Shown piece after piece: positions 1 to 64,000 of a stretch of 64,000 bases of DNA. A program made the translations under genes and the position numbers. Origin of the DNA: Reclinomonas americana ATCC 50394 (lineage: Eukaryota); assembly GCA_048213135.1 (NCBI GenBank), contig PS015009.1:372001-436000 (forward strand), given 5' to 3'. Below the pieces are notes generated by a model, which was given only the letters and a program-made list of their open reading frames with translations, was not told where the DNA came from and did not search any database. Each line of letters starts with the position of its first letter. The first letter of the stretch is position 1.

Positions 1-694
1 CCTGTCCGCGAAGCTGTGCCGCCTGTCTTTCCGCTTCCGCGGCGATCTTGATAGCGTTACCTTCGGCTTCAGCCGCTTTTGTTTTGGTAATGAGTAAAGC
101 CTGGCCTTCATTTTCGGCGGCGGCTTTCAGGTTATTACTGGCCACCACCTTGCTCATACTGTTCATAATGGCCTCATCGAATGTAATATCGTTGATCTGC
201 AGATCCTGCAAATGATAACCCCAGGTTTCGAGGGTTACATCCACCTGCTCTTTTACATTTTCCACAATGTCCCTTCTTACCGATAATATCTCCGCCTGCT
301 TTTTCGTCGCTACAAAAGCACGGATACTGCCTTCCACGGTACGTACCAGCGCCTGCATGAGGTCTTTTTCGCTGATGAATTTAAATGCTACATTCTTGAT
401 CGTTTCCTCGTCCACGTTCAATACCGAATACAGCAGCATCGATTTGAAGTAGACATTGGCCTGGTCAATGGTAACCGCCTGGAATTCCAGCTCCACGGAG
501 CGGTTCTGTACGCTGACCCTTTTATATACCTGGTCAATAAAAGGCACTTTGAATTTGAGGCCGGGCCTGCGGATGCCGATGTACTTGCCGAAACGGGTGA
601 TCACGGCAATGGTACCCTGGTTTACGGTAAACAAACCGCTGAATACCACCAGTATTCCAAGAATGACCCACCAATACTCTTTAATATATTCCAT
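1..694 (-). CDS. SPFH/band 7 domain membrane protein (3' end runs off the window)
   Basis: Not in the ORF track. Manual translation from ATG at 694 gives MEYIKEYWWVILGILVVFSGLFTVNQGTIAVITRFGKY..., then the typical SPFH segments FQAVTIDQANVYFKSMLLYSV and GYHLQDLQINDITFD. Confidence 0.85.
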   Translation of the reverse strand, partial: MEYIKEYWWVILGILVVFSGLFTVNQGTIAVITRFGKYIGIRRPGLKFKVPFIDQVYKRVSVQNRSVELEFQAVTIDQANVYFKSMLLYSVLNVDEETIKNVAFKFISEKDLMQALVRTVEGSIRAFVATKKQAEILSVRRDIVENVKEQVDVTLETWGYHLQDLQINDITFDEAIMNSMSKVVASNNLKAAAENEGQALLITKTKAAEAEGNAIKIAAEAERQAAQLRGQ

Positions 695-780
695 AATAGT
701 TAATTTTAATTCAAGATAATAATTTTTAGGTAGTACAAAGGAATTTGTTGTTATCATTATCGTACCATCAACTTTTTCAC

Positions 781-1320
781 ATGCTCAGATCATTCTTTAT
801 TCTTGTACTGACCGGCTTCATGTTCACCGGCTGTTCCCAGAGCGGGACGAAGCCCGACAGCCTGCACAAACAAAAAAGCGCTCAATTCCTGTATGCCTGT
901 GGCGTCAACGCCCCGGAGGCGGGTGATTATGTCAATGATTTTGTGCACATCCTTACCAAAGAACAGGTAGCGGAACTGGATGCACTGATACAGGCACACG
1001 AAAAAAGTACTTCTAACCAACTGGCTGTACTCACCGTGGATTCCGCCATGCTGGGCAACTGTAATATTAAAGATTACGGGCAAGCCATCGGCAATGCCTG
1101 GGGCGTGGGGCAGGATAAACAAAACAATGGTGTGGTGATTGTGCTGGCGCCTTCATTGCGGCAGGTATCGGTCAGCAACGGTTATGGCATCGAGGCCCGT
1201 TTATCTGACGAGGAAACACAAAAAATAATCAACGGTATAATGACGCCCGAATTTAAACAGGGCGCTTATTTTGAAGGATTGAAAAAGGGCTTGCAGGCAC
1301 TGATGGAAAAGATCAAATAA
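781..1320 (+). CDS. TPM domain-containing lipoprotein
   Basis: YVNDFVHILT...WGVGQDKQNNGVVIVLA...ISNGYG-like (VSNGYGIEARL) TPM signature. Lipobox-like FTGC. ATG at 781 preferred over 745. Confidence 0.85.
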   Translation: MLRSFFILVLTGFMFTGCSQSGTKPDSLHKQKSAQFLYACGVNAPEAGDYVNDFVHILTKEQVAELDALIQAHEKSTSNQLAVLTVDSAMLGNCNIKDYGQAIGNAWGVGQDKQNNGVVIVLAPSLRQVSVSNGYGIEARLSDEETQKIINGIMTPEFKQGAYFEGLKKGLQALMEKIK

Positions 1321-1323
1321 TAT

Positions 1324-2571
1324 TTAGCTGTTCTCTTCCCATATGGCAGCCAGGTGAACGATAGTCTCCGAAGCTTTGGCCATATCTTTTGTACCGATCC
1401 ACTCCAATTTGCTGTGGATGCCCTGCATGCCTGTAAAGATATTAGGGCAAGGCATCCCGATATAACTGAACCGGCTGCCGTCTGTTCCGCCGCGGATGCT
1501 TTCTTTTTTAACCGTAAGCCCGGCCCGTTGAATGGCTTCTTCAGCATAGGTTGCTACATACGGGTACTTGTCAAGCACTTCCTTCATATTCCGGTATTGT
1601 TCCTGCGCCTGGTATTCCACAGTTGCCCCGGGAAAACGGGCCACCACTTCTTCAGCGATGGCTTTCAGGCGGGCATGATGCTGCTCCAGCCCGGCAACGG
1701 TAAAATCCCTTACAATAAACTGGATCGTTGCTTTTTCCGCGATACCATTTACCGCAGTGGGATGCACAAATCCCTGCCGGCCTTCTGTTGTTTCAGGACT
1801 CCATTCATTTTCAGGAAGCGCATCAAGTACAGCACCGGCGACTTTGAGCGCATTAACGAGTTTGTCTTTGGCATAACCCGGGTGAACGATCACGCCATGG
1901 ATGGTGATCACGGCACCGTCGGCACTAAAGGTCTCATCTTCCAGGCTGCCGGCTTCACCTCCGTCGAGTGTATAACCAAACTGTGCGCCCAGTTTTTGCA
2001 TGTCCACTTTCGCTGTGCCTTTACCCACTTCTTCATCGGGGGTAAACAGTATCCTGATATCGCCGTGTTGTACAGAAGGATTATCCATAAAATATTTCGC
2101 GGCCTGCATAATTGCCGCCACGCCACTCTTATCATCGGCACCTAACAGGGTTAAACCACTGGCGGTAATAATGTCGTTGCCAATGTGCTGTTCCAGGTAA
2201 GGCGCTTCACTTTTTTTCAGTACCTGTGTTGTATCGTCGGGCAATACAATATCCTGTCCCTGGTAATTGGTGTGCAGGATAGGTTTAACCTGGAAGCCGC
2301 TGCAGTCGGGAGCAGTATCCACATGCGAGCAGAAACAAATTACCGGCACCTGTTTGGTGGTGTTGGAAGCAATGGTTCCATACACGTATCCATACGCATC
2401 CGTTTCGGCGTCGGCAATGCCCATCTCCAGCAATTCCTGCTGCAACAGGCGGCTCAGGTCTTTTTGCTTTTCGGTAGTGGGATAAGAAGACGCGGTAGGA
2501 TCGCTTTGTGTATCGATCTTTACATAGCGCATGAAACGTTCGGCGACAGCGGCGGGATTGATCTGTATCAT
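1324..2571 (-). CDS. pepT: Peptidase T (M20B tripeptide aminopeptidase)
   Basis: SHVDT, LLGADDKSG, FTPDEEVG, YTLDGG and IRGGTDG motifs. Likely start MIQINP at 2571. Confidence 0.95.
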   Translation of the reverse strand: MIQINPAAVAERFMRYVKIDTQSDPTASSYPTTEKQKDLSRLLQQELLEMGIADAETDAYGYVYGTIASNTTKQVPVICFCSHVDTAPDCSGFQVKPILHTNYQGQDIVLPDDTTQVLKKSEAPYLEQHIGNDIITASGLTLLGADDKSGVAAIMQAAKYFMDNPSVQHGDIRILFTPDEEVGKGTAKVDMQKLGAQFGYTLDGGEAGSLEDETFSADGAVITIHGVIVHPGYAKDKLVNALKVAGAVLDALPENEWSPETTEGRQGFVHPTAVNGIAEKATIQFIVRDFTVAGLEQHHARLKAIAEEVVARFPGATVEYQAQEQYRNMKEVLDKYPYVATYAEEAIQRAGLTVKKESIRGGTDGSRFSYIGMPCPNIFTGMQGIHSKLEWIGTKDMAKASETIVHLAAIWEENS

Positions 2572-2628
2572 AGTCAAAAAATAGTCTGGTAAAAATAAGG
2601 AATCCCCTGCCAAAGTTTGCGGGAAAAG

Positions 2629-2653
2629 AAAAGGCAACCCGGGGGCTGCCTTT
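2629..2653. terminator. Intrinsic terminator hairpin downstream of the PPIase gene
   Basis: AAAAGGCAACCC-GG-GGGCTGCCTTT stem-loop. Confidence 0.6.
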
Positions 2654-2675
2654 ATAAAATGGTCATTGAAATAGA

Positions 2676-3107
2676 TTAAACTACGATCTCTACGAGTTCG
2701 ATATCAAAAACGAGTTCTTGTCCTGCCAGGAAATGATTGGCGTCGAGTACAATAACGTCGTCTTCAACTGCGGTTACCACCACAGGAAAAGGTTGCCCCT
2801 CCTGGTTGCTGAGGGTAAGCTGCATACCCGGTTCGATCTTCATATCGGCAGGTACGTTCTCTTTAGGAAAACGGATAACAGCATTGGGATCTTTTTCACC
2901 GTAAGCGTCTGCTGCAGGAATATTGATCGTCTTTTTATCACCAATGTTCATCCCTGGCAGGGCGGCATCAAAACCCCTGATCATTTGGCCGGCGCCAACG
3001 GTAAACTCCAGCGGTTCGCGACCGGCAGAGGAATCAAATTGTTCCCCGTTTACCAGCTTGCCGGTATAATGTACCCTTACTAAGTCTCCTTCTTTAACTT
3101 GTTGCAT
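2676..3107 (-). CDS. FKBP-type peptidyl-prolyl cis-trans isomerase (SlyD/FkpB-like, no His-rich tail)
   Basis: VRVHYTGKL..G..FDSS, GAGQMIRGFD, LDANHFLAGQELVFDIEL. Confidence 0.92.
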   Translation of the reverse strand: MQQVKEGDLVRVHYTGKLVNGEQFDSSAGREPLEFTVGAGQMIRGFDAALPGMNIGDKKTINIPAADAYGEKDPNAVIRFPKENVPADMKIEPGMQLTLSNQEGQPFPVVVTAVEDDVIVLDANHFLAGQELVFDIELVEIVV

Positions 3108-3298
3108 GATGTATTTTTTCTGTTTTTTTTATTTGACAGGAAACGGTATTCCTGTTGACCGATGTCGGTCTGTTTGGCGAAGAATCCCCTGCACGCCTGT
3201 TATCCAGGTACGGTGGTGTTAGAGCATGATTCGCAAAAACATTGCAAAATTACCATATAATCCCCATTTGAATCGACAATTTTCCCCAAATTTGGAGC

Positions 3299-4531
3299 AT
3301 GAAGACATTTATCTGCCTCCTTCTTCTTGTTACCTGCCTGGGCGGGCCTGTGCTGGCACAGGACAGTAAAGTGATCACCGGCGCCGACCGTATGCATGTA
3401 TACCTGCCCATGATCAAGGGTAAATCGGTAGCGGTATTTGCCAATCCCACCAGCCTCGTTAACGGTACCCACCTGGTCGATACCCTGCTCAAAAGCGGTA
3501 TACGTATCGTAAAGATATTCGGACCTGAACACGGCTTCCGGGGTGATGCGGACGCCGGTGAGCATGTGGCTGACGCGAAAGATAAGAAGACCGGTATCCC
3601 TGTGATCAGCCTGTACGGCGATCATAAAAAACCAACACCCGAGGACCTGAAAGATGTGGATGTGCTCATTTTCGACATACAGGATGTGGGTGTTCGTTTC
3701 TATACCTATATTTCTTCCCTGCAGTATTACCTGGAAGCAGCGCTGGAAAATCATAAACCCCTGCTGATACTGGACCGTCCCAACCCGAATGGTTTTTATG
3801 TTGACGGACCGGTACTCGACATGAAGTACAAGAGCTTCATTGGCATGCAACCCATCCCTATTGTATACGGCATGACCATTGGCGAATACGCCATGATGCT
3901 GGCCGGGGAGAACAGGCTGTCTGATAAAGCCAACGCCATCAACGCGTACAACATTACCACTGAACCAACCGTAGATACTCCTTTCCATATTCAGGTGATC
4001 AAGTGCAAAAATTATGATCACAAAACAAAGTATATACTGCCGGTGATGCCTTCGCCAAACCTGAAAGAGATGCAGAGTATTTACCTCTACCCTTCCACCT
4101 GTTTTTTTGAAGGCACGGTGCTGAGCGAGGGACGGGGTACAGATAAACCTTTCCAGATATTCGGGCATCCCGCGCTTCCAAAAAATCTTTACAGCTTTAC
4201 ACCCAAGCCTAATGCAGGTTCCAAAAGCAGTAAATGTTTTTACCAGTTGTGTTACGGATGGAACCTCTCCGCAAGCAATGAATCGGTCCTCAAAGACCTT
4301 GATGGCAGAATTCAGTTAAAATATCTTCTCGAAGCCTACCGCTTATTCCCGGGCAAAGACAGCTTCTTCCTCAAAAACAATTTCATCAGCAAACTGGCGG
4401 GCAACGACCTGCTGGCACAACAGGTACGCGACGGAAAATCAGAAAAAGAGATTCGTGACAGCTGGGTACCTGCGCTCACCGAATTCAAAAAAGTGAGAAA
4501 GAAATATTTGCTGTATGATGATTTTGAGTAA
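3299..4531 (+). CDS. DUF1343 family exo-beta-N-acetylmuramidase (NamZ-like)
   Basis: Signal peptide, FGPEHGFRG, FDIQDVGVRFYTY, LDRPNP, SEGRGT. Confidence 0.9.
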   Translation: MKTFICLLLLVTCLGGPVLAQDSKVITGADRMHVYLPMIKGKSVAVFANPTSLVNGTHLVDTLLKSGIRIVKIFGPEHGFRGDADAGEHVADAKDKKTGIPVISLYGDHKKPTPEDLKDVDVLIFDIQDVGVRFYTYISSLQYYLEAALENHKPLLILDRPNPNGFYVDGPVLDMKYKSFIGMQPIPIVYGMTIGEYAMMLAGENRLSDKANAINAYNITTEPTVDTPFHIQVIKCKNYDHKTKYILPVMPSPNLKEMQSIYLYPSTCFFEGTVLSEGRGTDKPFQIFGHPALPKNLYSFTPKPNAGSKSSKCFYQLCYGWNLSASNESVLKDLDGRIQLKYLLEAYRLFPGKDSFFLKNNFISKLAGNDLLAQQVRDGKSEKEIRDSWVPALTEFKKVRKKYLLYDDFE

Positions 4532-4533
4532 GA

Positions 4534-4642
4534 AGTACGGGATACATGATATGAGATACGGGATACCAGATACCGGATATGATGATCATACAAACTCCCT
4601 GGACCAAACGCATTCGTAATTCGTAATTGTCAATTCGTAATT
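4534..4642. repeat. Two heptamer tandem arrays (GATACNN x7, then AATTCGT-type x4)
   Basis: AGTACGG GATACAT GATATGA GATACGG GATACCA GATACCG GATATGA at 4534-4582. CATTCGT AATTCGT AATTGTC AATTCGT AATT at 4611-4642. Confidence 0.85.
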
Positions 4643-4650
4643 AACCTCTC

Positions 4651-4695
4651 CTACTTTTTGGGTAGACACAACGCCCCATCGCTGTACTATTTTTA
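4651..4695 (+). promoter_or_regulatory. Operator-like box CTACTTTTTGGGTAGAC plus a -7-like element (TATTTTTA, 4688-4695)
   Basis: 15 nt identical to 9764-9778, with the same distance to a TAnnTTT element. CTAC/GTAG dyad. Confidence 0.6.
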
Positions 4696-4757
4696 CATCT
4701 TCACTTTACCCCTCTTCCGGCAATCTGAAATGATCATTCATCATTAAAAGAATTGTT

Positions 4758-6050
4758 ATGCCAAGACTCAACTTTGTACCCGCCAGGGATGGCTTCCATT
4801 TTGCCAACAGCTTCACCAATAACCTGCCGCTGGGCATCAAGACCTACGGACTTTGCGGCGGTATGGGACTCGCTGCTTTTTCCTACATGACGCACCAGTT
4901 GCCTATTCCCACACACGCGACCGGCAACGCCGATTTTGTAAATACGGAAGATGTGCCACCGGAAGGAACAAGACTCCGCCAGTTCATATTCGACCGGCAG
5001 ATGGATACGTTCCTGTTCGCGGCTCCTTTCCTGGTAATGCCCTGGGATAATAATGCCGGCTGGCATTTCAGGTCCTGCATGACAGAGTTCAATAACATCA
5101 AACGCATCATCGACCGGGGCAATTTCAGCCTGCTGGGTTTAAGAGGAGCACAGTTGGTAGGCGATGGCGGTGGTCACCAGGTATTGGTGTATGGTTACGA
5201 TGAATCACCAAAGCGTTTATACATATACGATAGTAACTTCCCCGACAGGGAAATAGTGCTGCTTATAGATGAACCTGCCATGCAATTGCTGCACAACGGG
5301 AACGCCGGCTCTTATTCCTCCTTCTTCAATATGATGGAACTGAATCCGCGGACACCCAATGCGTATATTAAACCGTACTATATCGACCTGGGTATTAAAA
5401 GCGGGCTTACTATTTCTGCTAACCCCAAACTGGGTGGCCGCGTCAGCTTCTCTGCAACCATAAAAAACTACGGCGAATTCAACGCACACGTAGATTCCTT
5501 CCTCATCTGGTTACGCGATCCTTCCGGTCGCAATGTGGACTATATGACCGGCGGTATGAAACCCAATCCCCTGTTCATTCCTAAAGGGCAGGAAATCACC
5601 ATCAGTGGCGAATCCCAAGCTTTTGGCACTGTAGAGGGTGTTTACCGGGCAGGCGTTTGCTACCTGTCCAAACAGGGCCAGTGGATCAATATCCCCGCCG
5701 TGGAAAACAACAGCAGGAGCCAGCTCGATTTCTTCGTTGGCAGTATGCATGTAATGGATGCGATGGTGCAGCCATTCCCGGTTCCGTTGCATACACCCGT
5801 GCAGGTGCATATCAGCGCCGTGGACCGTGGCAGTCACCAGCCCGTAAATGCCGAAGTATATTACGATAACAGGAAAGTGGGTACTGCCAATACCCCATTC
5901 TCCCTAACGCTTAACCCTAAACGAAAAATAGTTTGGGTAAGAGACGGCAACCGCATGGTAAAGGAAATAGTGGAGTACGTACCCCTGGCAGAACTGAGGG
6001 CCAGCGGCTATCCTACAGCATATGTGGATATCAGTGACCTGGGGAACTAA
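4758..6050 (+). CDS. Uncharacterised protein: putative papain-like Cys-His-Asp catalytic domain plus C-terminal Ig-like beta domains
   Basis: GLCGGM (Cys), GGHQVLVYGY (His), LYIYDSNFP (Asp) occur in papain-fold order. Beta-rich C-terminal part (VSFSATIKNYG..). No obvious signal peptide. Confidence 0.6.
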   Translation: MPRLNFVPARDGFHFANSFTNNLPLGIKTYGLCGGMGLAAFSYMTHQLPIPTHATGNADFVNTEDVPPEGTRLRQFIFDRQMDTFLFAAPFLVMPWDNNAGWHFRSCMTEFNNIKRIIDRGNFSLLGLRGAQLVGDGGGHQVLVYGYDESPKRLYIYDSNFPDREIVLLIDEPAMQLLHNGNAGSYSSFFNMMELNPRTPNAYIKPYYIDLGIKSGLTISANPKLGGRVSFSATIKNYGEFNAHVDSFLIWLRDPSGRNVDYMTGGMKPNPLFIPKGQEITISGESQAFGTVEGVYRAGVCYLSKQGQWINIPAVENNSRSQLDFFVGSMHVMDAMVQPFPVPLHTPVQVHISAVDRGSHQPVNAEVYYDNRKVGTANTPFSLTLNPKRKIVWVRDGNRMVKEIVEYVPLAELRASGYPTAYVDISDLGN

Positions 6051-6154
6051 TTACGAATGATCAATTACGAATTACAAATACCTTAAACCATTGCCCGTAT
6101 TAATAATACTTTACAAATCAAAGCGACGTAATTCGTAATTTGTAATTCGTAATT
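6049..6154. repeat. Inverted pair of heptamer arrays (AATTACG)n ... (AATTCGT)n
   Basis: The arrays at 6049-6079 and 6127-6154 are reverse complements in unit sequence. The left arm overlaps the TAA of the upstream gene. Confidence 0.85.
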
Positions 6155-6159
6155 AAACC

Positions 6160-9061
6160 ATGCGGAATCTCCTGCTCATCATACTCTTCTTTACCAACTG
6201 CACAGTTCAGGCGCAGCACTATGAAACCTATACACCCGCTAACGGCCTTGTAGATGCCAGGGTGAACAGGATGGTACAGGATCAGTGGGGAAGGTTATTG
6301 TTTCTTACCAGGGACGGGGTAAGCATTTTCGACGGGCAAAGAATCACCAACTATACCGCCGTAAACAACAAGCCGCTCGGCATTGTTAATGGAGATCTCC
6401 AATACGCGGACGGCAGGTTACTGCTGGGAACTTTCAGCGGCGAATGGATCAGCTGCGACAGGAACGGGTTGAGCAGCAGCAATACATCGCTTCTTCGCCT
6501 GACCGAAATATCAGGTGTGCTGCCCTGCGGTAAAGATGAGTTTTTCATTTTCTCTAACAACGGTATTTTCCGGTACACGCCTTCCGGGTTTAACCAGTTG
6601 AGGGGACATACCAGCCATGATTCCCTGCTGCTCTGTTTTACAGGCAACCGGGTATTATCCGGCCGGTATATGATATTCAACCGCTGGCAGAGTGATAAAC
6701 AGGCAATGTATTGTTTCGATACACAATCATTACTCATCACCGACTCAATGAATATTCCGTCTTTCACGCTCGTAAAAGGAAAGGACAGTCTTATTTATTT
6801 TACCAATGACAAAGGCGTTTTTCAACTGAACCAGCAGGCCCTGCAAAAAGGACAACTTAAAACGATTGCACCTTCCTTCCACGCACTCTTACCAAAAGAC
6901 ACCGCTGTCGGCAATATTTTTTTTTGATAACAGCAATGCCCTGTGGCTGATAGGTATTTCCAATGGTTGCTGGCGGATCGACATGAAAACCGGCGAGCGG
7001 AAACTTTACGGCACTGCCGAAGGTTTACTGCCCGGTGTCACCTCCTGTTTCCAGGACAGGGAAAACAACCTGTGGTTCATTGCCCCGGGTAAAGGCGTAC
7101 AGAAACTCCGTCAAAGCCGTTATGAAGAATTCTCCGCAATAGGATCACCTCCGGGTGCCAATATTTATTACTGCAATACCGATGAACGGGGTGATCTGTT
7201 TTATGTAACGGCAAAACATACCTGGCTGCAAAAAGGAGCAACAGCCCACCAGCACAGCCTGGCGCCGGCTTCTATGGCTCGTCCTGTATATTACTGGAAC
7301 AGCAGCAGCTGGACATTCAGGGATCATAATACACTTATCAGTGATAAAGGAAAGGAAATATCGCTTCGTCGTGGCGCTTTGGGCAATACGGCATTCTATC
7401 CTTCTTCCTATGGTGTTATTGACAACGCCGGCAACCTCCTCATTTCCGGCACACATGCTTCGCTGATCAGGCGTGACCTTACCGTGTTACCGGCTCCCCT
7501 GCCTTATTTCTGCGATAATGCCGTAATGACCGAACCGGGTAACTACTGGTACTTCTGCCGCAACAACGACATCCTGAATTACAGGCTGGTAAAGGACTCC
7601 ATGGTGTTGCAATCCCGTATAACCATAAAGGAACTCTCGCCCCGTTACGCCATGCACTGGAACCAGGACAGTTTTTGGGTAGCTACCCGCGACTTCGGTA
7701 TTGTTCTGTTATCCATAAGAGGAAATCATTATCATGAACTGGGCCGTATTACCCGCACATCCGGGTTGTCGAATAATTTCGCGGAAGTACTCCTTCGTAT
7801 CAACAGCAACCAGGTAGCGGTAGGCACCGCCTCCGGGCTCGACATCATCAGCATTAACGGTAAAGACACGCTGATAGAAAATGTAGCCTCACGCGATAAT
7901 CATTTTGAAGCGGTAACACGTGTGGTGGCCGACAATACCGGCACCATCTATTCCCTTACCGAAGGCTCCAACTTATACAGGTACAACCCCTCCCGCACCA
8001 TCGGGTCCGGTTTCGATCCGCAGGTATGGCTGCATAAAATTGTGGTGAATGGCAAACCTTATACCACGCAGGAAAATTCATTTAACTACCTGTCCAATAA
8101 CTTTTCCTTCTCCGTTGCTGCGCCTTCTTTTATCGACAGCCGCAATATCCTTTATCGTTTTGAACTGGATAACGGCTCCGCCAAATGGCAGCAGTTCAGC
8201 AACAAACCCGATTTCGACATCAATAATTTACAACCCGGCGATTATACACTTACCGTCATGGTAAGATTTCCCGGCAGGTTATATCCCGATAAAACCATCA
8301 GCTATCATTTTAGTATACACACGCCTTTCTGGAAAACCTGGTGGTTCATTCTTTCACTGGTGCTGCTTACCGGTACGCTCATTTTCCTCGCCATACGAGG
8401 TTTTTACCGTAAAAAAATTGAACGGCAGAAACGGGAGATCGAAAAACAACAGGCCATTGAAAAAGAGCGGAACCGCATCAGCCGCGATATGCACGACGAC
8501 CTGGGCAGCGGGCTTACCAAGATTGCCATATTAAGTGAAGTGGTAAAGAAACGCTGGAACGAACCTGAAAAAGCCAGGGAACAACTGGAAAAGATCGCCG
8601 ACTCTTCCCGAGAACTGGTCGACAACCTGCAGGACATCATCTGGGTGCTTAATCCAAAAAATGACACCCTCGAAAGCCTGGCCGCCTACATCAGGGAATA
8701 CGCGTTAAAATATTTTGAATCGATAGATGTGGCCGTACATTTTGATTACCCGGTACAGTTCAGGAACACCCGCCTCTCGGAAGAATTACGCCGCAATGTT
8801 TTTCTTACCATCAAGGAAAGTTTCAACAATATACTCAAGCATGCCTGGTGCAATACCGTGAAAGTAAGTATTGAAGAGGAAGACAACAGGATACGGATAC
8901 AACTGGAAGATGATGGAAAGGGGTTCGATATACAGGCCGTTCGCCCTTTTGCCAATGGCTTAAAGAATATGCAGAACAGGATCGAACAGCATGGCGGGCT
9001 TTATCATATCGATTCATTGCCGGGTAAAGGAACGGTGACCACACTGGAGTTCACAGCTTAA
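6160..9061 (+). pseudogene. Sensor histidine kinase (periplasmic beta-propeller, Y_Y_Y, TM, HisKA_3, HATPase), frameshifted at a T9 run (6917-6925)
   Basis: ORF 6160-6927 (signal peptide, MVQDQWGRL propeller repeat) and ORF 6866-9061 (NLQPGDYTL Y_Y_Y, PFWKTWWF TM, RISRDMHDDLGSGL, EDDGKGF, NGLKNM) join into one frame of about 966 aa if one T is removed. Confidence 0.85.
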
Positions 9062-9104
9062 CACTTTTTTGTTAGTCACCGCCCCGGCAGGTAGCCTATA
9101 TTTA
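9061..9104 (+). promoter_or_regulatory. Degenerate copy of the operator box (ACACTTTTTTGTTAGTC) plus TATATTTA upstream of the response regulator
   Basis: 13/17 match to the 9762-9778 box. Spacing to the -7-like element is within 1 nt of the other two copies. Confidence 0.4.
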
Positions 9105-9119
9105 CCATTAACAACGCAT

Positions 9120-9743
9120 ATGGAGATCAGTGTAGTTATCATAGAAGACATCAGGGAGATCAGGGAAGGCCTGGCATTGCTGATCGGCAGCAGTGAAGGA
9201 TTTAACTGCTTACAAACGTTTACCACAGGTGAAGAAGCCATGGAAAAACTCCCCGCGCTTTATCCTGATGTGGCGCTGATGGACATTAATCTGCCCGGCA
9301 TCAACGGCATTGAAGCCGTACGCAAACTGAAAGCGGAGTGTCCGAAGACACAATTCATTATGAGTACGGTGTATGAAGATGATGAATCGATCTTCGAATC
9401 GCTGAAAGCCGGCGCCAGCGGTTACCTGCTCAAAAAAACAGCGCCCTCCAAAATACTCGATTCTATTTCCGAAGTGTACCACGGCGGCTCGCCCATGAGC
9501 AGCCAGATTGCCAGGAAAGTAATCGCCTCCTTCCAGGAAAAACAATCCATCGACGATTCGGCCTTGCTTACCCAGAGAGAAAAAGAAATACTGAAATCAC
9601 TCGCCAAAGGATTAAGGTACAAAGAGATCGCCGCCGAGCTCGGCATTGGCATTGAGACCGTTCGCACACATGCCCGTAACATCTATGAAAAACTGCAGGT
9701 ACAAAGCCGCGTGGAAGCCATCAATAAAATAATGGGCAGGTAG
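9120..9743 (+). CDS. NarL/FixJ (LuxR-type HTH) response regulator
   Basis: REC domain IIED..DVALMDINLPG..GYLLKK and HTH LTQREKEIL..GLRYKEIA..TVRTHARNIYEKLQV. ATG at 9120. Confidence 0.95.
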   Translation: MEISVVIIEDIREIREGLALLIGSSEGFNCLQTFTTGEEAMEKLPALYPDVALMDINLPGINGIEAVRKLKAECPKTQFIMSTVYEDDESIFESLKAGASGYLLKKTAPSKILDSISEVYHGGSPMSSQIARKVIASFQEKQSIDDSALLTQREKEILKSLAKGLRYKEIAAELGIGIETVRTHARNIYEKLQVQSRVEAINKIMGR

Positions 9744-9761
9744 AATCATTCCATATATATC

Positions 9762-9806
9762 CCACTTTTTGGGTAGACCATACCCCTCTTCTCCGTTGTA
9801 ATTTCA
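9762..9806 (+). promoter_or_regulatory. Operator-like box CCACTTTTTGGGTAGAC plus a -7-like element (TAATTTCA, 9799-9806)
   Basis: Matches the 4651-4667 box, with identical spacing to the TAnnTT element. Confidence 0.6.
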
Positions 9807-9881
9807 TCTTCTAATAACCGCCCTAAGCCGCACTATTGTATGCCGGTACAAAAGGCATATACCACCATCAAACTGACCAAT

Positions 9882-12287
9882 ATGCGCCATTTTTTACTGC
9901 TTGTATTATTGCTTTCCGCGTTACCGGTACTTACAACTACCGCACAATCCCTTGCTGTTAATACCGATGGCTCCGCCGCGAATGCCAGTGCGCTGTTCGA
10001 TGTAAAATCAACGACAAAAGGTATACTCATACCCCGTCTTACAGAAACACAACGCGACGCCATCAGTAACCCGGCTACCGGTCTGCTCATTTATCAAACC
10101 AACAACACGGCAGGTTATTATTACAACTCCGGTACACCCGCTGTTCCGGCCTGGACAAAAATGCTGCAGGGCAGTGATAATTTCTGGCAGGCCAGCGGCA
10201 ATCATATTTACAATACCAATCCCAAATATGTAGGCATTGGCACCAGCAGCCCTAAAGCCCTGCTGCATGTTGTTGACAGCAGCGTGCTTTTCAGTACCGA
10301 TGGAGAAGCCCAGTTCAGCGGCACCGTTCCGCCCATAACCGGCGCTGGCCGAAGGATGATGTGGTATGCAGGCAAAGCCGCCTTCCGAGTAGGATATGTG
10401 TCGGGCAATGCCTGGGACAATACCTACATAGGCGTTTATTCCATTGCCATGGGATATAACCCAAAGGCCTGGGGATTTGCTTCTCTTGCCATAGGTTCAT
10501 CTGCGGAAGCCACCGGCAATAACTCCATGGCCATTGGTGCCAACGCGATCAGCATCGGCGACGGCGCCCTTGCCGCTGGAGAAAGTGTTACCGCGTCCGG
10601 CATACACTCCTCCGCATTTGGTTACAGCAATACCGCTACAGGTTCCAACACCGTTACCTTCGGGTATAACAACACCGCATCGGGCAGCTATTCCTTTGTT
10701 GCAGGTGAGCACAATACGACCTCGGGCAATTATTCACTTTCAACAGGAAAGAACAACCAGGCCGTTGGTATTCATTCCACCGCCGCAGGATTCAACAACC
10801 AGGCATTGGGGGATTATAGTTTGGCTTATGGCAGCAATAATACAACTGGTGCCTATGGTGCAATCGCTATGGGAGATTTTTCTTCTTCCACCGGCGAATT
10901 TGGTATATCGGTGGGACGTGGTGTGATGAATGCCGGCAAAGCCAGTTTCGCCCTCGGTGAATACCTGAATACCGTTTTCCCATCCGGCCATTATTCATTC
11001 GCCATGGGTTACCAGTCCAACGCGAAAGGACAATACTCAATGGTAACAGGAGAGTCGAGCCTGGCATCCGGAGAATACAGCGCCGCCAGGGGACAATCGG
11101 CCAGCGCATCGGCAAGATACAGTACCGCCTGGGGCAGCAGCTCCATAAGCACCGGTGAATACTGTTTTTCCTATGGCTCCAACTGTACCGCGGCTGGATA
11201 TGCATCACTGGCTTTTGGCAGCAGCAGCAGCGCCAGCGGCTCATACAGCCTGGCCATGGGCGGTAGCAGTATGGCGTCGGGCAATTCATCCATTGCCAAT
11301 GGCTTCTCAGCAACCGCCTCAGGGGAGTTTGCATTCAGCATGGGATTGAGCTCTTCCGCTTCGGGAATGTATTCCCAGTCATTCGGTAGCTCAACCATCG
11401 CTACAGGCAATCATTCGGTATCAGTAGGATATCAAACACAGGCCAATGCAGATTTTGCAGTCGCCTTCGGGGATAACAGCAAAGCGAACGCCATAGGCTC
11501 CTTCAGTTCCGGTATTTTCACTACTGCTTCAGGCACCTATTCCACAGTTTTTGGAGAAGGTACGGTTACGAAAGGACGCAATTGTTTTACCATCGGTGCT
11601 TTCAATGACGCTACCGATAACCCCAACGCCAGTACCGCCGCCACTACCGATCGTATCTTCCAGGTTGGTAACGGTACCAATGTAACCGGCGCCAATGCCA
11701 TGACCATTCTGCGCAGCGGCAACACCGGTATTGGCACTGTTTCTCCCACCTCGCCGCTTCAATTCAGCAATGCGCTGGGCCGCAAGATCACTTTATATGA
11801 AGGCAGCAGCAACTCCCATTACGGCTTTGGCGTACAGGGCGGGCAATTGCAGATGTATACCGATGCCGCGGCTGCCAAAATAAGTTTCGGTTACTACACC
11901 AGCGGAACCTTCACGGAAAGAATGTGGCTCAACAACAGCACCGGCGTACTAACGGTAGCGGCTACTGCCTATCCTTCCGATGAACGGTTTAAAAAAGACA
12001 TTAGTCCCATCAATAATCCCCTGCAACAATTACTTACCCTCAGGGGCGTGGAATACAGTATGCGTACAGATGAGTTCCCCGGCATGCATTTCAGTTCCGG
12101 CAGGCAAACAGGATTGCTGGCGCAGGAAGTGGAGAAAGTGATGCCATCAGCTGTATACACCATCAATGAAGAAGGATATAAAGGCGTGGACTATGCCAAG
12201 CTGGTTCCGTTGCTTATTGAGTCCATCAAAGCACAGCAACTCCAGATCGACGAGCTGAAGAAGAAAGTAGCAGGTTTGAATCCTTAA
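9882..12287 (+). CDS. Secreted trimeric fibre/adhesin-like protein: YadA-head-like 14-residue repeats and C-terminal peptidase S74 intramolecular chaperone
   Basis: Signal peptide MRHFLLLV..AQ. N-terminal DVKSTTKGILIPRL..RDAISNPATGLLIYQT module. About 28 repeats of the form A.G..S.A.G. C-terminal SDERFKKDI..GLLAQEVE..VDYAKLVPLLIESIK plus coiled coil. Confidence 0.85.
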   Translation: MRHFLLLVLLLSALPVLTTTAQSLAVNTDGSAANASALFDVKSTTKGILIPRLTETQRDAISNPATGLLIYQTNNTAGYYYNSGTPAVPAWTKMLQGSDNFWQASGNHIYNTNPKYVGIGTSSPKALLHVVDSSVLFSTDGEAQFSGTVPPITGAGRRMMWYAGKAAFRVGYVSGNAWDNTYIGVYSIAMGYNPKAWGFASLAIGSSAEATGNNSMAIGANAISIGDGALAAGESVTASGIHSSAFGYSNTATGSNTVTFGYNNTASGSYSFVAGEHNTTSGNYSLSTGKNNQAVGIHSTAAGFNNQALGDYSLAYGSNNTTGAYGAIAMGDFSSSTGEFGISVGRGVMNAGKASFALGEYLNTVFPSGHYSFAMGYQSNAKGQYSMVTGESSLASGEYSAARGQSASASARYSTAWGSSSISTGEYCFSYGSNCTAAGYASLAFGSSSSASGSYSLAMGGSSMASGNSSIANGFSATASGEFAFSMGLSSSASGMYSQSFGSSTIATGNHSVSVGYQTQANADFAVAFGDNSKANAIGSFSSGIFTTASGTYSTVFGEGTVTKGRNCFTIGAFNDATDNPNASTAATTDRIFQVGNGTNVTGANAMTILRSGNTGIGTVSPTSPLQFSNALGRKITLYEGSSNSHYGFGVQGGQLQMYTDAAAAKISFGYYTSGTFTERMWLNNSTGVLTVAATAYPSDERFKKDISPINNPLQQLLTLRGVEYSMRTDEFPGMHFSSGRQTGLLAQEVEKVMPSAVYTINEEGYKGVDYAKLVPLLIESIKAQQLQIDELKKKVAGLNP

Positions 12288-12321
12288 ATCAAAAATTCGT
12301 AATTCATACAAAACTTCTCTT

Positions 12322-13053
12322 ATGAAAAGAAAACTATTCCTCGCCGGCACAGTCCTGGCCCTGCTCAGCGCCTTTGCTTATGGGGACGACATCCTGAAAA
12401 AGCTGGGCACGTCTCCCGGCGCTGCCGAATACAGCATACTGGCCAACATTACAGGCGAAAGGGAATTCAGCCTGCCTTATGCGAAATTGCTCCCGTCCAT
12501 TATACAGGGTGATAAGACCGGCGCCGCCAAAGAACTTTGCGCCTATATCCGGGAGTATTGCAGCAGTGAAGCCTTCATCAGCAAATACAGGGAAAAACGA
12601 GAAGCGGCCAAACCTACCGACGAACCGCCAGCCATGACACCGGAGCTGAAAGACATGTACAGCAGCAGCATTAAAGAGATGGAAAAATTATTGAAAGACC
12701 CCAATACCGCGAAATACCTTGATAAAAAAGTAAAGGAAGCTACGCAAAAACAGATCGATGAAATGAAAGCAGCGCTGGCCATGGGCAATGACCCTGCACC
12801 GAATAAAACCAAATGGGAAAAGAATTATCCCGCGGATGTGAACCAGTTATTGAAAAGAAGATTGCAGCAGTACATCGACCTTGCAGCTACTGTCGATTTC
12901 AGTGCCACACTTGTCCCCAGGGGATCGAAAATGATATTTGCCAATCCGGAATATGAAAAGAAAAGCCTGCAATGGAAAGCCTGTTACCGGGCCGGTAAAG
13001 AAGTGAATGCCGTGGTAACCGCTTTTGCCCGCGACTGGATGAAGGCTCTGTAG
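12322..13053 (+). CDS. Hypothetical exported alpha-helical protein
   Basis: 243 aa ORF with signal peptide and a helical, charged core. No family recognised with confidence. Confidence 0.75.
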   Translation: MKRKLFLAGTVLALLSAFAYGDDILKKLGTSPGAAEYSILANITGEREFSLPYAKLLPSIIQGDKTGAAKELCAYIREYCSSEAFISKYREKREAAKPTDEPPAMTPELKDMYSSSIKEMEKLLKDPNTAKYLDKKVKEATQKQIDEMKAALAMGNDPAPNKTKWEKNYPADVNQLLKRRLQQYIDLAATVDFSATLVPRGSKMIFANPEYEKKSLQWKACYRAGKEVNAVVTAFARDWMKAL

Positions 13054-13081
13054 CCCGCGAACATTTGTTACCTTCGCGGCC

Positions 13082-14032
13082 ATGCCGGATATATCATCTT
13101 TACGGATCATTTTTATGGGCACGCCTGAATTTGCCGTGGCCAGTCTTGATGCCCTGGTTAAGGCCGGGGCGCATATTGTAGGTGTGATCACCGCGCCGGA
13201 TAAAGCCGCGGGTCGTGGGTTACAACTGCAGCAAAGCGCTGTAAAACAATATGCCGAAGCACAGGGCCTCCATGTATTACAACCTGAAAAATTGAAGAAC
13301 CCCGCATTCCTGGAAGAGCTGCGCTCCCTCAGAGCTGACCTGCAGGTGGTGGTTGCCTTTCGTATGTTGCCCGAAATGGTTTGGAATATGCCGCCAATGG
13401 GCACCATCAATCTCCATGGCTCTTTACTGCCCCAATACCGTGGCGCCGCTCCCATCAACTGGGCGGTGATCAATGGCGAGAAAGAGACCGGTGTTACCAC
13501 CTTCCAGTTACAGCACGAGATCGATACGGGCAATATATTACAGCAGGAAAGTTTCCCCATCGGTGAATCCGAAACTGCAGGCGAGGTGCACGACAGGATG
13601 AAAATGATCGGGGCCGGGTTACTTGTAAAAACAGTACAGGGCATTGCTGACGGATCATTACAAGCCATCCCGCAGGATAAGGTTACAGCAGACCCCGCTA
13701 CGCTGAAACACGCTCCTAAAATATTTACAGAGACCTGCCAGGTGGACTGGACCAAAACAGTGGATGAAGTATACAATCTTATCCGCGGTCTTTCTCCTTA
13801 CCCAACTGCCTTCACTTTTCTTGACGGGAAGAAACTGAAAATATTCAGCGCACAGAAACAGGCCGGAACACCTGCTGCAACAGGTACACACACATCCGAC
13901 CAGAAAACCTACCTGCAGTTTGCCTGTGCAGACGGGTTCCTGCGTATTACCGACCTGCAACTGGAAGGCAAGAAAAGAATGAAAGTGGAAGATTTCCTGA
14001 GGGGCTACCGTTTTCATCCTGACCAGGTATAA
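13082..14032 (+). CDS. fmt: Methionyl-tRNA formyltransferase
   Basis: IIFMGTPEFA, INLHGSLLPQYRGAAPINWA, LQLEGKKRM. Confidence 0.97.
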   Translation: MPDISSLRIIFMGTPEFAVASLDALVKAGAHIVGVITAPDKAAGRGLQLQQSAVKQYAEAQGLHVLQPEKLKNPAFLEELRSLRADLQVVVAFRMLPEMVWNMPPMGTINLHGSLLPQYRGAAPINWAVINGEKETGVTTFQLQHEIDTGNILQQESFPIGESETAGEVHDRMKMIGAGLLVKTVQGIADGSLQAIPQDKVTADPATLKHAPKIFTETCQVDWTKTVDEVYNLIRGLSPYPTAFTFLDGKKLKIFSAQKQAGTPAATGTHTSDQKTYLQFACADGFLRITDLQLEGKKRMKVEDFLRGYRFHPDQV

Positions 14033-14050
14033 CACAACATCGTTAAAATA

Positions 14051-14077
14051 AAGAAGCCTCCGCAATGGAGGCTTCTT
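14051..14077. terminator. Bidirectional terminator between convergent genes
   Basis: Perfect 11-bp stem AAGAAGCCTCC-GCAAT-GGAGGCTTCTT. Confidence 0.8.
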
Positions 14078-14094
14078 CTATAAAAAGAGTTCTC

Positions 14095-15255
14095 TTATTT
14101 AATTTTCAGCTTATCCAGCAAAGCCTTGTCAATGGCTGATTTGGGCACTACCAGGCTGATGGTGTTGATAGCGAAATAGGCTTCCGATACATTGATGTAG
14201 CCCTTATACGGACCACCTTCGCCCCATGAATTTTTTACCAGGAAGAAGGTCTTGCCATTCTTATCTTTTTCAATACCGGTAATGTGCATCAGGTGATCGT
14301 CCTGCGTGGTGAGGTTTTCAAACAATTCCTGCCGGCGTGCCGCGTCCCAGGCACCTTCCTGCGGATTATTGGAGATCATCTCTACCTTATTCTTCATCTC
14401 TTTATCATCCAGCTTCAACCCGTCGAGGTTCAACGCCGTTCCGAATTTCACGATGAAACCATTGTTGCTTACGTCGGCATCCCACATCAGCGAATAGCCT
14501 TTACCCAATACAGATTGTGCCAGGCTAATCATTTCATTCAGCGGGAGGTTATAATAAGAACCATTACTGAAATTATCCGGCACTTCTATAATGAAGGGCT
14601 GGTAATATGGATGATGCGTAAAAGAAGTGATGTTCACATAGTCATCAGGATTGAACTTCAACGCTTCTGTTGCGAATGACTTTGGCGTATACTCTTTACC
14701 GTTATAATTGAATTTGGCAGGCGGAACACCCATGGTTTCATCCAGCAGGGCCGTATAACCGCTGAGCCAGTTGGCCGGTACCGGGCTGATCTTGAGGATA
14801 CTGTCCAGGTATTGTTTCAGTGCCGGGGCCATACTGCTATGGTCATATCCTTTGGCATCGCCTTTAATACCACTGTACACACTTTCAGGCATAGCACCGT
14901 AAGTAGCGATGGCACGAATGAGGTCATGCCCCAGTCCGCCTTCACCAAACTGCGCATGTCCCTGGCGGAGAACGTAGTTCTTCGCTTTTTCAACATAGAT
15001 ATTTCTTACCGTGAACATTTCGCTCAGGTCGTAGGTACCCAATTTGTTTTTCAGGCACTGGCTTTCTACAAGCGACGTTGTGGAAAAACACCAGCAGGTG
15101 CCGGTAGCGCCCTGGCTTTTTACGGGTGTGGCCGCGGCACTGTTTTGTACCGTGTACACAACAGGCACTCGTCCGCTTACGCGTTTGCTGGAGTCCTGTG
15201 CGAATACTGTTCCGGCTACGACAATACCCGCGGCCAGCAGGAGGATAGGTTTCAT
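14095..15255 (-). CDS. Exported C1-family cysteine aminopeptidase (aminopeptidase C / bleomycin hydrolase-like)
   Basis: QGATGTCWCFS, DDHLMHITG, VKNSWG catalytic motifs. Signal peptide. Confidence 0.92.
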   Translation of the reverse strand: MKPILLLAAGIVVAGTVFAQDSSKRVSGRVPVVYTVQNSAAATPVKSQGATGTCWCFSTTSLVESQCLKNKLGTYDLSEMFTVRNIYVEKAKNYVLRQGHAQFGEGGLGHDLIRAIATYGAMPESVYSGIKGDAKGYDHSSMAPALKQYLDSILKISPVPANWLSGYTALLDETMGVPPAKFNYNGKEYTPKSFATEALKFNPDDYVNITSFTHHPYYQPFIIEVPDNFSNGSYYNLPLNEMISLAQSVLGKGYSLMWDADVSNNGFIVKFGTALNLDGLKLDDKEMKNKVEMISNNPQEGAWDAARRQELFENLTTQDDHLMHITGIEKDKNGKTFFLVKNSWGEGGPYKGYINVSEAYFAINTISLVVPKSAIDKALLDKLKIK

Positions 15256-15256
15256 T

Positions 15257-16279
15257 TTATCTGGTATAGTTTATTACGCAATTGAAATTATTTTCACCCA
15301 CACCCAGCTCGGTAGCGGCAGCATTGCTGATCCTCACGAGCAGACCGGTATTCTGTTTGATATCCGGCATAGCGTCCAGCACTTTGGCATAAATCGATTT
15401 TCCTGTTGTACTGCTGGTGATCTTGATGATCGTATTTGGTGCGGCTTCATTGTACAGGCAATAGTATTTACCATCGTTCCAGCCGCTGGTGGTCTTAAAT
15501 ATACCCGCCTGTCCTTCCGAACGGCTGGCGCTGCCTGGCTGGCCTTCATACAGGCTCTTAAAAGCCCCGCCTTTAAAATCAACCGGCTTATTGGTATTCA
15601 CGGCAACCGGTTTGGGGTCGGGTGTTTCTGTAATGGTTTTGGGGGCTTCTTTCACCGGTTCTGTAACCACAGGTTTTTCTACGGGTGCAGTCTTAACCAC
15701 TTTCGGTTCTTCCTTCACCGGTTCCTGTTTTACAACCGGAGGAGGTGGTGTTACTTTGGGTGTTGTGGCGGCAACAGGCGATACCACACTCTCCATAGAT
15801 ACCGCTTTTGCCGATAAAGGCGACTGGTCGGTTTTTACTTTCAGGTAGCCCACTACAAGACGGGTACCGTTAGACACCGCGTCGGTCTTAATATTATTCC
15901 AGTCCTTAAGTGTTTGCAGCGGCAGTTTGTTGTGATTAAGCGCTACACGGTACAGGCCTTCTTTTTCTTTCACCACATGCCATACGGCAACGGTTGATTC
16001 GTCAGCCGCGGCTTTGCCCGATTGTATGAAGTTGACATCGGTAAGCGGTATTTTGATCGTTTGCCCGATGCTGAGCCCTTTTTCCAGTTCAAGTTTATTA
16101 AAAGGAGCGATCTCTTTCGGGCTGATGTTGTACATCCTGCCGATGCTGTAATAATTTTCTTTTGGCGCAACCGTATGACTAAGATACAGGCCGGGCGATG
16201 TGCCTTCCACGATGAGCGGTTTGTCCTGCGCCCTGGTGAGCGCCGGCAGGCAAAGCAATAAAAAAAGGATTCGTTTCAT
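15257..16279 (-). CDS. LysM peptidoglycan-binding protein with Pro/Lys-rich linker and C-terminal RlpA-like (DPBB) domain
   Basis: Two LysM-like repeats (HTVAPKENYYSIGRMYNI; HVVKEKEGLYRVA) and a C-terminal IIKITSSTTGKSIYAKVLD..RISNAAATELG segment. Confidence 0.8.
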   Translation of the reverse strand: MKRILFLLLCLPALTRAQDKPLIVEGTSPGLYLSHTVAPKENYYSIGRMYNISPKEIAPFNKLELEKGLSIGQTIKIPLTDVNFIQSGKAAADESTVAVWHVVKEKEGLYRVALNHNKLPLQTLKDWNNIKTDAVSNGTRLVVGYLKVKTDQSPLSAKAVSMESVVSPVAATTPKVTPPPPVVKQEPVKEEPKVVKTAPVEKPVVTEPVKEAPKTITETPDPKPVAVNTNKPVDFKGGAFKSLYEGQPGSASRSEGQAGIFKTTSGWNDGKYYCLYNEAAPNTIIKITSSTTGKSIYAKVLDAMPDIKQNTGLLVRISNAAATELGVGENNFNCVINYTR

Positions 16280-16358
16280 CTGTTGTTTACTTTTTTCTGC
16301 GGATACCGGATTTTATGTTCCCCGCAAAGATGCGGAATTTGACTGATTGACGGCTATA

Positions 16359-17756
16359 TCATTTGTTCAGTATCCGCCATGCCGCCGGGTAGTAATTATT
16401 GATCCTGTTGGGGAGTACTTTTATCCATCCCAGGTTCAATCCTTCATACTGCACCAGTGACCAGCCTTTTCCCGTACCTGTACCCGCTTTCAATTCTTCC
16501 CGGCGAAGGTATTGAAGCGCTTCTTCCCGGTCAAATGTTACGGACCTGACATTGCGATTGATGGCTGCAGCCAGTGCCAGTTCATGATCCGGGACCAGTT
16601 CCTCCCGAATAATCGTGCCGGTTTTTACACCCGCCTTACGGATGTAGAGCGTATTTTGTACCGTCGTAAAAACATCTTCCACAGCCGAAGGAAGCACGAT
16701 CACTTCCTCATTCTGACGTATATAAATAAAATCACCCGGTTGTTGCAGCCAGGGGCTGATCACTTCTTTTTCCTTTGAGGTGAGCTTTTCGCTTTTTAAC
16801 TTTTTATTATCTCTTGTCTGTTCTGTAGCGCTGGTCTTCCGGAGTACGGTGATAAAAAAACCTTCTCCCTGCACCTGGTCAGGATAGAAACGGTAACCCC
16901 ATCCCTGTCCCTGTTTTCCTGTCGTTTCAATGATCTGCCAGTCCGGGTCAACAGGTATTTGTACCGGTTCCCAGCCGTCCTGCTCCAGTAACCAGGTCAG
17001 TATCTCCTCATCTTCTTCCGCGGAATAGGAGCAGGTGGAATAAATAAGAATACCTCCTTCTTTAAGCGCAGGTTCCGCATCGGCCAGTATGCGCTGCTGG
17101 CGCTGGCTGCACAACAACACATTGGACTCACTCCATTCTGAAATGGCCCCGGGGTCACGGCGAAAAAGCCCGCTCCCGCTGCAGGGCGCATCTACTACCA
17201 TCACATCAAAAAAACCGGGTAACCGTTGAAAATCCCTGGGATCGTTATTGGTGACGATCACATTGGCCGCTCCCCATTTGGTGATATTTTCTGAAAGTAT
17301 AGCGGCCCTGCTTTTGATCACTTCATTGCTTACCAGGCAACTCTCTGCCGAAATGAGTGATTGCAATAAAGTAGATTTTCCACCCGGCGCCGCACAAAGA
17401 TCCAGTACACGAAGAGATTGAGTAAGGTCAACCGATTGCCGCAATGCCTGTTCCAGGAACATACTGCTGGCTTCCTGCACATAATAAGCGCCTGCATGCA
17501 ACAGCGGGTCCAGCGTGTAGGATGGCCGCTCTGAAAGATAGTATCCATAACTGCTCCAGGGAACAGCACCCGCGCTGATACCGGTAAAGGCAGCAGGGAG
17601 TTGCGTGATCTTTGCAGGATTGATGCGCAGGGAATGAACAGCGGGACCGGCTTCGTGCACCTGTACAAAGCTTTCTTTACGAAAACCGGGCGCCTGTTCG
17701 AGTGCTATTAATAATGATGGGGGTAACAAAAAATTCTTTTCGGCAAAAATACCCAT
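16359..17756 (-). CDS. RsmB/RsmF (NOL1/NOP2/Sun) rRNA cytosine-C5 methyltransferase
   Basis: YYVQEASSM, VLDLCAAPGGKST, DAPCSGSG, IYSTCS, RINNYYP. Confidence 0.93.
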   Translation of the reverse strand: MGIFAEKNFLLPPSLLIALEQAPGFRKESFVQVHEAGPAVHSLRINPAKITQLPAAFTGISAGAVPWSSYGYYLSERPSYTLDPLLHAGAYYVQEASSMFLEQALRQSVDLTQSLRVLDLCAAPGGKSTLLQSLISAESCLVSNEVIKSRAAILSENITKWGAANVIVTNNDPRDFQRLPGFFDVMVVDAPCSGSGLFRRDPGAISEWSESNVLLCSQRQQRILADAEPALKEGGILIYSTCSYSAEEDEEILTWLLEQDGWEPVQIPVDPDWQIIETTGKQGQGWGYRFYPDQVQGEGFFITVLRKTSATEQTRDNKKLKSEKLTSKEKEVISPWLQQPGDFIYIRQNEEVIVLPSAVEDVFTTVQNTLYIRKAGVKTGTIIREELVPDHELALAAAINRNVRSVTFDREEALQYLRREELKAGTGTGKGWSLVQYEGLNLGWIKVLPNRINNYYPAAWRILNK

Positions 17757-17801
17757 AACCCTGCATAATTGACCAGGGTTAAGCTACAATCTGGAACCTG
17801 C

Positions 17802-18926
17802 TTACTCGGAAATCCTGACACGGGAGATGATGACTTCCACGCGGCGGTTTTTACTGCGCCCGCCAGCGGTATTGTTATCTGCCACCGGCTCTGAAATGCC
17901 TTTACCGGCAGCAGACATACTGCCCGCCATTTGCGGCAATTTTCCCGCCATGTAGTCCTTTACCACTGTTGCCCTGTCGGCCGCCAGCTTTTCGTTAAGC
18001 GCCAGGGTACCGGTATTGTCGGCATGACCGTTAATCTCGAGCCGGGCAACTTTCTGCACGGCAATAACGGATATAACGCTGTCGAGTATACGCTTAACGG
18101 CAGGCTTTAATGCAGCGCTGTTCACATCAAATAATACAGAAGGAATGGTAATGGTGTCTCTTGTGAAGACGGGCGGCTTTTTGACAATCACAGTTTCTGC
18201 GGCAGGTACCTTGGCTTCGCTGTGGCGCAGGTTCTGTGCATATATTCTTTTTACATTGGTTACATAATCGGTACAAAGGGGAATACCGGATACGGAACGC
18301 AACACCATCTCATCAAGAAAATAAAAAACATCCCCGCTCTGGTTCATGGCATCTTTCATGGAATAGGTATAAGGGATGGGCGGGTTATTGCCCAGGATGA
18401 GGTACATTTCACCACCTGCCGCCTTCATCGTTTTCCGGATATGCTGCCATTGCACATCGCCACCGTCAATATCTTTTTCCGTAATAATGATGGCTTTGTT
18501 CTTATCCAGTTTGTTCATGGAAAAAATATCGGGTTCTTTGGTGGCCAGGTACATATCCAGTCCGCGGAAGGGTTTTCTTCCTGTATTGATATAAAACCCG
18601 ATCTCGTACTCTTCATCCTTTATCATGGGACAACAGAGCATTGTATACGTAAATCTTTGATTTTTTGCTGAAGGAAGAACACTGCCTACCGGCAGCAGTA
18701 ACAACATGTGTCCTGCTTTGGGGGTTACAGCCGAACCCCTGCCAATGAGAAAATTGGTGGCCGGCACATTGAACCAGGCTTCGGGTGCGCAGGGGGCATT
18801 GTATTCCGTACAGGTATTGATATCTTCAAAACCGGGGTTGGCCAGCAGGTTGCCGGAATTACCCTGGGCAAAGAGTTTGCCGGTGATCAAAAGCAGGAAG
18901 GTGCCTGTAACAAGTGTGAGTTTCAT
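17802..18926 (-). CDS. OmpA family protein with N-terminal beta-sandwich domain
   Basis: Signal peptide, NLLANPGFED N-terminus, OmpA_C motifs GHADNTG..N..L...RA and NRRVEV. Confidence 0.85.
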   Translation of the reverse strand: MKLTLVTGTFLLLITGKLFAQGNSGNLLANPGFEDINTCTEYNAPCAPEAWFNVPATNFLIGRGSAVTPKAGHMLLLLPVGSVLPSAKNQRFTYTMLCCPMIKDEEYEIGFYINTGRKPFRGLDMYLATKEPDIFSMNKLDKNKAIIITEKDIDGGDVQWQHIRKTMKAAGGEMYLILGNNPPIPYTYSMKDAMNQSGDVFYFLDEMVLRSVSGIPLCTDYVTNVKRIYAQNLRHSEAKVPAAETVIVKKPPVFTRDTITIPSVLFDVNSAALKPAVKRILDSVISVIAVQKVARLEINGHADNTGTLALNEKLAADRATVVKDYMAGKLPQMAGSMSAAGKGISEPVADNNTAGGRSKNRRVEVIISRVRISE

Positions 18927-18981
18927 AGACAACCGCACATTAATGATCTGTGAACGCCCGGCACTTTTTTTTAGTACCCGC

Positions 18982-20439
18982 TTATACGGATTTTATTTCC
19001 GCAACAAGATCTTGTAACACTTTTTTAGCATCTCCGAACAGCATGCTTGTTTTAGGCTGGAAGAAAAGATCGTTTTCTATTCCGGCATAACCGGGCTTCA
19101 TACTGCGTTTGTTTACGATCACATGCTTTGCCAGTTCCACTTCCAGTATGGGCATTCCATAAATGGGAGAAGCGGGATCATTTTTAGCCGCGGGATTCAC
19201 CACGTCATTCGCACCCAGCACCAGCGCCACATCACAGTTTTTGAACTCATCGTTGGCGTGTTCCATTTCCAGCAGTTTCTCATAATTCACGTCGGCCTCG
19301 GCGAGCAGTACGTTCATATGCCCGGGCATACGTCCGGCTACGGGGTGGATAGCGTATTTCACTTCCACTCCTTTTTCATCAAGCAGTTTTTCCAGTTCAT
19401 GGCAAATGTGCTGTGCCTGCGCTACAGCCAGTCCGTACCCCGGTACGATCATTACTTTGTTGGCATAGCTCATGAGCATGGCTGTATCGCTGAGGCTGAT
19501 CTCTTTATAAGCACCCTGTTCTTTTCCGGCAACACCGCCGCCTGCTTTACTGCCACCAAAAGACCCGATCAGCACATTTTTAAGCGACCGGTTCATCGCT
19601 TTACACATGAGTATGGTCAGCAGTGTTCCCGCGGCACCTACAAGGATACCACCGGTCAACATTACTTTATTATCGTACAGGAAGCCGCCGCATGCCGCTG
19701 CCACACCGGTAAAGGAGTTGAGCAGGGAGATCACTACAGGCATATCGGCACCACCGATCGGGAGAACGAAAAATACACCATACAATATGGACAAGCCAAA
19801 GATGATGTAGAAGATGAGTTTTGAATTGGCAGGAGGCCATCCTACCAGGTAAGTAGCCAGTCCGAAAATAATGATGAGCAATGCGATGTTGAAGATATGC
19901 TGACCGTTGAAAGCAAAATCTTTGATCTTACCATTGAGTTTGCCCCAGGCGATGATACTGCCGGCGAAAGAGATGGAACCGATAATGAGACCGAGAACAA
20001 TGATGAGCAGGTGACCATGTGGTGCCCGCATATTAAGCGTTACACCTATATCTCCCATTACATCCTGGAAATTGGCACGCAGCTTCAGCACAGGGGCGAT
20101 ATGATCAAACTCAACAATGGAAATGAGTGCCGCACAGGCGCCGCCCATGCCATTGAACAGGCTCACCATTTCGGGCATGGCTGTCATCTTTACTTTTTTG
20201 GCCGCCATGGTACCCACTACCGCACCAATAAGGAGCCCGCCGAATATCCAGCCGTAGTTGTGCAGTTTAACACCGCCTTCTTCATACAGGAAGATAGTAC
20301 CCAGTATGGCGATGGTCATGCCTGCCGCCGCTACCAGGTTGCCCTTGCGTGCAGCCGCTGGATTGGACAGCATTTTAAGTCCGATGATGAACGTGATGCT
20401 CCCGATGAGGTAACAGATGGTGAGTAAGTTCAGTTCCAT
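18982..20439 (-). CDS. pntB: NAD(P)+ transhydrogenase subunit beta
   Basis: MTAMPEMVSLFNG, IGGADMPVVIS, VPGYGLAVAQAQH, HPVAGRMPGHMNVLLAEA, GANDVVNPAA. Confidence 0.97.
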   Translation of the reverse strand: MELNLLTICYLIGSITFIIGLKMLSNPAAARKGNLVAAAGMTIAILGTIFLYEEGGVKLHNYGWIFGGLLIGAVVGTMAAKKVKMTAMPEMVSLFNGMGGACAALISIVEFDHIAPVLKLRANFQDVMGDIGVTLNMRAPHGHLLIIVLGLIIGSISFAGSIIAWGKLNGKIKDFAFNGQHIFNIALLIIIFGLATYLVGWPPANSKLIFYIIFGLSILYGVFFVLPIGGADMPVVISLLNSFTGVAAACGGFLYDNKVMLTGGILVGAAGTLLTILMCKAMNRSLKNVLIGSFGGSKAGGGVAGKEQGAYKEISLSDTAMLMSYANKVMIVPGYGLAVAQAQHICHELEKLLDEKGVEVKYAIHPVAGRMPGHMNVLLAEADVNYEKLLEMEHANDEFKNCDVALVLGANDVVNPAAKNDPASPIYGMPILEVELAKHVIVNKRSMKPGYAGIENDLFFQPKTSMLFGDAKKVLQDLVAEIKSV

Positions 20440-20506
20440 TGATTAGAAATTCAAAAGTCAAAAATCAAAAGTTAAAACCGTCGTTGCAGTCATTCGTAAT
20501 TCGTAA

Positions 20507-20818
20507 TTATTTCTTCTTCCCCTTAAACATCTCCAGCATCCTGTCCGTCACCACAAATCCGCCGACTACGTTCAGCGTGCCCAGAATTACCGCCAGGAAA
20601 CCCAGCACGAGGGCGAGGTAATTATCGCTTTCGGCTTTTCCCATTACAATGATGGCGCCGATGATCACCACACCATGAATGGCATTGGCGCCACTCATCA
20701 GCGGTGTATGCAGTACACTCGGCACACGGCCAATCACTTCAATACCGACAAATATCATCAGGATGACGATGTAGATGGTTTGCTGGTTCTCTGATATCCA
20801 GTTGAGTATATTTTCCAT
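20507..20818 (-). CDS. pntA: NAD(P)+ transhydrogenase subunit alpha, part 2 (membrane domain)
   Basis: VPSVLHTPLMSGANAIHG, NVVGGFVVTDRMLEMF. Confidence 0.95.
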   Translation of the reverse strand: MENILNWISENQQTIYIVILMIFVGIEVIGRVPSVLHTPLMSGANAIHGVVIIGAIIVMGKAESDNYLALVLGFLAVILGTLNVVGGFVVTDRMLEMFKGKKK

Positions 20819-20854
20819 GTTACTGCGTTGTGTCGTTGCTTGTATAAATAAATA

Positions 20855-21979
20855 TTACCCGTTCAGCAGGGCGTTTATCCTATCATTGGTAACCTGTCCG
20901 CCATGGGCGATGCAGGTACCTTTTACCAGGTCGTCTTCAAAATTCAGGTTGAATTTTCCTTCCTTATCAAACATCAGCTGTAAAAAATTCAGCACGTTCT
21001 TTCCGTATAATTTGCTGGCATCGCTCGGCATGGAGGAAGGAAGCGCGGAATTACCCACAATGCTAACGCCTTTATGCCTTACCGTTTGATCGTTTTGTGT
21101 GAGGGAAGTATTACCACCTGTTGCCGCGGCCAGGTCAATAATGACGGAGCCGTTTCTCATATTATCCATCATTTCGGTGGTGATGAGTACCGGTGCTTTT
21201 TTGCCCGGTATCTGCGCCGTGGTGATCACGATATCCGCTTTGGCAACACTTTCTGCGATCTTCGCTTTCTGGCGTTGCATAAATTCTTCTGTTTGCTCTA
21301 CTGCGTAACCCCCGGCCTTGCTGGCATCGGCGGCGCCTTCCACTTCCACAAATTTGGCACCCAGGCTCATTACTTCCTCTTTCACAGCCGGACGAGTATC
21401 GAATACTTCCACCACAGCACCCAGGCGTTTGCCCGTGGCAATGGCCTGCAGACCTGCAACACCGGCGCCCAGTATCAGCATTTTCGCGGGAGGTATACTT
21501 CCTGCCGCGGTCATGAACATGGGAAAATATTTCGGGAAAAGATTAGCTGCAAGGAGCACTGCTTTGTACCCGGCGATATTGGCCTGGCTGCTGAGCACAT
21601 CCATACTCTGCGCCCGCGTGGTGCGTGGCAGCATATCCATGCTGAAGATCGTGAGCCCGCCACCTGCCCAGTCGCGTACCTGTGCGGGCTGGAACAAAGG
21701 CTGGTAAACACCCAGCAGTATTTTTGACCCGGCATTCGATAATTCACCTGCTCCGGGCGCATGAATGGAAAGCAATATGTCTGCTTTCTGTATCACGTCT
21801 GCCCTGCTGGTCGTACTGGCGCCTGCCGCGGTATACTGATCATCGAATGCAAAAGCTGTTGCCCCGGCCCCGCTTTCTATCACAACGTCGAGGTTCCATT
21901 TTTTGAGGATGCTGATGTGTTCGGGTAATACAGATACCCTTGTTTCAGGATGTGGTTCTTTTAAAACGCCGATAGTCAT
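20855..21979 (-). CDS. pntA: NAD(P)+ transhydrogenase subunit alpha, part 1 (NAD-binding)
   Basis: RTTRAQSMDVLSSQANIAGYKAV, GAGVAGLQAIAT, TTAQIPGKKAP. Confidence 0.95.
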   Translation of the reverse strand: MTIGVLKEPHPETRVSVLPEHISILKKWNLDVVIESGAGATAFAFDDQYTAAGASTTSRADVIQKADILLSIHAPGAGELSNAGSKILLGVYQPLFQPAQVRDWAGGGLTIFSMDMLPRTTRAQSMDVLSSQANIAGYKAVLLAANLFPKYFPMFMTAAGSIPPAKMLILGAGVAGLQAIATGKRLGAVVEVFDTRPAVKEEVMSLGAKFVEVEGAADASKAGGYAVEQTEEFMQRQKAKIAESVAKADIVITTAQIPGKKAPVLITTEMMDNMRNGSVIIDLAAATGGNTSLTQNDQTVRHKGVSIVGNSALPSSMPSDASKLYGKNVLNFLQLMFDKEGKFNLNFEDDLVKGTCIAHGGQVTNDRINALLNG

Positions 21980-22004
21980 AATTGGGATTGATAGGGACTA
22001 AGAT

Positions 22005-22114
22005 AATTACTAATTACCAATTACGAATTACTAATTGCAAATAATACGGGTAGCTATCGGCGACTGCGGACATGCCAATACAACAAAAATATATGTAACT
22101 GGTAATTAGTAATT
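22005..22114. repeat. Inverted pair of heptamer arrays (AATTACN)5 ... (AATTNGT)n
   Basis: 22005-22039 and 22094-22114. The right arm overlaps the stop codon of the methyltransferase gene. Confidence 0.8.
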
Positions 22115-22903
22115 AATTACAAAGTGTTGCCGTTCTTTAAAGTCGGGGCTGATCAAAATAATGCCGATAAAGAAAAGGTCAATAGACAGGGTTACGGAAG
22201 GATGTTGTTTGATCCTATGCCAGGCTTCTTCCATTTCCGCGCTCCAGTGGATATCGTCGAAGATGATCATGCCCTGTTGGGAGAGTTTGGGTAATATCTT
22301 TTCAAAATAATCCAGCGTAGGAACTTTGCGGTGGTTGCCGTCTATAAAAGCAAGATCGACATGGTCACAACGGGATAACAAAACAGGAAGCGTATCATCG
22401 AAATTACCTGTTACCGTTTCGATATTGGCTACATCCAATTTTTGAAAAGTGTCCCGGGCAATGACAGCGATATTTTCTGAACCTTCACAGGTATATACTT
22501 TTGCCGCAGGATTGGCTGCTGCCATATAAGCCGTACTGGTACCGAATGAAGTACCCAATTCCAGTATCATGCCCGGCTGGTATTGTTGTACGATGCGGTA
22601 CAGCAGCTGGGCGTATTTGCGGGGCTTAAGCGAAGAGGCCGCGATGGCGCTTACTTTTCGTTGTCTTGTTTTGATGAGCGCCGATCCCGCGCCAAAGTCT
22701 TCCACCTCTATCATATGGTGATCACGCAGCAACTCATTTCTTCTTTGTTCCGCTTTTTTATAGAATGGATATTCTTTTTTATCGTTCAGCACCTGCTCAA
22801 TAAAATGATACACGAAGGGAGAATGAACGCCATGCCCCTTGCCATTGGAAGCGGTAATGCGGTAACGCAGGTATTTTTTTATGAGCTGAAAGGTGCTGTA
22901 CAT
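22106..22903 (-). CDS. Class I SAM-dependent methyltransferase
   Basis: HGVHSPFVY, LELGTSFG, AFIDGNH, IIFDDIHWS. Confidence 0.85.
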   Translation of the reverse strand: MYSTFQLIKKYLRYRITASNGKGHGVHSPFVYHFIEQVLNDKKEYPFYKKAEQRRNELLRDHHMIEVEDFGAGSALIKTRQRKVSAIAASSLKPRKYAQLLYRIVQQYQPGMILELGTSFGTSTAYMAAANPAAKVYTCEGSENIAVIARDTFQKLDVANIETVTGNFDDTLPVLLSRCDHVDLAFIDGNHRKVPTLDYFEKILPKLSQQGMIIFDDIHWSAEMEEAWHRIKQHPSVTLSIDLFFIGIILISPDFKERQHFVINY

Positions 22904-22951
22904 TATTCCAGGTGAAGCAGGGATTCTTAATTCGTAATTGGTAATTCGTAA

Positions 22952-23446
22952 TTATCGCCTTGTCCATGTCTGAAAAGAATAATCAAAATCGTGCTGCGCA
23001 TCTTTTGTAAAATCTTCGATGGCCGACATCTCCCATTTTGCTGTATCCACATCAGGAAAATAAGCGTCGCCGTCTATTTGTGTGTGTACGCGGGTGAGGT
23101 AAATTTTATTGGCTACGGTATCAATCGCCTGTTTGTAAATTTCCGCGCCGCCAATGATGAATATTTCTTTCGTGTTGTTCTCCTTCGCTTTCAGCAGGGC
23201 TTCTTCCAGGCTGTTCACCACCACGGCATCATCAGCTTTCCAGTCGGCCTGACGGGTGATCACCACGTTGAAGCGGCCGGGCAACGCCTTTCCCAGCGAC
23301 TCATAGGTTTTCCTGCCCATTACCACGGGCATACCCCAGGTGGTGTTTTTGAAAAATTTAAAATCATTCGGCAGCTTCCACAGCAACTGGTTGTTTTTAC
23401 CGATCGCGTTGTTCTCCGCCGCGGCTACTATAAGGGAAATGGTCAT
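22952..23446 (-). CDS. folA: Dihydrofolate reductase
   Basis: IVAAAENNAIG..LLWKLPND, VMGRKTYES, IIGGAEIY, GDAYFP. Confidence 0.97.
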   Translation of the reverse strand: MTISLIVAAAENNAIGKNNQLLWKLPNDFKFFKNTTWGMPVVMGRKTYESLGKALPGRFNVVITRQADWKADDAVVVNSLEEALLKAKENNTKEIFIIGGAEIYKQAIDTVANKIYLTRVHTQIDGDAYFPDVDTAKWEMSAIEDFTKDAQHDFDYSFQTWTRR

Positions 23447-23510
23447 GGGCGATGATTGAGGGACAAAGATACGGGATGCCGCATCGTCATTCGCAATTGA
23501 CCATTCGTAA

Positions 23511-25121
23511 TTAATTCTTCAGTATGGTAAATTCCACCCTCCTGTTCAGTTGCCTGTTCTCATCGGTATCATTGGGCGCTACGGGTTTGGTCTCTCCATA
23601 GCCCTGAGAACGGATGCGGCTGGCGGCAATACCTTTTGAAAGAATGTATTCCATTACTGATCGTGCCCGGTTATCGCTGAGCGTGAAGTTGTAACTGTCA
23701 GAGCCCCGGCTGTCGGTATGAGCGCTCATCTCTATTTCCACGTTGGGGTATTCTTTCAGGAAACTCACTACACGATCGAGTTCCACATAAGATTCTGGAC
23801 GAAGATTGTATTTGTCGAAATCGAAGAACACATTATTGAGGCGGAATACCTGCCCTATCTCTATCGGCACCAGGAAAAGATCTTTGTGAATTTCTTTATA
23901 CCCCGATTTCACCAGCGAATCGAGGTTGAGGTTCTCGGAAATGGCGAAGAATTTATCCGCCGCGGCTCGTATGCTGTAGTTCTTATCATAGGGCAGCACG
24001 ATTTTGAAAGAGCCGTCTACAGGACTGGAAACACCACGCCCCGCTTCGGTCCCATCTGGCAGTATTTCATACAGCAGTGATGCTGACAAAGGTTCTTTGG
24101 TTTTGGCATTGTATACATTGCCACTTACCAGCACCACCGGGTCGGGCATTTCTTTTTCCAAAAGTTTGATCCTTACAATATCGCTGGCGCCATACGCCCC
24201 GTCGCTTGAAGTGAGGTAGGCATATTCGCCGCCAGCGTCGAGCGTAAAAAATGCTTCGGAACCGGCGGTATTGATGGGACTGCCCAGGTTCACGGGTTCG
24301 CTCCATTTCTGCCATGTATTATCGAGACGTTTAGTCATCCAGATATCATTTTCCCCCAATCCGCCAGGCCTGTCGCTGCTGAAATACAGTGTTACACCAT
24401 CAGCGGCAATGAAGGGGCTCATTTCGTTATAATCGGGCAGGTTAATCTTTTTACCCAGGCTTTTCGGTGCTGTCCAGATATCGCCGCCTTCAAGAAAGGA
24501 CACATAGATATCGTTATCAAAACTTCCTTTCTTATCGGTCATATAAAACAACAGCGTTTTGCCATCGTGTCCCATGGAAGCGCCCAATTGTGGCGTAGTT
24601 GCGAATTTTTCAAAATTGCGGATACGCAGCATCTGCGCTTTTGTCCAGCTGTTGTCGCGCCGGCGGTGGATCATACTTACACCGGTGCCCAGGTACTGAC
24701 CTTCTGTAAAGGCTCCTTTCAGCAGTATGGTATTCAGGTCGGGCGATATCCAGTATACAGCATTGTAATGCGAAGCGTTTACAGAGCCATTCAGGTGGCG
24801 GGCTTTGCCCCATTTTCCGGTGCTGCTGTCGCGTAAGGCATACCAGATGTCCTGCGCATTGGGAACCGTGGCGGCCTGTACATTGGAAGGGTGTCCCTGG
24901 CGGATAAAGAAAAGCAGGTTGCCATCCGCGGAAATGGTTGGCCGCATTTCCGGGTATTCGGAATTGATGCCTTCTCCCAGGTTCTCCACCTGTATGATGG
25001 TGGACGACTTGATCACGTTGTCTTTTTGCTCAATGAGTTTACCTGTAGTATCGGGTGACGGTTGCGCCGCGGCAGCGAAAAATGTGGCGAAAAAGAGGAG
25101 AGATAAGCAGCTTTTCTTCAT
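23511..25121 (-). CDS. OmpA family protein with PD40 beta-propeller repeats (PorE-like architecture)
   Basis: NLGEGINS..PTISADG..LFF and SPFIAADGVTLYFSSDRPGG repeats. OmpA_C AHTDSRGS..NRRVEF. Confidence 0.88.
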   Translation of the reverse strand: MKKSCLSLLFFATFFAAAAQPSPDTTGKLIEQKDNVIKSSTIIQVENLGEGINSEYPEMRPTISADGNLLFFIRQGHPSNVQAATVPNAQDIWYALRDSSTGKWGKARHLNGSVNASHYNAVYWISPDLNTILLKGAFTEGQYLGTGVSMIHRRRDNSWTKAQMLRIRNFEKFATTPQLGASMGHDGKTLLFYMTDKKGSFDNDIYVSFLEGGDIWTAPKSLGKKINLPDYNEMSPFIAADGVTLYFSSDRPGGLGENDIWMTKRLDNTWQKWSEPVNLGSPINTAGSEAFFTLDAGGEYAYLTSSDGAYGASDIVRIKLLEKEMPDPVVLVSGNVYNAKTKEPLSASLLYEILPDGTEAGRGVSSPVDGSFKIVLPYDKNYSIRAAADKFFAISENLNLDSLVKSGYKEIHKDLFLVPIEIGQVFRLNNVFFDFDKYNLRPESYVELDRVVSFLKEYPNVEIEMSAHTDSRGSDSYNFTLSDNRARSVMEYILSKGIAASRIRSQGYGETKPVAPNDTDENRQLNRRVEFTILKN

Positions 25122-25181
25122 AACGAGGAATTGGATGTTAATAGAACGCTGAAAAGCTGGAAATAATATGCGGAAGCTATC

Positions 25182-25303
25182 AATTACGAATTACTAATCA
25201 TATATTTCCCCGAACGGCTATTAATGAGTAGTAACCCGTATTATTATTCATTCGGGAAATACAGAATACAGCAACAACCCGAACACATTCGTAATTCGTA
25301 ATT
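25182..25303. repeat. Nested inverted repeats: heptamer arms around an inner TATTTCCCCGAA / TTCGGGAAATA pair
   Basis: Heptamer arms at 25182-25201 and 25286-25303. Inner inverted repeat at 25203-25214 and 25251-25261. Confidence 0.7.
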
Positions 25304-26114
25304 AAACAGCGACTGGCGCTTTTATCCCCGCATGACTCTGGTAATTCACCAGGGCAAAATCTTCGTACCGGAAGCTGAAGATGTCTTTTACTTCGGGGTT
25401 GATCACCATTTGTGGTAATGGGAAGGGTGTGCGGGTGAGCTGCAGTTCTGCCTGTTCAAAATGATTGCTGTACAAATGAGCATCACCGAATGAATGGATG
25501 AATTCACCGGGTTCCATATCGCATACCTGTGCGATCATGAGTGTGAGCAGGGCATAGGAAGCAATGTTGAAGGGAACGCCTAAGAATACATCGGCACTGC
25601 GCTGGTACAACTGGCACGACAATTTTCGTTTGCCGTTCTCCCCTGCGGGTGATGTATAGAATTGAAAGAGACAATGGCAGGGCATCAGTTTCATCCGTGG
25701 CAGGTCAGCCACATTCCAGGCGCTGATGATCAGCCTGCGGCTGTCGGGGTTGTTTTTTAATTGTTGAATCAGATCTTTTACCTGGTCCACTTCCACGCCG
25801 CCGGCGCCTTCCCAGCTTCGCCATTGTTTGCCGTAAACAGGTCCCAGGTCACCATTTTCATCGGCCCATTCATCCCATATGCTCACTTTATTTTCTTTAA
25901 GCCAGCCGATATTGGTATCGCCTTTCAAAAACCATAGCAATTCATAAATGATACTTTTCAGGTGCGTTTTTTTAGTGGTCACCAGCGGGAAACCGTCCTG
26001 GAGGTTGAAACGCATCTGGTAGCCAAAAACACTGCGGGTGCCGGTCCCTGTACGGTCATTTTTATCGGCCCCGGTATCGATGATATGCTTCAGCAGGTGA
26101 AGGTACTGTTCCAT
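25302..26114 (-). CDS. thyA: Thymidylate synthase
   Basis: [46 protein letters not shown]. Confidence 0.98.
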
Positions 26115-26128
26115 GATGCGAAGTTAGT

Positions 26129-26193
26129 AATTACTAATTACTAATTACGAATGCCCCGGAGGCTGAACTCTTAGTAATTGGTAATTAGTAATT
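26129..26193. repeat. Inverted pair of heptamer arrays in the thyA/mnmA divergent promoter region
   Basis: AATTACT AATTACT AATTACG ... AATTGGT AATTAGT AATT. Confidence 0.8.
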
Positions 26194-26275
26194 AACGTTT
26201 CAACCTTAACCAGCCGGGTTTCATAACCATACTTTTCCATTCGTATGGTGTATCTTTGCATCGAATTATTTCGAT

Positions 26276-27388
26276 ATGAGTAAAAAAGGTAAAGTATTAA
26301 TGGCCATGAGCGGCGGTATCGACAGTACCGTGGCTGCCCTCATGCTCCATAAAGAGGGGTATGAAGTGGTGGGCATTACCATGAAGACCTGGGATTATGC
26401 GGCGAGTGTTGGCACCACGGGTAAAAAAGAGACCGGCTGCTGCAACCTCGACAGTTTCAACGATGCCCGCCAGGCGGCTGTGCAGCACGGCTTTCCTCAT
26501 TTTATACTGGACATACGTGACGAATTCGGCGATTTTGTGATCGATAATTTTATTGAGGAATATATTGCCGGCCGTACGCCCAACCCCTGCGTGATGTGCA
26601 ATACCCACATCAAATGGCGGGCACTGCTGAAAAGGGCCGATGCCCTGGGTTGCGACTTCATTGCGACCGGTCACTATGCACAGGTGCTGCAACACAGCAA
26701 CGGCAGGTACTTCATCCGCAAAGGACTGGACGAGAACAAAGACCAGAGCTATGCGCTGTGGGGACTGCAGCAGGACCTGCTGAGCCGTACATTGCTGCCA
26801 CTGGGTACTTATCATAAAACACAGATACGCCAGATGGCGCATGATTTCGGTTATCCTGAACTGGCCAAAAAGAACGAAAGTTATGAGATCTGTTTTGTGC
26901 CTGACAATGACTACCGCGGTTTCCTGAAACGCAAGGTGGAAGGACTGGAAGAGAAAGTGAACGGAGGCAATTTCGTGGACCGGGAAGGCAATATACTCGG
27001 TAAGCACAAAGGTTATCCTTTTTATACAGTTGGACAACGCAAGGGGCTGGATATAGCCCTGGGCAAACCCGCATTTGTGACCGAAATACAGCCGGAAACC
27101 AACACCGTGGTGCTGGGTGACGAAAATGACCTGAACCGCCGGGAAATGAAAGTAACCGGGCTGAACTGGATGAAATACAACGGGGTAACCGATGGCATGG
27201 AAGCCGTTACCAAGATCAGGTACAAGGATAAAGGCGCCCTTTCCAACCTGTACACATACGAAAACGGCATTAACGTACGTTTTTATGGCGATGTAAAAGG
27301 TATTGCCCCGGGGCAAAGTGCTGTTTTTTATGAAGGCGACGACGTGATCGGCGGTGGTATCATACAAAGAAGCGAGCCCCTGTTTTAA
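26276..27388 (+). CDS. mnmA: tRNA-specific 2-thiouridylase
   Basis: AMSGGIDS, GRTPNPCVMCN, ATGHYA, KDQSY, GQRKGL, APGQSAVFY. TATCTTTG -7 element at 26251-26258. Confidence 0.97.
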   Translation: MSKKGKVLMAMSGGIDSTVAALMLHKEGYEVVGITMKTWDYAASVGTTGKKETGCCNLDSFNDARQAAVQHGFPHFILDIRDEFGDFVIDNFIEEYIAGRTPNPCVMCNTHIKWRALLKRADALGCDFIATGHYAQVLQHSNGRYFIRKGLDENKDQSYALWGLQQDLLSRTLLPLGTYHKTQIRQMAHDFGYPELAKKNESYEICFVPDNDYRGFLKRKVEGLEEKVNGGNFVDREGNILGKHKGYPFYTVGQRKGLDIALGKPAFVTEIQPETNTVVLGDENDLNRREMKVTGLNWMKYNGVTDGMEAVTKIRYKDKGALSNLYTYENGINVRFYGDVKGIAPGQSAVFYEGDDVIGGGIIQRSEPLF

Positions 27389-27464
27389 CCGGGAAAAGTA
27401 CATTTAACCGGTTATGGGGCAGCAGATAAGGCTTTTTTTGCATCTATATCGTAACTTGTGTTTT

Positions 27465-28211
27465 ATGAGAAAACAATTATTGCTGGTAATGATCACTGCA
27501 ACTGTCGTGCTGTTCTCCTGTACTAAAGACAATGAAGAACTCCAGACAACCCCTGTAAGCGAATATTACCCGCTGGAAGTAGGCAAATACATTACCTACC
27601 AGCTCGATTCCCTGCGTTATATCAACTTCGGCACCAAAGATACTACCATTACCTACCAGGTAAAACTGGTGGTGGATGGACAAACGACCGACGCACTGGG
27701 CAGGCCGGCTTACCGCATCATCCGTTATATCCGGAAAAATCCGGCGCAACCCTGGAACCCTGATAATACTTTTATGGCAGTACCTACCGATTTCGCCGTT
27801 GAGTTCATCGAAAACAACCTGCGATACCTGAAACTGAAAGCACCGGTACGCAATGGTTTTTCCTGGAAAGGCAACAGTTATATAGACGCCTATTCACTTA
27901 ACTCTGACCTGAAATACCTGGCCGACTGGGATTATACTTACGACAGCGTGGATGCAAAAATTACTGTAGGAGCCCTTAGCCTTGACAGTACCTTAAAAGT
28001 AGCACAGCGGGATGAAGTGATCGGCGCGCCGGGTGTACCTACCGCTTACAGCGAGATCAACGTAGGTGTTGAAAAATATGCCAAACACATTGGCTTAGTA
28101 TACCGCAGGTTCCTGCACCAGGAATACCAGCCCCCCACGACTCCTGGGGGCAGCGGCAAATACTCCGACTTCAGTTATGGGGTTACGATGACGATGATAG
28201 ATCATAATTAA
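27465..28211 (+). CDS. Hypothetical lipoprotein
   Basis: Lipobox LFSC, YYPLEVGKYITY, EKYAKHIGLVYR. Beta-rich. Confidence 0.8.
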   Translation: MRKQLLLVMITATVVLFSCTKDNEELQTTPVSEYYPLEVGKYITYQLDSLRYINFGTKDTTITYQVKLVVDGQTTDALGRPAYRIIRYIRKNPAQPWNPDNTFMAVPTDFAVEFIENNLRYLKLKAPVRNGFSWKGNSYIDAYSLNSDLKYLADWDYTYDSVDAKITVGALSLDSTLKVAQRDEVIGAPGVPTAYSEINVGVEKYAKHIGLVYRRFLHQEYQPPTTPGGSGKYSDFSYGVTMTMIDHN

Positions 28212-28230
28212 TTTAAATCATCAAATAGCA

Positions 28231-28265
28231 ATAAAAAGCCTTCATAATTGATGAAGGCTTTTTAT
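28231..28265. terminator. Bidirectional terminator
   Basis: ATAAAAAGCCTTCAT-AATTG-ATGAAGGCTTTTTAT perfect inverted repeat between convergent genes. Confidence 0.85.
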
Positions 28266-28316
28266 ATAAACAGAAGTTTTGAAAATATTCTATAATCAAT
28301 CTTACATATTCAATCC

Positions 28317-28811
28317 TCACTTCGCCGTCCTGCTGAACTCAATAAAATCCGTTGAAGGAATATTATTCACTCCCACCTGGTGAAGCAGAGTTACCAATTG
28401 TCCGCGATGGTACGTACCATGATTGAAGATGTGCAGCAACACCTGGTACAACGGTTGTTTGAATTGCTCTTTCTTCAGGTTCCGGTAAGCAAACACATGC
28501 TCCAGTTGCGGCAATCTTGATTCATCGATCCATGCCCGCCACTGAGCAGACTGGGCATTGATGCCGGTCACCAGCTCCGCGAAATTTCCTTTAAAATTTT
28601 CGGAAGGACGGACAATATGCTCCGCCAGGCGGAAACGCTGCCACCAGATGGCTTCCGCGTCCCACATGTGCAGTATAGTACGGAACAGCGAAGGAAAACT
28701 ACTCGCCACATGCTGGTTCACCTGGTCTTCGCTGAGTTGTGCGATACAGTTGAACAAACGATTATTGGCCCAGATATTATAAGCGGCCAGCTGTTGTAAT
28801 TGCTCCTTCAT
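28317..28811 (-). CDS. DinB family protein
   Basis: YNIWANNRL, TILHMWDAE, HIFNHGTYHRGQ. Confidence 0.9.
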   Translation of the reverse strand: MKEQLQQLAAYNIWANNRLFNCIAQLSEDQVNQHVASSFPSLFRTILHMWDAEAIWWQRFRLAEHIVRPSENFKGNFAELVTGINAQSAQWRAWIDESRLPQLEHVFAYRNLKKEQFKQPLYQVLLHIFNHGTYHRGQLVTLLHQVGVNNIPSTDFIEFSRTAK

Positions 28812-28969
28812 GGTTCCTCTTTTTTAAGTCAATGTAAAATTAGAGGATTGTCAGCAATGGACAAGAGGGTGCGGGATGTGGGATATAGATACAGGGCATG
28901 TGATACGGAATAGTACACCCCGAAAGTCATCCGCAATTCGTAATTTGTCATTCGTAATTCTAATTGATC

Positions 28970-29440
28970 ATGATCACAATAAGAAAAGCCATAAAAGAAG
29001 ACTGCCCGCGTATGATGGAACTCATCCATGAGCTGGCGGTATATGAAAAAGAACCCGATGCCGTAACCGTAACTTTCGACCACTTTGTTGATAGCGGTTT
29101 TGGCCCCAACCCCGTGTGGCAGGCCTGGGTAGCCGAACGCACTGACCCCGCGGGAACAGAAGCCTCCCGCGTGGAAGGATTCGCCCTTTGTTATATCCGG
29201 TACAGTACCTGGAAAGGACAACGGTTATACCTGGAAGACTTCCTGGTTTCGGAAGCTTGCCGCGGACAAGGCATTGGCAAATTATTGTTTGACCGGCTGA
29301 TAGAAGAATGCAAAGAGAAGCAATACAGCGGCATGGTATGGCAGGTCCTCGACTGGAATGAACCGGCGATCAATTTTTACAGAAAGTATGAAGATGTTCA
29401 GATCGATAAGGGGTGGCTGAATTGCTATATTAACTTCTGA
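28970..29440 (+). CDS. GNAT family N-acetyltransferase (SSAT-like)
   Basis: ELAVYEK, YSTWKG..LYLEDF, RGQGIGK, VLDWNEPAINFY. Confidence 0.9.
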   Translation: MITIRKAIKEDCPRMMELIHELAVYEKEPDAVTVTFDHFVDSGFGPNPVWQAWVAERTDPAGTEASRVEGFALCYIRYSTWKGQRLYLEDFLVSEACRGQGIGKLLFDRLIEECKEKQYSGMVWQVLDWNEPAINFYRKYEDVQIDKGWLNCYINF

Positions 29441-29525
29441 CAGAAAGGTTTGACAACTTAGCTTTTTTTACTATTTTACTTCTGATAGCCGGCCGGTACA
29501 TCATTATTCACTTTAATCGCCTGGA

Positions 29526-31310
29526 ATGAATAAATTTTACCCTGCCATTTTTCTTATTGCCACAGTTGTTTTCCTTTCCCTGTTTGTTCCGGGTTGCCGG
29601 AAAAACGATAGCGGAAGTGACGGCATCAGCCCCGCTCCTCCTGACTTATCCACCAAAATCAATTCTTCCGTAAGCGGGTTTGTTACCGATGAGAACGACG
29701 CGGCCGTAAGCGGGGCAACAGTAACCATAGGAAACACCACCCTGCTCACAGACAAGTATGGTTATTTTGAAGTGAATAATGTACAGGTAGTGAAAGAGGC
29801 CGCCACGGTAGCTGTTACCAGGAACGGTTATTTCAAAGCTGTTAAAACCTATATTGCCCGGGAAGGTAAAAAAACTTTCTTCAGGATAAAACTGATTCCT
29901 AAGACCATTGCCGGATCATTTGCATCAGGTACAGGTGGTGCCGTTACGCTGTCAAACGGTTTACGCGTAAGCCTCCCGGCAAACGCGGTTGTGAACCAGG
30001 CCACAAATGCAGCCTATTCCGGCACGGTGAATGTGGCGGCTTACTGGCTCGATCCCACCGCCAGCGATCTTGCCGCTATCATGCCCGGCGACCTGCGTGG
30101 CACCAATACCGATGGTAATGTTCAGGTACTCACTACCTATGGCATGGTGGCTGTTCAGCTGACGGGTGCAGGCGGAGAAGCATTACAGGTAGCTGCCGGG
30201 AAAAAAGCTACCTTATCAATGCCTATACCTTCCTCGATCATATCGAATGCGCCGGCCAGTATCCCGCTGTGGTATTTTGATGAAACGAATGGTTTATGGA
30301 AAGAAGAAGGAACAGCAACAAAAACGGGTAACAGCTATGTAGGTGATGTCAGCCATTTTTCTTTCTGGAACTGCGATGTGCCGGCGAATCTCGTACAGTT
30401 TGACTGTACCGTGGTTACTGCCAATGGCCAGCCCGTGCCCAACGCATTTGTGAAGATACATGTGCAGAACAATCCCGCCAGCACAGGTTATGGATATACG
30501 AACGCTTCCGGCTATGTGAACGGCGCCGTACCTGCCAATGCCCAGCTGGTGCTGGAAATATACGGCAACGCCGCTTGCGCAACACCCGCCTATTCCCAAA
30601 CCTTTACCACCGGTACTGCGAATATATCGCTGGGTAATATTGTTATTTCAACCGCCACCTCGCTGGCCACGATTTCAGGAAAAGTGCTGGACTGCGGCAA
30701 CAACCCGGTAAGCAACGGTTATATTGTAATGCGGAGTAACAACAGTTACACCCGTACGGCACTGAGCAGTACCGGTACATATAACCTGAATATATTGTTG
30801 TGCGGAAGTCCCGGCAGCAGCACGGTTACCCTCAGCGGTGAAGATGCCGCCAATAACCAGCAAAGTCTGCTTACCAATTATACCATCAATCCCGGCAACA
30901 ACAGCATCCCCGACATACAGGCCTGCGGAACCAGTCTTATCGAATTTTTTGATTATTCCATCAATGGCACCAGTTATCATTCAGGCCTTCCTGCCGATTC
31001 TGTTTTTCAAGTACTGCAGGTGAATGGCACTAACCTGATTATAGGCGCCAAAAAACCAATTTCCAATATAGTTGAAGCAGACGTTATGATGAATAATACC
31101 GGTATAACACTGGGGAGCACACAACCCGCTATAAACTTCCACACCGACAAATTGCCATTGGGTACTTTACTCACTTCATCAACCGGCGTTACCATCACGG
31201 AATATGGCAGTATCGGCGAATTCATGAGCGGCTACACATCCGGCACGCTGACATATAACGGAACCTCTTACAGTATGACCTGCTCCTTCAGGGTGCGGCG
31301 GAGGCTCTGA
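29526..31310 (+). CDS. Lipoprotein with carboxypeptidase-regulatory-like / beta-sandwich domains
   Basis: Lipobox VPGC, VSGFVTDE..AVSGATV, MPGDLRG, PLWYFDETNGLWKEEG, VSHFSFWNCD. Confidence 0.75.
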   Translation: MNKFYPAIFLIATVVFLSLFVPGCRKNDSGSDGISPAPPDLSTKINSSVSGFVTDENDAAVSGATVTIGNTTLLTDKYGYFEVNNVQVVKEAATVAVTRNGYFKAVKTYIAREGKKTFFRIKLIPKTIAGSFASGTGGAVTLSNGLRVSLPANAVVNQATNAAYSGTVNVAAYWLDPTASDLAAIMPGDLRGTNTDGNVQVLTTYGMVAVQLTGAGGEALQVAAGKKATLSMPIPSSIISNAPASIPLWYFDETNGLWKEEGTATKTGNSYVGDVSHFSFWNCDVPANLVQFDCTVVTANGQPVPNAFVKIHVQNNPASTGYGYTNASGYVNGAVPANAQLVLEIYGNAACATPAYSQTFTTGTANISLGNIVISTATSLATISGKVLDCGNNPVSNGYIVMRSNNSYTRTALSSTGTYNLNILLCGSPGSSTVTLSGEDAANNQQSLLTNYTINPGNNSIPDIQACGTSLIEFFDYSINGTSYHSGLPADSVFQVLQVNGTNLIIGAKKPISNIVEADVMMNNTGITLGSTQPAINFHTDKLPLGTLLTSSTGVTITEYGSIGEFMSGYTSGTLTYNGTSYSMTCSFRVRRRL

Positions 31311-31376
31311 TAAAAAAATAACCATACCGCCATTGTAAAAGCTGCAGGTTCGCCTTTCCATTTGAGGTTTTGCCCG

Positions 31377-31450
31377 TAATTTTGCCCCGCCTAACAGGGC
31401 GATACTGTACAAGAGTGCGACGCCGATGCGGCTGAATAATGGCCCGCGGC
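31377..31450 (+). ncRNA. Promoter (TAATTTTG) and structured icd leader, candidate icd-II RNA motif
   Basis: -7 element at 31377-31384. GGCG (31398-31401) can pair with CGCC (31421-31424), enclosing a GTAC-AAGA-GTGC hairpin. Lies directly 5' of icd. The assignment to icd-II is from recall of its gene and taxon association, not from a model search. Confidence 0.5.
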
Positions 31451-31472
31451 CCGGCTCAAAAAATATTACACC

Positions 31473-32783
31473 ATGGCAGAAAAGATCAGCATGGGTGCCG
31501 GCGGACAGCTGAATGTACCCAACCATCCCATCATCCCTTTCATTGAAGGCGACGGCATTGGCCCCGAGATATGGAAAGTGGCGTCCAAAGTTTTTGACAC
31601 CGCCGTGGAGAAAGCCTATGGCGGATCCCGTAAAATTGAATGGAAAGAGATACTGGCAGGTGAAAAAGCATTCAAACAAACCGGAGAATGGCTGCCAGCG
31701 GATACCCTGCAGGCGGCGAAGGATTACCTGGTGTCGATCAAAGGTCCGCTGACCACCCCTATCGGTGGCGGTATCCGTTCGCTGAACGTAGCCATGCGCC
31801 AGGATCTTGACCTGTTTGCCTGCGTTCGCCCCGTGAAATGGTTCAAAGGCGTTCCTTCACCCGTGGTACACCCGCAGGATGTGGATATGGTGATCTTCCG
31901 TGAGAATACTGAAGATATTTATGCCGGTATTGAGTGGAAAGCCGGTTCCCCCGAAGCTCAGAAATTTGAGAAATTCCTCATTGAAGAAATGGGTGTGAAA
32001 AGTATCCGCTTCCCCGGCGATTCCGGTTATGGTGTAAAACCCGTTTCCGGGCAGGGTACCAAAAGGCTGGTGCGTGCCGCCATCAGTTACGCGCTGGAAC
32101 ATAACCTGCCTTCCGTAACGCTGGTGCATAAAGGCAATATCATGAAATACACCGAAGGCGCCTTTAAAGCCTGGGGTTATGAAGTGGCCCGCCAGGAGTA
32201 TGGCGACAAAACCTTTACCTGGGACGAATGGGACCAGTTGAAGAAAGAACACGGCGAAGCCCATGCCAATGAAGTACAACGCAAGGCACTGAGTGAGGGC
32301 AAGCTGCTGGTGAAAGATATTATCGCCGATAACTTCCTGCAGCAGATACTGATTGCCCCGAAAGATTTTTCTGTAGTAGCTACCCTCAATCTTAATGGTG
32401 ACTATATCTCCGACGCCCTTGCGGCTGAAGTAGGCGGTATCGGTATCGCTCCGGGTGCCAATATCAACTACAAAACCGGTTATGCCGTATTTGAGGCCAC
32501 GCATGGTACAGCCCCAAAATTTGCAGGTACCGACAGCATGAACCCCTCCTCTGTAATCCTGAGCGGTTGTATGCTTTTGGAATATATCGGCTGGAAGGAA
32601 GCCGCTGAGCTGATCACCACTGCATTGCAGGCCACCATCATGCGCAAGACCGTAACCATCGACTTTTATAACCTGATGACCGGCGCCCAGCTGCTGAAGA
32701 CTAGCGAGTTCGGTAACGAGATCATTGTGAATATGGGTGTGGTGACGGGAGACGGGCAGTTAAAGAAGAGTTCGAGCCTTTAA
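31473..32783 (+). CDS. icd: Isocitrate dehydrogenase, E. coli Icd-type homodimeric family
   Basis: [69 protein letters not shown]. Confidence 0.95.
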
Positions 32784-32838
32784 TTAGTAATTACTAATTA
32801 ATAATTACTAATTACTTTTGCCCTCTAAAATCAGATTC

Positions 32839-34071
32839 ATGAGCAAAATACAAGTAGCCAATCCCGTTGTGGAACTTGATGGCGATGAGATGACCCGCAT
32901 CATCTGGAAATTTATTAAAGACAAACTGATCCTCCCTTACCTGGAGGTTCCCATTCAATATTTTGACCTGGGTATGGAGCACCGCGATGCCACCAACGAC
33001 CAGGTGACCATTGATGCCGCCAACGCGATTAAAGCCTGCGGTGTGGGTATCAAATGTGCGACCATCACCCCCGATGAGGCCCGCGTAAAAGAATTCAACC
33101 TGAAACAAATGTGGAAGTCGCCCAACGGCACCATCCGCAACATCCTCGACGGTACCGTATTCCGCGAACCCATCGTGATGCAGAACGTACCCCGCCTGGT
33201 GACCAACTGGACAGCGCCTATCATCGTTGGCCGTCACGCTTTTGGCGACCAGTACCGCGCTACAGATACCGTGATCAAAGGAAAAGGCAAACTGACCATG
33301 ACCTTCACACCCGAAGGTGGTGGCGAACCACAGGTTTTTGAAGTGTTCAACTTTAAAGGCGACGGCGTGGCAATGACCATGTACAATACCGATGAAAGCA
33401 TTTACGGTTTTGCCCGCAGCTGTTTCAATATGGCGCTGAGCAAAAAATGGCCGCTGTACCTGTCTACCAAAAATACCATCCTCAAAAAATACGACGGACG
33501 TTTCAAAGATATTTTTGAAGAAGTATACCAGAACGAATTCAAAACACAGTTCGACGCAGCCGGTATCGTTTATGAGCACCGCCTGATCGATGATATGGTA
33601 GCCAGCGCGCTGAAATGGAACGGTAACTTTGTATGGGCCTGTAAGAACTACGACGGCGACGTACAGAGTGACACAGTTGCACAGGGCTTCGGTTCCCTGG
33701 GCCTGATGACCTCCGTACTGGTAACGCCCGATGGCACCACCATGGAAGCCGAAGCCGCCCACGGTACCGTAACACGCCACTACCGCGATCACCAGGCTGG
33801 CAAACCCACTTCTACCAACCCCATCGCTTCTATCTTCGCATGGACAAGGGGCCTGGCCTTCCGCGGCAAGCTGGACAACAACCAGCCACTGATCGACTTC
33901 TGCAACGCGCTGGAAGCCGTTTGTATCGAGACCGTAGAAAGCGGTAAAATGACCAAGGACCTCGCCGTTTGTATCCATGGCAACAAGGTGAACCACGGTG
34001 AACACTACCTGTACACCGAAGAGTTCCTCGATGCTATTGATACCAACCTGAAACAAAAAATGGGCCTGTAA
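32839..34071 (+). CDS. icd: NADP-dependent isocitrate dehydrogenase, eukaryotic-like (type II) family
   Basis: [62 protein letters not shown]. Confidence 0.96.
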
Positions 34072-34088
34072 TACCGGCCTGATCATAT

Positions 34089-34125
34089 GTAAAAAGCGTT
34101 TCCCTAAACAGGAAGCGCTTTTTAC
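34089..34125 (+). terminator. Intrinsic terminator after the second IDH gene
   Basis: AAAAAGCGTTTCC-loop-GGAAGCGCTTTTT. Confidence 0.75.
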
Positions 34126-34171
34126 TTTTTAATTTTGATTTTTGTTCCCATCTTTAACCCAAAAACCAAAT

Positions 34172-35047
34172 ATGAAAAGAATACTTTCCTTTTTTGCGAT
34201 GGTAGCGCTGCTGGCCGGTTTTGCTGCCTGTAATACCGGCGGGGCGGGCTCAGGTTCGGGCGAAGCCTATACCATTAAAATGCGGCTCAACAAAGGCGAC
34301 CAGTTCAACAACAACATTAAAATGAACACGGAGATAACAGCCGCCGTAATGACCATGAAAATGAACATGGCCTTCGATACCAAATTCGATGTACTGGAAT
34401 CCACCGATACCGGTAAAGTATTGCAGCTTACCTATACCAAGGCTGAAGCCCACATGGACATGGGTTCTATTGGTTCTATCGGGAATGCCGCTGACAGCAT
34501 CCTGCAGAATACGTATAAAAAAATGGTGGGCAAATCCATCCGCATGACACTCACTCCCGATTATAAGATCAGCTCCGTTTCGGGTTTCGACAGCCTGATA
34601 ACAAACGATATGGCCGATGAAATGAGCAGGCAAACCGTGGAGAAAATGTTCTCCAAAGACCAGCTCAACAACACGTTTGGCATGTACTTCAACCTATATC
34701 CGAGTAAACCCGTTAAAGTGGGTGATACCTGGGAATCGGAAACCAACATGAGCCTGGCCGATATCAATATGAAAGTGAAAATAAAATACAAGCTCGCCAG
34801 CGTAAAGAACGGCGTTGCCGATATTGACGTTGATGGCGTTATTGATGGCTCCGGCTCTATGAACAAAGGAGGCAACAGCGTAAACATGAACATGTCGGGC
34901 ACACAGAAAGGCACCATGTCGGTAAACCTCAGCGACGGCTACCTTATTAATGGCGGTTATAAAATGGATGTGAAAGCGGATATGGAAATGATGGGCCAGA
35001 AAATACCGATGACCATGAAAGCGGACTATACCGTATCCGGTAAATAG
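34172..35047 (+). CDS. Hypothetical Met-rich lipoprotein (DUF6263-like)
   Basis: Lipobox FAAC, YPSKPVKVGDTW motif, beta-strand rich. Confidence 0.7.
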   Translation: MKRILSFFAMVALLAGFAACNTGGAGSGSGEAYTIKMRLNKGDQFNNNIKMNTEITAAVMTMKMNMAFDTKFDVLESTDTGKVLQLTYTKAEAHMDMGSIGSIGNAADSILQNTYKKMVGKSIRMTLTPDYKISSVSGFDSLITNDMADEMSRQTVEKMFSKDQLNNTFGMYFNLYPSKPVKVGDTWESETNMSLADINMKVKIKYKLASVKNGVADIDVDGVIDGSGSMNKGGNSVNMNMSGTQKGTMSVNLSDGYLINGGYKMDVKADMEMMGQKIPMTMKADYTVSGK

Positions 35048-35125
35048 ACACTAACGCAATCGCATATACGTAATTGAAATAAGCGGTCAGCATTTGACAT
35101 TCACAGAAAAGTTGTATATTGGAAT

Positions 35126-36340
35126 ATGACGACAGCCATCCTGATAACACTGTGCAGTCTACTGCTGATCGCTTATATTTTTGACATCACTTCGTCAAAA
35201 ACACGCATACCGCCAGTCATCCTGTTACTGGCATTAGGTTATGTGGTCCGGCAATTGTGTAATGCCTTCAGCATACAAATACCTGACCTCACTTCCCTTC
35301 TTCCCTTACTCGGCACCATAGGGCTAATACTGATTGTGCTGGAGGGTTCACTGGAATTGGAACTCAACCGGTCCAAACTGGGCATTATCCGAAAGTCCTT
35401 TATAGTAGCCCTGCTGCCCATGCTCGCACTAGCTTTCGGCCTGGCTTGGCTTTTTCACTATTTTGGTAATATCTCATTCCGCGACGCATTGACCAACGCC
35501 GTGCCGCTGAGCGTTATCAGCAGTGCCATTGCCATACCCAGTGTAAAATATCTTTCGCAATACGACAGAGAGTTCATCATTTATGAAAGCAGCCTGTCAG
35601 ATATTTTTGGCGTGATCTTTTTCAACTGTGTGGCACTGACAGTCAATAATCAAACACACAGCCCGGCAGAATCGGTAATGCAGGTACTGATAATGATAGC
35701 GGTATCGTTTATGGCTACCATTATCCTCGCTTTTTTGCTCAGCCGGATCGACCACCACATTAAGTTCGCACCAATCATATTACTGACGTTGCTGATCTAT
35801 GCCGTTTCAAAAGTGTACCATTTACCCGGGCTTATTTTCATTCTTATATTCGGCATCTTCCTGGGTAACCTCGATGAGCTGAAACGTTTTAAATGGATAA
35901 GGAAACTGAACCCCGATGAACTCAACAAGGAAGTACACAAATTCAGGGAACTCATTACAGAAGCCACCTTCCTTATCCGATCCGTTTTCTTCTTACTTTT
36001 CGGCTACCTTATCGAAACCCGTGAGATACTGGATACGGAAAGCCTGGCATTGTCGGTATCCATTGTTACCGCCATTTTCCTTATAAGAATAATACAATTC
36101 AAATTATCGGGTGTGAAGTTATTTCCAAAGGTTTTTGTGGCGCCCCGCGGTCTCATCACCATATTACTTTTCCTTTCCATTGTTCCCGCTCAAAGTGTTG
36201 ATTTTATCAATCGCTCCCTGCTGGTACAGGTCATCCTGCTCACCGCGCTGGTGATGATGTTCGGGCTGATGCTGTCGAAGAAAGAAGAAACCCCTGTTGA
36301 GATCGAAGAACGGAAGATAAAAGCCGATCTGAAAATTTGA
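35126..36340 (+). CDS. Cation:proton antiporter family membrane protein
   Basis: Multiple TM helices, GLILIVLEGSLEL, IYESSLSDIFG, APRGLITILLF. Confidence 0.85.
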   Translation: MTTAILITLCSLLLIAYIFDITSSKTRIPPVILLLALGYVVRQLCNAFSIQIPDLTSLLPLLGTIGLILIVLEGSLELELNRSKLGIIRKSFIVALLPMLALAFGLAWLFHYFGNISFRDALTNAVPLSVISSAIAIPSVKYLSQYDREFIIYESSLSDIFGVIFFNCVALTVNNQTHSPAESVMQVLIMIAVSFMATIILAFLLSRIDHHIKFAPIILLTLLIYAVSKVYHLPGLIFILIFGIFLGNLDELKRFKWIRKLNPDELNKEVHKFRELITEATFLIRSVFFLLFGYLIETREILDTESLALSVSIVTAIFLIRIIQFKLSGVKLFPKVFVAPRGLITILLFLSIVPAQSVDFINRSLLVQVILLTALVMMFGLMLSKKEETPVEIEERKIKADLKI

Positions 36341-36380
36341 AGCCTGTAATGTAACAGGAACTCCAGGCAGTGAAACTCTT

Positions 36381-37568
36381 TCATTCCTTCATTCCTTCAT
36401 TTTTAATTTTACTCCTCGTTCCGCTGTAGAGCTCATATTCCAGTAAACGGCAATCAATCTTACTGGTAAAAAATTCGATACGGCGGCTTGGTTTCAGCCC
36501 TATTTTTTTGGCGAGTTCCAGGTTACCGGTGAAGATATAACCGGTGTAACCTTTGCATTGCTGTTTCATGAAATCACCCATACGTTTATAAGTAAGCTCC
36601 AGTTCTGCTTCCACGCCCAGGCGGTCGCCATACTCCGGGTTAAAGTACACAGCGCCTCCTCCTTCTTCCGGAACGTTGGTATCCGCGAAATCGCATACCT
36701 CAAAACTGATCATCTCTTCCACACCGGCGATACCGGCATTTACTTTCGACACGTGTACCGCATCATCGCTGATGTCGGTGGCTATGATGGTAAGCCCGGG
36801 GCATTCGCTTACCTGCTGCTCCAGTTTTGCATACTCTTTTTGATAAATAGCATCTTCATAACCTTCCAGGTGCATGAACGCGTAGTTAGACCTGTACAAC
36901 CCCGGCCTGCGGTTGGTGGCCAGCAGCGCAGCTTCAATAGCCACCGTACCCGAGCCGCACATGGGATTGATGAATGGCGAACGCCTGTCCCATTTGGAAG
37001 CCAGCAAAGTGGCCGCGGCCAGCGATTCCAGCATGGGTGCTTTACCGGGTATTTTACGGTAACCGTGTTTGGACAGGGTTTCGCCAGAAGTATCGATAAA
37101 AATTTCCGCATGGTCCTCCTGCCAGTACAGGTGAATGACGGTATTGGTGAGCAATGGACCTGAGTCGGGACGCTGCCCCGTTTTATCGCGGAAGCGGTCT
37201 ACAATGGCGTCCTTTACCCTTACATTAGCAAAAAGCTGGTTGTTGATGGTCTCGTTGTTCACATTGCTGGTGATGGAAAAGTAACCGTCGGCCGGTATAA
37301 TCTTTTCCCAGGCAAAACTTTTCAGTTCTTTATACAAAGCATCACCATTAACAGCCCGCCAGCTGCCTGCCGAGAATAATACCTGGCTGGCGCAACGCAG
37401 GTTAAGGTTCAGCCGGATACAATCCGCCATGGTACCGGTGATCTCCACCCCTGTTTTAAAAACACGGTCGGGCACAAAGCCCAGTTCCCTTACTTCCTTT
37501 TCCAGGTAAGGCGACAAACGGTTGCTGCAGGTGATAATGATGCGACGGCGGATGCTGAAAATTTGCAT
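36381..37568 (-). CDS. THUMP-domain class I SAM-dependent RNA methyltransferase (RlmL-like)
   Basis: DTSGETLSKHGYR, APMLESLAAA, NPMCGSGTVAIEAA, NPEYGDRL. Confidence 0.9.
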   Translation of the reverse strand: MQIFSIRRRIIITCSNRLSPYLEKEVRELGFVPDRVFKTGVEITGTMADCIRLNLNLRCASQVLFSAGSWRAVNGDALYKELKSFAWEKIIPADGYFSITSNVNNETINNQLFANVRVKDAIVDRFRDKTGQRPDSGPLLTNTVIHLYWQEDHAEIFIDTSGETLSKHGYRKIPGKAPMLESLAAATLLASKWDRRSPFINPMCGSGTVAIEAALLATNRRPGLYRSNYAFMHLEGYEDAIYQKEYAKLEQQVSECPGLTIIATDISDDAVHVSKVNAGIAGVEEMISFEVCDFADTNVPEEGGGAVYFNPEYGDRLGVEAELELTYKRMGDFMKQQCKGYTGYIFTGNLELAKKIGLKPSRRIEFFTSKIDCRLLEYELYSGTRSKIKNEGMKE

Positions 37569-37583
37569 GTTGCAAACTTAGTG

Positions 37584-37752
37584 TTTTCACAGAGGACAGC
37601 GGATTTTTTTGGGCATGCCCCGGTTTGAACTACACCCTCATTGTGGTCATGTTGAGGAAACGAAGCATCTATTAGTTTTTAAAGGAGAGCCCTCCTTCGT
37701 CGGGATGACCAAAGCCGTCAAACAGGTGTACTCCCGTGTAACTCTGTGAAAA
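37584..37752. repeat. Nested palindromic (REP/MITE-like) elements
   Basis: Outer pair TTTTCACAGAG (37584-37594) / CTCTGTGAAAA (37742-37752). Inner GGTCATGTTGAGGAAACGAAGCATCT ... AGAGCCCTCCTTCGTCGGGATGACC (37645-37710). Confidence 0.6.
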
Positions 37753-37781
37753 TCTAAAAACAAAACGGTTTATATTTGCGC

Positions 37782-38978
37782 ATGCTAACGATCAGCCAGC
37801 GCGGACAGCACATGCCCGCATCCCCCATCAGGAAACTGGTGCCTTATGCCGAAGCGGCCAAAAAGAAAGGCACCAAAGTCTATCACCTGAACATCGGCCA
37901 GCCCGATATTGAAACGCCGCAGCAATGCCTCGATGCCGTTCGCCATTCCGATTTCAAAGTACTGGAATACAGCCACAGCGCAGGTAACGAGAGCTACCGC
38001 CGCAAGCTGGTGGAATATTATAAAAAAGTGGGGATTAATGTTACGCATGAGCAGATCATTGTAACTACCGGCGGCAGCGAAGCCATCCTGTTTGGTTTTA
38101 TGGCCTGTATGGATGCCGGCGATGAAGTGATCATTCCCGAACCTTTCTATGCCAATTACAACGGGTTTGCCGTTGAGGCCGATGTGAACGTAGTGCCCAT
38201 CACCTCTTCCATTGAAACCGGTTTTGCACTGCCACCGATCAGCGAGTTTGAAAAAGTGATCACGCCCAAAACCAGGGCCATCGTCATCTGCAATCCCAAT
38301 AACCCCACCGGTTACCTGTACAGCGCGGAAGAAATGGAAACGCTGAAACAGATCGTGCTGAAACACAACCTCTATCTTTTTGCAGATGAAGCCTATCGTG
38401 AATTCTGTTATGGCGCACAACATACCAGTGCCATGCACCTTACCGGTGTAGATGATAACGTGGTGCTGATGGACACCATAAGTAAAAGGTACAGTGCCTG
38501 CGGCGGAAGGATCGGCGCCTTTGTTACGCGTAACCAGGAACTGCTCAACGCCACCATGAAATTTGCACAGGCCCGCTTAAGTCCGCCTTCCTTTGCGCAA
38601 ATACTCGGCGAAGCCGCGGTAGACCTGCCCGATAATTATTTCGATACCACCCGCAACGAATATCAGCTGCGCCGCGACACCATTGTAAGCAGGCTCAATG
38701 CCATACCCGGCGTTTTTTGCCCCAACCCCGGCGGCGCTTTTTATGCTATGGCCAAATTACCTATCGATGATTGCGACAGGTTCTGCCAATGGCTGCTGGA
38801 ATCTTTTTCCTACAACGGGCAAACGGTTATGCTGGCACCCGCTACCGGCTTCTACGGCACCGAAGGATTGGGTAAACAGGAAGTGCGCCTGGCTTATGTG
38901 CTGAACGTGGACGCTATCAATGCCGCCATGGATTGTTTGGAAAAGGCGTTGGAAGAATATCCGGGGAGGATAAATTAA
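37782..38978 (+). CDS. PLP-dependent class I/II aminotransferase (aspartate aminotransferase-like)
   Basis: LNIGQPD, TTGGSEA, CNPNNPTG, ADEAYREF, DTISKRYSACGGRIG. Confidence 0.93.
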   Translation: MLTISQRGQHMPASPIRKLVPYAEAAKKKGTKVYHLNIGQPDIETPQQCLDAVRHSDFKVLEYSHSAGNESYRRKLVEYYKKVGINVTHEQIIVTTGGSEAILFGFMACMDAGDEVIIPEPFYANYNGFAVEADVNVVPITSSIETGFALPPISEFEKVITPKTRAIVICNPNNPTGYLYSAEEMETLKQIVLKHNLYLFADEAYREFCYGAQHTSAMHLTGVDDNVVLMDTISKRYSACGGRIGAFVTRNQELLNATMKFAQARLSPPSFAQILGEAAVDLPDNYFDTTRNEYQLRRDTIVSRLNAIPGVFCPNPGGAFYAMAKLPIDDCDRFCQWLLESFSYNGQTVMLAPATGFYGTEGLGKQEVRLAYVLNVDAINAAMDCLEKALEEYPGRIN

Positions 38979-39061
38979 AAAGTAAAAATTCAAAAATCAA
39001 AAAAAGGGGACGCTGTTTAAGGGGTTCCCTTTTTTAATTTTCACTTTTGAATTTTGAATTT
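38973..39061. repeat. A-rich/T-rich heptamer arms flanking a terminator hairpin
   Basis: AATTAAA AAGTAAA AATTCAA AAATCAA, then hairpin AAGGGGAC..GTTCCCTT, then TTTTAATT TTCACTT TTGAATT TTGAATT. Confidence 0.75.
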
Positions 39062-39106
39062 ATAATTATTACTTTTAATCCGTTATTAACCCAAAACAAA
39101 TCTGCA

Positions 39107-41719
39107 ATGAGAAATCTTGTAACCTGCCTTGTGGCCATGCTGTGCTTTGTGGGTACAGCGCTGGCACAAAATCCTGTATCCGGAAGGGTACTCGATCGAA
39201 ACAACCAACCTGTTGAAGGTGCCAGCGTAAAAGAAAAAGGCACTTCCAACGGTACCACCACCGACAAAGATGGTAACTACACATTAAAAGTAAAATCAAA
39301 TGCCGTGCTGGTGATCTCCGGCGCCGGTATGACCGAACAGGAAGTAACCGCCGGCGAAAGATCCGCACCCGATGTGGTACTTACCCCATCCACCCTCAGC
39401 ATGGGTAATGTACAGGTAGTGGGTACCCGCAGCTACAGGCGCTCGGCTACCGAAACACCCGTACCCGTTGACGTGATCCCCATTTCCCGGATAACGAATA
39501 CACTGGGCCAGGTAGACCTGAACCAGATCCTGCAATATGTAGCGCCTTCCTTCAACAGCAACCGCCAAACAGGTGCCGACGGCGCCGATCATATCGATCC
39601 CGCAACACTGCGTGGCCTGGGTCCTGATCAGACACTGGTACTGGTGAATGGCAAACGCTGGCACCAGTCATCCCTCGTTAATCTTTTCGGCAGCCGCGGC
39701 CGCGGTAATACCGGTACTGATCTCAATACCATACCGGCCAGCGCCATCGAACGCATAGAGATACTGCGTGACGGCGCCGCCGCACAGTACGGTTCTGACG
39801 CCATTGCCGGTGTGATCAACGTAGTGCTGAAATCTGCCGTGAATGAAGGCTCCATCAATGCTTCCAAAGGACAGTTCGTAACCGGTTATGGCAAGTCATT
39901 AAAATCGGATATGGGTAAAGTGATACGCGGACAACGGGATGGCAATATGGGGAGCATCAATGCCAACTATGGTTTTAAGATCGGTTCAGGGGGATTTATG
40001 AATGTAACCGGCGATTATATGAGCAAACAAAAAACCTATCGTCCCAATTTTGAAACGCTCTACCCCGACAACTACCGTAAGATGTTTGGTGATGGCGCTA
40101 TCAAAAACTACAGCTTCTTCCTCAACAGCGCTGTACCCATTACTAAAAATACCAGCTTCTATGCTTTTGGCGGAGCCAGTTACCGCGAAGGAAGCGCCTA
40201 TGCCTACAGCAGGGATGCCAACAGCGAAAGAAATGTGACGTCTATTTATCCCAATGGCTTTGATCCGCTCATCGAGTCACGCATCACCGACCTGGGACTG
40301 TCCATGGGCATACGCACCGTTGCCGGCGGCTGGAACCTTGATTTCAATGGCAATACCGGCAGCAACAAGTTCCTCTATTTTGTAGATCACACGCTTAATT
40401 CATCACTTGTGGAAGCCTCTCCCACTTATTTCCGTGCAGGAGGTTTTCAATTAAGGCAGGCCGCATTCAGTGTTAATGCCAACCGTTCTTTCCCCGGCAT
40501 TGCCAAAGGACTTAACCTGGCACTGGGTACCGAGATCAGGGAAGACAGGTACAAATTATTCGCAGGCGAAGAAAAATCGTACAAACAATACGGCCCGGTT
40601 ATTTTCTCGATAGATGGCACCGATACCACTTTCCGCCCCGGCGGATCACAGGGCTTCCCCGGTTTTCAACCTAAGGATGAGACTGATAAAAAAAGGACCA
40701 ACTGGGCGGCTTATGCCGATGCTGAACTCGACATCACCAAAAGCTTCCTTGTAAGCGGCGCCGTTCGTGTAGAGAACTACAGTGACTTTGGCTGGACCAC
40801 TAATTTTAAAGTGGCTTCCCGTTTGAAAGTGGGCGATAAGTTCACCATCCGCGGATCGGTGAGCACCGGTTTCCGTGCGCCTTCCTTACCACAGATCCAC
40901 TTCAGCTCCACCTTCACCAACGTGGCGCAGGGTAAGATATACGAGATCGTGATCGCCCCTAACTCAGGCCCAATTGCCAAAGCAGCGGGCATACCTGAAC
41001 TGAAACAGGAAACATCGGTGAATGCCAGTTTTGGTTTTACCGCCAAGCCCATTCCCGCGCTGTCACTTACTGTTGACGGTTATATGGTGAATATTAAAGA
41101 CCGCGTGGTACTCACCGGCCTGTTTGATGAGAATGATAATGTGCTCGGCCCTATCCTGCAGGCGATGAATGTAGGTGCCGCACAGTTCTTTACCAATGCG
41201 GTGGATACCAAAACCTACGGACTCGACGCGATCCTGAGTTATAACCAGAAGATCGGTTCTAAAAGCAGGCTGGGCATCACCTTTGCCGGCAATTTCAACA
41301 AAATGAAACTGGATAAGATCAAAACCACCGCAGCGCTGGCCGGTAAGGAAGATATTTACTACGGCCGCAGGGAACAATACTTCCTGCTGGCATCCGCACC
41401 GCCGCATAAGCTGAGCCTGGGCATCGATTACCGCTGCAACCGTTTCAGCACCAACCTGCGCTTTACTAATTTTGCAGCCGTGGAGATCATCAGTTTTGCC
41501 GATGAAGTGGAAAAATTCCCTTCCCGCACCACTACCGATCTTTCCTTCAGCTACAGGGCCGGTGAAAAAGTTACACTTACCATCGGCGGATCGAATATCT
41601 TTGACGTATATCCCAAGCATGTTGACCCGGCCAACACCGAAACCGGCGGCATGTGGGAAGCCGTACAAATGGGACATGGCGGCGCCTTCTACTTTGGCAA
41701 GATAGGTATACGACTGTAA
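39107..41719 (+). CDS. TonB-dependent receptor
   Basis: Signal peptide, N-terminal carboxypeptidase-like domain, plug LRGLGPDQTLVLVNGKR and IERIEILRDGAAAQYGSDAIAGVIN, STGFRAPSL, C-terminal beta strand. Confidence 0.95.
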   Translation: MRNLVTCLVAMLCFVGTALAQNPVSGRVLDRNNQPVEGASVKEKGTSNGTTTDKDGNYTLKVKSNAVLVISGAGMTEQEVTAGERSAPDVVLTPSTLSMGNVQVVGTRSYRRSATETPVPVDVIPISRITNTLGQVDLNQILQYVAPSFNSNRQTGADGADHIDPATLRGLGPDQTLVLVNGKRWHQSSLVNLFGSRGRGNTGTDLNTIPASAIERIEILRDGAAAQYGSDAIAGVINVVLKSAVNEGSINASKGQFVTGYGKSLKSDMGKVIRGQRDGNMGSINANYGFKIGSGGFMNVTGDYMSKQKTYRPNFETLYPDNYRKMFGDGAIKNYSFFLNSAVPITKNTSFYAFGGASYREGSAYAYSRDANSERNVTSIYPNGFDPLIESRITDLGLSMGIRTVAGGWNLDFNGNTGSNKFLYFVDHTLNSSLVEASPTYFRAGGFQLRQAAFSVNANRSFPGIAKGLNLALGTEIREDRYKLFAGEEKSYKQYGPVIFSIDGTDTTFRPGGSQGFPGFQPKDETDKKRTNWAAYADAELDITKSFLVSGAVRVENYSDFGWTTNFKVASRLKVGDKFTIRGSVSTGFRAPSLPQIHFSSTFTNVAQGKIYEIVIAPNSGPIAKAAGIPELKQETSVNASFGFTAKPIPALSLTVDGYMVNIKDRVVLTGLFDENDNVLGPILQAMNVGAAQFFTNAVDTKTYGLDAILSYNQKIGSKSRLGITFAGNFNKMKLDKIKTTAALAGKEDIYYGRREQYFLLASAPPHKLSLGIDYRCNRFSTNLRFTNFAAVEIISFADEVEKFPSRTTTDLSFSYRAGEKVTLTIGGSNIFDVYPKHVDPANTETGGMWEAVQMGHGGAFYFGKIGIRL

Positions 41720-41743
41720 TCGTTTTTTTCAACTCAACTATAG

Positions 41744-41772
41744 AAAAAAGGGGCGCTTCGGCGCCCTTTTTT
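41744..41772 (+). terminator. Intrinsic terminator after the TonB-dependent receptor
   Basis: AAAAAAGGGGCGC-TTCG-GCGCCCTTTTTT. Confidence 0.85.
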
Positions 41773-42011
41773 AATTACGAATTATGAATGACTAATTACG
41801 AATGTTATAATTCAAACTCATCTTTAGTTTACATTAATATTAAAAATATATAAATATATACGCCTTACTATCCCCATTTTTTAGTTTTAGCTTTTGAATT
41901 TTTAATTTTTTATGGACAATATGTTCAAAAAGACACCCACCCACTCCAAAAAATCACATTATATTTGTCCATCAACGATTCGCCTGCTATACAAATTAAA
42001 CCTGTTTGTAT

Positions 42012-43334
42012 ATGTCAATGAGCCGCAGACTCGCTATTTTACCTTTCCTGCTTTTACTGGCAGTGGTTATTGTATCCGTTGTATTTCCCACCACTTCTTC
42101 CGGCACCGGTGCTGGTGCTGAGATTAATGGCGCCGACACTGCCTGGATGCTGACTGCTACTGCCCTGGTACTGATCATGACGCCCGGACTGGCTTTTTTC
42201 TATGGCGGTATGGTCAACAAAAAGAATGTGATCAGCACCATGCTGCAGAGCTTCATCAGCATGGCGGTTATTACCATACTGTGGGTGGTGGTTGGATTCA
42301 GTTTTGCCTTCGGCGATTCCATTGGCGGCGTAATAGGCAACCCTTCCAGTTTTTTCATGATGAAGGGACTGCTGAACGGTAAACCCTGGCAACTGGCACC
42401 TACCATTCCGCTGATGTTGTTTGCCCTGTACCAGCTGAAGTTCGCCATTATAACACCGGCGCTTATTACCGGTGCCTTTGCCGAGCGCATCAGGTTCACC
42501 TCCTATATCCTGTTCATTTGCCTGTTCTGCATTTTTATTTATTGTCCGCTGGCGCATGCTACCTGGCATCCCAACGGCATCCTGTTCAAATACGGCGTAC
42601 TCGATTTTGCCGGTGGCACGGTAGTACATATGAGTGCGGGCTGGGCTGCCCTGGCGTCGGCCATCTACCTGAAGAAAAGAAATGAGCCGGTGCATTCCCC
42701 TGCACGCATTACCTATGTGATGCTGGGCACGGGCCTGCTGTGGTTTGGCTGGTTCGGTTTCAATGCCGGCTCGGCCTTCGGGGCCAACAACCTGGGTGTT
42801 ACGGCACTGGCTACCACCAGTTCCGCCTCCGCCGCCGCCGCGTTTACCTGGATCATTTTTGATGCCCTCCGCGGTCGCAAACCATCGGCCATGGGTACCT
42901 GCATAGGTGCTGTGGTGGGATTGGTAGCCATTACCCCCGCCGCGGGTTTCATCAGCATCTCTCATTCCCTTACCGTAGGCATCGTAAGCAGCATCGTGAG
43001 TAACATGATGGTAGAATGGCGCACTAAAACCGGCATCGATGATACACTGGATGTCTTCCCCTGCCATGGCGTAGGTGGCATCGTTGGTTTCCTGCTTACC
43101 GCCGTATTTGCCGATCAGCGTATTAACAGCGGCAACACAACAGGCAATGGCCTCGTCTTTGGCGAAACCCATCTTTTCGTGGTACACCTGCTGACAATGG
43201 TGGCCGTTTCGGTTTTTGTTTTTGCCGGGACCTTCCTCTTATTAAAAATAACAGACCTTATTACCCCCCTGCGTGTAAGCGATGAAGAAGAACGCGTTGG
43301 ACTGGACATCAGTCAGCACGGAGAAAAATTATAA
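42012..43334 (+). CDS. amt: Ammonium transporter
   Basis: MTPGLAFFYGG, LDFAGGTVVH, LLWFGWFGFNAGS, GLVAITPAAG, DDTLDVFPCHG. Start at 42012 or 42018. Confidence 0.96.
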   Translation: MSMSRRLAILPFLLLLAVVIVSVVFPTTSSGTGAGAEINGADTAWMLTATALVLIMTPGLAFFYGGMVNKKNVISTMLQSFISMAVITILWVVVGFSFAFGDSIGGVIGNPSSFFMMKGLLNGKPWQLAPTIPLMLFALYQLKFAIITPALITGAFAERIRFTSYILFICLFCIFIYCPLAHATWHPNGILFKYGVLDFAGGTVVHMSAGWAALASAIYLKKRNEPVHSPARITYVMLGTGLLWFGWFGFNAGSAFGANNLGVTALATTSSASAAAAFTWIIFDALRGRKPSAMGTCIGAVVGLVAITPAAGFISISHSLTVGIVSSIVSNMMVEWRTKTGIDDTLDVFPCHGVGGIVGFLLTAVFADQRINSGNTTGNGLVFGETHLFVVHLLTMVAVSVFVFAGTFLLLKITDLITPLRVSDEEERVGLDISQHGEKL

Positions 43335-43363
43335 CCGCATTTACGTTCTTCCATGAAAAACAG

Positions 43364-43389
43364 AAAGGCCCCGGTTATGGGGCCTTTTT
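43364..43389. terminator. Bidirectional terminator (amt on +, small unit A on -)
   Basis: AAAGGCCCC-GGTTAT-GGGGCCTTTTT. Confidence 0.75.
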
Positions 43390-43465
43390 AAAACTGGGTT
43401 GACTCTCCATTTTCAAACCAGCATACATTAGGTTCTCACAGGGTTTTGGATGGAATTCACTTCCG
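43364..43465 (-). ncRNA. Candidate small RNA A (about 100 nt)
   Basis: -7 element TATTTTTG (minus strand, 43476-43469), conserved upstream box, terminator at 43364-43389. Confidence 0.45.
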
Positions 43466-43468
43466 GAC

Positions 43469-43526
43469 CAAAAATAGATTCCTGCCGGGTCGTATGGTAT
43501 AGAACGGAAAGGATAACTGTTGTAGA
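43469..43526 (-). promoter_or_regulatory. Promoter A: TCTACAACAGTT-N10-TTCTATACC-N19-TATTTTTG
   Basis: The two boxes are identical to promoter B and the spacings are the same. Confidence 0.7.
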
Positions 43527-43554
43527 CAATATTCGATTGTGCGTTTGGGATATG

Positions 43555-43702
43555 AAAAAAGCCCGGGTAAAGGGCTCTTTTGCTGGTACTAACTTAACAA
43601 TTTCTAAAAACAAACAAACGCCTGGATTTCATATGGATATGGATCGTTCCGGATGGCGGTTCCGGGTTTTACCGGTTTCTTTGGATATGGATTTAATTTC
43701 TG
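43555..43702 (-). ncRNA. Candidate small RNA B (about 145 nt)
   Basis: -7 element TATCTTTG (43713-43706). Terminator AGAGCCC-TTTACCC-GGGCTTTTTT (43581-43555). Two internal TCCATATCCA copies. Confidence 0.55.
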
Positions 43703-43705
43703 ATA

Positions 43706-43763
43706 CAAAGATAAATGGTGGTTTTGCCCTGCGGTATAGAATACGGCGGCGAACTGTTGTAGA
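43706..43763 (-). promoter_or_regulatory. Promoter B: TCTACAACAGTT-N10-TTCTATACC-N19-TATCTTTG
   Basis: Direct sequence comparison with promoters A and C. Confidence 0.7.
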
Positions 43764-43783
43764 AATTCATCCATAGATGGAAT

Positions 43784-44731
43784 CTAGTTCATGGCCTGGC
43801 TGATAAAATAGATGTTCAGTCCGAGATAGACGACCAGCAATACCTGGGCGACCACAAAATCAAAGCGCTGCGCCTTCTCCACTTTATTCTTCTTCACCAG
43901 CATCAGGGAGTAGGCCGTTGCAGCCACTACCGCAAAGATGAAGAACAGCGTAAGCCCGTGCAGCGTATCCACGAGTGTAAACGTGGTGGATTCAGGCAGG
44001 GAGGAGTCGATGATGTATTTATTACCGATAACCGCGAACAGGGAACCCACACTCAGCCCGAAGCGGGAGTCCATTCCATCGGCATGGATATAGAAACAGA
44101 CGTAAGCGATGAGGAAGGCAATGTACATACCCAGGAACATTTTCCAGAACAGGCCGGCCGCGTCGCGGTGAATGCTGATCTGCACTTTGAAGTTGCTGTA
44201 TTCTGTATGGGGTTTGGCGAGGCTTTCATCACCGAAACCGGTCTCGTATTTTTTAATGCCGTTCACAATGCGGCAACTGTCGATCTGCCAGCCGCTGAGT
44301 GTAAACCGCGGATCGTAATGATTGCCCACCGTATCTTCCTTAAAAACAAGTGAACGGGAATCGTACTGGGAATTCTCTATCGACAAACGCAGCTTCTGCC
44401 TGTCGAACGGAAAATTCCCTATCCGCCATGAATCTTTCATCACGCACTGCAGTTTCATCTGCATATATACTTCTTCTTTGGAACTGTCGGCAACAGCAAA
44501 GGACATGGTCACCGTTTTGGCCTGGGGTATCTCCAGGTTATGCAGGAAATCGAAAGCCCGGTTCTTGTATTTTAACCAGAGCCAGAAGTTGACGGAATAT
44601 TCTTTCTGTTTAAAGTCGATATCGTGAATACTGGTGATATAGATCCCTACCTTAACGGTATCTGGCCTGGATTCCTGCGCCCTGGCGGCAATGGCACAGC
44701 AGAGCATAAGGAAGAAGAATATTTTTCGCAT
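43784..44731 (-). CDS. Prokaryotic pentameric ligand-gated ion channel (Pro-loop / Cys-loop family) homologue
   Basis: Signal peptide, VKVGIYITSIHDID..Y.V.FWL beta1-2, Pro-loop FPFDRQ, SGWQID, pre-M1 Arg (SIHRD), four TM helices with M2 SRFGLSVGSLFA and M2-M3 loop SLPESTTFTLVD. Start MRKIFF at 44731. Confidence 0.85.
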   Translation of the reverse strand: MRKIFFFLMLCCAIAARAQESRPDTVKVGIYITSIHDIDFKQKEYSVNFWLWLKYKNRAFDFLHNLEIPQAKTVTMSFAVADSSKEEVYMQMKLQCVMKDSWRIGNFPFDRQKLRLSIENSQYDSRSLVFKEDTVGNHYDPRFTLSGWQIDSCRIVNGIKKYETGFGDESLAKPHTEYSNFKVQISIHRDAAGLFWKMFLGMYIAFLIAYVCFYIHADGMDSRFGLSVGSLFAVIGNKYIIDSSLPESTTFTLVDTLHGLTLFFIFAVVAATAYSLMLVKKNKVEKAQRFDFVVAQVLLVVYLGLNIYFISQAMN

Positions 44732-44811
44732 GGGGAGGTTATTACCTGAAAGATAAAAAATATTCCGGTTTTGCCGGGGCAGGCATGATGGGTAACTATG
44801 ATTAGGGGTAT

Positions 44812-44930
44812 AAAAAAAGCCCCAGCGGGGCCTTTCAAAGGACTGATAAGATTTTAAGGTTTCCAATCAGTACGGTTGCGATTTCATAGGTAGATGGACT
44901 TTATCACGGGGTATAGGATATTGATTACAG
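44812..44930 (-). ncRNA. Candidate small RNA C or terminated leader (about 115 nt)
   Basis: -7 element TATCTTTG (44941-44934). Terminator GGCCCC-GCT-GGGGCTTTTTTT (44835-44812). Shares a 16/19-nt block with unit B. Confidence 0.5.
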
Positions 44931-44933
44931 GGT

Positions 44934-44991
44934 CAAAGATATTACCGTTACATATTTGTTTATGTAGAATATGAAGCCAAAGACCTGTAGT
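44934..44991 (-). promoter_or_regulatory. Promoter C: ACTACAGGTCTT-N10-TTCTACATA-N19-TATCTTTG
   Basis: CTACA, TT, TTCTA and TAnnTTTG fall at the same positions as in promoters A and B. Confidence 0.6.
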
Positions 44992-45137
44992 TTTTTTTTG
45001 ACAAAAATTACGAGTGGTGAATTGTTATTGATACTATACCCATTCGTAATTCGTAATTGATCATTCTTAATTAAAAAGAGGGATTCCCGTTACTGAGAAC
45101 CCCTCTTTCGTTTACAAACTTTTATTTGATAGCAGAC

Positions 45138-47354
45138 TTACCTCGCTCCCGGCGGGCAATGCGCTTTCAGGAAAGTCGTATACAATGTACTCAGGTGTTT
45201 GGATGTACCCGGGCCTTCAGAAATATTATGTGTACGGTTAGGATAAGGCATGTACTGGAATTGCTTGTTGTATTTGATCAGTTCATTCACCAGTACTTCC
45301 GCGTTGGAAAAATGAACGTTATCATCGCCTGTACCATGTATATACAGCAGGTTTCCTTTAAGGTCTTTGGCATAGGTTACCGGTGACCCTTTAATAAAAT
45401 CTTCTTTGTTTTCCTGTGGCAGTCCCATGTAGCGTTCCTGGTAAATATTATCATAGAACAACTGGTTGGCCACCGCCGCGATCGCGATGCCTGTTTTGAA
45501 TAGTTCGGGATAGCGGAACAACAGGTTGAGTGTTGAAGAACCGCCGCCGCTCCATCCCCATACAGCCGTACGGTCGCGGTCGAGATAAGGATTTTTGTCG
45601 AGCAGGTTTTTAAAACCCGTAGCCATGTCTTCAATATTGATCGTACCTATCTTCCGGTAAATGGCTTTGCGCCAGGCAGCGCCTTTAAGCATAGGCGTAC
45701 CGCGGTTATCGATGGCTACCTGTACATAGCCGTCGGCACTCATATCACCATCGTATAAAAAGTTATCGTGGTTACCATAACTATCAAGTACGGTAGCCGC
45801 CGCGGGTTCGCCGTAGACATATAACACCACCGGGTATTTTTTGGAAGGATCAAAGTTTTTCGGCTTGTTGATCCACGCATCGAGGGTAATGTTATTCCCG
45901 GTCGCGATCTGCAGGTATTCCACATTGATATTATTATCGGGCTTTACCATACCTGCAATGGCTTTGGAAGGATTGATGGGTTTGCCATCGGGCAGGCTGA
46001 TCCATTCCCTTACCGGCGGAACATTATAACTCGAGAAATTATGCACCGCGAATTTTCCGTTGGGAGAAATATTATAATCGTGTGTTCCTTTCAGATCACC
46101 GGCGGTTACCAGTTCGGGATCGTCTTTTCCTGACTGGCCAATCTGCTTTACTTTGTCGAGCAGTGAGCCTTTGCCCAGTTTTACCCGGTACAGGTACATC
46201 TGTGTGGCATTGCCGGGCGATGCGCTGAAGTAAATATAATTGTTCGCTTCATCCACGCATTTGATCTGCCCGATATCGTAATTGCCTTTCGTAAGCAGGG
46301 TCTGCGTTCTGCCATCGCGGCTGATCTTGTAGATATGCCTCCACCCGTCTTTTTCGCTTACCCAAATGAATTCCTGTCCGCCATTGATCCAGGTAAAGCC
46401 ACCGGGTTCGCCAAAAATATCGGCAGAGTTCAGGTCAACCCAGGCCTCGTCATTCTCCGCGTAAAAAGTACGGCTGCTGCCATCGTTCGCATTGCAGTAC
46501 TTCAGTTTGCTTTCCTGCTGTTTCCTGTCGAGTTGCTGTACAATGAGTTCATTGTAACTTACCCATTCCATGCGGGGAAGATAATGCTGCTGCGGGTCGC
46601 CTTCAATATCCATCCAGCGGACGTACCCGTTGCTGAGGTCGGCCACACCTATACGGGCCGGCGAAGGAGATTCTCCTACTTTGGGATATTCCACCGGTAT
46701 CACTCTTGAATAAATGGAATCGGTAGTGTTGAGCATGTAATAGTCGCGGATACGCGTGGCATCTACCTGCCAGAAAGCGATCCTGCTGCCATCGGGACTC
46801 CAGCGGAAACCATCGCGGCAACCAAACTCTTCTTCATAGGCCCAGTCAAATGTACCATTGATCATCTTGCGGGTACCGTCGCGGGTGAGTTTGGTAACAC
46901 GTCCGCTGGCCAGGTCTTCCCAGAACAGGTTGTGCTCACTTACATAAGCCAGCTTTTTACCATCCGGCGAAAATTTGGCAAACATCAGCGACTGTGCGGG
47001 CAGGCCTTTACCTGCCTGTACCAGTTTATTGCTGGCCAGGTCGAGTATCCAGTAATCACCACGGGTGTTGTACCGCCATACTTTAGCGGTATTGGTGAAG
47101 AGCAATACTTTGGTATTGTCTTTATAAAAAGAATAAGACTGCAATGGCATAGGCTTCGTTTGCCCGGGCAGTATCAACTGGTCCTTGCGCACAAGTATCC
47201 GTTCTGCTTCATTCCTGGGATCGATCTCAATGATATTACCATCCTTTACCCGCGTATAGGCATTACCACTGGCCGTCCACTTGATGTTTTGCGCCATAGC
47301 GGCATGGGTCACCAGTAAAAGCAGCAGCCACAGTCCTTTAGTTCTCGAAATCAT
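45138..47354 (-). CDS. S9B dipeptidyl-peptidase IV family protein
   Basis: DWAYEEEF, GWSGGG nucleophile elbow, HGTGDDNVH, YPNRTH. Signal peptide from MISRTK at 47354. Confidence 0.95.
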   Translation of the reverse strand: MISRTKGLWLLLLLVTHAAMAQNIKWTASGNAYTRVKDGNIIEIDPRNEAERILVRKDQLILPGQTKPMPLQSYSFYKDNTKVLLFTNTAKVWRYNTRGDYWILDLASNKLVQAGKGLPAQSLMFAKFSPDGKKLAYVSEHNLFWEDLASGRVTKLTRDGTRKMINGTFDWAYEEEFGCRDGFRWSPDGSRIAFWQVDATRIRDYYMLNTTDSIYSRVIPVEYPKVGESPSPARIGVADLSNGYVRWMDIEGDPQQHYLPRMEWVSYNELIVQQLDRKQQESKLKYCNANDGSSRTFYAENDEAWVDLNSADIFGEPGGFTWINGGQEFIWVSEKDGWRHIYKISRDGRTQTLLTKGNYDIGQIKCVDEANNYIYFSASPGNATQMYLYRVKLGKGSLLDKVKQIGQSGKDDPELVTAGDLKGTHDYNISPNGKFAVHNFSSYNVPPVREWISLPDGKPINPSKAIAGMVKPDNNINVEYLQIATGNNITLDAWINKPKNFDPSKKYPVVLYVYGEPAAATVLDSYGNHDNFLYDGDMSADGYVQVAIDNRGTPMLKGAAWRKAIYRKIGTINIEDMATGFKNLLDKNPYLDRDRTAVWGWSGGGSSTLNLLFRYPELFKTGIAIAAVANQLFYDNIYQERYMGLPQENKEDFIKGSPVTYAKDLKGNLLYIHGTGDDNVHFSNAEVLVNELIKYNKQFQYMPYPNRTHNISEGPGTSKHLSTLYTTFLKAHCPPGAR

Positions 47355-47438
47355 AAATAATGTGTTTAGGTTGGCTAAAATTAAGCAAATACACGCATTG
47401 GCATACGCCATTGGTATAAAAGGATTTATTTTTGCGGC

Positions 47439-47825
47439 ATGGAAAAAGAGAAGTTGAGGCTGGATAAATACCTCTGGGCCATCAGGCTTTTCAAAACCCG
47501 CAGCCAGGCAGCCGACGCCTGCGACAGTGGTAAGGTAAAGTGGAATGGCGATAATGCGAAGGCAGCCAGGACGGTAAGCACAGGCGATGAATATGAGGTT
47601 AAAACAGAGGCCAAGCGCTGGCGTATAAAAGTGATAGCCCTGCTCGACCACCGGGTGCAGTACAGCGAGGCCATTAAGTACTATTCAGACATTACCCCGG
47701 CGGAGGAGGTAGAACGCATACAATTCCAGGCGGCGGTTTTCCATACCGGCAAACGGCTGAGTAAAGTAGGTCGCCCTACCAAGAAACAAAAACGCGACCT
47801 CGACAATTTTATGGGTGAGGGATAA
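47439..47825 (+). CDS. S4-domain RNA-binding protein (Hsp15-like)
   Basis: RLDKYLWAIRLFKTRSQA, GRPTKKQKRDL. Confidence 0.92.
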   Translation: MEKEKLRLDKYLWAIRLFKTRSQAADACDSGKVKWNGDNAKAARTVSTGDEYEVKTEAKRWRIKVIALLDHRVQYSEAIKYYSDITPAEEVERIQFQAAVFHTGKRLSKVGRPTKKQKRDLDNFMGEG

Positions 47826-47859
47826 TAAACCTGCCCCTTCTTATCATTAAAAAAAGATT

Positions 47860-48546
47860 GTGAAAATAGATATCATCTCCGTTGTTCCCGACCTGCTCAG
47901 CAGCCCGTTCGCTCATTCCATTATGAAAAGGGCGAAAGATAAAGGATTGCTGGAAGTGAATGTGATCAACCTCCGCGACCATACTACTTATGCCCGGGCA
48001 CAGGTGGATGACTATGCATTTGGCGGTGGCGCCGGTATGGTGATGATGATTGAACCGCTGGTGAATGCCATCGAAGCATTGCAACGCGATACCCGGTACG
48101 ATGAAGTGATTTACCTCACGCCCGACGGGGAAACTTTTAACCAGAAGATGGCCAACGGTCTTTCACTGAAAAATAACCTGCTGCTCATCTGCGGGCATTA
48201 CAAGGGCATCGATCAGCGGGTGAGGGATCATTTTATTACCCGTGAAATATCTATTGGAGATTATGTACTCAGCGGCGGGGAGCTGGGCGCAGCGGTTTTG
48301 GTAGATGCCATAGGCAGACTGATACCGGGCGTATTGAATGATGAAACATCCGCGCTAACTGATTCTTTCCAGGACAACCTGCTGGCACCGCCTGTATATA
48401 CCCGGCCGGAAGAATTCCGCGGCTGGAAAGTCCCTGACATCCTGCTCAGCGGTAATCATAAGCTCATTGAGGAATGGCGGCACGATCAGTCGGTAAAACG
48501 TACAGAAGAAAAAAGACCGGATCTGCTGGATGATGATCTTTCCTGA
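47860..48546 (+). CDS. trmD: tRNA (guanine37-N1)-methyltransferase
   Basis: [48 protein letters not shown] start. Confidence 0.97.
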
Positions 48547-48559
48547 CGGGGTCGGGACT

Positions 48560-49207
48560 TTACACTTTTTTAACCCACAGGAATTCCGCGAAGCCAAGCA
48601 CATCCCAGAAAATATTACCCTGCAATTTTTTCCCTCTTATCCAGGACCATAGTATCCGGAATGGCATAGCCGCTATGAACCAGGGATTTCTTCTAATACC
48701 GGAACGGAGCACCTGGCAGCCGTGATTGTTAAATAATGATGCGAGTTCTTTTACAGAATATACCCTCACATGGGTGGGGTCATCTTTAAAATTGAGCGTT
48801 CCGTGCATGGAAGGCAGCCGTGTACTTTTTTTTCCCGGATATTCCACGTAGAGATAACCGCCTTTCTTTATTTTTTTCAGCAGGCCTTTTATCACTTCAT
48901 CACCGTTATACAGGTGCTCAATTACATGTACCATCAGCACAGCGTCGAAATAATCATCGGGGATGCTGCCGAACTCCAGCCGGGTGAGGTCCATTTCATA
49001 AAAGGCCTTCATCTGGCCAAAGTCGTTCTCACTGTTATTGTAATCCCTTCCGAGGTCCACACCATGGTACTCGCAATTGGGAAATACCTTTTTGGCCTTA
49101 TTGGCGGAGTGATTGCCGGCACCTATGTCGAGCAGCCGGAATGGTTGCTTACCAAAAACTTTTCGGAGGTAAATGAATTTGTTGACGAACGAAGAGGAAG
49201 AAAGCAT
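48560..49207 (-). CDS. Class I SAM-dependent methyltransferase
   Basis: LLDIGAG, FDAVLMVHVIEHL, KKGGYLYVEYP, DPTH. Confidence 0.85.
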   Translation of the reverse strand: MLSSSSFVNKFIYLRKVFGKQPFRLLDIGAGNHSANKAKKVFPNCEYHGVDLGRDYNNSENDFGQMKAFYEMDLTRLEFGSIPDDYFDAVLMVHVIEHLYNGDEVIKGLLKKIKKGGYLYVEYPGKKSTRLPSMHGTLNFKDDPTHVRVYSVKELASLFNNHGCQVLRSGIRRNPWFIAAMPFRILWSWIRGKKLQGNIFWDVLGFAEFLWVKKV

Positions 49208-49292
49208 TCAGAGAACAAGAATTAGATTTATTAAAACACCGGGAAAAGAAGCGGGCCTGCTGTTGTTGCCGGCCCGCCTTTATTGTTATTGA

Positions 49293-50006
49293 TTAATTCG
49301 CTTTAAAGATATTCTCATCCACCTTAATATTCGTTTCAATGCTGCTGAACTCTGTCTCGCCCTGCGGATTCACCGCTGTGAAAGGGAACCAGTATCCATT
49401 GGCATCCTGTTTATAATTGGAATAGGTTGAACCGGCGTCGATCTCTTCTCCGCCCCTGGTCACTTTGAAAGCGGTTTTGTTAATCCGGAACGTAGTGGCA
49501 TCAAGATAATAGTTCATGACCACGCCATTTTTGAAAGTCACTTTCATATTGTACACGTCCGCGTTATCAACTTTCTCTTTACCCACCAGCTCCACCTTGC
49601 TGCCTTTGTCTTTATAATCCAGGAAAACGCCTTGTACGTCCAGTGTGTTCACGCTTGTTTTAAACTGGTCGTCGGGCATGGCCTCGGGTGAAGACTGTCC
49701 CATAATCGGCATGAACATCCAGCCTTTTTCCGGTGTAACGATCTGGTAGTTCTCCGTACCCATTACACTGATGTCGGTACGGGAGCCTTTCAAATGTTCA
49801 CGGGTAATGTTAAGGGTTACTTCAACGCCCTGTGTACTCATGGTACCCAGCATACGTACGGATTTCAGGGCCTGTAATTTTTCTTTTCCGCCCATCGCGG
49901 CAATGTGTTTGTTTACAATGTCGTCAGCAGAAAGGGTTTGTGCCTGGGTAAATTGCACGGCAACCAGTACAAGAATCATGGTGCCAATGAGGATTAAATT
50001 TTTCAT
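49293..50006 (-). CDS. Exported protein, possibly LolA-like outer-membrane lipoprotein-sorting family
   Basis: Signal peptide, ADDIVNKHIAAMGGKEKL, VELVGKEKVD, YSNYK...GYWFPF. Confidence 0.65.
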   Translation of the reverse strand: MKNLILIGTMILVLVAVQFTQAQTLSADDIVNKHIAAMGGKEKLQALKSVRMLGTMSTQGVEVTLNITREHLKGSRTDISVMGTENYQIVTPEKGWMFMPIMGQSSPEAMPDDQFKTSVNTLDVQGVFLDYKDKGSKVELVGKEKVDNADVYNMKVTFKNGVVMNYYLDATTFRINKTAFKVTRGGEEIDAGSTYSNYKQDANGYWFPFTAVNPQGETEFSSIETNIKVDENIFKAN

Positions 50007-50126
50007 GGTAGTTTTTTAGACCGCTAAGGTAGGGGAAACAAAGGATAATTGGCTGCAGGTAATAACGAAAGTGGACAGGCTTTCGGCACGGTAAAATATC
50101 TATTTTCGTGAGCAAATCAGTTGAAC

Positions 50127-51794
50127 ATGCATACATTCAGCATCCGCGGGCAGGTAGTGGACATTATGAACCGTCGCATTTTTTACGGCGAGGTGACAAC
50201 CGGCGGTGGTAAGATCATATCTGTAACACCCCTGGACGGACTGCCGGATGACAATGCCGGGTTCATCCTCCCGGGGTTCATCGACAGCCATGTGCATATT
50301 GAGAGTTCGATGCTGGTACCGGCAGAATTTGCCAAACTGGCCGTAGTTCACGGCACCGTGGGCACCATCAGCGACCCCCATGAAATTGCCAATGTATGTG
50401 GCGTGGAAGGCGTTCAGTTCATGATCAGTAATGGTAAAACGGTGCCTTTCAAATTTCATTTCGGCGCACCCAGTTGTGTGCCTGCCACTGTGTTTGAGAC
50501 GGCGGGTGCCGAGGTAAATGCCGGTGATGTGGACAGCCTCCTGCGATCGGACGATATTTATTACCTGAGCGAAATGATGAACTTCCCGGGTGTGCTGCAC
50601 GCCGATCCGGAAGTGATGAAGAAAATCGCATCGGCGGTGAAATACAACAAACCTGTTGACGGTCATGCACCCGGGCTGCGGGGTGACGCGGCCCGGCAAT
50701 ACATAGAAGCAGGCGCCGGCAAGGTAACCATCTCCACCGATCATGAGTGCTTTACCGCCGAAGAAGCGCTCGATAAACTCGGGTATGGCATGAAGATCCT
50801 CATCCGCGAGGGCAGCGCCGCCAAAAATTTTGAAGCACTGATCGGCCTGCTCGGCGACTGGCCCGATCATATGATGTTCTGCAGTGATGATAAGCATCCC
50901 GACAGCCTGGCGGATGGACATATCAACCAGTTGTGCGCCCGGGCTGTGGCGAAAGGCATTGACATTTTTAAAGTGCTGCAGGCCGCCTGTATTAACCCGG
51001 TCCTGCATTATAATATGAAAGTGGGTTTGCTCCGTGAAGGCGATGCGGCAGATTTTATTGTGTGCAATGACCTGCAACAGTTCCATGTAAAACAAACGTA
51101 TATAGATGGACAGCTGGTAGCATCCGGTGGCGAAACACATATTATTACGACTCCTGCTACCCCCATCAACCAGTTCAGTTGTCAACCCAAAACAATCAAT
51201 GATCTGCAGTTATCAATTCCTGCAGGCAAGGAAATAGCTGTTATAGAAGCGCTGGACGGGCAGCTCATCACCAATAAGCTGATGATGGCACCGAAAGTGG
51301 AAAACGGGAACCTGGTAAGCGATACAGAACGCGATATACTGAAGATCGTTGTGGTGAACCGTTATCATGATGCCCCGGTGGCAGTTGCGTTTGTCAGGAA
51401 CTTTGGTATCCGGCAGGGCGCTCTTGCCTCTTCCGTTGCGCACGACAGTCATAATATTGTTGCCGTAGGTGCAGATGATTACAGTCTTTGCCGGGCCATT
51501 AACCTGGTGATACAGGAAAAAGGCGGTGTAAGTGCTGTTGCCGGCAGCAGGGAAGAAGTATTGCCTTTACCTGTAGCGGGCCTTATGAGTGCGGGAGATG
51601 GCTACCGGGTAGCAGCCGCTTATACGTCTATCGATAATATGGTAAAAACAGAAATGGGGTCAACGCTTGCCGCGCCGTTCATGACCTTATCTTTTATGGC
51701 GTTGCTGGTGATTCCTCATCTCAAACTAAGTGACCTGGGGTTGTTTGACGGGGATGATTTCAGGTTCGTGAGTGAAGTAAAAAGTCAAAATTAA
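50127..51794 (+). CDS. ade: Adenine deaminase
   Basis: [57 protein letters not shown]. Confidence 0.96.
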
Positions 51795-51889
51795 AAAGTA
51801 AAAAAACTGCCATTATATACATCCCGTAATGGCAGTGGACAGCTTGTAGCCGGTGATATTTTTAATTTTTACTTTTGGAATTTTGATTT
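51776..51889. repeat. Heptamer arms flanking a hairpin between convergent genes
   Basis: AGTAAAA AGTCAAA ATTAAAA AGTAAAA, then ACTGCCATTA..TAATGGCAGT, then TTTTAAT TTTTACT TTTGGAA TTTTGAT. Confidence 0.75.
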
Positions 51890-52304
51890 AGAATTTAGCC
51901 TTCATCACTTTCAGCGCTACACTATCCGTTCCTTTCGGTGCGAAATACTTGGTCTTGAAATTTTTACTGTCGCCGGGCGCTATCGTTTCATAGATCACTT
52001 CATGATCCTTTTCCAGCAGGGCACCGGTTTTGCTGAAGAATGACAGTTCAATATCCACATCTTTATAACTTACCACTTTGGCGTTGTTGGTGAGTGTGCC
52101 TTTGATAACGGTCTGCCCCAGCAGGTTACGCTTATCATGCCCGGTTACAGAAAGAAAGCGGGCCGGAGATTTCTTTTCTGTTTCTTCCAGCGTTTCCTTG
52201 GTTTGTTCGTATTTGTCCTTCCCTTTGGCAGCCGTCTTATCTTCGCTGCTGCAGGCTGTGAAAAAGAGCGTTGCGGCCAGTAAAGCAGTGGTCGTATTTT
52301 TCAT
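51888..52304 (-). CDS. Hypothetical lipoprotein (FxLYD-like beta sandwich)
   Basis: Lipobox FTAC, IKGTLTNNA..YKDV.I.LSFFSKTGALL, IAPGDSKNFK. Confidence 0.7.
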   Translation of the reverse strand: MKNTTTALLAATLFFTACSSEDKTAAKGKDKYEQTKETLEETEKKSPARFLSVTGHDKRNLLGQTVIKGTLTNNAKVVSYKDVDIELSFFSKTGALLEKDHEVIYETIAPGDSKNFKTKYFAPKGTDSVALKVMKAKF

Positions 52305-52509
52305 TTGCTGAATGGTTTTGAGTACAATAAAAATACATTTTTGTGAAATACCATGTTAAAAGATGGAATAGGGAATAAGTAATATGTAATATTTTTTTTA
52401 GCCCTGGTACTCTCAGTATTAAATATTACCTATTCAATATTCAGTGTAATTATTTTAGATTTGCCGGACAGGCCTTGTAGCCGATCATCCACCAACAAAG
52501 ACAAAGCAT

Positions 52510-53160
52510 ATGGTAATCAATCTGAGCGAACAGCATTCCTTGGTAAGCAACTGGGTAAGCGAACTGAGGGATATTGACATACAGGGCGACCGTATGCGTT
52601 TCAGGCGTAACCTGGAGCGTATTGCCGAAGTGATCGGGTACGAGATCAGTAAAAAGATGTCGTGGGTTGAAAAAGAGATCACCACTCCCATGGGTACGGC
52701 TACCTGCAAGGTGATGGCCGAAAACCCGGTACTGGCCACCATACTGAGGGCAGGATTGCCCATGCATAATGGCCTGCTGAATTATTTTGACCGGGCCGAC
52801 AATGCCTTCATCAGCGCCTACCGCAAACATATGCCCGACGGCAGTTTCGAGATCGCACTGGAATATATGGCCAGCCCGGAAATCGAGGACCGCATACTCA
52901 TCGTAAGCGACCCCATGCTGGCAACGGGCTCTTCCCTTGTAAAGACCATACAATTCCTGCGGGAAGAAGGCAACTTCAGGGAATTGCACATCGTTTGCGC
53001 CATCGCCTGCTCGGTGGGCATTGAATACGTGAAAAGGGCCGAACCCAAAGCAACCATCTGGTGCGGCGATATTGACGACGAGATCACCGCCAAGGGTTAT
53101 ATTGTACCCGGACTGGGCGATGCCGGTGACCTGGCTTATGGTGTAAAGCTGCAGTCCTGA
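52510..53160 (+). CDS. upp: Uracil phosphoribosyltransferase
   Basis: ILRAGL, DPMLATGSS, YIVPGLGDAGD. Confidence 0.96.
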   Translation: MVINLSEQHSLVSNWVSELRDIDIQGDRMRFRRNLERIAEVIGYEISKKMSWVEKEITTPMGTATCKVMAENPVLATILRAGLPMHNGLLNYFDRADNAFISAYRKHMPDGSFEIALEYMASPEIEDRILIVSDPMLATGSSLVKTIQFLREEGNFRELHIVCAIACSVGIEYVKRAEPKATIWCGDIDDEITAKGYIVPGLGDAGDLAYGVKLQS

Positions 53161-53325
53161 TCCACAGAATGTATCCCTCCCTGTAAAACATCATCCATCT
53201 CCTGTCAATTACCGGTAAGAACCAGTTGTTTAAACGCAACAAAAAATGCTAAACCAAAAGCTTTTGTTTGGAAAGCAGCTTTTTGGTGTAAATCCTTATC
53301 TTTAAAGTTCTGAACAGATATTGAA

Positions 53326-54327
53326 ATGAGAAAATTAATTGTATTGGTGTGCTGCTTTTTGCTGACTGGCGTGCTCAAAGCCCAGGATCCCCATTTCTCC
53401 CAGTTTTTTGCCTCACCCCTGACCCTTAACCCGGCTTTTACCGGTAAGTTTGACGGTTCATGGAGGCTGGCGGCCAACCACCGGGACCAGTGGCCATCTA
53501 TTCCTAAGGCTTATGTAACTACCAGTGCTTCACTGGACTTCCCGATACTTAAAAAAAGAATTCCTGAAAATGATGTATTTGGCGTTGGCCTTTCCGGCGT
53601 TATGGACGCCAGTGCCAACAATATCCTGAAACTGAACTATGGCTCCCTGTCCATGTCGTACCACAAGGCCCTGAACGAATCGGGTTACAGTACCATCGGC
53701 GCGGGTTTCCAGGCTACTTATTCCAGCCTTACACTGGATGTGACCAAGCTTACTTTTGAAGATATGCTTACCCAGAATGGTTTTACCGGAACCACTTCCG
53801 ATGTAATTACCAATGGCAATAACCAGGGTTATTTTGACGTGAATGCCGGCCTCCTGTTCTCCACCTCCACCAATGGTGAGAACAATTTTTATGTAGGCGC
53901 TTCCATGTACCATATCAACCGCCCCAAAGTAGGTTTCAAGGATAAGAACTGGTACCTCACCGGCCGCATCACCGGTCATGCCGGCGGCTCTATTCCTTTG
54001 TCCGACCTGCTGGCCGTTCACACTTCTGTTATTTACCAGGTTCAGAACAAAGCCAGTGAAACCACGCTGGGCGCCGCACTGGCCGCTAACCTTAACCGCG
54101 ACGCCGCTAACCCCAGCAGCATCTATATCGGCAGCTGGATGCGTTTGAACGACGCCATCATTCCTTATGTAGGTCTTGAGTTCGGCGGTCTCCGCATTGG
54201 TGCTACTTACGATATCAATATTTCTAACCTGAAAGCGGCAACTGCTTCCAGGGGCGGGTCAGAGATATCCATCATCTACATCAAAAAACCAGCAGAGCCC
54301 AAGGGGATCCCCTGTCCGAAGTTTTAA
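53326..54327 (+). CDS. PorP/SprF family T9SS outer-membrane protein
   Basis: AQDPHFSQFF.SPL.LNPAFTG, HRDQW, HINRPK, IGATYDIN.S.L, GGSEISI. Confidence 0.92.
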   Translation: MRKLIVLVCCFLLTGVLKAQDPHFSQFFASPLTLNPAFTGKFDGSWRLAANHRDQWPSIPKAYVTTSASLDFPILKKRIPENDVFGVGLSGVMDASANNILKLNYGSLSMSYHKALNESGYSTIGAGFQATYSSLTLDVTKLTFEDMLTQNGFTGTTSDVITNGNNQGYFDVNAGLLFSTSTNGENNFYVGASMYHINRPKVGFKDKNWYLTGRITGHAGGSIPLSDLLAVHTSVIYQVQNKASETTLGAALAANLNRDAANPSSIYIGSWMRLNDAIIPYVGLEFGGLRIGATYDINISNLKAATASRGGSEISIIYIKKPAEPKGIPCPKF

Positions 54328-54348
54328 TAATAAACTGCTTGTCATACA

Positions 54349-54373
54349 TAACCTCCCTTGCGGAGGTTTTTTT
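54349..54373 (+). terminator. Intrinsic terminator after the PorP/SprF gene
   Basis: AACCTCC-CTTGC-GGAGGTTTTTTT. Confidence 0.75.
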
Positions 54374-54455
54374 ATGGACATATATATCATTACATCTGCT
54401 ATGTTTGATACATATTTTGAGTATTTTTATATAGTAACCAACCTCACCGTTTATT

Positions 54456-57400
54456 ATGAAAAAAATCTACTTACCGGCGGTCGTATGCCTTCTATTGCTT
54501 GCGGTCGCACTCCCGGGTATGGCGCAGCAATTCTTTGCCAACGTATCCGAAAATTCCATCCAGCTCAACCCGGCTGTCAATAAAAGGGTCATTCAGCCTT
54601 TAAAAGCCAGGACTTTATCGATGGACCTTAACGCCATGAAGCATTTCCTGGAGTCACTTCCATCTGAAAAGAATGTGAACCGCCTGCAGGCGCCCATATT
54701 GGAGTTGCCTATGCCCGATGGCAGCACCGGCAGGTTCAGGGTTTGGGAAAGCAGCGTCATGGAGCCCGGTCTCATGGCCAAGTTCCCTGAGATCAGGACC
54801 TATGCCGGCCAGGGTATCGACGATCCCTATGCTACCATAAGGTTCGATTTCAATCCTTATTTCGGTTTTCATGCCCAGGTGTTATCTGCCACTACCGGGC
54901 GCATTTATATTGATCCCTATGCCAGGGGCAATACCACCAACTATATCAGCTATTTCCACAAGGACAACAGGCCGTCTTCTTTTTTTGTTTGTGAAACGGA
55001 AGACAGTAAACCGCCAGTACCAACCACCAGCAACATTGTAACAGCTGGTCCCTGCCGCGGTACGGAATTGTATACTTACCGCCTGGCCATGGCTTGTACA
55101 GGTGAATACGCTACTGCTGTTTGTGCACCTGCAGCACCCACGGTACCGGCTACGCTGGCTGCCATGGCAACCTGTGTGAACAGGGTAACAGGCGTATATG
55201 AAACGGAAGTGTCTTTACGCATGGTGCTCATCGCCAACAATGATCTGCTCGTTTATCTTGATGGCACAACCGACCCCTATACCAACAACAACGGCAGCAC
55301 CATGCTTGGTCAGAACCAGACCAATGTGGATGCTATTATCGGTTCGGCCAATTACGATATCGGCCACGTAGTAAGTACCGGCGGCGGCGGTGTTGCGCAA
55401 CTGCGTGTACCCTGTACCGGTTCCAAAGCCCGTGGTGTTACCGGCTTACCCAATCCTGTTGGCGACGGTTTCTATATCGATTATGTAGCGCATGAAATGG
55501 GCCACCAGTGGGGCGGTAACCATACCTTCAACAGTATCACCAGCAATTGCGCCCCTCCCAACAGGAATGGTTCAACAGCTTATGAAGTGGGCAGCGGTAC
55601 AACCATACAGGCGTATGCCGGCATTTGCGGAGCAGATAATACACAACCCAACAGCGACCCGTTCTTCCATGCTGTAAGTTTTGATGAGATCAGTAACTAC
55701 ATATCTTCGGGCAGCGGTTTCAACTGTAAAGTGGCTACGTCAACCGGCAATACCATTCCACAGATCACCGCTATGAACAATAATGGCGCCACCATACCCA
55801 TCAACACCCCGTTCACCTTAACCGGTACGGCCACTGACGGCAACGGTGATGCGCTTACCTATTGCTGGGAAGAATGGGACCTGGGAGCCGGAGGAGCCTG
55901 GAATTCCGGGGCCACTTCCACTACAGCCCCGCTGTTCAAATCGAGGATCCCTAAAACAACAGGCAGCAGGACCTTTCCTGATATCGCCGTTATCCTTGCC
56001 GGTTATCCTGCCAATCCCGCCGCAACCATGGGCGGATTGAAAGGCGAAACCCTGCCTACCGTGGCCCGCGCCATGAGGTTCAGGCTCACCGTTCGCGATA
56101 ACAAAGCCGGTGGCGGCGGTGTTACCAGTGGTGGTGAAGGTTGCCAGGCTGGCCAGACAGGTACTTTCCAGATCAATGTATCCGGTACAACGCCTTTTGC
56201 CGTAACCCTGCCCAATGGTGGTGAAACCTGGGGTACAGGTTCAACCCAAACCGTTACCTGGGACCCGGCCGGCACCGCGGCAGCTCCGTTCAGCGTAGCT
56301 AACGTAAGGATCACGTTGTCAACCGACGGAGGTACCACCTATCCTACAGAGCTGCTGGCATCCACTGCCAATGACGGCACAGAAACCATTACCGTACCCG
56401 GTACTCCTTCCACCACCTGCCGCATCAGGGTGGAAGCCCTGGGTAATGTATTTTTCGATATTTCCAATGCCAACTTCACCATTTCCGGTGCAGCTACGCC
56501 AACATTCAACTTTACCACACCAGCCCCTGTAACTGTTCCGTGCGGTACCGCATCCGCGGTGATCAGCCTGGCAACAACAGCCAGCGGTGGTTTCTCAACT
56601 CCTATCAATCTGGCGGCAACAGGTAACCCTGCGCCAACGACTGTCAGCTTCAGCCCCAACCCGGTTGCACCCGGCAGCAGCAGCAATGTTACCATCAATA
56701 ACATGAGCACACTTGCCGCAGGCACTTATAACATCTCTGTTACCGGTACCGCAGGCGCAGAAGTAAAAACCGTAACCCTGCAGTACATCGTTTCCGGTGG
56801 TTCCGGGCCGGCTATTACAGCACAGCCTGCCAACACCTCTGCCTGCCCCGGCTCCAATGCCAGCTTCTCGGTGACCGCCACATCGGCAACCGGTTACCAA
56901 TGGCAGGTAAGCACCAACGGTGGTGGTACCTGGACCAACGTTCCTTCCGGCGGCAACGCGGCCACCTATACCGTAACAGGTGTAACTACAGCCATGAACA
57001 ATTACCAGTATCATGTGATCGTAACCGGCGCATGCGGTTCCGCAACATCCAATGCAGCCACGCTGACTGTTAATACCGTGCCGGCCATTACAGCTAACCC
57101 GTCGGCAGCATCCGTTTGCGCTACATTCAATACCTCGTTCAGTGCATCTTCAAGCGGTACGGGTGTTACCAACCAATGGCAGGTAAGTACCGATAATGGT
57201 ACCAGCTGGACCAACGTTTCCAACGGTGGTGTATACAGCGGCGCCACTACCACTACGCTTACCATTACCGGCGCTACCGCAGCCATGAATGGTTATTGTT
57301 ACCGGATGGTAGCCAGCGGCACCTGCACACCAGCGGCCAATTCCAACAGTGCCTGTCTGACCGTTATTGTTCCGGCTACGGTGACCAATCACCCGGCCAA

Positions 57401-58196
57401 CGCGTCTATCTGCAGTGGCGGTACCATTACTTTCACGGCGGCAGGTACTAATACCACCGTTTATAAATGGCAGGAAAGCACAGACGGCGGCGCCACATGG
57501 ACCACGCTGACCAACACCGCTCCTTATTCCGGTGTGAACACAGCTACACTCACCATCACCAATGTACCGGCTTCATTCGCCACACCGGTAAGAAGGTACA
57601 GGGCTTTGTTGTCGAATGCCAACTGCACAGTAGATATACCAACCAACGCGGCCACGCTCACCATTACGCCCAAACCATCGGCAGTATTGAGCGCCAGCCC
57701 GTCTAACGCGATCTATTTCCCGCAAACTACTACCCTCAGTGCCGCCATCACCAATGGCAACGCCAATACCGTTATCACATGGTATTACAATGGCGCTGTT
57801 CTGCCGGGTGTAACCGGCACCAGCTATGTGGTTGACGTGGATCACCTCGGCATCTACCAGGTTAAAGTATCTGATCCTACAGGTACCTGCTTCAGCTTTT
57901 CTAACGAGGATACCGTAGTAGCTGCACCTAACGGAAGGATGTTCATTACACCTAACCCCAACAGGGGTATCTTCGAAGTAAGGTTCTTCTCAGGAGCCCA
58001 CAACTTCGGTTTCAACAGGATGGTTACCATTTACGACAGCAAAGGCGCAAGGATCTATTCTCAGCCGCTGGTTGTTAACGGACCATACAGTGCATTGAAA
58101 GTGGATATCTCCAAACGTGGCAAAGGCATCTACTTCTTAGTCCTTGGTGACTATAAAGGAGGCGTACTTGCACAGGGCAAAGTGATCGTTCAATAA
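54456..58196 (+). CDS. Reprolysin-like (M12B-type metzincin) metallopeptidase with Ig-like repeats and T9SS type A C-terminal domain, paralogue 1
   Basis: HEMGHQWGGNH zinc motif, prodomain with Cys (FVCET), YQWQVSTNGG Ig repeats, C-terminal ITPNPNRG..IYDSKG..GIYFL..KVIVQ. Confidence 0.9.
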   Translation: MKKIYLPAVVCLLLLAVALPGMAQQFFANVSENSIQLNPAVNKRVIQPLKARTLSMDLNAMKHFLESLPSEKNVNRLQAPILELPMPDGSTGRFRVWESSVMEPGLMAKFPEIRTYAGQGIDDPYATIRFDFNPYFGFHAQVLSATTGRIYIDPYARGNTTNYISYFHKDNRPSSFFVCETEDSKPPVPTTSNIVTAGPCRGTELYTYRLAMACTGEYATAVCAPAAPTVPATLAAMATCVNRVTGVYETEVSLRMVLIANNDLLVYLDGTTDPYTNNNGSTMLGQNQTNVDAIIGSANYDIGHVVSTGGGGVAQLRVPCTGSKARGVTGLPNPVGDGFYIDYVAHEMGHQWGGNHTFNSITSNCAPPNRNGSTAYEVGSGTTIQAYAGICGADNTQPNSDPFFHAVSFDEISNYISSGSGFNCKVATSTGNTIPQITAMNNNGATIPINTPFTLTGTATDGNGDALTYCWEEWDLGAGGAWNSGATSTTAPLFKSRIPKTTGSRTFPDIAVILAGYPANPAATMGGLKGETLPTVARAMRFRLTVRDNKAGGGGVTSGGEGCQAGQTGTFQINVSGTTPFAVTLPNGGETWGTGSTQTVTWDPAGTAAAPFSVANVRITLSTDGGTTYPTELLASTANDGTETITVPGTPSTTCRIRVEALGNVFFDISNANFTISGAATPTFNFTTPAPVTVPCGTASAVISLATTASGGFSTPINLAATGNPAPTTVSFSPNPVAPGSSSNVTINNMSTLAAGTYNISVTGTAGAEVKTVTLQYIVSGGSGPAITAQPANTSACPGSNASFSVTATSATGYQWQVSTNGGGTWTNVPSGGNAATYTVTGVTTAMNNYQYHVIVTGACGSATSNAATLTVNTVPAITANPSAASVCATFNTSFSASSSGTGVTNQWQVSTDNGTSWTNVSNGGVYSGATTTTLTITGATAAMNGYCYRMVASGTCTPAANSNSACLTVIVPATVTNHPANASICSGGTITFTAAGTNTTVYKWQESTDGGATWTTLTNTAPYSGVNTATLTITNVPASFATPVRRYRALLSNANCTVDIPTNAATLTITPKPSAVLSASPSNAIYFPQTTTLSAAITNGNANTVITWYYNGAVLPGVTGTSYVVDVDHLGIYQVKVSDPTGTCFSFSNEDTVVAAPNGRMFITPNPNRGIFEVRFFSGAHNFGFNRMVTIYDSKGARIYSQPLVVNGPYSALKVDISKRGKGIYFLVLGDYKGGVLAQGKVIVQ

Positions 58197-58213
58197 ACAG
58201 GAGAAATAACAAC

Positions 58214-58247
58214 AAAAAGGCTGTCTCAAACGGGGCAGCCTTTTTTT
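58214..58247 (+). terminator. Intrinsic terminator
   Basis: AAAAAGGCTGTCTC-AAAC-GGGGCAGCCTTTTTT. Confidence 0.8.
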
Positions 58248-58491
58248 ATGGCAGGATTCAAAATTTGGTATGGAAACAGTAAAAATTTGGGGAATTCCGG
58301 GGACTGTATTCCAGCCTGGTACGTGTCCATTTTAAAAGTTGGATGCTCTATATTATTGATAGCCAGCAGTTTTAAAAAACCAACCCGGAAATAATCATTT
58401 TTTAACCCAAAAAGGGGTATTATTAATATTTTTTGCCATACCATTTAAAGTCAAAAATTAATAATACTTTAGCGGAAATTAAATTAATAAC

Positions 58492-61400
58492 ATGAAAAAA
58501 ACTCTACTCCTGACAGTATTGTTTGCATTCATTACTACCTTAAGTTTTGCTCAGTCTGACCAGTTCTGGACTGCCAATACACAAAGCCGCAGTAGTATTA
58601 CTACAGACAAAGCTGTTGCAAGATTGTCTTTCCCTAAAGAATTTAAGCTGTTCAACCTGAACCTTTCTTCTTTAAGGAATGAACTGTTTACAATCGTGGG
58701 TAACAATGCAGCCAAGCATTCTACGATTATTTCCCTGCCAGGTGCAGATGGTAAAATGGAACAGTTTGAAGTATACGAAGCTTCAAACTTCGAACCTGCC
58801 CTGCAAGCGAAATTCCCTGAGATCAGGGCCTTCTCCGGTAAAGGTATTACCGACAAATCTGCTACACTGAAACTGAGTATTTCTCCCCAGGGAATACAAA
58901 CCATGGTATTCAGGACAGCGACTGCCAACGAATTCATCGAGCCTTATTCAAAAGATCATGCCGTTTACGCGGTATTCAAATCACAAAGGGAGAAAGGAAG
59001 TCTGCCATGGGTATGTTCTACTCCTGACCAGCAGATCTTTGCCGGTCTGAAAGGACCTATCGCTTCTTCCAACATCACCGGAAGTTCTACAGGCGAACTG
59101 AAAACCATGCGCCTGGCTCAATCCTGCAATGGTGAATATTCCAACTGGTTCGGCGCTTTCAACTCTTCACAGGTAGCGCTGGTGCTGGCCGCTTTTAACA
59201 ACACCCTTACCCGTTGTAACGGTTGTTATGAAAAAGATCTTGCCATTCACCTGAACCTGATCGCCAACACCACTGCAGTGATCTATTATGATCCTGCTAC
59301 TGATCCTTACACTACCCTGGCTAACTGGAACAACCAGTTGCAGACTGCTCTTACTGCCAATATCGGCGAAGCCAACTACGACATCGGTCACATGTTCGGC
59401 GCTTCCGGTGGTGGCGGTAACGCGGGTTGTATCGGTTGCGTTTGCGTTGACGGACAAAAAGGACGTGGTATCACTTCTCCAGCCGATGGTATCCCTCAGG
59501 GTGATAACTTCGATATCGACTACGTAGCGCATGAAGTGGGCCACCAAATGGGCGGTAACCACACTTTCTCTATGTCAAATGAAGGTACTGGTGTAAATAA
59601 AGAAGTGGGTTCTGGTATCACCATCATGGGTTATGCCGGTATCACCAACCAGGACGTTGCTCCTCACTCTATCGACATTTTCCACGAAGCAACCATCCAG
59701 CAGATCCAGACCAACATGGCTGGCAAATCCTGCCCGGTTACTACCAACATCACTGCCAACAATGCTACTCCCGTTGTAGCGCCTGTTGCCAACTATACTA
59801 TTCCTATCAGCACACCGTTCGCACTGACCGGTTCAGCAACTGATGCCAATGCCGGCGACGTACTGACTTACTGCTGGGAACAAAATGACAACTCTACAAC
59901 TACTGGTAACGCCAGTGTTGCAAGCCCGACTAAACTGACCGGTCCTAACTGGTTATCATTCCCTGCCACAACATCTCCTACAAGGCTGATGCCAAGGCTG
60001 TCTACTATCCTGGCTGGTTTGTTCATCACCCCGGTACTGCCTGGTGGTGACCCGATCGCCAACATCGAAGCATTAAGCTCTGTTGCAAGGACGCTGAACT
60101 ACAGGCTGACTGTAAGGGATAACGTTCCGTACAGTTCTTCTGCACCAATCAAAGTTGGTCAGACTGCCTTTACTGATATGACCGTTACCGTTACCAATAC
60201 TTCCGGTCCGTTCAAAGTAACTGTTGCCAATACCGCAGGTACTACTTACCCAAGCGGTTCTACTCAAACCATTACATGGGATGTGGCCGGTACTACAGGT
60301 GCTCCTGTTAGCTGTGCTAACGTTAAGATCTCCCTGTCTACCGACGGTGGTAACACTTTCACCACTGTACTCGCAGCCAACACACCTAATGATGGCAGCG
60401 AATCAGTAACTATCCCAGGTCCTTCCACAACAACTGCAAGGATCAAGATCGAATCTGTTGGTAATATCTTCTTTGATATCAACGATGCTAACTTCAGCAT
60501 TACCGGTGCCTGCTCTGGTCCGACAGTGACTACGCAGCCTGCCAACTCAACTATCTGTCCTTCAGCCAATACATCATTCACGGTGGGTACAGACAATGCA
60601 ACCAGCTATCAGTGGCAGGTAAGCACCGACGGCGGTAGTAACTGGTCAAATGTTAGCAACGGTGGTGTGTATGGTGGCGCTACTGCTACTACCCTCACCA
60701 TTACTGGTGCAACTGCCGGTATGAATAATTACCGCTACCGTTCTGTAACCAGCAACGTGTGCGGAACGACCAATTCAAACAGCGCTACATTAACTGTTAA
60801 TGCAGCTCCTGCTATCACAACACAACCCGTAGCCGCTTCTATCTGTGCAACGTTCAACACATCGTTCACTGCAGCTTCTTCCGGTACAGGTGTTACCAAC
60901 CAATGGCAGGTAAGTACTGATAACGGTGGCAGCTGGACCAATGTTTCCAACGGTGGTGTATACAGCGGTGCTACTACCACTACACTTACTCTTACTGGTG
61001 TAACACTTGCCATGAACAGCTATTGCTATCGTATGGTAGCAACCGGCACATGTTCTCCTGCTGCTAATTCCAACAGTGCCTGCCTGACGGTAGTTGCTCC
61101 TGCAGTAGTAGTTAACCACCCGGCCAACGCGTCTATCTGCAGCGGCGGTGTTATTACTTTCTCAGTAACCGGTACCAACACCACAGTTTACAAATGGCAG
61201 GAAAGCACAGACGGTGGCGCCACATGGACCACGCTGACCAACACCGCTCCTTATTCCGGTGTGAACACAGCTACGCTCACCATCACCAATGTGCCTACCA
61301 ACTTTGCAACACCGGTACGCCGTTACCGTGCACTGTTGTCTAATGCCAGCTGTACTGCTGACATTGCTTCTAATTCAGCTACACTGACCATTATACCTAA

Positions 61401-61923
61401 ACCAAGCGCGGTGATCACAGCCAATCCGTCTAACGCGATTTACTTCCCGCAAACCACCACCCTGAATGCCGCCATCACCAATGGCAACGCCAATACCATC
61501 ATTACATGGTACTACAATGGCGCTGTCCTGCCTGGTGTAACCGGCAACAGCTATGTGGTTGACGTGGATCACCTCGGCATCTACCAGGTTAAAGTATCTG
61601 ATCCTACAGGTACCTGCTTCAGCTTCTCTAACGAGGATACCGTAGTAGCTGCACCTAACGGAAGGATGTTCATTACACCTAACCCCAACAGGGGTATCTT
61701 CGAAGTAAGGTTCTTCTCAGGAGCCCACAACTTCGGTTTCAACAGGATGGTTACCATTTACGACAGCAAAGGCGCAAGGATCTATTCTCAGCCGCTGGTT
61801 GTTAACGGACCATACAGTGCATTGAAAGTGGATATCTCCAAACGCGGTAAAGGCCTGTACTTCTTAGTTCTTGGTGACTATAAAGGAGGCGTACTTGCAC
61901 AGGGCAAAGTGATTGTGGAATAA
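58492..61923 (+). CDS. Reprolysin-like metallopeptidase with Ig-like repeats and T9SS type A C-terminal domain, paralogue 2
   Basis: HEVGHQMGGNH zinc motif, Met-turn TIMGYAG, same C-terminal module as paralogue 1. Confidence 0.9.
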   Translation: MKKTLLLTVLFAFITTLSFAQSDQFWTANTQSRSSITTDKAVARLSFPKEFKLFNLNLSSLRNELFTIVGNNAAKHSTIISLPGADGKMEQFEVYEASNFEPALQAKFPEIRAFSGKGITDKSATLKLSISPQGIQTMVFRTATANEFIEPYSKDHAVYAVFKSQREKGSLPWVCSTPDQQIFAGLKGPIASSNITGSSTGELKTMRLAQSCNGEYSNWFGAFNSSQVALVLAAFNNTLTRCNGCYEKDLAIHLNLIANTTAVIYYDPATDPYTTLANWNNQLQTALTANIGEANYDIGHMFGASGGGGNAGCIGCVCVDGQKGRGITSPADGIPQGDNFDIDYVAHEVGHQMGGNHTFSMSNEGTGVNKEVGSGITIMGYAGITNQDVAPHSIDIFHEATIQQIQTNMAGKSCPVTTNITANNATPVVAPVANYTIPISTPFALTGSATDANAGDVLTYCWEQNDNSTTTGNASVASPTKLTGPNWLSFPATTSPTRLMPRLSTILAGLFITPVLPGGDPIANIEALSSVARTLNYRLTVRDNVPYSSSAPIKVGQTAFTDMTVTVTNTSGPFKVTVANTAGTTYPSGSTQTITWDVAGTTGAPVSCANVKISLSTDGGNTFTTVLAANTPNDGSESVTIPGPSTTTARIKIESVGNIFFDINDANFSITGACSGPTVTTQPANSTICPSANTSFTVGTDNATSYQWQVSTDGGSNWSNVSNGGVYGGATATTLTITGATAGMNNYRYRSVTSNVCGTTNSNSATLTVNAAPAITTQPVAASICATFNTSFTAASSGTGVTNQWQVSTDNGGSWTNVSNGGVYSGATTTTLTLTGVTLAMNSYCYRMVATGTCSPAANSNSACLTVVAPAVVVNHPANASICSGGVITFSVTGTNTTVYKWQESTDGGATWTTLTNTAPYSGVNTATLTITNVPTNFATPVRRYRALLSNASCTADIASNSATLTIIPKPSAVITANPSNAIYFPQTTTLNAAITNGNANTIITWYYNGAVLPGVTGNSYVVDVDHLGIYQVKVSDPTGTCFSFSNEDTVVAAPNGRMFITPNPNRGIFEVRFFSGAHNFGFNRMVTIYDSKGARIYSQPLVVNGPYSALKVDISKRGKGLYFLVLGDYKGGVLAQGKVIVE

Positions 61924-61944
61924 GAAAGGATATCATCTCCTCAT

Positions 61945-61976
61945 AAAAAAGGGCTGTACTTGGTACAGCCCTTTTT
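61945..61976 (+). terminator. Intrinsic terminator
   Basis: AAAAAAGGGCTGTAC-TTG-GTACAGCCCTTTT. Confidence 0.85.
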
Positions 61977-62036
61977 CTTTACCTGCAGGCGGCTAAAATT
62001 CCTTAATTTTACTGAACACATTTTATTCTTCCTGTT

Positions 62037-62678
62037 ATGAAAAAGATACTGGTATTCGCCTTGTCAGGCCTGCTGATCGCTTCCTGTTCCTCACCGGCAA
62101 AAGATTCATTTGATGAAAGCCTGGCCAGGCCCGACAGCCTGGGCAACAGCAATACAACAGCAACACCCTCTGCTCCTGTTCAACCCGTGAATGGGCTGAA
62201 CAACCTGCCGCAGAACAACCAGCAGCCAGTTATCATTACCCCGCAGCAACAGGCTCAGCCTGCAGCGCCACCGGTCATATCCAGTTCACTGACAGCACCG
62301 GGCACCACCACCGCTACGGCCACCACCAGCACTGCAGCCGGTATGAATCCGCCGCACGGACAACCCGGTCACCGGTGTGATATTCCCGTAGGCGCTGCGC
62401 TTAATTCAAAACCCGCGGCCACTACTGCTGCTACCAAACCATCTACCACCACAATTACGCCGGTTAATGTTCCTGTAACACCAACAGCGCCGGGCATGAA
62501 CCCGCCGCACGGACAACCCGGTCACAGGTGCGACATAGCCGTTGGCGCTCCGCTCAACAGCGCACCCGCAACAGCAACGCCCGTAACCGTACCTGCAACA
62601 CCTGTAAGCGTGCCCGCCACAGCACCCGTGGCTGATACAGCCAAAGGCGGTGTTACCGGTTCAAGAGGCGGTAAATAA
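62037..62678 (+). CDS. Low-complexity lipoprotein with two NPPHGQPGHRCDI repeats
   Basis: Lipobox IASC. Pro/Thr/Ala-rich. GMNPPHGQPGHRCDI(P/A)VGA(A/P)LNS occurs twice. Confidence 0.8.
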   Translation: MKKILVFALSGLLIASCSSPAKDSFDESLARPDSLGNSNTTATPSAPVQPVNGLNNLPQNNQQPVIITPQQQAQPAAPPVISSSLTAPGTTTATATTSTAAGMNPPHGQPGHRCDIPVGAALNSKPAATTAATKPSTTTITPVNVPVTPTAPGMNPPHGQPGHRCDIAVGAPLNSAPATATPVTVPATPVSVPATAPVADTAKGGVTGSRGGK

Positions 62679-62699
62679 TTATTATATCGAAGGGAACAT

Positions 62700-63311
62700 C
62701 TATTTATTAGGTTGCCCGCTCACATATGTATTTCCCCTGATGTAGAAGCGGTAGGGTAAAGATGCGTCTTTTCCTGCTCCGTCGATGCCGATTCGTTTAC
62801 TCGTACCCGTAAGTGATGCCGGCACCATGTAACCATCATCCTCTATTGTTATCATACTGCCGCTCATCAGATCGATCCCGGAATGAATTTTAGTAATACC
62901 CAGTGCCTTTCCTGCATTGCCGGGCCCGCGGGTAAGGGTATGATCCGCTTTTGTTTTACCGCAGCGTTTCAGCATCAGCGGTATGCCTTCCATGGGTTCC
63001 ACGGCCCGTACCAGTACCGCGTCAGGAATACCGGGTTCGTTGGTAACGATATTGAAAAGATGGTGCATCCCATAACAAATATAAACATATGAAGTACCGG
63101 CCTTGCTGTACATAGGTTCGTTCCTGGCCGTACGGCGCCCGCCAAATGAATGCGAAGCTTTATCTGTAATCGCAACATAGGCTTCCGTTTCCACAATACG
63201 CCCCGAGGTAATGCCATCCTCAAAGCGGGTAACAATGATCTTTCCCAGCAGTTCACGGGCAATGGTGACCACATCATCACGCTCATAAAAATCGATGCTC
63301 AACTTCCTCAT
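62700..63311 (-). CDS. DNA-3-methyladenine glycosylase (MPG/AAG family)
   Basis: ARELLGK, GRIVETEAY, YVYICYGMHHLFN, AVLVRAVEP, GPG, RIGI. Confidence 0.93.
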   Translation of the reverse strand: MRKLSIDFYERDDVVTIARELLGKIIVTRFEDGITSGRIVETEAYVAITDKASHSFGGRRTARNEPMYSKAGTSYVYICYGMHHLFNIVTNEPGIPDAVLVRAVEPMEGIPLMLKRCGKTKADHTLTRGPGNAGKALGITKIHSGIDLMSGSMITIEDDGYMVPASLTGTSKRIGIDGAGKDASLPYRFYIRGNTYVSGQPNK

Positions 63312-63362
63312 TATATATTAACTTTAAAGGCTAAAGTAAAATATTATACCGCACAATTCCGC

Positions 63363-64000
63363 ATGCTTAAAGAGATCATCATATCCATACAGGCTTATTA
63401 CCAAACGCACCGCTTCATTATCAAGCACAGGTTATGGAAATGGATACTGGTACCCGGTCTCATTTACAGCATCCTTTTTTTTGCCGGCATCTACTTTTTT
63501 CTCAAATCCAGCAACAGCGCCATTGCCTTCATTTTACAGGAGACCGGTGTAAAAGGCTGGATGGACAGTATGCAGAACAGCTGGCTCAACTTCCTGCTTA
63601 TTTTCGGGCAGATCATCCTGCAACTGGTGTCGCTGCTGTTCTATTTCTCCCTGTTCAAATACCTGTTCCTTATCATCGGCTCACCGGTATTCGCATACCT
63701 CAGCGAAAAAACAGAAAGCATCATAGAAGGTAAGGATTTCCCTTTCAGCTTTAAACAGCTCATGAAAGATATTGCCCGGGGTGTACGACTGGCACTGAGG
63801 AACATGCTCTGGCAAACGGTTTACACGATCTCCATATTCATTCTTTCCTTCATTCCCATTGTAGGATGGGTAATGCCACTGGTGGCACTGATGGTGGAAT
63901 GTTATTACCTGGGCTTCTCCATGCTGGATTACAGCTGTGAACGCAATAAGTTGTCTACCGGGCAAAGCATCGCTTTTATTGGCCGGCACAAGGGACTTGC
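63363..64000 (+). CDS. EI24/CysZ-like membrane protein (3' end runs off the window)
   Basis: Not in the ORF track. Manual translation from ATG 63363: MLKEIIISIQAYYQTHRFIIKHRLWKWILVPG...FKYLFLIIGSPVFAYLSEKTE...DIARG...YYLGFSMLDYSCER. Confidence 0.8.
   Translation, partial: MLKEIIISIQAYYQTHRFIIKHRLWKWILVPGLIYSILFFAGIYFFLKSSNSAIAFILQETGVKGWMDSMQNSWLNFLLIFGQIILQLVSLLFYFSLFKYLFLIIGSPVFAYLSEKTESIIEGKDFPFSFKQLMKDIARGVRLALRNMLWQTVYTISIFILSFIPIVGWVMPLVALMVECYYLGFSMLDYSCERNKLSTGQSIAFIGRHKGL

Follow-up and report, generated by a model that had tools for sequence, protein, structure and literature searches.

A family of short, predicted non-coding RNA genes in the Ferruginibacter group: candidate inducible decoys of a multicopy antisense RNA family

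Background

The closest described systems are the GacA-activated RNAs RsmX, RsmY and RsmZ of Gac/Rsm (BarA-UvrY/Csr), for which an 18-bp site TGTAAG-N6-CTTACA has been reported (PMC4950607), and FopS/GibS, multicopy small RNAs of Bacteroides thetaiotaomicron (Rfam RF04319; PMC11697453, PMC7366714). In the available text of the latter papers the antagonist named for FopS is a protein, RbpB; the term 'sponge' is absent from the available part of PMC11697453, where Bacteroidota are described as devoid of classical RNA chaperones. The RNAs AgvB and 3'ETS-leuZ, which sponge small RNAs, have been described as single RNAs working with Hfq (PMC12205990).

In this work we have analyzed a 64-kb window (the whole stretch of DNA, 64,000 nucleotides), whose TrmD falls in a 90% cluster named Ferruginibacter and which carries three short units on its minus strand. 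The units resemble the Gac/Rsm RNAs in their apparent association with a NarL-family regulator best matching UvrY/SirA/GacA, in an upstream palindrome of 18 bp whose ends read TGTA...TACA (here the imperfect TGTAG-N8-CTACA), in the redundancy of several RNAs of ~100-170 nt with a repeated, predicted single-stranded motif and an intrinsic terminator, and in dosage through copy number (PMC4950607). They differ in carrying AUCC as their motif, which is GGAU in reverse complement, with GGA not enriched (27 occurrences vs 31.3 in shuffled sequences, 59 units) and GGAT present in 2 of 58 units, in having a second half-site in tandem, at -33 of a promoter with the Bacteroidota -7 element, and in their probable ligand, which would be RNA and not protein. 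The multiple unpaired GGA motifs of CsrB/RsmY/RsmZ are missing from the units, which also have no Rfam match at gathering score, and CsrA (PF02599) was found in none of five unit-bearing genomes (control found in 3 of 14).

The window units gave no match to the FopS model RF04319 (U/G-rich 5' seed, at least 56 bits); they carry the complement and are of opposite polarity, as target mimics would be. The FopS likeness lies instead in a G-rich RNA family of relatives, which is multicopy with many paralogues and is predicted to have a single-stranded 5' seed followed by a terminator, the seed being complementary to start-codon regions (PMC11697453, PMC7366714). With AgvB and 3'ETS-leuZ the units share pairing, here predicted, with a regulatory small RNA instead of an mRNA (PMC12205990); they differ in forming a whole family of paralogues, served by a presumed two-component promoter of its own and set against a paralogous small-RNA family. 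Literature searches, covering mostly the main text of open papers, returned no description of either the units or the invariant-seed family.

Results

Each unit is composed of CTACA-N18-CTAYA-N21-TAnnTTTG and a terminator, the second box (CTACA or CTATA) lying 23 bp beyond the first (Table 1). These are the only CTAYA-N18-CTAYA pairs on either strand of the 64 kb, and the full pattern with up to two mismatches still gave three matches, the mean for 100 dinucleotide shuffles being 0.00 (0/100 shuffles with a match). The identical geometry that the first-pass annotation had ascribed to three minus-strand promoters is therefore borne out at every position.

Table 1 Features of the three units and their neighbour (window coordinates; predicted duplex energies in kcal/mol)
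Feature	Position	Strand	Remarks
Unit C, putative distal activator site	44986..45003	-	degenerate left half TGTCA, N8, CTACA (at 44990)
Unit C, proximal half-site	44963..44967	-	CTACA, at -33 position
Unit C, -7 element	44934..44941	-	TATCTTTG; ends at 44934
Predicted RNA C	44810..44928	-	~120 nt, start inferred; terminator 44835-44812
RNA C, two seed-complementary sites	44873..44924	-	44904-44873 (-23.8), best of whole window for type I seed; 44924-44899 (-15.9)
Unit B, putative distal activator site	43758..43775	-	TATGG, N8, CTACA (at 43762)
Unit B, proximal half-site	43735..43739	-	CTATA
Unit B, -7 element	43706..43713	-	TATCTTTG; ends at 43706
Predicted RNA B	43553..43700	-	~150 nt; terminator 43581-43555
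RNA B, seed-complementary sites		-	43646-43623 (-21.4); 43695-43673 (-19.0)
Unit A, putative distal activator site	43521..43538	-	left half TCG variant, N8, CTACA (at 43525)
Unit A, proximal half-site	43498..43502	-	CTATA
Unit A, -7 element	43469..43476	-	TATTTTTG; ends at 43469
Predicted RNA A	43357..43463	-	~107 nt; terminator 43387-43364
RNA A, seed-complementary site		-	43452-43430: -21.1 with type I seed, -23.3 with type II seed (best of window for type II)
Pentameric ligand-gated channel family gene (PF02931)	43784..44731	-	positional neighbour only

A terminator had been claimed for every unit. That of A was recovered by the terminator scan and is common to the convergent amt gene, and the hairpin of C is present in both the MFE and the centroid fold; the hairpin of B, with a plus-strand twin at 43560-43576 in the scan, was found locally and is absent from the MFE of the whole B RNA. 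The open reading frames amount to MKSQPY in unit C and to frames of 12 codons in B and 17 codons in A, in agreement with the earlier statement that no unit holds a convincing one. Likewise, no named RNA family had been recognised, and Rfam gave none at gathering score in the window; an E-value scan of 43200-45200 returned 10 sub-threshold matches attributable to chance. A link to the flanking channel gene is not supported, the box being found at 0 of 80 homologous loci (nor was it found behind the best 30 peptidase homologues), so on this comparison the channel gene is incidental to the units. It has no terminator of its own, and unit B thus also lies within its 3' UTR. The four RNA-library runs examined, out of 11 listed, consist of contigs with DNA carry-over; a 109-nt contig of run X3 inside unit B (43570-43675) was not counted as expression because the libraries carry DNA.

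The first-pass annotation had named conservation of box and spacing in related genomes as a check, and both are kept there. A strain ~94% alike retains all three units, and 56 further terminated units of 59-235 nt were found in 26 Ferruginibacter-group genomes, often in tandem (arrays of 2-4 units at L202, L209, L231, L235, L239 and L246). After removal of duplicates of the same promoter (80 rows reduced to 75) there were 75 unique promoters, with a terminator detected for 60. The L084 units, a three-unit array directly behind a kinase-regulator pair, and units with no detected terminator were left out of the counts, except window unit A, which was added by hand to the 59-unit sets (seed-shuffle, duplex and motif/ORF counts). 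In one genus, 34 of 101 genomes had matches to model R1 at E<=1e-3, 4 of them training genomes; G762, a member of this genus, corresponds to the named Ferruginibacter locus L058. The units at L176, L178, L180, L184 and L187 were found by terminator similarity alone, yet have the box at the same spacing. R1 is clade-biased: the matches it gave in five other genera were weak, with a best E of 0.015. With R3 at E<=0.05 there were matches in 86 of 141 family genomes and 42 of 141 phylum genomes, many of them weak, and only the top loci were used. By inspection, L334 and L339 from other genera are unit-like. Exact patterns were too strict (11/301 family genomes vs 8 control, 5/401 phylum genomes vs 3 control, 3/301 vs 2 control and 0/5 genomes in further scans) and the family was found by profile models only; the 36 metagenome matches comprised 3 unit arrays (one sequence), several gene promoters with the box and many chance-like matches. 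Unit sequences diverge fast, their bodies align poorly and they have no fixed gene neighbours. Judged by box, spacing and homologous units, the three window units genuinely belong to an uncatalogued family of short, apparently non-coding RNA genes, and the proposal of a paralogous, co-regulated, unannotated set gains support, its transcription being presumed.

The conservation of box and spacing also favours the proposed activator site in place of a -33 element. Over 18 bp the distal box forms an imperfect palindrome, TGTAG-N8-CTACA, whose left half T(A/C)G is kept in 50, 55 and 48 of 60 promoters by position, with GTAG in 14; the left half of the proximal site is not conserved. PM2 has been described as having elements at -10 and -30. 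A LuxR-type HTH is encoded in 17 of 203 box loci (three being one sequence), in 0 of 110 control loci and in 0 of 68 G-rich loci. The best NCBIfam match was UvrY/SirA/GacA for all four regulators scanned, below cut-off (neighbouring regulators score 137-181 bits against NF007018; cut-off 280), and at L348, L352 and L354 the box stands directly upstream of NarL-type genes. The activator would probably be a UvrY/GacA-like regulator. LytTR-regulated promoters contain direct repeats, imperfect in sequence, to which a LytTR regulator encoded in the vicinity binds, and the geometry here had been likened to theirs. The window keeps just the two right half-sites well, forming a direct repeat, and one LytTR gene adjoins a unit (L255); against this stand the inverted repeat conserved over 60 promoters, the box upstream of NarL-type genes and the 18 LuxR/GerE-type proteins vs 1 LytTR among 29 candidate neighbouring regulators, which make a LytTR-domain or other direct-repeat binder very unlikely.

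The units are rich in AUCC and YY(A/G/U)UGAAA and have no conserved ORF. In 58 units ATCC occurs 147 times vs 51 in shuffled sequences and TATCC 77 vs 11.5; in 59 units CAATATCC occurs 13 times vs 0.4, YYDTGAAA 53 vs 5.8, CCG-TAC 6 vs 1.3 and CTTATCC 6 vs 0.6. As R1 contained AUCC motifs, motif counts in its matches are partly circular. Folding z-scores are -0.9 to -2.0, and no conserved internal structure is claimed.

With model R2 a predicted G-rich RNA of ~60 nt was found in each of the 10 Chitinophagaceae genomes tested, at 5-16 matches per genome (7-14 in 5/5 genomes of the genus, 5-16 in 5/5 other Chitinophagaceae). The consensus of the units, taken in reverse complement, gives the near-invariant 5' seed of this RNA; an identical 22-nt seed, GGUUUUUCAUAGGAUAUUGGAU, is present in 22 of 30 copies compared, with a second type in 5, and the seed pattern occurs in 9/13 family genomes vs 1/188 other phylum genomes. 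Units and G-rich RNAs co-occur in the genomes of relatives. No G-rich copy was found within the 64-kb window, hence the partner is inferred from relatives. The dominant invariant-seed types I and II do not match FopS; one subtype (L126, L269, L270) scores 31-35 bits in matches that extend along the entire RF04319 model, the family's best being 35.1 (L126) and 33.3 in five genomes, short of the cut-off of 56. A few G-rich RNAs of another subtype stand under the same box (L121, L126 and L347), which fits poorly with a clean on/off split.

Predicted seed duplexes have a median of -18.9 kcal/mol for the units, with 59% at or below -18 (n=59), vs -10.8 and 2.5% for mRNA start regions (n=937; p 2.5e-29), and 0 of 200 seed shuffles attained the unit median. 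Those of the window units, which had been chosen by a reader unaware of the seed, reach -21 to -24 kcal/mol; their sites rank 1, 5, 7, 8 and 17 in a 40-nt seed scan of both strands of the window. A value of -18 was reached by 2 of 100 unselected pre-terminator stretches, one being unit C. Terminated units found with a promoter-only model (L349, L350, L357, L366) score -17 to -23, unlike box-driven regulator mRNAs (-8 to -13.5), and tandem neighbours, an unbiased set, give mixed values, from -11.8 to -22.6. Tested with the type I seed, 16 of 59 units fail to beat 95 of 100 of their own shuffles, and the L084 triplet has the promoter yet matches none of the seeds by complementarity (p 13-86 of 100). 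When near-matches to the seed complement were counted genome-wide without gaps, three genomes gave 20 vs 14 in the control, hardly an excess; the 20 include 3 decoy-like units, 3 long-ORF start codons and ~8 chance-like coding matches. PRK12513-like ECF sigma genes occur at 6 box loci and 0 control loci, and when the 937 start regions are ranked by seed match, 4 of the top 17 belong to these genes. In some leaders the motif lies far from the start codon (L415).

Discussion

Their complementarity to a second, likewise multicopy, family of small RNAs makes the units probable inducible decoys that switch this family off. What would place them among sponges is that they are predicted to pair stably with the seed of a small RNA co-occurring in relatives; this complementarity, the main clue to function, had not been seen in the first-pass annotation. 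We put the probability that the units are inducible non-coding decoys titrating a FopS-like antisense family under a Gac-like regulator at about 0.55. A phosphorylated UvrY/GacA-like regulator would bind the tandem site, i.e. the distal palindrome and the proximal half-site 23 bp nearer, at -33, and activate the primary-sigma -7 promoter to yield RNAs of 105-150 nt. Mostly single-stranded and copying the start-codon region of target mRNAs (AUCCAAUAUCC ... CUAUGAAAA), these would base-pair with the 5' seed of the constitutive, multicopy antisense RNAs of ~60 nt and titrate them. Target mRNAs would thereby be freed, including that of an ECF sigma factor switched on by the same regulator, giving a feed-forward loop of the coherent kind that follows Gac/Rsm logic, with an antisense RNA family in the place of the CsrA protein.

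Recognition of one and the same leader motif by a protein and by the antisense RNA would produce such complementarity as well. The AUCC repeats might then titrate an RNA-binding protein (e.g. RRM/Rbp) that represses AUCC leaders, in a direct analogue of Csr/Rsm with another motif, the complementarity being a by-product. A short repeated motif that is mostly unpaired (mean probability 0.78 vs 0.62), the Gac-like promoter, the leaders with a distant motif, one short unit divergent from an Rbp-like RRM gene (L240) and the L084 units with repeated C/U motifs and no seed complementarity would all suit such a protein. The match, however, covers both halves of the 22-nt seed, more than a protein site of 4-6 nt needs, and mirrors three seed subtypes (CAATATCC, CCG-TAC, CTTATCC); no candidate protein gene is co-located with the units, and the five genomes have no CsrA, so that we regard a protein ligand as rather unlikely.

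Reversed polarity is quite unlikely: the C-rich RNAs would be regulated targets cleared by the G-rich RNAs, or leaders orphaned from lost regulon genes such as ECF sigma paralogues, with no decoy role. The 5' ends of units do look like those of ECF-sigma leaders that stand under this promoter too (L198, L203, L421), and the units diverge fast and lack fixed neighbours; in many genomes, however, they keep strong terminators, more than one site per RNA and amplification in tandem, which is unlike relics, as is the retention of all three units in the ~94% alike strain. That the units are micropeptide genes, an option left by the first-pass annotation, is hardly credible. In every window unit there is an ATG whose context is plausible for Bacteroidota, A precedes 44 of 90 TGAAA motifs, and AUG-AAA could begin short peptides (MKS..., MES...); yet T, C or G stands before the other 46 motifs, an ATG is missing altogether from 10 of 59 units, and frames and lengths are unrelated, many extending into the terminator.

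If the units are indeed decoys, an RNA-only switch of Gac/Rsm type in Chitinophagaceae can tentatively be proposed, with a target-mimic family set against an invariant-seed antisense family and an ECF sigma feed-forward output. It is possible, and held no more firmly, that within such a switch the multicopy small RNA replaces the CsrA node and the AUCC decoy motif mirrors the Rsm motif.

One decoy RNA might serve as a tool to knock down a whole small-RNA family in Chitinophagaceae. The genomes examined (five for CsrA) are without CsrA yet keep UvrY/GacA-like regulators. For such a regulator a candidate binding site can now be offered, together with two RNA families that interlock and a candidate regulon, to which paralogues of the regulator itself, receiver-only proteins and an ECF sigma factor would belong. 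The arrangement suggests how a multicopy repressor family like FopS, hard to delete, may be switched off as a block.

Results

Promoter-RNA-terminator units in the window

The three minus-strand promoters that the first-pass annotation had described are present with the identical geometry it had claimed: the second CTACA/CTATA lies 23 bp after the first, TAnnTTTG follows 21 further bases on, and a hairpin with a T run stands behind each promoter, the hairpin of unit B competing with other pairings when the whole RNA is folded. The window has no other CTAYA-N18-CTAYA pair, and with two mismatches allowed the full pattern found no match in any of 100 shuffles of it. Rfam gave nothing at gathering score in the window and only chance-level matches below; the first-pass annotation had likewise recognised no named RNA family for the units. 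A strain about 94% alike, represented by contigs of RNA-library runs, keeps all three units; the differences listed fall in spacers, in a loop and in the flanks, and the listed part of the boxes and stems shows none. The adjoining genes encode an ammonium transporter, a pentameric-channel-family protein and a dipeptidyl peptidase. They are incidental to the units, since the box occurred in none of 80 channel-gene loci and no unit lay behind the peptidase gene in the 30 best peptidase loci. The window's TrmD belongs to a 90% cluster in which the members with a name are Ferruginibacter.

Locations of the units, partner RNAs and neighbouring features
Feature	Location	Strand	Remarks
Unit C, first CTACA	window 44990	minus
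Unit B, first CTACA	window 43762	minus
Unit A, first CTACA	window 43525	minus
Short repeated element, ATTACGAATT-type	window 41765-41805 and 45040-45075		adjoins terminators at both locus ends; matched by many unrelated contigs
Seed-complementary site in gene leader	window 16280-16320	minus	strong, -23.2; may be a target
Seed-complementary site upstream of promoter	window 37570-37610	minus	strong, -22.0; may be a target
PorP/SprF-family gene, then two tandem M12B metallopeptidase genes	window 53326-61923		metallopeptidases with type IX secretion tails
Tandem triplet of units (metagenome)	L084:971-1600		same promoter; shares TTCTATACCGCAGG with window unit B
59-nt unit	L240:1101-1700		divergent from Rbp-like RRM protein gene
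G-rich partner RNA	L287:1506-1570 (also L289-L310, L313-L327)		about 60 nt; near-invariant 22-nt 5' seed and terminator
G-rich seed RNA and C-rich terminated unit	L411:156-560		divergent, back to back, about 200 bp between
Exact 22-nt seed	L418:301-322		one contig of a viral collection

The unit family in relatives

The box and its spacing recur in relatives together with terminators, which bears out the proposed paralogous family missed by annotation. Among 36 matches in a metagenome scan, three (one sequence) form the tandem array L084, directly behind a histidine kinase and a response regulator; its repeats differ (C/U type, ACCCTTT and ACCTCTT) and lack complementarity to Chitinophagaceae seeds, and units of this type may have their own partner RNA. 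An exact-pattern scan of 301 family genomes was close to background (11 against 8 in the control) and yielded one free-standing homologue, L118. A BLAST search of 61 relatives with L118 as query added five units through the terminator alone, all carrying the box at the same spacing (in one, 17 instead of 18). A sequence profile, R1, built from nine units matched at E<=1e-3 in 34 of 101 genomes of one genus, the Ferruginibacter group, four of them training genomes; the genome with locus L058 is a named Ferruginibacter.

After the addition of 40 further regions, scanning for promoters and terminators together yielded 75 unique promoters, of which 60 had a detected terminator. Outside the window and L084 this makes 56 units in 26 genomes; they are 59-235 nt long (median about 122), and arrays of two to four occur. 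The rest of the promoters stand before genes for ECF sigma factors or receiver proteins, or before longer RNAs. Versions of the AUCC-rich RNA that exceed 200 nt and carry many repeats were seen at L205, L212, L215, L227, L339, L413 and L420.

The units are A/C-rich and G-poor. Compared with shuffles they have an excess of ATCC (147 against 51), TATCC (77 against 11.5) and YYDTGAAA (53 against 5.8), and ATCC tends to lie in unpaired stretches. The first-pass annotation had left open that they encode micropeptides; this is highly improbable, as no reading frame is conserved, the base before TGAAA varies (A 44, T 17, C 16, G 13) and ATG is absent from 10 of 59 units. Despite their Rsm-like architecture the units are not Rsm RNAs either, because GGA is not enriched and CsrA was missing from all five unit-bearing genomes searched.

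A putative G-rich partner RNA and its predicted pairing with the units

Two chance matches of the family-genome scan (L121, L126) were short G-rich RNAs starting UUUUCAUAGG; the match of L126 to FopS extends along the whole model and scores 35 bits, below the cut-off of 56. A model built from seven such RNAs, just one of the dominant seed type, gave 7-14 matches per genome in 5/5 genomes of the genus and 5-16 in 5/5 other Chitinophagaceae, including Terrimonas, Flavisolibacter, Agriterribacter and Flavihumibacter. The seed GGUUUUUCAUAGGAUAUUGGAU is identical in 22 of 30 copies listed (second type 5, variants 3), and its pattern occurs in 9/13 family genomes against 1/188 others in a phylum sample. 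Neither the dominant nor the second seed type matches Rfam, and the window holds no partner copy. Read as its reverse complement, ATCCAATATCCTATGAAAAACC, the seed brings together the two motifs that recur in the units.

Against the dominant seed, 59 units gave a median duplex of -18.9 kcal/mol, with 59% reaching -18, compared with -10.8 and 2.5% for 937 start-codon regions of the same loci (Mann-Whitney p 2.5e-29), the R1-selected units making this partly circular. None of 200 shuffled seeds reached the unit median. Of the 59 units, 43 pair more strongly than 95 of 100 shuffled versions of themselves and 16 do not, and among 100 unselected stretches before terminators two reached -18, unit C and one other. 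The window offers the cleanest test, since the reader who picked its units was unaware of the seed. Units C, B and A score -23.8, -21.4 and -21.1 kcal/mol, their sites rank 1, 5, 7, 8 and 17 in a 40-nt scan that covered the full 64 kb on either strand, and with the second seed type a site in unit A ranks first. Four clear terminated units came from a promoter-only model; they score -17 to -23, compared with -8 to -13.5 for regulator genes driven by the box.

Counting against pairing, unbiased tandem neighbours spread from -11.8 to -22.6, some members of the FopS-like G-rich subtype sit under the same box as the units, and the L084 units pair with no seed tested. Ungapped near-matches to the seed complement were hardly above control genome-wide (20 against 14), and the 20 include three decoy-like units, three start codons of long ORFs and about eight chance-looking sites.

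A candidate activator

Over 60 promoters with 18/21 spacing, T(A/C)G is conserved at -11 to -9 before the distal CTACA (50, 55 and 48 of 60), and 14 promoters carry GTAG there. The distal site reads TGTAG-N8-CTACA, an 18-bp imperfect palindrome, and the proximal one is a half-site only; the window promoters resemble a pure direct repeat because their distal left halves are degenerate. The earlier comparison with LytTR-type repeats is therefore not supported, and of 29 receiver-type ORFs in box loci one has a LytTR domain and 18 a LuxR/GerE domain. LuxR-type HTH genes occur in 17/203 box loci (three being one sequence), 0/110 control and 0/68 partner-RNA loci. Four regulators scanned had UvrY/SirA/GacA as best match, below cut-off, and a cluster mate of the L084 regulator carries the source name UvrY. 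The GacA site is given as an 18-bp TGTAAG-N6-CTTACA (PMC4950607). From the palindromic site, the LuxR-type neighbours and these matches we infer a UvrY/GacA-like protein as predicted binder of the box; that some other activator serves it is improbable.

Discussion

We consider it somewhat better than even (about 0.55) that the units are decoys. A signal would lead to a phosphorylated UvrY-like regulator, predicted to bind the box and drive transcription of both sigma-factor mRNA and decoy RNAs; by pairing in vivo, the latter would occupy the seeds of a constitutive antisense family and so release target translation. What the sequences themselves show is the units, the conservation of their promoter, the motifs, the complementarity and, in relatives, the presence of units and partners together; transcription, binding by the regulator, pairing in vivo and the direction of control are inferred. 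The layout is like Gac/Rsm and the chemistry like an sRNA sponge (PMC12205990), but the system belongs neither to the Csr/Rsm RNAs nor to FopS. FopS RNAs base-pair close to start codons and thereby repress translation (PMC11697453), so by analogy the G-rich RNAs would be repressors. Likely targets, judging from complementarity, are PRK12513-like ECF sigma genes, which supply four of the 17 best-matching start regions out of 937 and occur in six box loci and no control locus; the leader driven by the box at L421 has AUAUCC ... CUUAUGAAA spanning the start codon. At L256, L229 and L421 such genes form tandem pairs with box-like sites and AUCC-rich leaders.

That the units are instead a protein sponge is unlikely. 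Less likely still is reversed polarity, or that the units are relic leaders. The literature searched, outside subscription papers and supplements, contains no description of either family, and the accessible text of a 2026 review (PMC13750123) does not use the word 'sponge'.

At L348, L351, L352, L354, L394 and L163 the tandem TGTAG-N8-CTACA box lies in front of paralogous genes for NarL/UvrY-type and receiver-only proteins, which suggests an autoregulated cascade across Bacteroidota. The uncatalogued family of about 60-nt RNAs with a near-invariant seed, found at 5-16 matches per genome in 10/10 Chitinophagaceae tested and with at least three seed types, is a finding in its own right.
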